In this document: piece by piece, positions 1 through 39,386 of the stretch
Layout: each line of letters begins with the position of its first letter
How positions within the stretch are numbered: position 1 is the stretch's first letter
NCBI GenBank assembly: GCA_034667685.1
Contig: JAXDQU010000020.1
Location: forward strand, 1-39,386
Source: Thermoplasmata archaeon
GTDB taxonomy: Archaea; Thermoplasmatota; SW-10-69-26; JACQPN01; JAJPHT01
Direction of reading: 5' to 3'
Length of the DNA stretch: 39,386 nucleotides
Translations under genes and position numbers: made by a program
Notes under the pieces: generated by a model
Databases searched by the model: none
What the model was told of the DNA's origin: nothing
The model's input: the letters and a program-made list of their open reading frames with translations, nothing else

Positions 1-1
1 C

Positions 2-283
2 GGCGCGTGCTTCTCGGTGCCCAGCGGGTCCACGCGCTACCGCGTCACGATCCATGACGACGTCTCCGGTCCGGGCTTCGGCTTCATCTATCTCTGCGCG
101 GGCGCGTCCTGCCAGGCGGACCCCATCTGCGATGGCGTCGCGGAGGGCGCGGTCCCGGCGGGCACGACGGACGTGCACGTCTCGGTTTCCACAGCGCCGT
201 TCTACCCCGCGGCCGGCTGGTGCGCGCTCACGAGCCTGGCGTGGGTGCCCACGCACGGGAAGATCGCGCTTGACTTCACCTAG
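2..283 (+). CDS. Hypothetical protein, 5'-truncated by window edge (Cys-containing, beta-rich, possibly secreted)
   Basis: Open frame from base 2 to TAG at 281-283 (GACFSVPSGSTRYRVTIHDDVSG...) with GC3-rich codon usage; no family recognised. Confidence 0.65.
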   Translation, partial: GACFSVPSGSTRYRVTIHDDVSGPGFGFIYLCAGASCQADPICDGVAEGAVPAGTTDVHVSVSTAPFYPAAGWCALTSLAWVPTHGKIALDFT

Positions 284-442
284 GCGCTTTCGCAAAAGAC
301 CGGTCCACAACCGATTTGTCTCCGATCGCGCATCCCGGCTTCGACCTCACGGTCCGCGCGGCGACCCACGACCCCCGATGCTCCCCGTATGCGAGGAGGC
401 GGCATCGCGGATCGGCCGCGCACGTTCAGGAGAGACTGCAGC

Positions 443-1888
443 ATGAACCAGCAACGCTTGTCCCAGCGCGCTCCCCGCGCGGCCCTCGTCGGCCTCGTCG
501 TGGCGGCGCTCCTCGTCGGCTTCGCACCCCTTCCCTTCGCGTCCGCCTCGGACCCCGAGTGCGCGCCCGGCGCCTTCCCCGGCCCCTGCGCGTTCACGGG
601 CAGCACGCTGGGGGGCGTGTACGTCTATGATAGCATCACGATCCCAAGCGGCGTGACGGTGAGCAGCAGCCTGCCCATCGTGCTCCACGCGCGCCAGCAG
701 CTCACCATCGACGGGAGCGTCGTGGAAACGCCCTCGATCACCTTGATCTCCGACCAGGTCGCGACGATCAACGGCATCGTGCGCTCCACGGACGGCTCCG
801 GCGCCAACCCCAACGGCGGCCCCGTCACCCTCGTCGCCACGCTGCTCCAGATCACCGGCACGATCCAGTCGGGCAACGGCGCCGATGGCGCGGACGACGT
901 GCAGCAGGTCGGCGACGCGCTTCCCGTCGTCGCCGCCAACGGCGTCCCGGGCGGGCACGGCGGCGACATCATCATCTCGTCCCCGTCGGCGTCCATCACG
1001 GGCCTGATCGTGCTGGGCAACGGAGGCGACGGCGGCCTCGCCGACGCGTACGGCGGCCTCGTGGCCGCGACCGCGCAGGGCGGCGCGGGCGGCGCCTCGG
1101 GCGCGCTCGTGCTCCCGCCCACCTTCGACCCGATCTCGCTCCACCAGGTCGGCGTCCTCGTGGGCGGCGAGGGCGGCGACGGCGGCGGCGCGAGGGCGGC
1201 CGCGACCGGCGTGACCATCTTCGGCAGCAACGGCCAAATCACCGGCGAGGACTGGTCCGGCTCGACCGCGTGCTCCGGCGGCGACGGCACCGCGCCCGGC
1301 GAGGCCGGCCACCCCGGCTGCACGGGCCACTCGGCCAGCGCGCGCGGCGGCGACGGCGGCGCCGGCATCGTCACCGGCGGCAACGGCGGCGGCGCCAGCG
1401 CCGTGGGCGGCAAGGGTGGCCACGGCGGCCACGGCGCCGGCGCGGGCTGCAGCGTCTTCGGCGGCTGCGTCGCGGGCGGCGCGGGCGGCCAGGGCGGACA
1501 GGGCGGCGCCGCGACCGCGTACGGCGGCAACGGCGGCAGCGCGACCATCGAGAGCGGGAACGGCGGCGACTCGAGCGCCGTGGGCGGCCAGGGCGGCGAC
1601 GGTGGCCAGGGCGGCGACGCAGGCCACTCGTACCGCGCGGGCGTCTCCTGCCACCCCGAGATCGGCAAGCCCTACTTCTGGTGCGGCCCCGAGCCCGACC
1701 TGTGGTGCTTCGCGGCCGGGCCCGGCGGCGCCGGCGGCGATGGCGGCGTGGGCAGCGGCGACGTGGGCGTCGCCGGCGCCGGCCTCGTTCGCGGCCACGG
1801 CGGCAGCGGCGGCTGGAACAACGGCCCTGGCGGCACGGGCGGCGCGCGCGGCGACGACGACTGGGTCTGCGGCATCCAGCCCAGCTGA
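443..1888 (+). CDS. Secreted glycine-rich (GGxGGxGG repeat) protein
   Basis: AGGAG before ATG 443; N-terminal signal peptide (RAALVGLVVAALLVGFAPLPFASA); beta-rich N-domain, then many GGxGG repeats with interspersed Cys. Confidence 0.85.
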   Translation: MNQQRLSQRAPRAALVGLVVAALLVGFAPLPFASASDPECAPGAFPGPCAFTGSTLGGVYVYDSITIPSGVTVSSSLPIVLHARQQLTIDGSVVETPSITLISDQVATINGIVRSTDGSGANPNGGPVTLVATLLQITGTIQSGNGADGADDVQQVGDALPVVAANGVPGGHGGDIIISSPSASITGLIVLGNGGDGGLADAYGGLVAATAQGGAGGASGALVLPPTFDPISLHQVGVLVGGEGGDGGGARAAATGVTIFGSNGQITGEDWSGSTACSGGDGTAPGEAGHPGCTGHSASARGGDGGAGIVTGGNGGGASAVGGKGGHGGHGAGAGCSVFGGCVAGGAGGQGGQGGAATAYGGNGGSATIESGNGGDSSAVGGQGGDGGQGGDAGHSYRAGVSCHPEIGKPYFWCGPEPDLWCFAAGPGGAGGDGGVGSGDVGVAGAGLVRGHGGSGGWNNGPGGTGGARGDDDWVCGIQPS

Positions 1889-1971
1889 GGACGCGTCTCC
1901 GCGCGGGGCGCCTCGGCCGAGCGCCAGGCGCCCCGAAACCCTATATCCTTCCTGTTGCAGACCCGCCTGGC

Positions 1972-2268
1972 ATGGTGCTGCGCTCGACTCCCGCCGAGCG
2001 CCTCAGGCAGTGGGTAGGCAACATCATCATCGCCTGGACGCTGGTGGCGAGCATGGCCGCCGTGCTGGGCGCCGCGTACTACCAGCGCACTGGCAACCCG
2101 CGCATCCTCTGGGGCGTGATGGGCGGCGCGGGGGCCGGGTGCGCCGCGCTCATCGGCTTCGCGGTGATGGTGTCGCTGCTGACGAGGCGCGCGCGGCGCC
2201 GCGAGCCGCTCTTCATGCCGCACGAGAAGCACGTGCCGCGGCAGCAATTGTTCATGGGACGGCGTTGA
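1972..2268 (+). CDS. Small membrane protein, 2 TM helices
   Basis: CTATAT about 28 nt upstream of ATG 1972; two hydrophobic segments (IIIAWTLVASMAAVLGAAYY; ILWGVMGGAGAGCAALIGFAVMVSLL). Confidence 0.7.
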   Translation: MVLRSTPAERLRQWVGNIIIAWTLVASMAAVLGAAYYQRTGNPRILWGVMGGAGAGCAALIGFAVMVSLLTRRARRREPLFMPHEKHVPRQQLFMGRR

Positions 2269-2270
2269 GG

Positions 2271-2360
2271 CCGTTCAACACGAAGAGCACGAAGCCACGA
2301 AGAGCACGAAGACGTTCAGCTTCGTGCGCTTCGTGGCTTCGTGCTCTTCGTGTTGAACGG
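2271..2360. repeat. Long inverted repeat (41-bp arms, 1 mismatch, 8-nt loop) built from CACGAAG-containing 8-9 bp tandem units
   Basis: ccgttcaacacgaagagcacgaagccacgaagagcacgaag / cttcgtgcgcttcgtggcttcgtgctcttcgtgttgaacgg, lying between convergent genes. Confidence 0.95.
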
Positions 2361-2371
2361 GCTGGATGATA

Positions 2372-5300
2372 TCACTTCGGGCGCTCGTCGCTCCAGAGCT
2401 TGATCGGGCCCTTCGGGCGCGCGATGCAGGTGAGCACGAACTTCTTCTGCTGGTCGGGCGAGAGCGCGCTGCCGGCGCTCTGGTCGGCGGCGGTGCCTTC
2501 CCAGCGCGCGCTGCACGTGTCGCACGAGCCGGCCTTGCACGACGAGGGGAGGTCGAGCCCGGCCTCGGCCCCCGCCGCGAGGAGGTTCTGGTTCTTGTGG
2601 ACGGCGAGGACGACGCCCTCCTTCACGAACTCGACGCGGTAGTGGTCCGGCGGGATCTCCGGCTCGGCCGGCTTCGCGGGCTCGGCGGGGGAGGCGACGG
2701 GCGCCGCGGCGACGCCGCCCGCGCTGGCCTTCATGACCTGGACGAGGACGACGTGCAGGTCCTCGACCGCGACGGCGGCCTTGGCCTTCTTGGCGATGGC
2801 CTTGAGCTGCGTGTGGCAGCCGGGGCTCATGGTGAGCACGACCTCGGCGCCGGCGTCCTGCGCCGCGCGCAGGCACTGCTCGCCCATGCGCTGCGATAGC
2901 GTTTCGTCGAGGAGCTTCAGGCCGCGGCCGTGGCCGCACTCGTGGTGCGGGAGGTCGACAATCGTGGCGCCGGTGGCCTTGGCAAGCTCCGCGACGGCGG
3001 CGCGCTGCGCGGGCGTGAGGCCCTCGGGCGCGTGCACGGCGACCTTCTTGCCGTATCTCTTGGCGTCGTCGATCTCGAGCTTCTTGGCCTTGAGCAGGTC
3101 GGCGAGCACGGTGCTCGTGTGGAGCGCCTGCGGGACGGCGACGTCGTTGGCGCGGCCGACCTCGGGCCAGTCGAGCGCGATCGCGCGCGCGGCGTTCGCG
3201 TCGGGCGTGACGAGGATCTTGACGCCGCGCTTCGCCATCGCTTCGAGCGAGGCGGCGGCGAGCTCGGAGGCGGCGGCGCGCTGGCCCGTCTCGAAGAGCG
3301 CCGCGAAGCTGCTGCTGTCGTTCTTGCCGAGGTGGCCGACCGGGTATCCGGCGTTGAGCAGCGCGAGCGCGGCGCTCTGCGCGATCTCGGGCGCGTCGTA
3401 GGCCGCGATATCATCGGGCAGGAGCATCGTGGTGCTCACGGCGTCGAAGCCGACGTTGACCCATGCGCTGCGCTTCTCGGCGGGCTTGCCGAGCACGTTG
3501 CCGTTCGCCTTGGCGTTCTGCGCGAGGACGAGCTGCTCGGGGAGCGCGCCGTTCGCGCTGACCGCCGCCGCGAGGAGCATGTCGGTGACGCGCTGGATGG
3601 GGATGGCCACGGGGCAGACGGCGTCGGGCATGTGCTCCAGCGCGGTCCACGCGACGTTGCGGTGCGTGCGCGGCGAGATGGTCGCGCGCCCCTCGATGAC
3701 GGCCTTGGCGAGCTGCACGCGGCCGCGCGGCATGGCGGACTCCCACGGGTTGCCCTGCCCTTCGGGGGCGACGGCGTTGCACATGCCGCAGAAGATGCAC
3801 GTCGTGACCTCGGTGCCCAGGTCGCCCAGGCCGCCCGCGAGCACGCGCCCGAGGCCGCGCTGGATGGCCGCCTGGTACGGGTCGGCCTTGTCGCCGCCGT
3901 TGTACTCGAACCAGCCGCGCTGCATCTTCAGCAGCGGGCTCGCGAGGCGCAGCCCCGCGGGGAAGTCGTGGATCGGCAGCGGCATGAGGCGCGTGCGCGG
4001 GCCGATGACGGGGCCGGGGTTGAACACCTCGCGCTTGTCGGTCTTCTTGCGCCAGGCGCGCAGCGCCTTGACGCGCGGCTTGCCCAGCACGGCCTTGCTC
4101 TCGTTCGACGCGAGGACGCCCGTGGCGTAGCTCTCGCCGCCGGCCTTCTTCACCGCGTCGATGACCGCGAGGGCGTTGCCCATCGCGGTGGGATACGTGG
4201 CGCGGCGCTCGTCGTCGAGCGCGTAGTAGATGATATCAAAGGCCTCGGGCGAGATGGCGATGGCCCAGACGCACGCGCGCTCGGCCTTGCTCGCGGCCTC
4301 GGCGGCGAGCCACCCCTCGCGGACCAGCGAGGCGGGGATCGCGGCCTCGGCCACGATGACGCTCGGGCCCAGGCGCTTCAGGTTGAGGTGGTTGAAGCGG
4401 TTGTCCCACGCCTTCTGCGCGTCGGCCTCCTTGGCCATCGTGCCGCCGCTCGTGAGCACGACGCCCTTCACGATCTCCACGGCGCGCAGGTCCTCGGCGC
4501 TCTCCAGCGTGACGAGGATCGAGCCGCGGCCCGCGGGCAGGAGGCGCGAGCCCGCGGCCTGGTTGACCAGCTCCGCGAACTCGGCGCTGAAGACGGAGAG
4601 GTTGTAGGCGCCGGACTCCAGCGCGAGGCGCCGGGCCGCGAGGTGGAGCTTGGCCGCGTCGTCGAAGCTCGCGAGGTAGCTGACCTCCTTCGAGGCCGGA
4701 CGCACCTTGAGCACGACCTCCAGGATGAAGCCGGCCGTGCCGAACGTGCCGTTGACGAGGTCGAGCTCGTCGCCCGTGAGCGTGTGCAGCGTGCCGTCGG
4801 GCGCGAGGAGCAGGACCTCGACGACGTCGGAGCGGAACGGGCCATACTTCAGCGAGCCCACGCCGCCGCCGCCCTGCGCGACCCAGCCCGCGACGGTGGC
4901 CGCGTGGAAGCTGGTCGGGTACTGCCGGAGCGCGAGCCCCTTCGCGCGCAGCGCCTTCTCCAGCGTGGAGAACGTGATGTTGCCCTCGACGCGCACCCGC
5001 TTCCCAGCCGCGTCGATCTCCAGGACCTTGTTGAAGCCGCGCAGGTCCACGACGACGCCGCCCTCGGTGGGGACGCTGCCGCCGTAGCCGCTGGTGCCGG
5101 CGCCGCGCGGGACGATGGGGACGCCGTTGGTGTTGGCGAACTGGAGCAGCTCGTAGAGCTCGCCGCGCACCTGAGGTCGCACGACCGCCCACGCGTCGCG
5201 CTTGAGCAGCATGTTGAGCGTGCTGGGCGGCGTGCTGGCGTCGCGGCTGTAGAGCACGCGCTCGCCGACGTCGTCGCTCGCGCGGTCGCCGAAGTAGTAC

Positions 5301-5398
5301 TCGAGCTTGCGCGCCTGGCCCGCGGGAAGCTCCTTCGTGAAGGGGCTCATCCGCATCGAGGCCTTGCGCGGGTTCAGAAGAAGCTCAGGGAGATACAT
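2372..5398 (-). CDS. FAD-binding (GlcD/D-lactate dehydrogenase-like) oxidoreductase fused to a degenerate Fe-S/CCG region and a C-terminal 2Fe-2S ferredoxin
   Basis: PIVPRGAGTSGYGG FAD-binding PCMH motif; CIFCGMC; C-terminal PSSCKAGSCDTC...VLTC plant-type ferredoxin motif. Confidence 0.85.
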   Translation of the reverse strand: MYLPELLLNPRKASMRMSPFTKELPAGQARKLEYYFGDRASDDVGERVLYSRDASTPPSTLNMLLKRDAWAVVRPQVRGELYELLQFANTNGVPIVPRGAGTSGYGGSVPTEGGVVVDLRGFNKVLEIDAAGKRVRVEGNITFSTLEKALRAKGLALRQYPTSFHAATVAGWVAQGGGGVGSLKYGPFRSDVVEVLLLAPDGTLHTLTGDELDLVNGTFGTAGFILEVVLKVRPASKEVSYLASFDDAAKLHLAARRLALESGAYNLSVFSAEFAELVNQAAGSRLLPAGRGSILVTLESAEDLRAVEIVKGVVLTSGGTMAKEADAQKAWDNRFNHLNLKRLGPSVIVAEAAIPASLVREGWLAAEAASKAERACVWAIAISPEAFDIIYYALDDERRATYPTAMGNALAVIDAVKKAGGESYATGVLASNESKAVLGKPRVKALRAWRKKTDKREVFNPGPVIGPRTRLMPLPIHDFPAGLRLASPLLKMQRGWFEYNGGDKADPYQAAIQRGLGRVLAGGLGDLGTEVTTCIFCGMCNAVAPEGQGNPWESAMPRGRVQLAKAVIEGRATISPRTHRNVAWTALEHMPDAVCPVAIPIQRVTDMLLAAAVSANGALPEQLVLAQNAKANGNVLGKPAEKRSAWVNVGFDAVSTTMLLPDDIAAYDAPEIAQSAALALLNAGYPVGHLGKNDSSSFAALFETGQRAAASELAAASLEAMAKRGVKILVTPDANAARAIALDWPEVGRANDVAVPQALHTSTVLADLLKAKKLEIDDAKRYGKKVAVHAPEGLTPAQRAAVAELAKATGATIVDLPHHECGHGRGLKLLDETLSQRMGEQCLRAAQDAGAEVVLTMSPGCHTQLKAIAKKAKAAVAVEDLHVVLVQVMKASAGGVAAAPVASPAEPAKPAEPEIPPDHYRVEFVKEGVVLAVHKNQNLLAAGAEAGLDLPSSCKAGSCDTCSARWEGTAADQSAGSALSPDQQKKFVLTCIARPKGPIKLWSDERPK

Positions 5399-5475
5399 CG
5401 GCGGAGTACCCCGAATTGTGGGCGCGAATGGGGCGCCTCTATTTCAACGCTGCGCGCGGGCGCGACCAACCTGGA

Positions 5476-5537
5476 TCGGAAGAGGAATCGGAAGCGGAAT
5501 CGGACTCGGCCGCTTCCGATTCCGATTCCCATTCCGA
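5476..5537. repeat. Inverted repeat (28-bp arms, 4 mismatches) made of 6-bp GGAATC/GGAAGC tandem units
   Basis: tcggaagaggaatcggaagcggaatcgg-actcgg-ccgcttccgattccgattcccattccga in the divergent intergenic region. Confidence 0.85.
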
Positions 5538-5634
5538 GTATGGATAGTAAGCACAAGCAAGACGTGCATCAGAAATCGTGGCTCGCGTGCATGGCGACGA
5601 GTGGAAACGCGATGCCAACCCGTCCGCTCGGCAC

Positions 5635-5644
5635 GGTTAAATAT
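5635..5644 (+). promoter_or_regulatory. Archaeal TATA box for the cupredoxin/bc operon (leaderless)
   Basis: GGTTAAATAT about 25 nt upstream of GTG 5666 in a GC-rich background. Confidence 0.6.
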
Positions 5645-5665
5645 GGCCTCTGGAATCGGGGGCGC

Positions 5666-6424
5666 GTGAGCCCCCTGAGGCCGGGACGCAAGCTCGCCGC
5701 GCTCGTCGTCTTCACCATCCTTTTCGGCGGCGTCCTGGGCTCCGTGGCCCTCGCGCAGGCGCAAGGGAACACGACGAACAGCACCGGCTCGGGCTCCGGC
5801 GGCGACGCTGCCGCGCCCGCGGGCAAGGGCATCCACCGCGTCATCACCATCGGCGTCATCCCCTGCCCCGGCGACCCCAACAGCTTCTGCTGGGACACGC
5901 CCCGCGTGCCTGCGCTGCCGGGCGACCAGATCACGCTCACGGCCGACTTCACGGGCCAGAGCGCGCCGCACAACCTCCACGTCACCGGGCTCGACCAGGA
6001 CCTCAAGACGCCCAACTCCTTCGGGCAGCCGGTCAGCCTCAACTTCACCTTCCCCGAGGGCAAGAAGGAGATCAACTTCAACTGCGATCTGCACCCCAAG
6101 ACGATGGCGGGCAAGATCGTGCTCGCGTCGGAGCTTACGACGGGCGAGGCGCCCGCGGTCCCCGAGCTTGGCGTGCACTTCCTCTCCTACTGGGTCGGCA
6201 TGATCGCGTTCATGCTGCTCTTCCTGGTCTACGGGCTGACCTTCTTCCTGTTCAAGTACAACGAGACGCCCGCGGCGACGGACCACTGGGATCGCACGGG
6301 CGGCGAAGGGCTCACCGAGAGGCCCGGCATGCGCGGCGGGCGCGCGAGCCTGATCGCGCTGGTGCTTGCGATCGTGATCATCGCGGCCGTGGTCGGCGCG
6401 GCGCGCTATCTCGCGTCGAGGTGA
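5666..6424 (+). CDS. Membrane-anchored cupredoxin (halocyanin/plastocyanin-like blue copper protein)
   Basis: Signal peptide; PHNLHV...FNCDLHPKTM gives the type-1 Cu ligands H, C, H, M; two C-terminal TM helices; real start taken at GTG 5666 within the listed 2930..6424 ORF. Confidence 0.85.
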   Translation: MSPLRPGRKLAALVVFTILFGGVLGSVALAQAQGNTTNSTGSGSGGDAAAPAGKGIHRVITIGVIPCPGDPNSFCWDTPRVPALPGDQITLTADFTGQSAPHNLHVTGLDQDLKTPNSFGQPVSLNFTFPEGKKEINFNCDLHPKTMAGKIVLASELTTGEAPAVPELGVHFLSYWVGMIAFMLLFLVYGLTFFLFKYNETPAATDHWDRTGGEGLTERPGMRGGRASLIALVLAIVIIAAVVGAARYLASR

Positions 6425-6428
6425 GCGC

Positions 6429-6788
6429 GTGGCCCGAAAGACCGGCTCCATTCCCGGCGACGTCGTGCGGTACGTCCCCGCCAGCGAGCCCATGGTCGCG
6501 GCGCTCTCGATCGCGCTGCTCACGCTCGTCGAGGTCGTCTTCGCGGTGCTCTTCATCTTCCTGCTCGTCACGAGCGGCCCCACCTTCCACGCGGTGAAGT
6601 GGCCCCTACCCGGCGGGCAGAACCTCGCCTTCGAGGGGAACAGCGTCGAGGTGCAGCAGGCCGAGGCGTTCGCGCTGGGCGGCGCGCTGCTGACGCTCGC
6701 GGCCATCCTCTCCATCTATCGCAAGTTCTTCCTGCCCGACGTGATGATCGTCAAGCGCCGGAAGCTCAAGTACGAGGATCTGATGTGA
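6429..6788 (+). CDS. Small 2-TM membrane protein, probable accessory subunit of the archaeal Rieske/cytochrome b complex
   Basis: Tightly coupled between cupredoxin and Rieske genes; the C-terminal YRKFFLPDVMIVKRRK resembles, from memory, the small gene in haloarchaeal bc clusters. Confidence 0.75.
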   Translation: MARKTGSIPGDVVRYVPASEPMVAALSIALLTLVEVVFAVLFIFLLVTSGPTFHAVKWPLPGGQNLAFEGNSVEVQQAEAFALGGALLTLAAILSIYRKFFLPDVMIVKRRKLKYEDLM

Positions 6789-6789
6789 C

Positions 6790-7659
6790 ATGAACCGACG
6801 GTCCTTCGTCAAGACGTGCGTCGGCGTCGCCGGCGCGGGCGCGCTCGCGGCCTCGGGCCTGAGCATGGCCGCCGGCCTCGCCATCCCCCGCCGCGCGGGC
6901 GGCGCGCTGATCCGCTACTACGGCGCGCACCGCGTCGGCGGCCCGGCGCCCCGCGGCGTCCCGCTCATCCCCATCACCGTCCAGGACGGCAAGTTCGTCG
7001 GCAAGACGAGCATCCCGGCCTTCGACAAGGGCGCGGACAAGGAGTCCACGACCGAGACGCTCAACAACCTCGATTGGTACAAGTACTGCGGCCACTCGGG
7101 CGCCCCGGGCCTCGCGCCGAAGTTCACCAACGACAACACGCTGCTCTACAACAGCAAGGACCTCTACAAGGTCGTCAAGCCCTGGTTCGGCGACAAGTTC
7201 GGCCAGCCGATCTCGCCCGACGACTTCCCCGCCAACTCCTTCGGCGCGGCGTTCCAGTGGCGCAGCAAGGGGCAGTCGGGCGTGAACGTCCTCTCTGGCG
7301 TCATCATCCGCGCGAACCCCGACGAGGTCTCCTACGTCACGAAGACCGTCTCGCCTGCGGTCCCGCTGGTGAGCAAGGCCGAGTTCGACTACGTGGTCAA
7401 GAACATCCACCACGTGGATCCGGACACGAAGAACCACTACATCGCGGTCTCGACGTTCTGCACGCACTTCTGCTGCGTGCCCGGCTACAAGGAGGCCGAG
7501 CAGCTCGCGCGGCCCCGCAACGCGTGGGACAACATGTTCTGCACGTGCCACAACTCCAACTACAACTACCGCCAGCCCGTCGCGTACACCTTCTCGCCGG
7601 AGACCACGGCGTCCTCCAACGAAGGCGTGTTCGACCCGCTGCTGAAGTCGCAACAGTGA
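6790..7659 (+). CDS. petC: Rieske 2Fe-2S subunit of cytochrome bc complex
   Basis: Tat motif NRRSFVK plus TM; CTHFCC and CTCHNS cluster boxes. Confidence 0.92.
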   Translation: MNRRSFVKTCVGVAGAGALAASGLSMAAGLAIPRRAGGALIRYYGAHRVGGPAPRGVPLIPITVQDGKFVGKTSIPAFDKGADKESTTETLNNLDWYKYCGHSGAPGLAPKFTNDNTLLYNSKDLYKVVKPWFGDKFGQPISPDDFPANSFGAAFQWRSKGQSGVNVLSGVIIRANPDEVSYVTKTVSPAVPLVSKAEFDYVVKNIHHVDPDTKNHYIAVSTFCTHFCCVPGYKEAEQLARPRNAWDNMFCTCHNSNYNYRQPVAYTFSPETTASSNEGVFDPLLKSQQ

Positions 7660-7668
7660 GCTGAGATC

Positions 7669-8493
7669 ATGGCTGTCCTCCCCGGCGAAGCGAACGGCGA
7701 AGTCGTCGCCCCCAAGCGCGTCAGCGGCGGCCAGCGCGCGGCCCTTCGCGCGTACGGCTGGCTCGACGAGCGCTTCCGCATCCGCAACGTCGCGGACAAG
7801 CTGGGCAACTTCTACATGCAGATCAACATGCAGCTTCCCCGTTCGCACACGGAGAAGTACAAGCTGCGCTCGATCTGGTACTGGTATCCCATGTACACAC
7901 TCGGCAGCCTCGCGCTGCTGAGCTTCGTCATCGCCGCGATCTCCGGCATCCTGCTCACGTTCTGGTACGTGCCCTCGACCGCCGAGGTCCCGACCACGCA
8001 GTACGGCAACTTCGGCCTCAACCCCACCGAAGCCTGGGTCAGCGTCGCGCAGATCATGACGCAGATCCCGTTCGGCTTCATGATCCGCGCCATCCACTTC
8101 TGGAGCGCGATGATCATGGTCGCGGCCGTGTTCCTGCACATGCTGCGCACCTACTTCACGCAGGCGTACAAGAAGCCCCGCGAGCTGAACTGGCTCATCG
8201 GCGTGCTCCTCATGCTCGTCACGCTCGCGCTGGGCTACTCGGGCTACATCCTGCCCTGGTCGCAGCTCTCGTATTGGGCCGGCACGATCGGCAACGAAAT
8301 GGCGGCGAGCAGTCCGCCCGCGATCTTCGGTCGCGTCATCTCGGCCATGCTCTTCGCCAACGAGTACGGCACGCAGCAGACGGTCACGCGCATGTACGTG
8401 CTGCACGTCGTGCTGCTGCCCATCATCGCGGTGGCGCTCATCGGGCTGCACATCACGCTCGTCTGGATCCAGGGCATCGCGGAGCCCCACTGA
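7669..8493 (+). CDS. petB: Cytochrome b6-like (N-terminal split cytochrome b)
   Basis: RAIHFWSA..FLHMLR and YVLHVV..GLHI heme His pairs (14 residues between the second pair, b6-type); KPRELNW; GYILPWSQLSYWA. Confidence 0.95.
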   Translation: MAVLPGEANGEVVAPKRVSGGQRAALRAYGWLDERFRIRNVADKLGNFYMQINMQLPRSHTEKYKLRSIWYWYPMYTLGSLALLSFVIAAISGILLTFWYVPSTAEVPTTQYGNFGLNPTEAWVSVAQIMTQIPFGFMIRAIHFWSAMIMVAAVFLHMLRTYFTQAYKKPRELNWLIGVLLMLVTLALGYSGYILPWSQLSYWAGTIGNEMAASSPPAIFGRVISAMLFANEYGTQQTVTRMYVLHVVLLPIIAVALIGLHITLVWIQGIAEPH

Positions 8494-8502
8494 GGTGTTG
8501 AC

Positions 8503-9276
8503 ATGGCGCAGCAGAAGGCTTCGTTCTCGCAGATCCTCTCGGAGTACAGCACCGAGGCGGCGCAGATCGAGCGCGAGCGCCGCGCGGTCAAGAAGCTGCG
8601 CCCCGTGGAGGGCCACCCGTTCTGGCCCCACGAGGTCGTCCGCGACCTGATCATCATCTGCCTCTTCACCGCGGTCGTGTTCTTCGCGTCCGCGTTCCTC
8701 CCGTACTACCTGGAGTCGCCCGCGGACCCCACGGGCCCGCCCGCGGTCATCCTGCCCGACTGGTACCTGCTCTTCGCGTACGGCGCGCTGAAGATCACCG
8801 CCGACATGACGATCCTGGGCCACTCGGTCCCCACGCCGCTCCTGGACAGCCAGTACAACTTCGCGCTCAGCCCCAGCCAGTGGGGCCCCGTGAACGCGAA
8901 GCTCCTCGGCCTCATCTTCAACGTCGTGCCCGGCATCCCGTTCATCATCGTGCCCTTCGTGAGCTTCGGCAAGAGCCGCCGCCCCGTCGAGCACCCCTTC
9001 GCCGCGAGCATCGGCATGGCGACCGTCGTCTACATCGCGATGCTGTCGGTCTACTCGGTGGACACCGTCGTCAACAAGGAGTTCCCCTTCTTCGGCCGCG
9101 AGTACGGCACGTGGCTGGGCAACTACTTCACGATCTTCCGGTTCGACCTGCTCAGCTGGCTCGTGCACCTGCTGCCGATCATCACGTTCTTCATCATGTA
9201 CGTCCCGCTGAAGATCGTGCAGAAGCAGCACGGCTACGAGGCGAAGCTCAACCACTCGTACTACAACACGAGATAG
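8503..9276 (+). CDS. petD: Cytochrome b6f/bc subunit IV
   Basis: PFWPH, PADP..P..ILPDWYLLF (PEWY-equivalent), multiple TM helices. Confidence 0.92.
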   Translation: MAQQKASFSQILSEYSTEAAQIERERRAVKKLRPVEGHPFWPHEVVRDLIIICLFTAVVFFASAFLPYYLESPADPTGPPAVILPDWYLLFAYGALKITADMTILGHSVPTPLLDSQYNFALSPSQWGPVNAKLLGLIFNVVPGIPFIIVPFVSFGKSRRPVEHPFAASIGMATVVYIAMLSVYSVDTVVNKEFPFFGREYGTWLGNYFTIFRFDLLSWLVHLLPIITFFIMYVPLKIVQKQHGYEAKLNHSYYNTR

Positions 9277-9279
9277 GCG

Positions 9280-9738
9280 ATGCGCAAGCTGAAGGTCCGC
9301 GAGCGCGCGTTCAAGCGCATCGCGTTCGCGAGCACGATCCTCGGCCTCGTCATCATGGCCATCGGGCTCCAGCAGCTCTTCCTCCCTGAGGGGCGCTTCC
9401 TCGTCTTCCTCCCGCTCTTCATCCTGGGCGGCGCCGTGGCGCTCGTGTCGGTGGTGATTGAGCCGGAGCGCGAGCCGGGCTTCACGATCACGCTCTACAC
9501 GCGCGAAGGGTGCAGCCTGTGCGAGGAGGCGCAGGCGTGGCTCGCGGCGAAGAAGGACGAGTACGACTTCGCGCTCTGGCTCGTGGACGTGGACCAGGAT
9601 GCCGCCGCGAACGCGCGCTACAGCGACTGGGTGCCGGTGGCGACTCTCCGTGACGAGGAATTGTTCCGCGTGAGCCCCGACTACCCGCGCCTCGAAGCGC
9701 GGCTGCGGCGCGAGGCGGACAAGCGCGTGCGGCGCTGA
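9280..9738 (+). CDS. Membrane-anchored glutaredoxin-like (thioredoxin-fold) protein
   Basis: Two N-terminal TM helices, then TLYTREGCSLCEEA and a cis-Pro-type VPV motif. Confidence 0.8.
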   Translation: MRKLKVRERAFKRIAFASTILGLVIMAIGLQQLFLPEGRFLVFLPLFILGGAVALVSVVIEPEREPGFTITLYTREGCSLCEEAQAWLAAKKDEYDFALWLVDVDQDAAANARYSDWVPVATLRDEELFRVSPDYPRLEARLRREADKRVRR

Positions 9739-9806
9739 CGCCGGTCGCGTCGTCCTCTGACGCGGGTATATCCCCAAGAACGCCCTTCCGGGTCACGGTC
9801 ATCGCC

Positions 9807-10310
9807 ATGTCCCTCTCCTCCGGATCCCGCGCGCTCCTCCAGGCGCCCACGATGCGCACGATGTCCGTCGAGGAGATCGACTCGTTCGTCGTCCCCGGCG
9901 GCTTCGCGGTCCTCTCCCTCGCCGCGGGCAACCATGCCTATGGCGTGCCGCTGTTCTTCGGGTGGCGCGAGGGCGCCGCGTTCTTCCAGACGCGCGCGGG
10001 CCAGAAGACGCGCTATCTCTACGCGACGACGGAGGCCTGTCTGACGGTCTCGCGCCCGCAGCCCGGGGGCGAGTGGGCCAGCGTGCAGCTCGTCGGGCGG
10101 CTCGAACGCGTCGACGCGCTCTCGTCGAGCTCGCTCGCCCGCAGCGCGATCCGGGGCGTCCCGCCGCCGCTCGACTGGGCCGACGACGACGCGCGCGCGG
10201 ACGAGGAGCACGTGGACGGCGTCACGACGTGGCGCCTCATCCCGTCGCGCCGGGTCGGCCGCTACAGCCAGCCGCCCGCCCTCGACGTCGCGCTCGACGA
10301 GAGCTTCTGA
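9807..10310 (+). CDS. Pyridoxamine 5'-phosphate oxidase-like (flavin-binding split barrel, NimA-like) protein
   Basis: MSVEEIDSF..GFAVLSLA..AYGVPLFF..GQKTRYL..CLTV..WASVQLVGRLERV pattern; TATA-like GTATAT at about 9766. Confidence 0.8.
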   Translation: MSLSSGSRALLQAPTMRTMSVEEIDSFVVPGGFAVLSLAAGNHAYGVPLFFGWREGAAFFQTRAGQKTRYLYATTEACLTVSRPQPGGEWASVQLVGRLERVDALSSSSLARSAIRGVPPPLDWADDDARADEEHVDGVTTWRLIPSRRVGRYSQPPALDVALDESF

Positions 10311-10315
10311 GCGCC

Positions 10316-10717
10316 TCACGAGCGCGTGACGGTGCCCACGGCCTCGGGGTCGTAGCGGTCGAGCGCGAAGAGCAGGTTCGCCAGCGTCGGGTCCGCGAGC
10401 CACTCCTCCGGCGTCGCGCCCTCGCCCAAGGCCTCGATCGCGCCGCTGATATCATCGGCGAGCGCGGGCGGGGCGAGGAGCTTGAGCACGCCCGCCTGCG
10501 CCGCGTCCTGGCCCGCGACGTGCACGAGGATCGCCGCGTAGCCCGGCGCGAGGCGGCCCAGCTTGCGAAGCTCGCCCACGGGGCCTTCGAGCGTCAGCCG
10601 GATGCGCCCGCCCGCGCGCTCCAGGCGCATGTCGGTCAGCTTGGCGACCTCGCCGTAGACGCCGACGTCGATCTCGCCGTGGAGCTTCAGCGACTCGCGC
10701 CACTCCGCCTCGTCCAT
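10316..10717 (-). CDS. Hypothetical protein, paralog 3 of tandem triplet
   Basis: MDEAEWRESLKLHGEIDV...LTLEGPVGELRKL...TPEEWLAD...RYDPE; ATG 5 nt after the stop of paralog 2. Confidence 0.8.
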   Translation of the reverse strand: MDEAEWRESLKLHGEIDVGVYGEVAKLTDMRLERAGGRIRLTLEGPVGELRKLGRLAPGYAAILVHVAGQDAAQAGVLKLLAPPALADDISGAIEALGEGATPEEWLADPTLANLLFALDRYDPEAVGTVTRS

Positions 10718-10722
10718 GCGAT

Positions 10723-11142
10723 TCAGGCGGCGGCGAGGTCCGCGCTCTCGGGGACGTAGCGGTGCAGCGAGAAGGCGAGCGAGGCCCACACGGGGTCGGA
10801 GAGCAGGTCGTCCGGGCCCCACTGCTCGCCAAGCTCCTGCGCGACCTCCGCGAGGTCGGCGACGAGGTCGGGCTCCGCGACGAGGCGCAGCGTGGCGAGG
10901 CGCTCCTCGTCCTCGGCCAGGCCCGCGAGCGCGTCGCCGTAGCGGGGGTGGAGAGTAGTCAGCTTGCGCAGCTCGGCGAGCGGGCCCTGCAGCTCCAGGT
11001 GCAGCGCGCCGTCCTCGACCATGGCGCCTTCCTTCTGGATCTCGAGGCCCGTCAGGTGGGCCTCGTCCTCCGGAAGCGTGATGTCGATCTCGCCGGTCAG
11101 GCGGAGGGAGGTGCGGCCACCCTCGCCGTAGCGCTCAGGCAT
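10723..11142 (-). CDS. Hypothetical protein, paralog 2 of tandem triplet
   Basis: SLRLTGEIDI...LELQGPLAELRKL...GPDDLLSD...RYVPE. Confidence 0.8.
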   Translation of the reverse strand: MPERYGEGGRTSLRLTGEIDITLPEDEAHLTGLEIQKEGAMVEDGALHLELQGPLAELRKLTTLHPRYGDALAGLAEDEERLATLRLVAEPDLVADLAEVAQELGEQWGPDDLLSDPVWASLAFSLHRYVPESADLAAA

Positions 11143-11197
11143 GACAGAGCCTCGCATGGCCGGGTCCTAAAGCTTGCGACATGTTTCGATGTCCCGT

Positions 11198-11629
11198 TCA
11201 GACGTCCGTTCGCCACGTCGGCGTCTCGACCGGCTCGATCGCGTCGGGCTCGTAGGACGCGAAGGTGAGCGCCTCGCGCAGCCACGCCTCGTTCGCCACG
11301 AGGTCCTCCGGGGTGGGCTCGTCGCGCGCGTCGCCCATCGCGTCCGCCATGCGCGCGAGCTGCCGCGGGGAGGCGTGCAGGCGCAGGATCGCCGGCGCCT
11401 CGTCGGCGAGATCCTCGCGCGTCGCGACCAGGGCGTGCAGCGCGTCGCTCGCGAGCGCCAGCTTGCGCAACTCGCCCATCGTGCCGCCCAGCGTCAGCTC
11501 CAGCGGGCCCTGCGCGTCCTGGAAGCTGCCGCGCTTGCGCAGGTCCAGGTCCTCGATGCGGAACTCGATCCCGGGGGGCGCCCGGATCCCGATCTCGGCA
11601 GTCAGGTGATAGTGCTGCTCGCGCGACAC
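11198..11629 (-). CDS. Hypothetical protein, paralog 1 of tandem triplet
   Basis: YHLTAEIGI...LELTLGGTMGELRKL...TPEDLVAN...SYEPD; GTG 11629 chosen by alignment to the paralogs. Confidence 0.75.
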   Translation of the reverse strand: MSREQHYHLTAEIGIRAPPGIEFRIEDLDLRKRGSFQDAQGPLELTLGGTMGELRKLALASDALHALVATREDLADEAPAILRLHASPRQLARMADAMGDARDEPTPEDLVANEAWLREALTFASYEPDAIEPVETPTWRTDV

Positions 11630-11671
11630 GGTGGCAGCGTGAGCGCGTCCCAAGCTTGAGCCTGCGCCCAG

Positions 11672-11778
11672 AAGAATCAAGGGTACGCCCAAGCGAACAA
11701 GAAGGGTACACCGAAGCGGACAAGACCATCAAGGGTCGGCCCAAGCGGACAAGATATCAAGGGTCGGCCCAAGCGGAC
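11672..11778. repeat. Four-unit tandem direct repeat array (20-bp core AAGGGTnnnCCnAAGCGrAC; unit lengths 27/23/29/28)
   Basis: Cores at 11679, 11702, 11731 and 11759; the last two cores are identical; unit lengths do not preserve frame, so non-coding. Confidence 0.9.
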
Positions 11779-11812
11779 GGCCCGAAGGGCCAGTCCGCGT
11801 TTCCGCCGGCGC

Positions 11813-11848
11813 TTTTTGCTCGTCGGCGCTTCGCGCCGACGGCAAAAA
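11813..11848. terminator. Bidirectional hairpin with T/A tracts downstream of the Fe-S carrier gene
   Basis: tttttgc-tcgtcggcgc-ttc-gcgccgacg-gcaaaaa. Confidence 0.7.
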
Positions 11849-11854
11849 GGGCCG

Positions 11855-12202
11855 TTACATGAAGCTCTTGCCACACCCGCAGTGGCTCGTCGCGTTGGGG
11901 TTGTCGAGCACGAAGCCCGCGCCCTGGAGCGACTCGACGAAGTCGAGCTTCGCGCCGGTGATGAGCGGCTCGATGTCCTCGTTGATGAAGATCTTGACGC
12001 CGTGCTGCTCGACGACGATGTCCTCGGGCGCGGAGGCGTCCGCGAAGTCGAGGCCGTACGTGTAGCCCGAGCAGCCGCCGGGCATGACGGAGACGCGGAG
12101 ACCCGCGGTCTCCTTGCCCTCATTCTTCATGATCGTCTTGACCATCTCGGCCGCCTTCGGCGTGAGGGTGAACACGGGGGACTCGGTGACGGTGGACGTC
12201 AT
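11855..12202 (-). CDS. A-type iron-sulfur cluster carrier (HesB/IscA/SufA/ErpA family)
   Basis: LRVSVMPGGCSGYTY...F..NPNATSHCGCGKSF signature. Confidence 0.95.
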   Translation of the reverse strand: MTSTVTESPVFTLTPKAAEMVKTIMKNEGKETAGLRVSVMPGGCSGYTYGLDFADASAPEDIVVEQHGVKIFINEDIEPLITGAKLDFVESLQGAGFVLDNPNATSHCGCGKSFM

Positions 12203-12278
12203 GCTGTTCAAGCCCCTTGTAGGAGGTCTCCTTGAAAAAGGTGACGGTGGGGTCAGGCATACTCCTGGACTGGGAAGC

Positions 12279-12884
12279 ATGCTCCTCGACGTCTCGCAGC
12301 CGGTCACCCCCCGCACCGCCGCCTGGCCCGGCGACGAGCCCTTCTCCTGCGGCTGGAGCGTCGAGACGCCCCAGCTTCGCGTGGGGTGGGCCAGGCAGAG
12401 CGCGCACGTGGGCACGCACGTCGACGCGCCGTACCACTTCCTGCAGGACGGAGCGCGCGTGGGCGCGTTGCCGCTGGACGCGTTCGTGGGCCCCGCGCTC
12501 GTCGTGGATGCGCGCGGCCGCGATGCGCTCGATGCGTCGCTCCTGCGCGGGCTCGACCTGGCGCGCGCGCCGCGCGTCCTCTTCCGCACGCGCGACCGCG
12601 CCGATCCCGAGGTCTTCGAAAAACGATATCCCGTGCTCGCCCCCGACGCGATCGACGCGCTCGCCGCGGCGCGCGTGCGGCTCGTCGGCATCGACCAGGC
12701 CAGCTACGATCCGTGGGACGCGAAGGACCTCGTGGTGCATCACGCCCTTGCGCGGGCCGGCATCGTGAACGTGGAGAACCTTCGGCTCGACGGCGTGCAG
12801 CCGGGAGGTTACGAGCTCCTGGCCGCGCCGGTGAACTGGGCCGACCTCGACGCCGCGCCGCTCCGTGCCTTGTTGCGGCGCTGA
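12279..12884 (+). CDS. kynB: Cyclase family protein / kynurenine formamidase
   Basis: WPGD, HVGTHVDAPYH metal motif, LVGID, ENL, DAAPLRA. Confidence 0.85.
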   Translation: MLLDVSQPVTPRTAAWPGDEPFSCGWSVETPQLRVGWARQSAHVGTHVDAPYHFLQDGARVGALPLDAFVGPALVVDARGRDALDASLLRGLDLARAPRVLFRTRDRADPEVFEKRYPVLAPDAIDALAAARVRLVGIDQASYDPWDAKDLVVHHALARAGIVNVENLRLDGVQPGGYELLAAPVNWADLDAAPLRALLRR

Positions 12885-12940
12885 TACGGTCCAGCGGCAA
12901 ACGACAAACCCACACAGAGCTTCACGAGACGGGGAACCAC

Positions 12941-13114
12941 GTGGACGTCCGTCAGGATTGGGTGTCCTTCCAATGCGCGTGCGGCTTCCGCCTCGAACGC
13001 GTGCCGCGCAGCGTGGTCGCTGACCTTCCCCGGTGCCTCGGATGCGGGCGCCCCCTGCGCGCCGCCAACGCGGTCAAGACGCGCGGCTTGGCCGACGTCC
13101 GCGATCTCCGCTGA
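12941..13114 (+). CDS. Zinc-ribbon microprotein (57 aa)
   Basis: CACG...CLGCG knuckle pair; GTG start. Confidence 0.6.
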   Translation: MDVRQDWVSFQCACGFRLERVPRSVVADLPRCLGCGRPLRAANAVKTRGLADVRDLR

Positions 13115-13115
13115 C

Positions 13116-13247
13116 CTACTCTTCCTTCCGCGCGGCGCGCCAGCGCTGCCACGCGACGGCGACGAACCAGCTCACGACGAGGAACGCGACCGTGAGCACG
13201 CCAGCCCAGACGTACATGCCCGTGTCGTCCATGTTGTCGAGGTCCAT
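13116..13247 (-). CDS. Small single-TM membrane protein (start uncertain, 13247 or 13307)
   Basis: MYVWAGVLTVAFLVVSWFVAVAW followed by a basic tail; convergent with the Zn-ribbon gene. Confidence 0.55.
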   Translation of the reverse strand: MDLDNMDDTGMYVWAGVLTVAFLVVSWFVAVAWQRWRAARKEE

Positions 13248-13617
13248 GGAGCTCAGCAGGTCCGCGGGCGCGACGGGCACGGCCGCGCCACGGCCCGCGC
13301 GCGTCATCACGTTTGTGGCGGCGACCCCCGGAAGACACCGGGTCCCCAGGGGCGCACGCCACCTCGGGCCGCTCGGATTCCACGACACGTTGAAATAGGA
13401 ATGCCGCAGAGCCCGCTTCGAGCAGGGACGGGCGAAGTTTTCATGACTCAAGCCTCCCCCCTCCCCTTTTGCTCGTGCCTGCTCGCGGCGCCTTGAGCGT
13501 CGTCGCCCGTCCTCTCCGCGTCCGGCGTCATGGTCGGCGCGGAGGGGCGGGGGGAATTTTCTCAGACCCCTAAATCCATAAGTAGGACCAGCGGCTTCCG
13601 CGGCGTGCTTCCTTCTT

Positions 13618-13700
13618 GTGGGGGTAGCCTAGCCCGGTAAGGCGCAGGATTGCTAATCCTGTGCTGTATCAGCTCGGGGGTTCAAATCCCCCCTCCCACG
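13618..13700 (+). tRNA. tRNA-Ser (anticodon GCT), long variable arm, CCA not encoded
   Basis: Acceptor GTGGGGG/CTCCCAC plus G discriminator; anticodon arm CAGGA-TTGCTAA-TCCTG; T arm GGGGG-TTCAAAT-CCCCC. Confidence 0.95.
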
Positions 13701-13831
13701 CTTTTCCTCCCAGACGAAAGGCGCTGCTCGCCTCCTTCCGGAGAATGTTCCACGCACGTTGATGGCGGGAGGGATGGCCGCCTCGCCGGGTCCATATAGT
13801 CGGCCTCGCCAACCGGGGGCGGAGGACACGC

Positions 13832-14344
13832 ATGCTCCGCCGGCCCGCTGTCGGGTGGGCGCTGCTCGCGCTCGTCGGCATCCCCCTTGTCGCGGCCGAG
13901 ACGCTGGGGGTGCCGACGGTGTCGAGCCCGACCCCGCCCTCGCTGATCTCGACGACGCCCACTGCGCCCTCGCTGGTCTCGTCGACGCCGGCCTCCTCGA
14001 CGCCCGCATCGTCCACGCCCACGTCGAGCACGCCGGCGTCGAGCACGCCGACCTCCAGCACGCCCATCTCGTCCTCGCCGGTCGCGGCCACGCCCGCATC
14101 CTCCCCGAGCCTGCCCGCGCCTTCCGAGGTCGCGCCGTCCGCGGCCGCCACGCTTCCCTCGGACGCGACGCTCCCCGTCTCGACGCCCTCGCTGCCCGCG
14201 CTCACGTCGAGCACGCCCGCGCAGGCCGCGGCGGCGCCCGCCCCGCAGGCTCCCGCGACGCGCGGCGTCTCCGCGCCCGAGGTCGCGCTGGGGCTCGCGC
14301 TCGTGGGCGCGGCGGCCGTGGCGCTCGGCTTCAGGCGCGCGTGA
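13832..14344 (+). CDS. Ser/Thr/Pro-rich cell-surface protein with C-terminal membrane anchor
   Basis: Signal peptide; SSTP(A/T) repeats; C-terminal RGVSAP-hydrophobic-RRA; CATATA about 35 nt upstream. Confidence 0.8.
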   Translation: MLRRPAVGWALLALVGIPLVAAETLGVPTVSSPTPPSLISTTPTAPSLVSSTPASSTPASSTPTSSTPASSTPTSSTPISSSPVAATPASSPSLPAPSEVAPSAAATLPSDATLPVSTPSLPALTSSTPAQAAAAPAPQAPATRGVSAPEVALGLALVGAAAVALGFRRA

Positions 14345-14693
14345 GCTTGTACGCGAGGCTCGTCTTGAGCGCCTCCTCGACGTACTTGCCTTCGAGCGCG
14401 CCGACCTTCGCGGGCAGCTCCATCCGGGCCACGCGCTTCGCGTCGCCCTGCGGCTCGTCGATGAGCATCGCGCGGTAGACGAGCCTCAGCTCGCCGGGCG
14501 CGTGGAGCACGTCGACCAGCTCCAGCTTGGGCGCGCGCGTGCCGGTCCACGCCTCGACGAGGCGCCGCATCGCGTCCGCGACCGGCTCGCCCTCGCGCAG
14601 CTCGCCCTCCGGAAATGATAGCACGCCTCCGCGCTCGTAGAGCACGTACTGGTTGCCCGCCATCGCGATGCACGCGAGGGTGACGCGCGTCAT
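14331..14693 (-). CDS. NUDIX-fold protein with degenerate Nudix box
   Basis: LSFPEGELREGEPVADAMRRLVEAWTG versus the consensus GX5EX7REUXEEXG. Confidence 0.65.
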   Translation of the reverse strand: MTRVTLACIAMAGNQYVLYERGGVLSFPEGELREGEPVADAMRRLVEAWTGTRAPKLELVDVLHAPGELRLVYRAMLIDEPQGDAKRVARMELPAKVGALEGKYVEEALKTSLAYKLTRA

Positions 14694-14753
14694 GCGCACG
14701 GCAACGCCCGTCGCTCGCCTAACCTTTTTCAGGGAGGGGCGCATGGCCGCGCG

Positions 14754-15917
14754 ATGTCCGGCTTCGAGACGTTGCGCCTTCCGCCTCCGATCCGCGCGGC
14801 GCTCGACGCCATGGGCTACGTGGAGCCCACGCCCGTCCAGCGCGAGGCGATCCCCGTCCTGCTCAAGGGCAAGGACGCGCTCGTGGAGGCGCAGACCGGC
14901 AGCGGCAAGACGGCGGCGTTCGGCGTCGCGTGCGTGCAGGTGGGCGCGGCCGCGCCGGGCCTGCGCGTCGTCGTGCTCGTGCCCACGCGCGAGCTGGCGC
15001 GCCAGGTGGCCGACGAGATCCGCGCGCTGGGCGCCGGCTCGCCCTTCCGCTGCGTGGCCGTCACCGGCGGCGTGCTCGAAGAGCGGGAGGACCGCGCGCT
15101 GGGCGGGGACGTGCGCTGCGTCGTCGCGACGCCGGGCCGGCTCCTCGCGCTGCGCGAGCAGGGCAAGCTGGGCCTGGACCGCGTCGCGCTCGCGGTGGTC
15201 GACGAGGCGGACCGCATGCTCGACATGGGCTTCGCGCCCGACGTCGAGCGCGCGCTGGACGCGATGCCCGCGCGCGAGCAGACCGTCCTCGTCTCCGCGA
15301 CGCTGCCCAAGGAGGTGCGCGCGCTCGCCTCGCGCCACCTGAAGTCGCCCGTCGAGGTGCGCGTGGGCGAGGCGCCCATCCCGGCGAGCCTGGCGCACCA
15401 CCGGCTCAACGTCTTCCCCGACCAGAAGGAGCGCGCGCTCGTGGCGCTGCTCAAGCAGGAGAACCCGCAGCGCGCGATCGTCTTCTTCCGCATGCGCCAC
15501 CGCGCGGCGTCGTTCGCCAAGGTGCTCAAGGAGGCCGGGTTCGCGGCGGACGCGCTCCAGGGCGAGATGTCGCACGACCAGAGGCGGCACGTCTTCGACC
15601 TCTTCGCGCGCGGCATCACGCACATCCTCGTGGCGACCGACCTGGCGAGCCGCGGCCTCGACGTGCCCGAGATGGAGCTCGTCGTCAACGTCGACCTGCC
15701 CGACGAGGACGAGCAGTACCTCCACCGCGCGGGTCGCGCGGCGCGCGCGGGCCGCCCCGGCAAGGTGATCTCGTTCGTCCTTCCCAACGAGAAGGAGCGC
15801 CGCGAGGAGCTGGAGCGCGTCGCGGGCCACGCCTTCGAGCCCTACCGGCTGACGATCCCCGAGGCCGACCCCGCCTCCCAGCCGCCCAAGCGCGGCCCGC
15901 CCAAGCGCCGCGGATAA
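14754..15917 (+). CDS. DEAD-box RNA helicase
   Basis: Q motif PTPVQ, AQTGSGKT, PTRELA, TPGR, DEAD, SAT, RGLD, HRAGRAAR. Confidence 0.95.
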   Translation: MSGFETLRLPPPIRAALDAMGYVEPTPVQREAIPVLLKGKDALVEAQTGSGKTAAFGVACVQVGAAAPGLRVVVLVPTRELARQVADEIRALGAGSPFRCVAVTGGVLEEREDRALGGDVRCVVATPGRLLALREQGKLGLDRVALAVVDEADRMLDMGFAPDVERALDAMPAREQTVLVSATLPKEVRALASRHLKSPVEVRVGEAPIPASLAHHRLNVFPDQKERALVALLKQENPQRAIVFFRMRHRAASFAKVLKEAGFAADALQGEMSHDQRRHVFDLFARGITHILVATDLASRGLDVPEMELVVNVDLPDEDEQYLHRAGRAARAGRPGKVISFVLPNEKERREELERVAGHAFEPYRLTIPEADPASQPPKRGPPKRRG

Positions 15918-16023
15918 GCTTTGGCAATCCGGACGTTTTCCCAAAGCCCGAATCCTGGGAACCTCTCGTACGGTCCCCGGACTCGGGCATGTCGCCCCCG
16001 TGCGGGACAGAGGCTTGGCATCC

Positions 16024-16221
16024 ATGATGATCGACGAGTTCCAGGAGAAGAGAAAGCCCGGCGTCATGACCGAGGACAAGGAGATCAAGGTCAAGATCCC
16101 GCTGGACTACCACATCAAGCTCCACACCGTCAAGGTCGTCAGCGGCGTCCCCATCTCGGACACCGTGAAGCAGGCCCTCGAGAGCTACTTCGAGGAGCTC
16201 AACCGCGAGACGACGTCCTAG
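16024..16221 (+). CDS. Small ribbon-helix-helix-like DNA-binding protein (start may be 16066)
   Basis: KEIKVKIP (strand)-LDYHIKLHTVKVVSG-ISDTVKQALESYF pattern; typical codon usage. Confidence 0.65.
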   Translation: MMIDEFQEKRKPGVMTEDKEIKVKIPLDYHIKLHTVKVVSGVPISDTVKQALESYFEELNRETTS

Positions 16222-16278
16222 GCGCGATCGAATCCGGCACGATTATCTCCCTGCCTCGCCGAGGGCGACCGGGATCGG

Positions 16279-16377
16279 ATGCCCGCCAAGACCCTCCTCG
16301 ACCTCGACATGCCCCACGACCTCCTTCTCTACTGGGCGCGCCGCAAGCTCGAATCGCGCGACCGCGACCTGACCTGA
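16279..16377 (+). CDS. Putative 32-aa microprotein MPAKTLLDLDMPHDLLLYWARRKLESRDRDLT
   Basis: Not in the ORF track; GC3-rich codons; AT-rich GATTATCT about 33 nt upstream. Confidence 0.45.
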   Translation: MPAKTLLDLDMPHDLLLYWARRKLESRDRDLT

Positions 16378-16463
16378 TGCACGTCTGACGACGCCGATCA
16401 TGGGGTGCCGATTGGGCCGCGCCCGCTCCTGGCGCCATGAGCGGCGTGGTGGGTCCCGCTTCC

Positions 16464-16550
16464 CGCTTCGCGCACCGCCAACACGCTGACACGCCAACAC
16501 GCGGTGGAGGCTCGCCCTGGCGTGTTCGCGTGTTGGCGGCCCGCGAAGCG
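16464..16550. repeat. Inverted repeat with 8-bp CCAACACG tandem units
   Basis: cgcttcgcg..ccgccaacacgctgacacgcca / tggcgtgttcgcgtgttggcgg..cgcgaagcg, downstream of the nikR-like gene. Confidence 0.85.
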
Positions 16551-16585
16551 CCAGGGAAGAGACGGTCGCAAAGCAGGTTCTGCCA

Positions 16586-17059
16586 TCAAGACCGCTTCTT
16601 GGCCGCGGAGGGCGCACGTCCCCGGCGCGGCGGCGCGGGCTCCTCGTGCGTCTCGTGCTCGTGGTCGTCCTCGCCCCAGGCGTCGGCGTAGACCGCACCC
16701 ACCTGCAGGGCGCTCCGCGTGCCGCGCAGGGCGTCCACGAACCCGCGCACGCGGGCCGCCGGCCCCTCGACGACGAAGATCTCGATGCACGCCTTCCTGG
16801 CGTGGCCGTGCATCATGCTCCGCACGACGTCCGCGTACTCGTGGCGGATGCGCGCGAACGGCTTCTCCTCGCCGTGCGGATAGACGAGCGTGACGCTGGC
16901 GGACCGGTCGCCCTCGCGGTCCTCCGCGGCGGTCGCCACGAGGTAGTCGCGCAGGCAGGCGCGGAGCAGCTCGCTGCGCCCCGAGAATCCGCGCTTCTCG
17001 ATGAGCGCGTCCGCCTTCCCCAGGAGCGCGTCGGGGAGGCTGATGCTGACGACCGCCAT
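16586..17059 (-). CDS. nikR: NikR-family (CopG/RHH + metal-binding ACT) transcriptional regulator
   Basis: VVSISLPDALL..D..I...GFSGRSELLRACLR; H..MMHGH...C metal ligands; His/acid-rich tail. Confidence 0.85.
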   Translation of the reverse strand: MAVVSISLPDALLGKADALIEKRGFSGRSELLRACLRDYLVATAAEDREGDRSASVTLVYPHGEEKPFARIRHEYADVVRSMMHGHARKACIEIFVVEGPAARVRGFVDALRGTRSALQVGAVYADAWGEDDHEHETHEEPAPPRRGRAPSAAKKRS

Positions 17060-17171
17060 GGCCCCTTCGAGACGTTCCCTGGCTCAAATGGGTTCCTACG
17101 GTTCGCAATCTGGCTGCGAGATTTTCCTAGGTTCATGGAAATGACTATGAGCCTCCCGCGAATGGCCCCCC

Positions 17172-18089
17172 ATGCGCGCCGCCGCGCCGCTCCTCCTCTC
17201 CGCCCTCCTCCTGCCCGCGCTCGCGGGCTGCGCGAACCCGCCCGGGAGCTCGGCCTCGTCCAAGTCGCCCGACGTCATGGCGACGTTCTATCCCGTCCAG
17301 TTCCTGACGCAGCGCGTCGCCGGCCCCGATCTCACGGTCGGGAGCGTCGTCAAGCCCGGCACCGAGCCGCACGACTACGAGGCGACCGCGGCCGACATCG
17401 TGAACATCAACGACGCGAAGGCGCTCGTCATCATGGGCGCCGGCTTCGAGTCCTGGCTGAAGACCGCGCAGTCGCAGGCTCCCAACACGAAGCTCATCGT
17501 CTCCACGGAGGGCATCAAGACGCACGCGAACCCCAACGAGGCGGAAGCCAGGAACCTCCCCGCCGACCCGCACACCTGGATGTCGCCCGTCCTCGCGCAG
17601 CAGATGGTCCGCAACATCCAGAACGGGCTCGCCGGCGTCTGGCCCGACAAGGCGGCGACGTTCAAGGCGAACGCGGACCAGCTCGTCGCGGACCTCCAGG
17701 AGCTTGACCGCGAGTACCGCCTCACGCTCGCCCACTGCGCGGTCCCGTTCGCCGTCACGAACCACGCGGCGTTCGGATACATGGCGGAAGCCTACAACTT
17801 CACGCAGGTCCCCGTCAGCGGCCTCGATCCCGAGGCCGAGCCGGACGCGCAGACGGTGGCGCACGTCGTGGACGAAGCGAAGGCGCACAACGTGACGGTG
17901 ATCTTCTTCGAGGACAACGTGAGCCCGAAGGTCGCGCAAACCATCGCGGACCAGGTCGGCGCCTCGACCCGCGTCCTGAGCCCCATCGAGATCGTGCCCG
18001 AGGGACGCCAGAAGCAAGGCGCCGACTACTTCACGGTCATGCGCGAGGACATGAACGCCCTCCACGACGGAATGAAGTGCTCGCCATGA
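17172..18089 (+). CDS. znuA: Metal (Zn/Mn) ABC transporter substrate-binding lipoprotein
   Basis: LAGC lipobox; GTEPHDYE, DPHTWMSP, HAAFGY. Confidence 0.9.
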   Translation: MRAAAPLLLSALLLPALAGCANPPGSSASSKSPDVMATFYPVQFLTQRVAGPDLTVGSVVKPGTEPHDYEATAADIVNINDAKALVIMGAGFESWLKTAQSQAPNTKLIVSTEGIKTHANPNEAEARNLPADPHTWMSPVLAQQMVRNIQNGLAGVWPDKAATFKANADQLVADLQELDREYRLTLAHCAVPFAVTNHAAFGYMAEAYNFTQVPVSGLDPEAEPDAQTVAHVVDEAKAHNVTVIFFEDNVSPKVAQTIADQVGASTRVLSPIEIVPEGRQKQGADYFTVMREDMNALHDGMKCSP

Positions 18090-18859
18090 CGCACGACACG
18101 ATGCACGAGCACGCGCCCAACCCCCCAGGGAAGACCATCCTCGAGCTGCGGGAGGTCTGCGTCAACCTGGGCCGCGAACGTGTCCTCTCGAACGTGGACC
18201 TGCTTGTCCGCGAGGGCGAGTTCGTCGGCGTCGCCGGCCCCAACGGCGGCGGCAAGAGCACGCTGCTGCGCGCCGTCCTCGGGCTCGTCCCGACCTGCTG
18301 CGGCTCGGTCAAGCTCTTCGGCGTCCCGCAGGAGGAGTTCCGGGACCGGCGGCGCATCGGCTACGTCGCGCAGAACGCGGCGCACGTCGAAGTCGCGTTC
18401 CCCGCGAGCGCGGAGGAGATCGTCCGCCTGGGCCGCGTGGCGTCCCGCGGGCTCCTGCGCCGCCTCAACGGCGAGGACAAGCGCCTCGCCCTCGAAGCCA
18501 TGCGCGAGGTGGGCGTCGAGGGGCTCGCCAGGCGGCAGATCGGCGCGATGAGCGGCGGCCAGCGCCAGCGCGTCCTCCTCGCGCGCGCCCTCGCGAGCCA
18601 GCCCGATCTCCTCATCCTGGACGAGCCGACGACCGGCATCGACCCGCAGGCGCGCGACGACTTCACCCACCTGCTCGTGCGCCTCAACCGCGAGAAGGGG
18701 CTCACGACGCTCCTCGTGAGCCATGACACGGACATCCTCAGCCACGCCGCGACGCGGCTCGTCGTCATCGACCGGACGGTCCAGCACGACGCGCCCATCG
18801 ACCCGAACCAACCCCTCCCTGGACACCTGCATCTGCACGACCCGAGGCTTCGGCCATGA
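18086..18859 (+). CDS. znuC: Metal ABC transporter ATP-binding protein
   Basis: GPNGGGKST, MSGGQRQR, LDEPTTG, VSHD; ATGA overlap with the previous gene. Confidence 0.92.
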   Translation: MTHDTMHEHAPNPPGKTILELREVCVNLGRERVLSNVDLLVREGEFVGVAGPNGGGKSTLLRAVLGLVPTCCGSVKLFGVPQEEFRDRRRIGYVAQNAAHVEVAFPASAEEIVRLGRVASRGLLRRLNGEDKRLALEAMREVGVEGLARRQIGAMSGGQRQRVLLARALASQPDLLILDEPTTGIDPQARDDFTHLLVRLNREKGLTTLLVSHDTDILSHAATRLVVIDRTVQHDAPIDPNQPLPGHLHLHDPRLRP

Positions 18860-19710
18860 GCTTCCTCGACATCCTCCTCCACTACCAGTTCCTCCAGCGG
18901 GCGCTGCTGGCGGGCGTGCTCGTCGCGATCCTCTGCGGCATGCTCGGCGTCTTCCTCGTGCTGCGGCAGATGAGCCTCCTGGGCGACGGGCTCGCGCACG
19001 TCAGCTTCGGCGGCGTCGCCATCGGCCTCGCGTTCGGATTCTACCCCATCGGGATCGCGCTCGTGGCCAGCGTGCTCGCAGGCGTCGTCATCTACCTCCT
19101 GCGCGACCGCAACATCGTGAAGGGCGACACGGCCATCGGCATCCTCTTCACGGCCGGCCTCGCGGTGGGCATCATCGTCGTGAGCGCCACGGGCGGCTTC
19201 ACGGTGAACGCGAACAGCTACCTCTTCGGGAACATCCTCGCCATCACCGACCAGGACCTGCAGGTCGTCTTCGGCGTGGGCGCGCTCCTTGTTCTCCTCG
19301 TGTGGGCGTTCTACAAGGAGTTCTTCAGCATGACCTTCAGCGAGGAGGCTGCGAAGGTCACCGGCCTGCCCGTGGGCATGCTGAACATCGTCTTCGTGAG
19401 CCTCACCGCGGCCACCATCGTCGTCGCCAGCCGCATCGTGGGCGTCCTGCTCGTGAGCGCCCTCATCATCGTCCCCGCCGCCACGAGCCTCCAGCTCGCG
19501 CGCAGCTTCCGCGTCGCCATCGCGCTGAGCGTCGCCATCGGCGTCCTGAGCGTCGTGGCCGGCATGGTCCTCGCCGTCCAAGAAGGGTGGGCCACGGGGG
19601 CCAGCATCGCCATCGTGGCGATCGGGCTCTTCGTCCTGACGCTGGCGGGCAAGCGCGTCTTCCGCGAGCCGGTCGCCGAGCCGGAGCCGCCGGCTGGGGA
19701 CGCACGCTGA
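18856..19710 (+). CDS. znuB: Metal ABC transporter permease
   Basis: FLQRALLAG, GDGLAHVSFGG, YLFGNIL, VGVLLVSALIIVPA. Confidence 0.92.
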   Translation: MSFLDILLHYQFLQRALLAGVLVAILCGMLGVFLVLRQMSLLGDGLAHVSFGGVAIGLAFGFYPIGIALVASVLAGVVIYLLRDRNIVKGDTAIGILFTAGLAVGIIVVSATGGFTVNANSYLFGNILAITDQDLQVVFGVGALLVLLVWAFYKEFFSMTFSEEAAKVTGLPVGMLNIVFVSLTAATIVVASRIVGVLLVSALIIVPAATSLQLARSFRVAIALSVAIGVLSVVAGMVLAVQEGWATGASIAIVAIGLFVLTLAGKRVFREPVAEPEPPAGDAR

Positions 19711-19760
19711 GGCCGTGGGGCTCGCTCCCTCGGCTGGGGGGCGCCTCCCTGGGCCCCCTG

Positions 19761-19820
19761 GAACACGAAGGCACGAAGGCGCGAAGCCACGAAACTTCGT
19801 GTCTTGGTGCCTTCGTGTTC
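19761..19820. repeat. Inverted repeat (26-bp arms) with CACGAAG 8-bp units, related to the 2271 palindrome
   Basis: gaacacgaaggcacgaaggcgcgaag / cttcgtgtcttggtgccttcgtgttc. Confidence 0.88.
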
Positions 19821-19889
19821 GGGGGTTGGGGGCGGAGCCCCCGGCCCGGCCACACTCCCCAAGCATTCATATAGTGGTCCTCGCTTGGG

Positions 19890-20180
19890 CGGGCTACACC
19901 CTGAGTAGTCCAGACCAGACGCGAGGGGCAAGTCCGCAACCGGGAACGAACTCCGGACCCGCAAAAGGGTCCGAGGCACGCGCTTCGGCGCCGTTCGCTC
20001 TCGCGGATCCCCGCGCTCGATGCTGGTCGCCGCGCTCGCGCGGCGGTTCGGCGTCGAAGGAGACGTCACGGTTGGATGAAGGACGGGCTTCGGCCCGTTC
20101 GCTGATATCACGGGCAAGGCCCGCGATTCGCCAACAGAGCGCTCCGAGCGCAACTCGGAACGGCCTGGAGACGGACCGCT
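19890..20180 (+). ncRNA. Putative structured non-coding RNA / 5' leader of the rpl3 operon
   Basis: TATA-like TTCATATA at 19866; no credible ORF; multiple hairpins including two UUCG tetraloops, plus long-range helices. Confidence 0.55.
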
Positions 20181-20196
20181 CAAGGAGGAAGATACC

Positions 20197-21189
20197 ATGG
20201 GCCAGCCCCACAGACCAAAGAAGGGTTCGAAAGGCTTCTCGCCGCGCGTGCGCGCGAGCAGCCAAGTCCCCCGCATGACCTCGTGGCCGGTCGGAGGCGA
20301 CGCGCCGAAGATCCAGGGCTTCGCGGGCTACAAGGCGGGCATGACGCACGCGGTCGTCACCGACTACCGCCCCGAGTCGCTCACCAGCGGCCAGGAAGTC
20401 ACCGTCCCCGTCACCGTCGTCGAGGTGCCTCCGATGAAGGTCGCCGCGGTCCGTTACTACCGCGAGACGCCCTACGGCCTGCGCACGCTCGGCGAGCAGT
20501 GGGCGAGCGACACCGACAAGCGCCTCGGCGCGCGCCTCCCGGTCCCCAAGGCCCCGAAGGCGTTCTCGCCCGAGGCCGGCAAGGTCGACGACGTGCGCCT
20601 GCTCGCGTACACGCAGCCCAAGCTCGTGACCGGCACGCCCCGGAAGACGCCGGAGATCATGGAGCTGCGCATCGGCGGCGGCAAGATCGCCGACCGCATC
20701 GCGTTCGCCACCGAGAAGCTCGGCAAGGAGATCACGGTCGCGGACTTCACGGCCGTGGGCCAGATGATCGACGTCGCCGCGGTCACGAAGGGCCACGGCG
20801 TCAAGGGCGCGGTCCCCCGCTGGGGCGTCAAGCTCCAGGGCCACAAGGACTCGAAGAACCGCCGCGACGCCTCGCCGCTGGGTCCCTTCCAGCCCCGCTT
20901 CATCCGCTCGATGAAGGTCCCCATGCCCGGCCAGATGGGCTACCACAACCGCACCGAGTACAACAAGCGCATCCTCAAGGTCGGCACCGAGGGCGCGGAG
21001 ATCACGCCCGCCGGCGGCTTCCTCCACTACGGCGTCGTGCGCAACGGCTACCTGCTGCTCCACGGCAGCATCCCCGGTCCGGCCAAGCGCCTGATTCGCC
21101 TCCGCGAGGCGACGCGCTACCTGCGCGGCGTCGAGATCGCGGAGCCGCAGCTCGCGTACGTCAGCACCGCCAGCAAGCAGGGACGGTGA
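20197..21189 (+). CDS. rpl3: 50S ribosomal protein L3 (uL3)
   Basis: PKKGSKGFSPRVRA, FAGYKAGMTH, GQMGYHNRTEYNKRI; AGGAGG SD. Confidence 0.98.
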   Translation: MGQPHRPKKGSKGFSPRVRASSQVPRMTSWPVGGDAPKIQGFAGYKAGMTHAVVTDYRPESLTSGQEVTVPVTVVEVPPMKVAAVRYYRETPYGLRTLGEQWASDTDKRLGARLPVPKAPKAFSPEAGKVDDVRLLAYTQPKLVTGTPRKTPEIMELRIGGGKIADRIAFATEKLGKEITVADFTAVGQMIDVAAVTKGHGVKGAVPRWGVKLQGHKDSKNRRDASPLGPFQPRFIRSMKVPMPGQMGYHNRTEYNKRILKVGTEGAEITPAGGFLHYGVVRNGYLLLHGSIPGPAKRLIRLREATRYLRGVEIAEPQLAYVSTASKQGR

Positions 21190-21194
21190 TATCG

Positions 21195-21956
21195 ATGGTC
21201 AAGGTCAACATCTACAGCAAGACGGGCGCGGCGAACGGCGAGGTCGAGCTCCCCGCGGTCTTCGAGACCGAGTTCCGCCCCGACGTCATCCGCAAGACCG
21301 TCAACTCGGCGCAGGCCAACCGCCGCCAGGCGTACGGCCCGAGCCCCCTCGCGGGCCACAAGCCGGAGCACTCCGTGCGCTCGGGCCAGGGCATCTCGCG
21401 CGTGCCCCGCGCGACCCAGGGCGGGAACGCCGTGTTCTCCCCCGCGGTCGTCGGCGGCCGCCGCGCGCACCCCCCGCGCGTGGACAAGGTCTGGTCCGAG
21501 AAGACCAACAAGAAGGAGCGCGCCCTCGCGCGCGCGAGCGCCCTGGGCGCGACCGCCAACGAGGACGCGGTCCGCACCCGCGGCCACCAGTTCAAGGAGG
21601 GCCTCACCCTGCCCGTCGTCGTCGACGACGCGGTCGAGGCCATCGAGAAGACGAAGGACCTCGTCACCGCGCTCGAAGCGATCGGCGTGGGCGACGACCT
21701 CGTCCGCGCGGACGAGGGCAAGCACCAGCGCGCGGGCCGCGGCAAGATGCGCGGCCGCCGCTACAAGACGCCCAAGTCGATCCTCTTCGTCGTGTCCGGC
21801 CTCGAGGCCCCGGTGCTCACCGCGGCCCGCAACCTGACCGGCGTGGACGTCGCGACGCCCGAGATGCTCTCGACCGAGCTCGTGGCGCCCGGCGGCGACG
21901 CGGGCCGGCTCGTCGTCTTCACCAAGAGCGCGCTCAACGCCCTGGAGGCGATGTAA
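21195..21956 (+). CDS. rpl4: 50S ribosomal protein L4 (uL4)
   Basis: FRPDVIRK, GGRRAHPP, RAGRGKMRGRRY, APGGDAGRL. Confidence 0.97.
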   Translation: MVKVNIYSKTGAANGEVELPAVFETEFRPDVIRKTVNSAQANRRQAYGPSPLAGHKPEHSVRSGQGISRVPRATQGGNAVFSPAVVGGRRAHPPRVDKVWSEKTNKKERALARASALGATANEDAVRTRGHQFKEGLTLPVVVDDAVEAIEKTKDLVTALEAIGVGDDLVRADEGKHQRAGRGKMRGRRYKTPKSILFVVSGLEAPVLTAARNLTGVDVATPEMLSTELVAPGGDAGRLVVFTKSALNALEAM

Positions 21957-22226
21957 GTGGTCCACTCCACCCCCTACGACGTGATCCTGCACCCGTTCGT
22001 GACCGAAAAGACGATGGGCAGCATGGAGCGCGAGAACAAGCTCGAGTTCGTCGTGCGCCGCACGGCGACCAAGCCCGCGATCCGCAAGGCGATCGAGGAG
22101 CTCTTCAACGCCAAGGTCGCGAGCGTCAACACCAAGGTCGGGACGGACGGCCAGAAGCACGCGGTCGTGCGCTTCTCGGACGACGTCAAGGCCGAGGACA
22201 TCGGCACTCGCATCGGAATCTTCTGA
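21957..22226 (+). CDS. rpl23: 50S ribosomal protein L23 (uL23)
   Basis: HPFVTEK, ENKLEFVV, gene order. Confidence 0.96.
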   Translation: MVHSTPYDVILHPFVTEKTMGSMERENKLEFVVRRTATKPAIRKAIEELFNAKVASVNTKVGTDGQKHAVVRFSDDVKAEDIGTRIGIF

Positions 22227-22235
22227 GGTGAACGA

Positions 22236-22949
22236 ATGGGCAAGCGACTCATCACGCAGCGCCGCGGGAAGGCATCCCCGGTGCACATGTCGCCGGGTCA
22301 CCGGCACATCGGGCCCGCAAAGCACCCCAAGGTCCCCAGCAACACGGTCGGCGAGGTCGTGGATCTCATCCACGCTCCCGGCCGCAGCGCTCCGGTGGCC
22401 GAGGTCAAGGTGCAGGACGGGCAGACCTACCACGTCATCGCCGCCGAGGGCACCAGCGTCGGCCAGCGCATCTCGTTCACGTCGAGCGAGATCAAGCCTG
22501 GCAATCTGGCGTACCTCCACGCGATCCCCGAGGGTACTCCCATCTACAACATCGAGGGCCAGCCCGGCGATGGCGGCAAGTTCGTCCGCGCCGCCGGCAC
22601 CGCCGCCTTCGTGACCGCGCGTGAGGCCACGCGCGTCACGGTGCGCATGCCCTCCGGCCAGTTCAAGCAGTTCCACCCCTCGTGCCGCGCCACCATCGGC
22701 GTCACGGCGGGCGGCGGCCGCGGCGACAAGCCGCTGGCCAAGGCCGGCAAGGTGTTCCACAAGTACCGCAGCACGGGCGCGCTCTTCCCCCGCGTGCGCG
22801 GCGTCGCCAAGAACCCCGTGGACCACCCCCACGGCGGCGGCAACGCCCACCGCAAGGAAGGCAAGCCCACGACGCTCAAGCGCGGCACGCCCCCGGGCCG
22901 CAACGTCGGTCACATCGCGGCCCGTCGCACGGGCCTCAGGAAGGGGTGA
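22236..22949 (+). CDS. rpl2: 50S ribosomal protein L2 (uL2)
   Basis: MGKRLITQRRG, PRVRGVAKNPVDHPHGGG. Confidence 0.98.
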   Translation: MGKRLITQRRGKASPVHMSPGHRHIGPAKHPKVPSNTVGEVVDLIHAPGRSAPVAEVKVQDGQTYHVIAAEGTSVGQRISFTSSEIKPGNLAYLHAIPEGTPIYNIEGQPGDGGKFVRAAGTAAFVTAREATRVTVRMPSGQFKQFHPSCRATIGVTAGGGRGDKPLAKAGKVFHKYRSTGALFPRVRGVAKNPVDHPHGGGNAHRKEGKPTTLKRGTPPGRNVGHIAARRTGLRKG

Positions 22950-22955
22950 TAACAC

Positions 22956-23420
22956 ATGGCCGACAAGCCCGCACCCAAGCCGAACGCGACGACCCGTCGC
23001 CAGCGCAAGAAGAAGATGGCCGTCGACACGCGCCGCCAGGTGGAGTTCCTCTACCGCGGCCAGTCGATCAAGGACATCGTGGCCCTCCCGTGGGACCAGC
23101 AGCTCCAGCTCATGCCGAGCCGGTCCCGCCGGTTCTTCGGCCGCGAGCTCGACCACGACACGCAGGTCTTCTTCGAGAAGGTCAAGGCCGCCGCGGAAGG
23201 CGACGAGCTGCGCACGCACCTGCGCGACTTCCCCGTCATCCCCGCGATGGTCGGGAAGCTCGTCCACATCCACAACGGCAAGGAGTTCCAGAAGATCGGC
23301 ATTACCAGCGAGATGATCGGGCACAAGCTGGGCGAGTTCGCCCTGACGCGCAAGGCCGTGAAGCACACGGGCCCCGGCGTCGGTGCCACCCGGTCGTCCA
23401 AGTTCATGCCGCTGAAGTGA
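22956..23420 (+). CDS. rps19: 30S ribosomal protein S19 (uS19)
   Basis: RTHLRD, EMIGHKLGEF, GATRSSKFMPLK. Confidence 0.97.
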   Translation: MADKPAPKPNATTRRQRKKKMAVDTRRQVEFLYRGQSIKDIVALPWDQQLQLMPSRSRRFFGRELDHDTQVFFEKVKAAAEGDELRTHLRDFPVIPAMVGKLVHIHNGKEFQKIGITSEMIGHKLGEFALTRKAVKHTGPGVGATRSSKFMPLK

Positions 23421-23430
23421 GGTGAAAAAC

Positions 23431-23904
23431 ATGGCTTACGGATATGCGGCACAGAACGTGGACCCCGAGACCACCTCGAAGGCAGTCGGTCGGGAGATCC
23501 CGGTGAAGCCCAAGTTCGCCGTCAACGTCTGCAAGGCGATCAAGGGCAAGAGCGTGAAGCAGGCGCGCACGTTCCTCGAGGACGTGACGAAGCTGAAGGC
23601 CGCGGTTCCCTTCCGCGTCCACAAGCGCCAGGTCAAGCACCGAGCCGGCGGCATCGGCCCCGGCCAGTACCCCGTGAACGTCGCGAAGGCGACGCTGCGC
23701 ATCCTCAACGACGCGGCGTCCAACGCGGAGTACAAGGGCCTCGACCCGGACAAGATGTACGTCTGGCACGCCTGCGCCCACCGCGGCGCGCCCATCCCGG
23801 GCATCATGCCCCGCGCGCAAGGCCGCGCCACGGCGTGGGACAAGAGCACGAGCCACATCGAGATCGTGCTCAAGAACGAGAGCGAAGAGAAGGCGGAGGA
23901 GTGA
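23431..23904 (+). CDS. rpl22: 50S ribosomal protein L22 (uL22)
   Basis: VPFR, GQYPV, PRAQGRA, SHIEIVL; GGTGA SD before ATG 23431. Confidence 0.97.
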   Translation: MAYGYAAQNVDPETTSKAVGREIPVKPKFAVNVCKAIKGKSVKQARTFLEDVTKLKAAVPFRVHKRQVKHRAGGIGPGQYPVNVAKATLRILNDAASNAEYKGLDPDKMYVWHACAHRGAPIPGIMPRAQGRATAWDKSTSHIEIVLKNESEEKAEE

Positions 23905-23906
23905 AC

Positions 23907-24905
23907 TTGGCGGTCGAACGCAAACTCATCAAGGAGCACAAGAAGCGCGTGGCCGTCCGGGAATACCTCCACCGCGAGACCGAGCGCGCGGGCTTCGGCG
24001 GCGCGGAGATCAGCCGCACGCCGATGGGCACGCGCATCGCCCTCGTCACCGAGCGCCCGGGCTTCGTCATCGGCCGCCGCGGCGAGACGATCAAGAAGCT
24101 CACCAAGAACCTCAACGAGCGCTTCGGCCTGGACAACCCCCAGATCGAGGTCAACGAGGCGCAGGACCCCTCGCTCAACCCGCAGATCATGGCGCAGAAG
24201 CTCGCCGAGGCGCTCGAGCGCGGCTGGCACTTCCGCCGCGCGGGCCACTCGACGCTCCAGCGCATCATGGACTCGGGCGCCAAGGGCTGCCTGATCACCA
24301 TCGCGGGCAAGCTCACCGGCGGCCGCAAGAGGACCGAGAAGTTCCTCAAGGGCCACATCAAGTGGTGCGGCGACACGGCCATCACGCAGATGACCTACGG
24401 CTACGCCACCGCGAAGAAGAAGCTCGGCATCATCGGGTGCAGCGTCGCCATCATGCCGCCCGGCGCCGTCCTCCCCGACGAGGTCGAGATCCACGGCGGC
24501 ATGAAGGGCGGCAGCCACGCCCCCGCGACGCCCGCGCAGGAAGCCCCGCGCGAGCAGGCGCCCGGCATCACCGCGCAGGGCCGCGGCCACGAGAAGAAGG
24601 GCCAGGTCGCCGGTCTCACGACCGGCATGTACGGCCAGGCCCCGGTCAACCGCCCGACGCCGGCTGCCCGCCCCGCGCCCGCCCCCGAGGCGGCCCCCGC
24701 GGACGCGCCGGCCGGGAAGCTCGAGGGCCCGGTCAACGAGGTGCCCGGCATCGGCCCCAAGAAGGCGGAGGCCCTCAAGGCCGCCGGCTTCCAGACCATC
24801 GCGGACCTCGACGAGGCCAGCGTGGACGACATCGGCGCGGTCGAGGGCATCGGCCCGAAGCTCGCGCTCAAGATCAAGGACGAGCTGAAGAAGCTCCGGA
24901 AGTGA
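23907..24905 (+). CDS. rps3: 30S ribosomal protein S3 (uS3) with C-terminal linker and helix-hairpin-helix domain
   Basis: RAGFGG, RPGFVIGRRG, LERGWHFRRAG; TTG start after GGAGTGA; C-terminal VPGIGPKKAEAL..VEGIGPKLA. Confidence 0.96.
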   Translation: MAVERKLIKEHKKRVAVREYLHRETERAGFGGAEISRTPMGTRIALVTERPGFVIGRRGETIKKLTKNLNERFGLDNPQIEVNEAQDPSLNPQIMAQKLAEALERGWHFRRAGHSTLQRIMDSGAKGCLITIAGKLTGGRKRTEKFLKGHIKWCGDTAITQMTYGYATAKKKLGIIGCSVAIMPPGAVLPDEVEIHGGMKGGSHAPATPAQEAPREQAPGITAQGRGHEKKGQVAGLTTGMYGQAPVNRPTPAARPAPAPEAAPADAPAGKLEGPVNEVPGIGPKKAEALKAAGFQTIADLDEASVDDIGAVEGIGPKLALKIKDELKKLRK

Positions 24906-24911
24906 TAGCGA

Positions 24912-25112
24912 ATGAAGACCAGCGAACTGCGTGCCCTCTCCCCGTCGGACAGGGAAGCCAAGCTCAAGGAGACCCGCGAGGCGCTCATGAACGCGCGTGG
25001 CGTGGCCGCCATGGGTGGCGCTCCCCGCAACCCGGGCGAGATCCGCAAGCTGCGGACCACCATCGCGCGCATCCTGACCATCGAGAACGAGGAGGCCCGC
25101 AAGGCGCAGTGA
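24912..25112 (+). CDS. rpl29: 50S ribosomal protein L29 (uL29)
   Basis: NPGEIRKLRTTIARILT. Confidence 0.96.
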   Translation: MKTSELRALSPSDREAKLKETREALMNARGVAAMGGAPRNPGEIRKLRTTIARILTIENEEARKAQ

Positions 25113-25145
25113 TGCGCCTGGGGACTCCGGAGGAAAACCGAATCC

Positions 25146-25442
25146 ATGAGCCAAATGTGTGACGTCTGCGGTCTCCCCAAGGAGATCTGCGTCTGCGAAG
25201 AGATCGCCCGCGAGCAGCAGGAGATCCAGATCTACACCGTCGCCCGTCGCTACGGGAAGATGGTGACGATCGTGGAGGGCCTCACGACCGACATCGACGT
25301 GAACGGCCTCTGCTCCGAGCTGAAGGGCGCGTGCGCCTGCGGTGGGACCGCCAAGAACGGGACCATCGAGCTCCAGGGCGATCACAAGCAGAAAGTGAAG
25401 CAGGTCCTCGAGAAGATGGGCTTCAATGCGGAGTTCAAGTAA
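25146..25442 (+). CDS. sui1: Translation initiation factor aIF1/SUI1
   Basis: CDVCGLPKEICVC, RRYGK, CACGGT, IELQGDH. Confidence 0.96.
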   Translation: MSQMCDVCGLPKEICVCEEIAREQQEIQIYTVARRYGKMVTIVEGLTTDIDVNGLCSELKGACACGGTAKNGTIELQGDHKQKVKQVLEKMGFNAEFK

Positions 25443-25707
25443 CAAGGAGAAAGCAGACGTCGCGCGTCGCGAGCTCATCGGGCTCGAGGTGCTGGTCTCT
25501 TCCCGCCACGCGGGATGGGACGGGCTCTCGGGCCTGGTCAGGGACGAGACGATGAACACATTCCTCGTGGAAACGGCCTCGGGCCGCGAGGTCCTGATCC
25601 CCAAGGCGGGACAGGGCTTCGCCTTCCGCGTCGGGGATGCGCGCATCGACATCCGCGGCAACGACATCCGATTCCGACCGGAAGACAGGACCAAAAAACT
25701 GAGGTGA
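25426..25707 (+). CDS. rnp1: Ribonuclease P protein component 1 (Rpp29/Pop4)
   Basis: ELIGLEV, GLVRDETMNT, IPK, RPEDR. Confidence 0.93.
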   Translation: MRSSSNKEKADVARRELIGLEVLVSSRHAGWDGLSGLVRDETMNTFLVETASGREVLIPKAGQGFAFRVGDARIDIRGNDIRFRPEDRTKKLR

Positions 25708-25714
25708 TATCACA

Positions 25715-26095
25715 ATGGCGAAGGCGAGAGACATCGGCGTGGACGTCCAGGCGCCCAAGGCGGACTGCACGGACCCCCACTGCCCCTTCCACGGAGGCTT
25801 CTCCGTGCGCGGCCAGACCATCGAAGGTCAGGTCGTCAGCACGCGCATGGAGCGCTCCGCGCGCGTCCAGCGCGAATACCTGCGTTACGTGCCGAAGTAC
25901 GAGCGGTACGAGAAGCGCACGAGCAGCTACAACGTGCACGCGCCCCCCTGCCTGAACGTGCAGGTCGGCGACCACGTGAAGATCATGGAATGCCGCCCGC
26001 TGAGCAAGACCATCAGCTTCGTCGTCATCGAGGCGAAGCGCGGCCAGCTCAGGCTCGCGGGCGTCGACGCGAGCGTCAAGGAGGAAACCGAATGA
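25715..26095 (+). CDS. rps17: 30S ribosomal protein S17 (uS17)
   Basis: [27 protein letters not shown]. Confidence 0.97.
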
Positions 26096-26490
26096 AGGGA
26101 CTTGCTGGAAGCCAGACCCGCGGCCTGCCCCTCGGGGCGCGCCTCGACTGCATCGACAACTCCGGCGCGAAGGAGGTCAGCATCATCGCCGTCCCCCGCG
26201 CGGGCGCGCACCACAAGCGCGTCGCGTCGGGCGGCGTGGGCGACTACCTCGTCGTGTCCGTCAAGAAGGGCACCCCCGAGATGCGCCGCCAGGTGCTCAA
26301 CGCGGTGATCGTGCGCCAGAGGCGCCCGTTCCGCCGCCCCGACGGCACGTGGGTCCAGTTCGAGGACAACGCGGCCGTCATCGTGGCGCCCAACGGTGAG
26401 ACCAAGGGCAGCGACATCAAGGGCCCCGTGGCCCGCGAGGCTGCCGAGCGCTGGCCCCGCATCGCGGCCACCGCCAGCCAGATCGTCTGA
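26092..26490 (+). CDS. rpl14: 50S ribosomal protein L14 (uL14)
   Basis: [27 protein letters not shown]. Confidence 0.97.
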
Positions 26491-26503
26491 AGGTGACCGA
26501 AGC

Positions 26504-26938
26504 ATGTCCACGCAACCCAGGAAGGAGCGCAAGGCGCTCTACAACGCGCCGGTGCACGAGCGCCGCGCGCGCATTGCCAGCCACCTCGACGAGCCGCTGC
26601 TCCTGAAGTACGGCACGCGCAGCGCGACGCTGCGCGTCGGCGACACCGTCCGCGTCATGCGCGGCGAGTACGCCGGTACGACGGGCCGGATCCTCGAGGT
26701 CAACAGCCGCTCTGGCAAGGTCACGGTGGATGGCGTCACGGTCACCAAGGCCGATGCGACCCAGAAGCCCCGCGCCGTCGATCCGAGCAACCTCGTGATC
26801 ACGAAGCTCGACCTTTCCGACCCCAAGCGCCGCGCGAAGCTGGGCGCGTCCGAGGCGGACGCCACGCCCGCGCAGCCCAAGCCGAAGAAGGCCAAGAAGG
26901 CCCAGACTGAGGAAGAAGAAGCCCCGGAGGCCGCCTGA
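26504..26938 (+). CDS. rpl24: 50S ribosomal protein L24 (uL24)
   Basis: QPRKERKALYNAP, GDTVRVMRG KOW motif. Confidence 0.96.
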   Translation: MSTQPRKERKALYNAPVHERRARIASHLDEPLLLKYGTRSATLRVGDTVRVMRGEYAGTTGRILEVNSRSGKVTVDGVTVTKADATQKPRAVDPSNLVITKLDLSDPKRRAKLGASEADATPAQPKPKKAKKAQTEEEEAPEAA

Positions 26939-27654
26939 TGTCCCTCCACATGAAGAGGCTCGCGTCCCCGCGCGCCTGGAAGATCCCCAAGAAGTCGAGC
27001 ACGTGGGTGCCCAAGCCCATCGCGGGCAAGCACGCCGCGGACCGCAGCATCCCGCTGGGCATCGCCCTGCGCGACTACCTCGGCGTCGTCGACACGATGA
27101 CCGAGGCCAAGCGCGTGATCGGCAACCGCGAGATCCTGCTCGACGGCCGCGTCGCGACGAGCCACAAGGTCCCCGTGGGCCTCATGGACGTCCTCTCGCT
27201 GCCCAAGCTCCAGAAGCACTACCGCACCGTGATCGACGGCCACGGCCGCGTCGCGCTCGCGGAGATCCCGGCCGCCCAGGCGGCCTGGAAGCTCTGCCGC
27301 GTCCAGGACAAGACGACCGTCTCCGGCGGCCGCCTCCAGCTCAACCTCCACGACGGCCGCAACCTCATCGTGAAGGAGACGGGCTACAAGACGGGCGACG
27401 TGGTCAAGCTCGCGATCCCCGACCAGGAGATCAAGGGCCACTACGCGTTCGGCCAGGGCATGACCGCGCTGATCACCGGCGGCGCCCACGTGGGCGAGTT
27501 CGCCAAGGTCGGCGCCGAGGAGACCATCCGCTCCCCGCGCCCCAACCTCGTCGCGCTCACGTCCGGCTCGGCGTCCTACTCGACGGTGAAGCCGTACGTC
27601 TTCCTCGTGGGCAAGGACAAGCCCGAGATCCAGCTTCCCGAGGTGAGCGCCTGA
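26938..27654 (+). CDS. rps4e: 30S ribosomal protein S4e
   Basis: HMKRLASPRAWKI, PVGLMDV, QLNLHDGRN. Confidence 0.97.
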   Translation: MSLHMKRLASPRAWKIPKKSSTWVPKPIAGKHAADRSIPLGIALRDYLGVVDTMTEAKRVIGNREILLDGRVATSHKVPVGLMDVLSLPKLQKHYRTVIDGHGRVALAEIPAAQAAWKLCRVQDKTTVSGGRLQLNLHDGRNLIVKETGYKTGDVVKLAIPDQEIKGHYAFGQGMTALITGGAHVGEFAKVGAEETIRSPRPNLVALTSGSASYSTVKPYVFLVGKDKPEIQLPEVSA

Positions 27655-28172
27655 TGGCCGCCACCGCGAATCCGATGCTGAAGCCCCGGATCATCAAGGT
27701 CGTCGTCAACATCGGCGTCGGCGAGGGCGGCGACAAGCTCCAGAAGGCGGAGAAGGTGCTCGAGATGGTCACGCAGGCGAAGCCCGCGCGCACGCTCTCG
27801 AAGGTCACCAACCGCGACTGGAACCTCCGCCTGGGCGCGCCCATCGGCGTGCGCACCACGCTGCGCGGCGAGGCCGCCAGCGCGTTCCTGCGCAAGGCGC
27901 TGGACATCCGCCAGTTCAAGGTCCCCGACTACTCGTTCGACGACGGCGGGAACCTCAACCTCGGCATCCCCGACTACACCGACTTCCCGGGCATGAAGTA
28001 CGACCCGGAGATCGGCATCTTCGGCATGAACGTCGCCGTGGTCATCGAGCGCCCGGGCGGCCGCGTCGCGCGCCGCCGCCTCGAGTCCCGCAAGGTCGCG
28101 CGCCACCACAAGGTGTCGCGCGAAGAGGCGATGGACCTGATGCGCGAGCAGTTCAACGTCGAGGTGATCTAA
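27654..28172 (+). CDS. rpl5: 50S ribosomal protein L5 (uL5)
   Basis: [29 protein letters not shown]. Confidence 0.97.
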
Positions 28173-28173
28173 G

Positions 28174-28326
28174 ATGGTCAGCCACGAGATCTTCGGACGC
28201 GGCGTGAGCAACCAGTGCGTGCGCTGCGGCCGGAAGCGGGGCATCATCCGGCGCTATCAGATCTTCATGTGCCGGCAGTGCTTCCGCGAGGCAGCGCCCG
28301 AACTGGGATTCAAGAAGTATTCCTGA
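28174..28326 (+). CDS. rps14: 30S ribosomal protein S14 (uS14, Zn-binding)
   Basis: Translated by hand: [50 protein letters not shown]; below the ORF-track cutoff. Confidence 0.96.
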
Positions 28327-28336
28327 GGTGGAGAAG

Positions 28337-28726
28337 ATGCTCAACGATCCTCTCGCCGATGCGCTCACCCTCATCAAGAACGCCGAGAAGGCGGGCAAGC
28401 TGGAATGCGAGGTTCGCCCCGCGTCCAAGCTGGTTGGCCACGTCCTCAAGGTCATGTCGGAGACCGGCTACATCGGTCCCTTCGAGTTCGTCGATGACAC
28501 CACGGGTGGCCGCTTCCGCGTCAAGCTGAACGGCAACATCAACAACTGCGGCGTCATCAAGCCGCGCCATGCGATCAAGAAGACCGACTTCGAGAAGTGG
28601 GAGTCCCGCTATCTTCCCGCGCAGGGCTTTGGCTCGCTGATCGTCACGACGACGAGCGGCGTGCTCAGCCACGAGAACGCGAAGGAGATCGGCACGGGCG
28701 GCAAGCTTCTCGCCTACGTGTACTGA
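28337..28726 (+). CDS. rps8: 30S ribosomal protein S8 (uS8)
   Basis: [29 protein letters not shown]. Confidence 0.97.
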
Positions 28727-28737
28727 ACGCCTGGTCA

Positions 28738-28773
28738 GGGCGGCGCCCCGCGCGTCGCCCTCGAATTCTTTTC
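28738..28773 (+). terminator. Putative terminator after rps8
   Basis: gggcggcgc..gcgtcgccc hairpin followed by ttctttt. Confidence 0.5.
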
Positions 28774-28821
28774 TGATCTCTCGTTCGATAGCGGACGCGC
28801 CGGATCGTGGCTCGCTCCTTG

Positions 28822-29014
28822 CACGAAGGCCGAAGAGCCGAGGCCTCCGAAGAAGCGCGTTGGGTTGGGCGCGCTCCGCGCGGAAAACATCGGAATCTCC
28901 GGATCACGGAATCTCCGCGTGGTTCGGTGATTCGGAGATTCGGTGGTTTCCCCGCCGGAGGCGGCCCGCCCGCACGAGCCTCGCGTGGGAGGCCTCGGCT
29001 CTTCGGCCTTCGTG
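28822..29014. mobile_element. Composite palindromic element, copy 1 (MITE/REP-like, 27-bp perfect terminal inverted repeats)
   Basis: cacgaaggccgaagagccgaggcctcc (28822-28848) / ggaggcctcggctcttcggccttcgtg (28988-29014), with a nested central hairpin of 8-bp units. Confidence 0.7.
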
Positions 29015-29219
29015 TGATCGTCGCCCCGGGTTCCTCGGGTGCCACGGGAGCCCCGGGAGCAGCCGCGCAGCGCGGTGAGTTCGCCACACGCAGACCCGCC
29101 CACCATAGCCTTAACTAGGGGGTCCGCCTTCGCCGGCTCACCGGTCACAGCTCCGTCCTGCAGACGCCCACCGCAAACGGGCGTCGTAAGGGCACTGTTT
29201 CCACGAGGTGAACCGATCT

Positions 29220-29756
29220 ATGGTGAGTCCAGAATCCCATGAGGTCATCCACGTCCCGCAGGGCGTCACGGTGACCATCACCGGTTCCAGCCTGAAGGTG
29301 AAGGGCAAGAACGGCGAGCTGTCTCGCGCCTTCCCCGGGCAGGGAATCAACCTGAAGAGAGAGGGCAACGACGTCGTCGTCCACGCCGATCTCCCGCGCA
29401 AGAAGACCCGCGCGCTCGTCGGGACCTACGCCGCCCACATCCGCAACATGGTGCGGGGCGCGACGGAGAACTACGAGTACAAGATGAAGATCTGCTTCAG
29501 CCACTTCCCCATCAAGACCAAGATCACCGGGGACCAGTTCGTCATCGAGAACTTCCTCGGTGAGCGCACCCCCCGCCGCGCCCGCATCATGGGCGCGACC
29601 AAGGTCAAGGTCGCGGGCGAAGAGATCTCGCTGACCGGCCCGAACGTGGAGGACGTCTCGCAGACGGCCGCCAACATCGAGCAGGCCACGACGATCCGCG
29701 GGTTCGACATCCGCGTGTTCCAGGACGGCATCTACATCACGAGCAAGGGGGCCTGA
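29220..29756 (+). CDS. rpl6: 50S ribosomal protein L6 (uL6)
   Basis: HFP, IENFLGE, QTAANIEQ, DIRVFQDGIYI; GAGGTGA SD. Confidence 0.97.
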   Translation: MVSPESHEVIHVPQGVTVTITGSSLKVKGKNGELSRAFPGQGINLKREGNDVVVHADLPRKKTRALVGTYAAHIRNMVRGATENYEYKMKICFSHFPIKTKITGDQFVIENFLGERTPRRARIMGATKVKVAGEEISLTGPNVEDVSQTAANIEQATTIRGFDIRVFQDGIYITSKGA

Positions 29757-29760
29757 TATC

Positions 29761-30516
29761 ATCGCGACGAAGGAAGAATTCGTTGAGGAAGTCAGCAAGC
29801 TCCCCGGCGTGTCGAAGAAGGCCGCCGAAGCGCTCTACGACGCCGGCATCACCTCCGTGGACGACCTGAAGGGGAAGTCCGCCGAGGAGCTCATGGCGGT
29901 CAAGGGCATCGGCCAGAAGACGGCCGACGCGATCATCGCCGGCCTCGCCGGCGGCGCCGAAGGCGCTGCCGAGCAGAAGCCCGACGAGATCGCGGTCGTC
30001 GAGAGCAAGAAGACCAAGGGCAAGGACGCCAAGGCCAAGAAGAAGGCCGAGAAGGGCGAGCCGGAAGCCAAGCCCGAGGTCGTCGAGCCCGAGGCCGCGT
30101 ACCGCGTCAAGATCAAGGCCGAGGTCAGCCCCGAGGTCAAGCGCGCGCTCGAAGTGCGCGCCATCCGCCTCGACCAGCAGCCCGCGTTCCGCAAGTACCA
30201 CTGGTGGTACAGCGGCGGCCGCGTGAAGGAAGCCTGGCGCGCCCCCAAGGGCGAGCTGAGCAAGCAGCGCCGCGGCTTCAAGTACCGCCCGCCGCGCGTG
30301 AAGGTCGGCTACGGCAAGCCCGCGCTCTCGCGCTACCTGCACCCCTCGGGATTCGAGGAGGTCATGGTGGCCAACCCCGACCAGCTCGCGCTCGTCGTGG
30401 ACCCCAAGACCCAGGCGGCCCGCATCCAGGGCGGCGTGGGCAAGAAGAAGGCCAAGGCCATCGAGGCGGCGGCTGCCGAGAAGAACATCCGCATCCTCAA
30501 CCCCCGGAGGACCTAA
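29761..30516 (+). CDS. rpl32e: 50S ribosomal protein L32e with N-terminal helix-hairpin-helix domain (start probably non-canonical ATC at 29761)
   Basis: WRAPKG..SKQRR, GYGKP, LHPSGFEEV, RILNP; HhH motif KLPGVSKKAAEAL begins upstream of the GTG at 29809. Confidence 0.93.
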   Translation: MATKEEFVEEVSKLPGVSKKAAEALYDAGITSVDDLKGKSAEELMAVKGIGQKTADAIIAGLAGGAEGAAEQKPDEIAVVESKKTKGKDAKAKKKAEKGEPEAKPEVVEPEAAYRVKIKAEVSPEVKRALEVRAIRLDQQPAFRKYHWWYSGGRVKEAWRAPKGELSKQRRGFKYRPPRVKVGYGKPALSRYLHPSGFEEVMVANPDQLALVVDPKTQAARIQGGVGKKKAKAIEAAAAEKNIRILNPRRT

Positions 30517-30518
30517 TC

Positions 30519-30974
30519 ATGTCTGATCTGCGCAACCAGCGCCGGCTGGCGGCGGCGGTCCTGAAGTGCGGCGAAGGCCGCGTCTGGATCGACCCGCTCC
30601 ACGCCGACGCCGTCGCCGAGGCGGTCACCCGCCAGGACGTCCGCGGCCTCGTCCGCAAGGGCTACGTGAAGGCCCACCAGAAGGCCGGCACGTCGAAGGC
30701 CCGCGCGAGCGTCATCGCGCTCCAGAAGGCGAGCGGCCGCCGCAAGGGTCCGGGCTCCCGCAAGGGCGCCTCGGGCGCTCGCAGCCCGCGCAAGCAGAAG
30801 TGGATCCGGACCATCCGTCCGATCCGCGCGGTGCTCAAGGAGCTGCGCGACGGGAAGAAGCTCACCCCCGCGCTCTACCGCACGTACTACCGCAAGGCGA
30901 AGGGCAACGTGTTCCGCTCCCGCGCGCACCTGCTCTCGCACCTCCGCACCGACGGTGCGATCAAGGAGGAGTAA
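30519..30974 (+). CDS. rpl19e: 50S ribosomal protein L19e
   Basis: QRRLAA.VLKCG..RVWIDP, GRRKGPGSRKG, YRKAKG. Confidence 0.97.
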   Translation: MSDLRNQRRLAAAVLKCGEGRVWIDPLHADAVAEAVTRQDVRGLVRKGYVKAHQKAGTSKARASVIALQKASGRRKGPGSRKGASGARSPRKQKWIRTIRPIRAVLKELRDGKKLTPALYRTYYRKAKGNVFRSRAHLLSHLRTDGAIKEE

Positions 30975-30977
30975 GAC

Positions 30978-31610
30978 ATGGCTCACGGACCGCTCTACCG
31001 CGTCGGCTTCCGCCGCCGCCGCGAGGGCAAGACCGACTACCGCCGCCGCCTCGGGCTCCTGAAGTCCGGGGAGACGCGCGTGGTCGTGCGCACCACCAAC
31101 TCGAACGTGATCGTCCAGTTCGTCAACTACGACGAGACGGGCGACCAGATCGTCGCCTCCGCGGAGGCGCGCGAGCTCAAGGAGATGGGCTACACGGGCG
31201 CGAACAACACGCCCTCGGCCTACCTCACCGGACTCCTGGGCGCCAAGCGCGCCAAGGAAGCCGGCGTCGGGAACGGCGTTCTCGACCTGGGCCGCGCCAA
31301 CCCCCACAAGGGCGGCGTCATATTCGGCGCCCTCAAGGGCGTCATCGACGGCGGCGTCGAGGTCCCGGCCGGGGACGTGTTCCCGGACGAGGCCCGCCTC
31401 CGCGCCGAGCACCTGAAGGAAAAGGCGGCAGCCTTCGCCGCGTCCTACGAGAAGATCGTGGGCAAGCCCCTCCCCCCCAAGGCCGAGAAGCCGAAGGGCA
31501 AGGGCAAGCCCGCGCAGGGCAAGGGCGCCCCCGCGCCGCAGGCGAAGCCTGCCGGCAAGGGCGGCGAGCCGAAGCCCGCGAAGGAGAAGAAGGCCAAGAC
31601 CCCCGAGTAA
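30978..31610 (+). CDS. rpl18: 50S ribosomal protein L18 (uL18) with Lys/Pro-rich tail
   Basis: FRRRREGKTDYRRRL, NTPSAYLTG. Confidence 0.97.
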   Translation: MAHGPLYRVGFRRRREGKTDYRRRLGLLKSGETRVVVRTTNSNVIVQFVNYDETGDQIVASAEARELKEMGYTGANNTPSAYLTGLLGAKRAKEAGVGNGVLDLGRANPHKGGVIFGALKGVIDGGVEVPAGDVFPDEARLRAEHLKEKAAAFAASYEKIVGKPLPPKAEKPKGKGKPAQGKGAPAPQAKPAGKGGEPKPAKEKKAKTPE

Positions 31611-31622
31611 GGAGGCATCTGA

Positions 31623-32306
31623 ATGGCTGAACGAAGGAGAGACGACGACAAGCGCGATCCCCGCGACTGGGTCCCCAAGACCGAGCTCGGGCGCCGCGTG
31701 AAGAGCGGACAGATCACCACGATGAAGCAGGCCCTCGCGACCGGCCTGCCCCTGCGCGAGCCGGAGATCGTGGACGTCCTGCTCCCCAACTGCACGGACG
31801 ACGTCATCGACGTCAACATGGTCCAGCGCATGACCGACTCGGGCCGCCGCGTCCGCTTCCGCATCACCGCGGTCGTGGGCAACTCGGATGGCTACGTCGG
31901 CATCGGCCAGGCCCGCGGCAAGGAGGTCGGCCCTGCGATCCGCAAGGCGATCGACAACGCGAAGCTCGGCATCATCGAGGTCCGCCGCGGCGCGGGCTCC
32001 TGGGAATCGGGCAAGGGCGCCCCGCCCACGTCCGTTCCGTTCAAGGTGATCGGCAAGTGCGGCGCGACGGAAGTCACGCTGATGCCGGCGCCCCAGGGCA
32101 CGGGCCTCGCGACCGGAGACGTCGCCAAGCAGGTGCTGCGCCTCGCGGGCGTCCAGGACGTCTGGAGCTTCGCGCGCGGCCAGACGAAGACGACCATCAA
32201 CTACGCGAAGGCCGTCTTCAACGCGCTCCAGGTCGCCAGCGCCATGCGCATCCAGGAGCACCACAAGGAGAAGCTCTCGATGGTCGAAGGGAGCGTGGTC
32301 CAATGA
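31623..32306 (+). CDS. rps5: 30S ribosomal protein S5 (uS5)
   Basis: WVPKTELGR, VQRMTDSGRR, PAPQGTGL. Confidence 0.97.
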   Translation: MAERRRDDDKRDPRDWVPKTELGRRVKSGQITTMKQALATGLPLREPEIVDVLLPNCTDDVIDVNMVQRMTDSGRRVRFRITAVVGNSDGYVGIGQARGKEVGPAIRKAIDNAKLGIIEVRRGAGSWESGKGAPPTSVPFKVIGKCGATEVTLMPAPQGTGLATGDVAKQVLRLAGVQDVWSFARGQTKTTINYAKAVFNALQVASAMRIQEHHKEKLSMVEGSVVQ

Positions 32307-32857
32307 GCACCGTGCCCCCGCCCTCCACCGAGGCGTCCCGCAACGCGGGGAAGAGCGACCACCGCCGCTCCTCGCAGACGGGCAGCTTCTTCCTCGTGCG
32401 CATCCGCGGCACCGTGAACGTCACGGGCAAGATCTCGGACACGCTCGACATGCTGCACCTCTCGCACCCCAACCACGCCGTGGTCATCCCGAAGACGGAG
32501 AGCTACATGGGCATGGTCAACCGCGTGAAGGACTACGTCGCGTACGGCGACGTCGACGCGACCACGATGGCGGCGCTCATCAAGGCGCGCGGCCGCGCGG
32601 TCGGCGACAAGCCGATCGACGACGCGTTCGTCAAGACCGCGACCGAGAGCAAGTTCGCCACCGTCGACGCCTTCGCCAAGGCCGTCGCGGACGGCAAGGC
32701 CACGCTCAAGGACCTCGGCGAGAACGCCAAGCCGTTCTTCCGCCTCCACCCGCCCACCGGCGGCCACGAGGGCTCGACCAAGAAGCACTACACCGTGAAG
32801 GGCGAGCTGGGCTACCGCGGCAAGGAGATCAACGAGCTCATCAAGAGGATGATCTAA
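32303..32857 (+). CDS. rpl30: 50S ribosomal protein L30 (uL30)
   Basis: VRIRG, KDYVAYG, FRLHPP.GG, GELGYRG..INELIKRM. Confidence 0.96.
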   Translation: MSTVPPPSTEASRNAGKSDHRRSSQTGSFFLVRIRGTVNVTGKISDTLDMLHLSHPNHAVVIPKTESYMGMVNRVKDYVAYGDVDATTMAALIKARGRAVGDKPIDDAFVKTATESKFATVDAFAKAVADGKATLKDLGENAKPFFRLHPPTGGHEGSTKKHYTVKGELGYRGKEINELIKRMI

Positions 32858-32858
32858 G

Positions 32859-33308
32859 ATGGTCGGCTTCAGCAAGAAGCGCAAGTCCTCGAAGCGCCGC
32901 GGCGACCGTGAGATGGGTCGCGGCCGCAAGAAGGGACGCGGCGCCGGTCTGCGCGGCGGCAAGGGCCGCGCGGGCAGCCACAAGCACAAGCGCGTGCACT
33001 ACGCCAAGCTCGACCAGCTCTGGGGCTGGGAGAACCACGGCTTCAAGATCCCGGACGAGGCGCAGAACCTGACGGTCGGCGTCAACGTCTCGGAGCTGGA
33101 CACCGTGCTCCCGCGCCTCGTCGAGATGGGCGAGGCCACCATGGAGAACGGCGTCTACACCATCGACCTCGCGAAGATGGGTGTCGACAAGCTCCTGGGC
33201 TCCGGCCAGGTCCGCTCGAAGATCAAGGTCACGGTCGGCTCCGCGACGGAGCAGGCCAAGGCCAAGATCACCGAGGCGGGCGGGCAGATCCTCGCGCCCG
33301 CGGCCTGA
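32859..33308 (+). CDS. rpl15: 50S ribosomal protein L15 (uL15)
   Basis: RGAGLRGGKGRAG, KLLGSG, AKAKITEAGG. Confidence 0.97.
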   Translation: MVGFSKKRKSSKRRGDREMGRGRKKGRGAGLRGGKGRAGSHKHKRVHYAKLDQLWGWENHGFKIPDEAQNLTVGVNVSELDTVLPRLVEMGEATMENGVYTIDLAKMGVDKLLGSGQVRSKIKVTVGSATEQAKAKITEAGGQILAPAA

Positions 33309-33402
33309 TCGTAGCAGCTTCCCCTGGCCGGCCCGTCGCCGGCCAACCCTTGTTTTTCTCGCTCCAGCCGCCCAGCCCACGGTACGTTCCAGTTCGATCT
33401 TG

Positions 33403-33589
33403 CTGCGGAAGGCCGAAGAGCCGAAGGCTCCGACGCCTCGTCATGCTGGCTCGCGCCGCCTCCGGCGGGAATCAACCCGAATCCCGACGAGAAAAGGCGT
33501 GATTCGGGTCTTCGGGATTCGGGTGATGCCGCGCGGAGCGCGCCCACACAGGGAGCTTCTTCGGAGCGTCCGGTCGCCGGCCTTCGCGG
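33403..33589. mobile_element. Composite palindromic element, copy 2 (inverted relative to copy 1, different central hairpin)
   Basis: Blocks of 17, 15, 18 and 12 nt are exact reverse complements of blocks in 28822-29014, in collinear order. Confidence 0.7.
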
Positions 33590-33651
33590 GGCGGCGACGC
33601 TTCGCGCGATGATCCGATCGCATCATCCGCGCCCAGGAGGACCCGCGTGCG

Positions 33652-34842
33652 ATGCGCGCGCCGCTCCTCGCGCTGCTGCTGGCCGCGATCCTGGCTCTTC
33701 CCGCGCGCGTCCAGGCCGCCGCGGACGACCCCACCGACCCGCGCACCATGACGTGGATCGAGCCGGGCGCGCTCGCGCTGGGCGGCGGCGGGCTCGACGC
33801 AGACCAGGTCGCCTGGCTCGCCTCGCAGGGCGTGCGCGCCATCGCCGACGTCCGCGCCGAGCACGAGGACCCGGCCGACGCCATCGCCGCGCAGGGCATG
33901 GACTTCCTCTGGCTGCCCATCGACAAGGCCTCGGACATGGACGCGGGCGACGTCGCGCGCTTCGTCGCGTGGGCGCAGGACGAGGCGGCGCGGGGCAAGC
34001 CGATCTACCTCCACTGCACGAACGGCTGGCACCGCAGCGCCGCGTTCGCCATCGCCTTCGAGATGGCGCAGCGCAACCTCACCTTCGACGAGGCCGCCAG
34101 GCGCGTCGAGTCGCTGCGCCCCGAGGTCCTCGAGCGCGCGCCCGGCCCTCTTCTGGCCTACCAGGCGATGCGCGCGGGCCAGCCGGGCCTCGACGTCGTC
34201 CTCGACGCGCCCGCCACCGCGCCGCGCGACGACGCGCCGCTCCCCGTCACCGTGCACGTCTTCGCCGGCGCGCAGCCGGCCGCGGGCGCGCGCGTGCGGG
34301 CGTGGACCGCCGAGCACGCGCTCGACCTCGCGCTCGTCACGAACGAGACCGGCGAGGCGACGTTCGATCTCCCGCGGCCCGACGACGGCTCGTTCATGGA
34401 CCACCTCTATGCGCGCGCGTCGCTGCCCGGCTTCGTGGATGGCGCCGACCAGGCCGAGGTGCTCTACGGCGCGGACGTGAAGCCGGCCAAGGACCTCGCG
34501 CTGGACCTCCACGCGACCGACGACGCGCTCCGCGTCCGGCTGCGCTGGGCCTCCGGCGAGCTGCACGCGCGCGTGTACGCGACGGACGGCGAAGGATGGA
34601 GCGCGTTCGCCGCGACGGCGAACGGCAGCGTGGTCCTCCCCGCGCCACCGGCGGGCCACACGGTCACGGTGCGCGCGTGGAGCTGGGGCGCCGGCGCGCG
34701 CACGGCCACGGCGGAGCGCGCGCCCGAGCGCATGCCGATCGCGGTGGCGGGCAACCGCGTGCCCACGCCCAGCCTCGGCGCCGCGTTGGCCGCGGTCGCG
34801 CTCGTCGTGCTTGCCCGGCGGCGCGTCCGACGAGGCCTTTAA
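33652..34842 (+). CDS. Secreted, surface-anchored dual-specificity/protein-tyrosine phosphatase-like protein
   Basis: Signal peptide; WLPIDK (WPD-like loop); IYLHCTNGWHRS CX5R motif; beta-rich domains; C-terminal VPTP-hydrophobic-RRR anchor. Confidence 0.8.
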   Translation: MRAPLLALLLAAILALPARVQAAADDPTDPRTMTWIEPGALALGGGGLDADQVAWLASQGVRAIADVRAEHEDPADAIAAQGMDFLWLPIDKASDMDAGDVARFVAWAQDEAARGKPIYLHCTNGWHRSAAFAIAFEMAQRNLTFDEAARRVESLRPEVLERAPGPLLAYQAMRAGQPGLDVVLDAPATAPRDDAPLPVTVHVFAGAQPAAGARVRAWTAEHALDLALVTNETGEATFDLPRPDDGSFMDHLYARASLPGFVDGADQAEVLYGADVKPAKDLALDLHATDDALRVRLRWASGELHARVYATDGEGWSAFAATANGSVVLPAPPAGHTVTVRAWSWGAGARTATAERAPERMPIAVAGNRVPTPSLGAALAAVALVVLARRRVRRGL

Positions 34843-34870
34843 GGGCGCGCGGAGGTTCCGCTCCGTTCGC

Positions 34871-36340
34871 ATGCGCATCGACCCGTGGGCCTCGCAGCAG
34901 AGCACGGACTACGCGCGCCTGCGCAGCGAGTTCGGCATCCAGCCGTTCGACCCCGAGCTGCTGCCCGAGCCCTCGCCGCTGATGCAGCGCGGCGTGATCT
35001 TCGGGCAGCGCGGCTTCGAGCCCGTCGCCCGCGCCGTGCGCCGCGCCGAGCCCTTCGGCGTGCTCACGGGCCTGATGCCCAGCGGGCCGATGCACTTCGG
35101 CCACAAGCTCGTCATGGATCAGGTCACGTACTACCAGAAGCTCGGCGCGGACGTGACGATCACGGTCGCCGACATCGAGGCGTACGCCACGCGCAACATG
35201 AGCCTGGAGAAGGCGCGCGAGTACGCGTTCCGTTACTACATCCCCTACTACCTCGCGCTCGGGCTTGATATCAAGACCGCGAGCCTCTACTTCCAGAGCC
35301 AGCGCCAGGCCGTGAAGGACCTCTCGTGGAAATTGGGCCGCAAGGTCAACTGGAGCACGATGGAGGCGATCTACGGCTTCGGCGGCTCGACCAACATGGG
35401 GCACGCCGTCGCGCCGCTCGTGCAGGTGGGCGACATCCTCCACGTGCAGATGCCGGAGCGCGGCGGCCCGCGGCCCATCGTCGTGCCCGTCGGCGTCGAC
35501 CAGGATCCGCACGTCCGCCTCACGCGCGACCTCGCCGTCGCGAACCGGCTCCTGAACCTCCAGCCGGAAGGGCTCGTCACGGTCAGCGACTCGCAGAACG
35601 AGGGCGCGATGGCCGCGCTCTTCGCGGCGCTGCGCGACGCCGTCGAGCGGGCCGCCCAGACCGAGGGGTTCCGCGCGAGCGAGACGTCCCGCGAGTTCTA
35701 CAAGGAATGGCGCAAGGAGTCCGAGCGCGCCGCGAAGAGCCCGACGCGCGAGAACCACCTCAAGGCCATCCTCCTCGCGGCGCGCGGCCTCGCGCTGGAG
35801 CCGCTCGGATTCGACCGGCGCGCCGTCACGCCCAACGCGCCCCATGGTGTCATGACGATCGGGGGCTTCACGCCCGACGTCGTGCCCGACGTGGACCAGG
35901 CGCTCGCGAAGGTCGAGCAGCAGGCGGGCGGCTTCGGCTTCCTGCCTCCGGCGGCGACGTACCACCGCTTCATGCAAGGCCTGCAGGGCGGCAAGATGAG
36001 CAGCAGCAAGCCCGAGAGCCACATCTCGCTGGAGGACACGCCCGAGGAGGCCGCGAAGAAGATGGGCAGCGCGCTCACGGGCGGACGCGAGACGGCCGAG
36101 GAGCAGCGCCGGCTCGGCGGCCGGGCGGAGGAGTGCATGGTCTACGAGACCTACGTCTACCACCTCGTGCCCGACGCGAAGGAGCTGGGCAAGCTCTACG
36201 ACGACTGCAAGTCGGGCAAGATGCTCTGCGGCGAGTGCAAGGGCATCGCCAAGGAGAAGGTCCGCGCGTTCATGAAGGACCTCCAGGAGAAGAAGGCGGA
36301 GCGCGAGCACCTGGTCAAGGAGCTGGTGCGGGCGGACTGA
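34871..36340 (+). CDS. trpS: Tryptophan--tRNA ligase
   Basis: IDPW, TGLMPSGPMHFGH (HIGH), VPVGVDQDPH, KMSSS, CGECK; CTTTAAG about 30 nt upstream. Confidence 0.96.
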   Translation: MRIDPWASQQSTDYARLRSEFGIQPFDPELLPEPSPLMQRGVIFGQRGFEPVARAVRRAEPFGVLTGLMPSGPMHFGHKLVMDQVTYYQKLGADVTITVADIEAYATRNMSLEKAREYAFRYYIPYYLALGLDIKTASLYFQSQRQAVKDLSWKLGRKVNWSTMEAIYGFGGSTNMGHAVAPLVQVGDILHVQMPERGGPRPIVVPVGVDQDPHVRLTRDLAVANRLLNLQPEGLVTVSDSQNEGAMAALFAALRDAVERAAQTEGFRASETSREFYKEWRKESERAAKSPTRENHLKAILLAARGLALEPLGFDRRAVTPNAPHGVMTIGGFTPDVVPDVDQALAKVEQQAGGFGFLPPAATYHRFMQGLQGGKMSSSKPESHISLEDTPEEAAKKMGSALTGGRETAEEQRRLGGRAEECMVYETYVYHLVPDAKELGKLYDDCKSGKMLCGECKGIAKEKVRAFMKDLQEKKAEREHLVKELVRAD

Positions 36341-37348
36341 ATGCGGCCCGAGCCCGTCACCACCAACCCGCTCAACGCGCACACGCCCGCCGCGGCGCTG
36401 CGCGATCGGCTCACGCCCGCCTCCGCGTTCTACGTGCGCAGCCACTTCGCCGCGCCCAAGCTCGACCCCGGGACGTGGCGCCTCCGCCTGCCCGATCGGG
36501 CCCTTTCGCTCTCCGAGCTTCGCGCCATGCCGCAGCGCAGCCTCGACGTCGTGCTTGAATGCGCGGGCAACGGACGCACGCGCATGTCGCCGGTGCCGCC
36601 GGGCACGCCGTGGGGCGAGCGCGCCGTCGCGTGCGGGCGCTTCGAGGGCGTCCCGCTGCGTGAATTGCTATCGCCGCCGGCCGACGCGACGGAGATCGTC
36701 TTCGAGGGCGCCGACGAGGGCGAGAAGAACGGCGAGCGGATGCGCTACGCGCGCAGCCTCCCCGTGGCGGAGGCGATGCGGCCCGACGTGCTCGTGGCGT
36801 TGAGCCTGGATGGCGCGCCCCTCGCGCTGGACCACGGCGCCCCGGCGCGCCTCGTCGTGCCGGGCTGGTATGGCATGGCGAGCGTCAAGTGGCTCGTCGA
36901 CGTGCGTGCCACGCGCGAGCCATTCGCGGGCCACTTCCAGGCGAGCGACTACTGGGTCCGGCGCTCGCGCGACGGCGAGCCCGACGCCCCTCTCTCCGCC
37001 ATGCGCGTGAAATCGCTCGTGGTCGCGCCCGGCGAGGGGGAGCGCCTGCGCGCCGGCGAGCCCACCGAGGTCTGGGGCTGGGCCTGGAGCGGCGCGGGGC
37101 CGATCCACGCGGTCGAGGTGTCGCGCGACGGCGGCCGCGCGTGGCACGCCGCGACGCTGGAGCGCCCCGCCTCGCCCTACGCCTGGACGCGCTGGTCGCT
37201 GGCGTGGACGCCGCAGACGCGCGGACGCGTCACGCTGCTCTCCCGCGCGACCGACGCCGCGGGGCACGCTCAGCCGCTGGAGACGCCGTGGAACGCGCAG
37301 GGCTACGGCAACAACGAGTGCGGCCACGCGACGGTCGAGGTCGGCTGA
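36341..37348 (+). CDS. Sulfite oxidase-family molybdopterin-dependent oxidoreductase
   Basis: FYVRSH, LECAGNGR, GAD, HGAPARLVVPGWYGMASVKWL, WNAQGYGNN. Confidence 0.92.
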   Translation: MRPEPVTTNPLNAHTPAAALRDRLTPASAFYVRSHFAAPKLDPGTWRLRLPDRALSLSELRAMPQRSLDVVLECAGNGRTRMSPVPPGTPWGERAVACGRFEGVPLRELLSPPADATEIVFEGADEGEKNGERMRYARSLPVAEAMRPDVLVALSLDGAPLALDHGAPARLVVPGWYGMASVKWLVDVRATREPFAGHFQASDYWVRRSRDGEPDAPLSAMRVKSLVVAPGEGERLRAGEPTEVWGWAWSGAGPIHAVEVSRDGGRAWHAATLERPASPYAWTRWSLAWTPQTRGRVTLLSRATDAAGHAQPLETPWNAQGYGNNECGHATVEVG

Positions 37349-37385
37349 GCAAACCCTTTTGGCGCCCTGTCAGGTTTGGCGCCCG

Positions 37386-38885
37386 ATGCAGGAGCTCTCC
37401 AACCTCGAGAAGCGCGTCCTCCTGGCGCTCGGGAGCCTGGGCGAGTCCGCCACGCCCGAGCAGATCCGCGACGCGGGCGCGTTCGGCGAGCTCGTGCAGG
37501 TCATGAACGGCTCCTCCTGGCTCCAGGCCAAGGGGCTCGTGCGCCACGAGGAGACGCTGCGCACCTTCATCGCCCTCGGAAGCGAGGGGCGCGCGGCGCT
37601 GGAGCGCGGGCTTCCCGAGCGGCGGGCCGTGGACGCGCTCAAGCGCGCGGGCGGCACGCTGGCGATCGCGGCGCTGGAGCGCGAGCTGGGCTCCGAGGTC
37701 AGCGTGGCGACGGGCTGGCTGCGGCGCAAGCAGCTCGCGGCCATCGAGAAGCGTCCCGAAGGCAATGCGCTCGTGCTCACCGCGAAGGGCGAGCACGAGG
37801 TGCACGGCCCCGACGAGGAGGTCCTCCAGCAGCTCGCGGGCGGCGAGCGCCCCGAGCCCGAGATCGACGCGGAGGGCCTGAAGCTCCTGCTCCAGCGCCA
37901 GAACGTCGTGCGCCGCCGCGAGGAGATCACGCGCATCATCCACCTCACCACCAAGGGCAAGCTCGCGCTCCAGAAGGGCGTCGAGGTGAAGCCCGAGGTC
38001 AACGAGATCACGTCCGACCTCATCGGCTCAGGCAAGTGGCGCGACGTGGACATCAGGCCCTACGACGTCACGGCGTTCGCGCCCACGGCGACCGGCGGCC
38101 GCAAGCACCCCCTGCGCCAGATCATCGACCGCATCCGCCTCGCGTTCCTGGAGATGGGCTTCAGCGAGATCGAGGGCCCCACCGTGCGCAGCGCGTTCTG
38201 GAACATGGACGCGCTCTTCACGCCGCAGGACCACCCGGCGCGCGCGATGCAGGACACGTTCTACCTGAACAACCCGTCGCGCTTCGCGCTGAAGGACGAC
38301 GAGGTGGCCCTGGTCAAGGCGATCCACGAGCACGGCGGCGAGACCGGCTCGCGCGGCTGGCGCAACGCCTGGAGCCGCGAGGTGGGCGAGCAGGCGCTCC
38401 TGCGCACGCACACCACCGTCGACACCATCCAGTGGCTCGCGCGCCACCCGGACCCGCCCGTGAAGGTCTTCAGCGTCGACCGCGTGTTCCGCAACGAGGC
38501 GATCGACGCGACGCACCTGCCCGAGTTCCACCAGGTCGAGGGCATCGTCATGGAGGAGGGCGCGAACCTCCGCCAGCTCATCGGCCTGCTCAAGCAGTTC
38601 TACGCCAAGATGGGCTTCGAGGACGTGCAGGTGCGCGCGAGCTACTACCCGTACACCGAGCCCTCGCTCGACGTCGCGGTGTGGTACAACAACCGCTGGC
38701 TGGAGCTTGGCGGCGCGGGCATCTTCCGCCCCGAGGTCACCGAGCCCTGGGGCATCAAGCACCCCGTCCTCGCCTGGGGGCTCGGCCTCGAAAGGCTCGG
38801 CATGCTCATGCTCGGGCTCAAGGACCTGCGCGAATTGTACGTCAGCGACGTCGAGTGGCTGCGCAACCAGCCGTTGATCGAGTGA
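37386..38885 (+). CDS. pheS: Phenylalanine--tRNA ligase alpha subunit (archaeal type)
   Basis: FWNMDALFTPQDHPAR, LLRTHTT, FRNE..DATHLPEFHQ, YPYTEPS, ELGGAGIFRPE, AWGLGLERL. Confidence 0.97.
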   Translation: MQELSNLEKRVLLALGSLGESATPEQIRDAGAFGELVQVMNGSSWLQAKGLVRHEETLRTFIALGSEGRAALERGLPERRAVDALKRAGGTLAIAALERELGSEVSVATGWLRRKQLAAIEKRPEGNALVLTAKGEHEVHGPDEEVLQQLAGGERPEPEIDAEGLKLLLQRQNVVRRREEITRIIHLTTKGKLALQKGVEVKPEVNEITSDLIGSGKWRDVDIRPYDVTAFAPTATGGRKHPLRQIIDRIRLAFLEMGFSEIEGPTVRSAFWNMDALFTPQDHPARAMQDTFYLNNPSRFALKDDEVALVKAIHEHGGETGSRGWRNAWSREVGEQALLRTHTTVDTIQWLARHPDPPVKVFSVDRVFRNEAIDATHLPEFHQVEGIVMEEGANLRQLIGLLKQFYAKMGFEDVQVRASYYPYTEPSLDVAVWYNNRWLELGGAGIFRPEVTEPWGIKHPVLAWGLGLERLGMLMLGLKDLRELYVSDVEWLRNQPLIE

Positions 38886-38890
38886 GTGGC

Positions 38891-38959
38891 GCTCCCTTCC
38901 CAACACCGCGCATCCGAGTCATCCGCGGATTCCGGGATTCTCGGTGTCGGGAAGGGAGC
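38891..38959. terminator. Hairpin between convergent genes (18-bp outer arms, 1 mismatch)
   Basis: gctcccttcccaacaccg / cggtgtcgggaagggagc. Confidence 0.65.
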
Positions 38960-38980
38960 CTACGGTTCCTCCATGATGGT

Positions 38981-39268
38981 TCAGCTTGACTTCGGGCCGT
39001 GCCGCTTCCCGATGTGGAAGCTCTCGAAGAGCGAATGATAGCCGTCGCGGATGCAATGCGCCCAGGAGCGCGTCTGCGCGCCGGTCATGTTGGCATGGTC
39101 GACGGTCGTGTCGCGGCAGCCCTCGCGCACGTCCTTCATCTTCGCGAGGAGGCCGGACCACCCCGGCTTGTGGCCGGCGTGGGCAGCCGCGTCAGGCTTC
39201 GCCGCGAGGGCGACGGGCGCCGCGAGGAGGCCGAGCGTGAGCATCACGGCGATCAGGATCGGTCGCAT
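38981..39268 (-). CDS. Small secreted hypothetical protein (95 aa, Cys pair)
   Basis: Signal peptide MRPILIAVMLTLGLLAAPVALA; TTGATAT about 25 nt upstream. Confidence 0.7.
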   Translation of the reverse strand: MRPILIAVMLTLGLLAAPVALAAKPDAAAHAGHKPGWSGLLAKMKDVREGCRDTTVDHANMTGAQTRSWAHCIRDGYHSLFESFHIGKRHGPKSS

Positions 39269-39386
39269 GGCCTCCACGAGGGCTCGAGGCCATATCAAGG
39301 AGTTCCGGCAGACGTCGAACGGTCTTGGCGGCGGCCCGCGGCGTGAGCCGTGCGATGTGGAACGTGTGACGTGCAACGACAACGTG

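Follow-up and report, generated by a model that had tools for sequence, protein, structure and literature searches.

We found that the DNA in front of rpl3, the first gene of a ribosomal protein operon in a Thermoplasmata archaeon, specifies a real folded non-coding RNA, and that the core of this RNA is common to most Thermoplasmatota. In our best reading, the rpl3-rpl4-rpl23-rpl2-rps19-rpl22-rps3 operon has this element as its 5' untranslated leader; from its position, and by analogy with known systems, we suggest that the leader is autoregulatory and binds a ribosomal protein (a probability of roughly 0.6). A preliminary description of this DNA had proposed an undescribed, multi-domain leader of the operon, and had named three findings that would speak against it: a match to a known RNA family, lack of covariation among relatives, and a transcription start close to the rpl3 ATG. 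None of these was made, and the results below support the proposal.

The window, the whole stretch of DNA analyzed (39,386 nt), comes from a high-GC archaeal genome of 3.48 Mb that is 99% complete. The leader lies in a 486-nt intergenic gap (19711-20196) between znuB, which ends at 19710, and rpl3, whose ATG is at 20197. Upstream of the gap is what we take, from reading the ORF translations, to be a zinc-uptake operon (znuA, znuC, znuB). The gene names of the rpl3-rps3 operon are likewise our reading of ORF translations, which place rpl4, rpl23, rpl2, rps19, rpl22 and rps3 in this order after rpl3. The rpl3 product (uL3) had 541 relatives by tblastn.

The gap contains a palindromic hairpin, a TATA-like box, and then approximately 300 nt without a credible gene. 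Roughly 320 nt without a credible ORF had been noted before rpl3. We confirmed that the gap is non-coding; its ORFs are merely frame-overlapping, as is typical of DNA with 68% GC, and the structured leader spans about 19896-20196. The TATA-like sequence that had been placed at 19866 was also found, and it occupies the same alignment columns in all five (5/5) genus members. The usual archaeal spacing from TATA box to start is ~26 nt, and with this spacing transcription of the rpl3 operon would begin at about 19894-19898. A scan of the locus for bacterial promoters and terminators, which is not designed for archaea, found nothing. The palindromic hairpin is long (19754-19825) and lies upstream of the TATA-like box. 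The main features, with the evidence for each in parentheses, are as follows.

19866..19873, + strand: TATA-like box TTCATATA, promoter of the rpl3 operon (sequence; genus alignment)
19900..19911, + strand: 5' strand of the long-range helix P0, CCUGAGUAGUCC (RNAalifold on the genus; free and constrained folds)
19912..20075, + strand: core three-way junction (match to covariance model R2)
19913..19921, + strand: 5' strand of P1, made of P1a GACC (19913-16), unpaired A19917 and P1b GACG (19918-21) (constrained and free folds; phylum-wide alignment)
19925..20012, + strand: P2, GGGG/CCCC with a CAA bulge, then GUCCGC/GCGGAU (genus alignment; R2 match; fold)
19938-20002, + strand: branched, genus-specific insertion in P2 (~65 nt) with the CGGACCC and GCGC hairpins (genus alignment; fold)
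20017..20057, + strand: P3, an expanded 41-nt hairpin in the window's genus (compensatory changes in columns 178-221 of the genus alignment)
20064..20073, + strand: 3' strand of P1, made of CGUC (20064-67), unpaired A20068 and C20069, and GGUU (20070-73) (R2 match; folds; phylum-wide alignment)
20074..20172, + strand: lineage-specific 3' domain (covariation of the first hairpin within the genus; other parts invariant or of differing length)
20173..20185, + strand: 3' strand of P0, GGAC-C-GCUCA-A-GG, the last two G of which are the first two G of the Shine-Dalgarno sequence (RNAalifold on the genus; duplex test; folds)
20184..20188, + strand: Shine-Dalgarno sequence GGAGG, 8 nt before the ATG (sequence)
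20197..21189, + strand: rpl3 (uL3), first gene of the operon (ORF and translation; tblastn)

The + strand of 19880-20196 is predicted to fold at -157.3 kcal/mol (z = -3.46), and 0 of 100 shuffled sequences folded equally well. The - strand gave z = -3.28. Because the two values are nearly equal, folding energy alone does not choose the strand.

We found that the core of the leader is conserved well beyond the window's genus. In a blastn search of 61 related genomes with 19860-20200, the full leader was present in 4/4 same-genus genomes (71-83% identity). A short block around GACGCGAGGGGCAA was found in other families of the order, and every such block was upstream of an L3 gene. Reading the regions upstream of rpl3 revealed two near-invariant blocks, CCAGAC... 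and ...GUCACGG, in Methanomassiliicoccales, Methanomethylophilaceae, the DHVE2 group and many unnamed Thermoplasmatota loci. The blocks are ~70-85 nt apart in these relatives, compared to ~155 nt in the window's genus, and the core is ~85 nt long in most relatives.

Constrained folds of 69 distinct sequences gave a uniform architecture, a three-way junction. The closing helix, P1, consists of P1a (pattern NNNCC / GGNNN) and P1b (GACNN / NNGUC), interrupted by a near-invariant asymmetric loop (5' CC-A-NAC / 5' GUN'-AC-GG) in which one A on the 5' strand faces AC on the 3' strand. P2 is a hairpin made of GGG, a CA(A) bulge, a 3-6-bp stem and CCC. P3 is a hairpin with a loop that often ends in UUCU or UUUU, and the return strand of the junction is A-rich. 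Pairing of a UUCUGG in the P3 loop with CCAGA of P1 was considered and rejected, as no concerted change was seen by eye in the lineages with CCAAAC and CCAUAC.

To describe the core we used two covariance models. RNAalifold, applied to 58 cores aligned with plain MAFFT, recovered P1 alone, since this alignment did not bring P2 and P3 into register. The first model (R1) was therefore seeded from 14 well-aligned sequences with a hand-written structure. R1 matched 67 of 90 sources (62 of the 79 L3-anchored loci, L034-L112, and 5 of 11 sources from the window's own order), always on the + strand and once per source. In the alignment of these matches 90.9% of cells pair and 17/23 pairs change on both sides, and 0/500 shuffles reached any of the measures. 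The second model (R2) was built from the R1 matches. It had one match in each of 85 loci, which had been picked as likely carriers.

The helices of the core covary strongly. In the R2 alignment of 82 distinct sequences, 89.5% of cells were paired, 18/23 pairs and 300 cells changed on both sides, and the covariation score was 0.430 (shuffles, 0.141 +/- 0.007; 0/500 reached it), figures that overstate independence because the sequences were aligned to the model itself and come from related genomes. The signal in these sequences is large despite this. As a control, partners slid by 1-3 columns were only 29-43% paired. In the phylum-wide alignment, both sides change in 6/7 pairs of P2 and in 6/6 modelled pairs of P3 (helices 3 and 4). 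The CC/GG and C/G pairs of P1 never vary among the 82 sequences, and the first pair of P1b, which is beside the invariant loop, switches (GC in 62, AU in 9, UA in 7).

With filters off, cmsearch with R2 on 19700-20300 matched 19912-20075 at 20.7 bits (E = 9.7e-5 for 601 nt), and the alignment places a 79-nt insertion in P2. This 601-nt stretch with filters off was the sole setting in which the window was matched. R1 with default filters gave no match in the window at E <= 1, and on the window's own genome it gave just two matches, both elsewhere and with E of about 1. R2 under the stricter filters of the genome scan did not match the window's genome or 3/4 of its genus relatives. The E values of R2 for the genus relatives (L002-L005) range from 1.4e-5 to 0.012.

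We found that the motif is widespread in the phylum, occurs once per genome, and is tied to rpl3. With R2 we scanned 151 Thermoplasmatota genomes that were at least 80% complete (E <= 0.01). The motif was present in 96 of the 151, in exactly one copy each, and in 70/111 of the high-quality genomes. All members of some families were positive (16/16, 17/17, 5/5). The scan did not find the motif in 55/151 genomes, including whole families (0/9, 0/3), and the motif is therefore dispensable. Some loci have short rpl3 leaders. Control scans with R2 gave 0/38 genomes in the phylum of a Methanocaldococcus genome and 0/5 further genomes (two Methanocaldococcus, two Bathyarchaeia and one MAG filed as Methanobacteriota). 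Every one of the 30 genome-scan matches that were fetched was directly upstream of an L3 gene and on the same strand. Carriers include animal-gut methanogens and marine and soil lineages. The motif would be ancient, roughly as old as the phylum.

The relation between the core and the Shine-Dalgarno sequence is also kept. Compact leaders have the Shine-Dalgarno sequence 0-6 nt behind the core, where it comes after the 3' strand of P1 or shares letters with it (examples are ACGGUUGGUGAUAUAAAAUG, ...GUAACGGUUGGUGAUAUAAAAUG and ...GUCACGGCUAAUACGAGGUGAAAAAAUAUG), and the distance from motif to ATG was 20-25 nt in five loci. In the genera read from the window's order, a different helix, P0, has this position, with 1-4 nt between the end of its 3' strand and the Shine-Dalgarno sequence. 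In the predicted folds of the window, P0 includes G20184 and G20185, the two G with which GGAGG begins, and the position of the Shine-Dalgarno sequence at the base of P0 is kept in related genera. Since P0 takes the role of P1 in the window's order, a closing helix with the ribosome-binding site at its foot is a constant of the leader across the phylum.

P0 is a long-range helix in which 19900/19902-19911 pairs with 20173-20182/85. Its two strands change in step between genera (GUAGUCU/AGACUAC, GUCGUC/GACGAC, GCAGUC/GACUGC, GUAGUCC/GGACUAC), and within the genus a single mismatch is repaired by a C-to-U change. In a duplex test, true partners had a mean of -12.9 kcal/mol (13 genus representatives) compared to -11.0 kcal/mol for swapped partners (all 17 sequences), and 2 of 5000 permutations were as low. 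Imposing P0, P1 and P2 on the leader gave a fold of -145.6 kcal/mol, a cost of 2.2 kcal/mol relative to the free optimum of -147.8 kcal/mol.

Several pairings of the preliminary description gave way to P0 and the core. The long-range helix UCCAGACC/GGCCUGGA conflicts with both P0 and P1a. A pseudoknot between GUCCG (19932) and CGGAC (20172) is replaced by nested pairing, with GGAC (20173-76) in P0 opposite GUCC (19908-11) and 19932-37 in P2. P0 is also in competition with the local hairpin GGGCUAC/GUAGUCC, which is kept only in the genus and one neighbouring genus. Instead of an enclosing helix GCGAGGG/CUCUCGC, relatives keep GGGG (19925-28) / CCCC (20009-12) and GUCCGC / GCGGAU, the two parts of P2.

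Compared to the ~85-nt core, leaders of the window's genus have the branched insertion in P2, a 41-nt P3, and a 3' domain of ~100 nt with three hairpins. Other hairpins that had been described fall in these expansions, and in the alignment of five genus sequences they fared better. Compensatory changes preserve the pairing of CGGACCC/GGGUCCG in the P2 insertion, of a long stem at 20017-20057 that corresponds to P3, and of the hairpin GGACGGGC-UUCG-GCCCGUUC. The GCGC-UUCG-GCGC hairpin is only partly kept, and CGGGC-AAG-GCCCG is an insertion present in 3/5 members. UCCGAG-CGCAA-CUCGGA can be seen by eye in 5/5 sequences, with changes on one side; it is absent from the predicted pairs of the alignment. 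The parts of the 3' domain are the following.

20074-81, + strand: GGAUGAAG, invariant in the genus
20081-20100, + strand: hairpin GGACGGGC-UUCG-GCCCGUUC, with compensatory changes in the genus
20102-10, + strand: CUGAUAUCA
20111-20123, + strand: hairpin
20131-35, + strand: CCAAC
20143-20159, + strand: hairpin UCCGAG-CGCAA-CUCGGA, seen by eye in five genus sequences

In the genus alignment and the fold, a GUUGG/CCAAC pairing competes with P1a for U20072-U20073. With this and further pairings as competitors of P1a, the 3' half can be folded in more than one way in the window's genus. Overall, insertions as long as ~80 nt are accommodated by the conserved core, and the ribosome-binding site stays at the foot of the structure through a long-range helix.

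The 3' domain of the window's genus might also contain a C/D-box-like kink-turn (GGAUGAAG at 20074-81 with CUGA at 20102-05) that is bound by L7Ae and adds a second layer of control, although we regard this as doubtful. The preliminary description had pointed to a GAUGA...CUGA pair, and its letters are indeed invariant in 5/5 genus members, as are both blocks. They could form a GAU bulge, tandem G.A/A.G, and then A-U and G-C pairs leading into the hairpin at 20081-20100, and archaeal mRNAs with leaders in which L7Ae binds a kink-turn are reported (PMC5539422). However, the letters are lost in the other genera of the family, the closest of which read GGACGAAG...CUGC or have no CUGA partner. The would-be canonical stem, GUUG/UAUC, contains a U.U mismatch and overlaps P1a, and with the hairpin in the role of the canonical stem, the standard geometry is broken by an additional A. 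Because all of the letters are invariant within the genus, the kink-turn is without covariation.

The leader probably lets a ribosomal protein throttle its own operon, as judged by analogy. This reading draws on the single copy before rpl3, the invariant letters of the loop and junction, the covarying helices and the kept relation to the ribosome-binding site. Three properties by which r-protein leaders are recognized were found: location in the 5' untranslated region, on the coding strand before an r-protein operon; compensatory changes, in an alignment fitted to the model; and a structure that touches the ribosome-binding site of the first gene, in compact leaders, in the window's order and in the folds of the window. 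By analogy, the ligand would be uL4, as in the bacterial S10 operon, or uL3, the product of the first gene.

We propose the following mechanism. An r-protein encoded downstream, when in excess over free rRNA, would bind the conserved loop and junction. Binding would lock P1 and, in the window's genus, also the long-range P0. With the Shine-Dalgarno sequence 0-6 nt behind the closing helix, or partly inside it, a ribosome initiating on rpl3 would be blocked or trapped, and translational coupling would lower the output of the genes behind rpl3. In the window's genus, P0 would restore this layout, with the Shine-Dalgarno sequence at the foot of the closing helix, despite the insertion in P2, the long P3 and the 3' domain.

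These results might also indicate that the leader is a sensor similar to a riboswitch, or an operator for a non-ribosomal protein. The junction would then bind such a protein or a small molecule (a growth-rate signal, a polyamine or a metal ion) and set r-protein synthesis accordingly. The near-invariant unpaired letters are concentrated in the internal loop and the junction, and the helices covary freely, which is the typical look of an aptamer; a comparison with 23S rRNA found no mimicry; and the competing pairings around GGUUGG in the window's genus could act as a switch. Nevertheless, we consider this unlikely. Riboswitch classes usually control several genes of one pathway, and this element is found only before rpl3, once per genome, and before no other class of gene, a context that points to no particular ligand. 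We know of no riboswitch that controls an r-protein operon. In addition, what would be the expression platform varies greatly among lineages, which share no more of it than a Shine-Dalgarno sequence close to the closing helix. In its most far-reaching form, the core would be a phylum-wide archaeal aptamer that senses a small growth-state signal and gates the synthesis of about half of the proteins of the large subunit, and the competing pairings at GGUUGG would be its switch. We hold this form to be a long shot; if true, ribosome production would for the first time be seen under the control of a riboswitch.

We found no resemblance of the leader to known RNA families. At gathering scores, a search of the whole window with Rfam 15 (4227 models) returned only a tRNA at 13618-13700, and the leader was unmatched. 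At E <= 10, 19600-20300 gave seven matches at the level of chance, to microRNA, sRNA and snoRNA families and to one cis-regulatory family, with E from 0.86 to 8.8 and all far below gathering. Ten compact relatives of the motif gave 0 matches at E <= 1. RNase P RNA, which the preliminary description had named as an example of a match that would speak against its proposal, was rejected as a candidate: the genome's copy of RF00373 is elsewhere (C52:11169-11539, 86.2 bits), and none was found in 19600-20300 at E <= 10. Archaeal SRP RNA (RF01857) was rejected as well, with the genome's copy at C8:42602-42914 (154.7 bits) and none in the leader.

It is thus extremely improbable that the leader is a divergent copy of a large known RNA, such as RNase P RNA or SRP RNA, or a chance structure in a GC-rich spacer. 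Its size (about 290 nt) and high GC content would fit these explanations, the - strand folds almost as well as the + strand, and AAGUCCGC has what we take to be a resemblance to the conserved letters of P4 in RNase P RNA. However, both of the large RNAs are on other contigs of the same genome, Rfam at E <= 10 yields chance-level matches alone, and with the covariation and the phylum-wide position of the single copy, chance is ruled out.

We looked for rRNA mimicry, which has been found in many, though not all, r-protein operators. The comparison covered 23S rRNA. When R2 was run without filters against the 23S rRNA locus of the genome (L115), the best E was 0.75, with only the outer 5 pairs matched, and blastn-short and word scans against the genome's 23S rRNA gave only words of 7-12 nt. 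One shared word, GGGCAAUCCG at 23S position 252, was rejected as a site of mimicry: it belongs to a conserved rRNA segment and does not follow P2 in other genomes. The GGGCAA word of 23S rRNA does not change in step with P2 in the four genomes compared. The absence of resemblance to 23S rRNA neither supports nor excludes the reading as an r-protein leader.

Contigs from RNA libraries are compatible with a transcribed leader that is continuous with rpl3, although DNA carry-over is possible. Ten public RNA runs contained small shares (0.05-0.12) of the sampled words. We aligned the contigs of four RNA runs at 90% identity or higher; their source is relatives that are 90-95% identical, and contigs show neither ends nor levels. 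One contig covers 19912-20158, another covers 19925-20110, and a third runs from the leader into rpl3 (20125-20583). One contig has only three conserved blocks, with other letters replacing two variable inserts. No contig of the four runs covered 19600-19907, where the relatives are not syntenic. The contigs gave no sign of a transcription start next to the ATG, which according to the preliminary description would have spoken against its proposal; as these are contigs, with possible DNA carry-over in the libraries, this is a weak indication.

At 19911/19912, where the core has its 5' edge, contigs from two studies stop without a loose end, and in library X10 the leader blocks alone are covered. 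An end at 19911/19912 would leave the 5' strand of P0 outside the RNA. The shared edge hints at best weakly at a site where the RNA starts or is processed. Such a site would fit a structural 5' element that acts without feedback, as a stabilizer that shields the long r-protein mRNA against 5' decay, a processing signal that directs its cleavage, or a stable RNA released from the leader, and the coverage of library X10 is a second weak hint in this direction from contigs that carry no information on levels. We think such an element improbable. A stabilizer needs neither near-invariant loop letters throughout the phylum nor a fixed relation to the Shine-Dalgarno sequence. The 5' strand of P0, outside the 19911 edge, covaries with its partner and should therefore belong to the functional RNA, and one contig continues from the leader into rpl3.

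The r-protein leader that we propose can be compared to known systems. To our knowledge, few cis-regulatory RNAs are known in archaea, and beyond the case of L1 the balance between r-protein and rRNA synthesis is largely untested there. The E. coli S10 operon leader is autoregulated by L4, through NusA-dependent transcription attenuation and translational control of the first gene. Both leaders are structured and precede a cluster with L3-L4-L23-L2-S19-L22-S3, and the feedback proposed here is by analogy with the E. coli system. In contrast, the S10 system is bacterial and starts with S10, and the structure here is a three-way junction rather than the hairpins of the S10 leader. None of the r-leader families in Rfam matched the window or the 10 compact relatives. 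The Methanococcus L1 operator on the L1-L10-L12 mRNA acts by translational feedback, and its site is a small mimic of the L1 site on 23S rRNA. Like that operator, the leader would be an archaeal structured site near the start of an operon mRNA, with r-protein feedback as the proposed function. Unlike it, the motif is larger and branched, and no 23S mimicry was detected.

The closest reported candidate in archaea is the L4 r-leader of Archaeoglobi, which is upstream of rplC-rplD-rplW-rplB and was graded '?' by its authors (Eckert and Weinberg 2020, PMC7247131). In the portion of that paper available to us, L4 is proposed as ligand from prior bacterial knowledge only, and the candidate is listed as the sole archaeal leader for the rpl3-rpl4 operon; Thermoplasma and Methanomassiliicoccales have 0 occurrences each in the main text. 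As described there, the candidate shares with our leader an archaeal host, the same position in the operon and a ligand proposed by bacterial analogy. It differs in coming from another archaeal class, and cmscan gave no match to it here, with its presence in the searched Rfam unconfirmed. In the genus 3' domain, GAUGA...CUGA flank a hairpin, as in the L7Ae kink-turn leaders (PMC5539422); unlike in those leaders, the letters are lost outside the genus, the geometry is non-standard, and they are in a side domain rather than in the core. A full-text literature search, in which PMC7247131 was covered by its main text, returned no description of the motif. We conclude that the motif represents a new family of RNA, belonging to a functional class that is already known.

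A reading more modest than that of an aptamer, yet also new, is that the leader would be the first feedback operator of the L3-L4 operon in archaea that is open to experiment. It would be about as old as the phylum, and the contacts of its ligand would define a protein-RNA interface that is not copied from rRNA. The motif is suited to follow-up in being broad, single-copy and strictly tied to rpl3, with enough covariation for description at the level of a family. The motif loci include records titled Methanomassiliicoccus, Candidatus Methanoplasma and DHVE2-group archaea, so that binding and reporter tests look feasible with cultured relatives.

We found that the core element of the rpl3 leader, the three-way-junction motif formed by helices P1, P2 and P3, has been lost, or was never acquired, in some lineages of the Thermoplasmatota. 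This follows from one group of Thermoplasmatota loci (L040, L046, L072, L078, L090, L095 and L109), in which the rpl3 leader is short and the core motif is absent. In this short leader, TTTATATATG...TTTGGGTAAAAG, approximately 35 nt separate the TATA box and the start.

One part of the core is present twice in three loci of a single family of Thermoplasmatota. The leaders of these loci (L152, L153 and L154) contain an extra hairpin, GGGGCAAUGC...GCAACCCC, between the core and rpl3, and this hairpin is a copy of the P2 module. Its duplication here suggests that P2 acts as an independent binding module.

The leader also varies on the 3' side of the core. Loci of the Methanomethylophilaceae type (e.g., L043, L060, L069 and L116) have a second strongly conserved hairpin, GCGAGGUUAGCGAAGAnACCCUCGC, immediately 5' of the AGG...AUG start region, and a related block, UUAGCGAAAGAGAG, is retained in Methanomassiliicoccaceae loci. 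This element belongs to the same rpl3 leader, as a 3' domain specific to the lineage. Within the genus of the window, four of the five members (L002-L005) contain a perfect 10-nt palindrome, CUGAUAUCAG, at the place equivalent to 20102-20111, where the window itself reads CUGAUAUCAC. The site overlaps the D-box-like CUGA. The palindrome could fold into a tight hairpin, serve for dimerisation or act at the DNA level.

Two further features lie outside the leader:

19754-19825, long palindromic hairpin in the spacer that separates znuB from the rpl3 promoter
13618-13700, tRNA gene (Rfam, 60.7 bits)

The hairpin, upstream of the TATA box, is a member of a dispersed repeat family. A blastn search with 19750-19830 gave 70 matches in the same genome (73-100% identity, on many contigs), a count that includes both strands of each palindrome. 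The family resembles REP or miniature inverted-repeat elements. The tRNA has a 12-nt extra stretch at the position of the variable arm and is probably a long-variable-arm tRNA.
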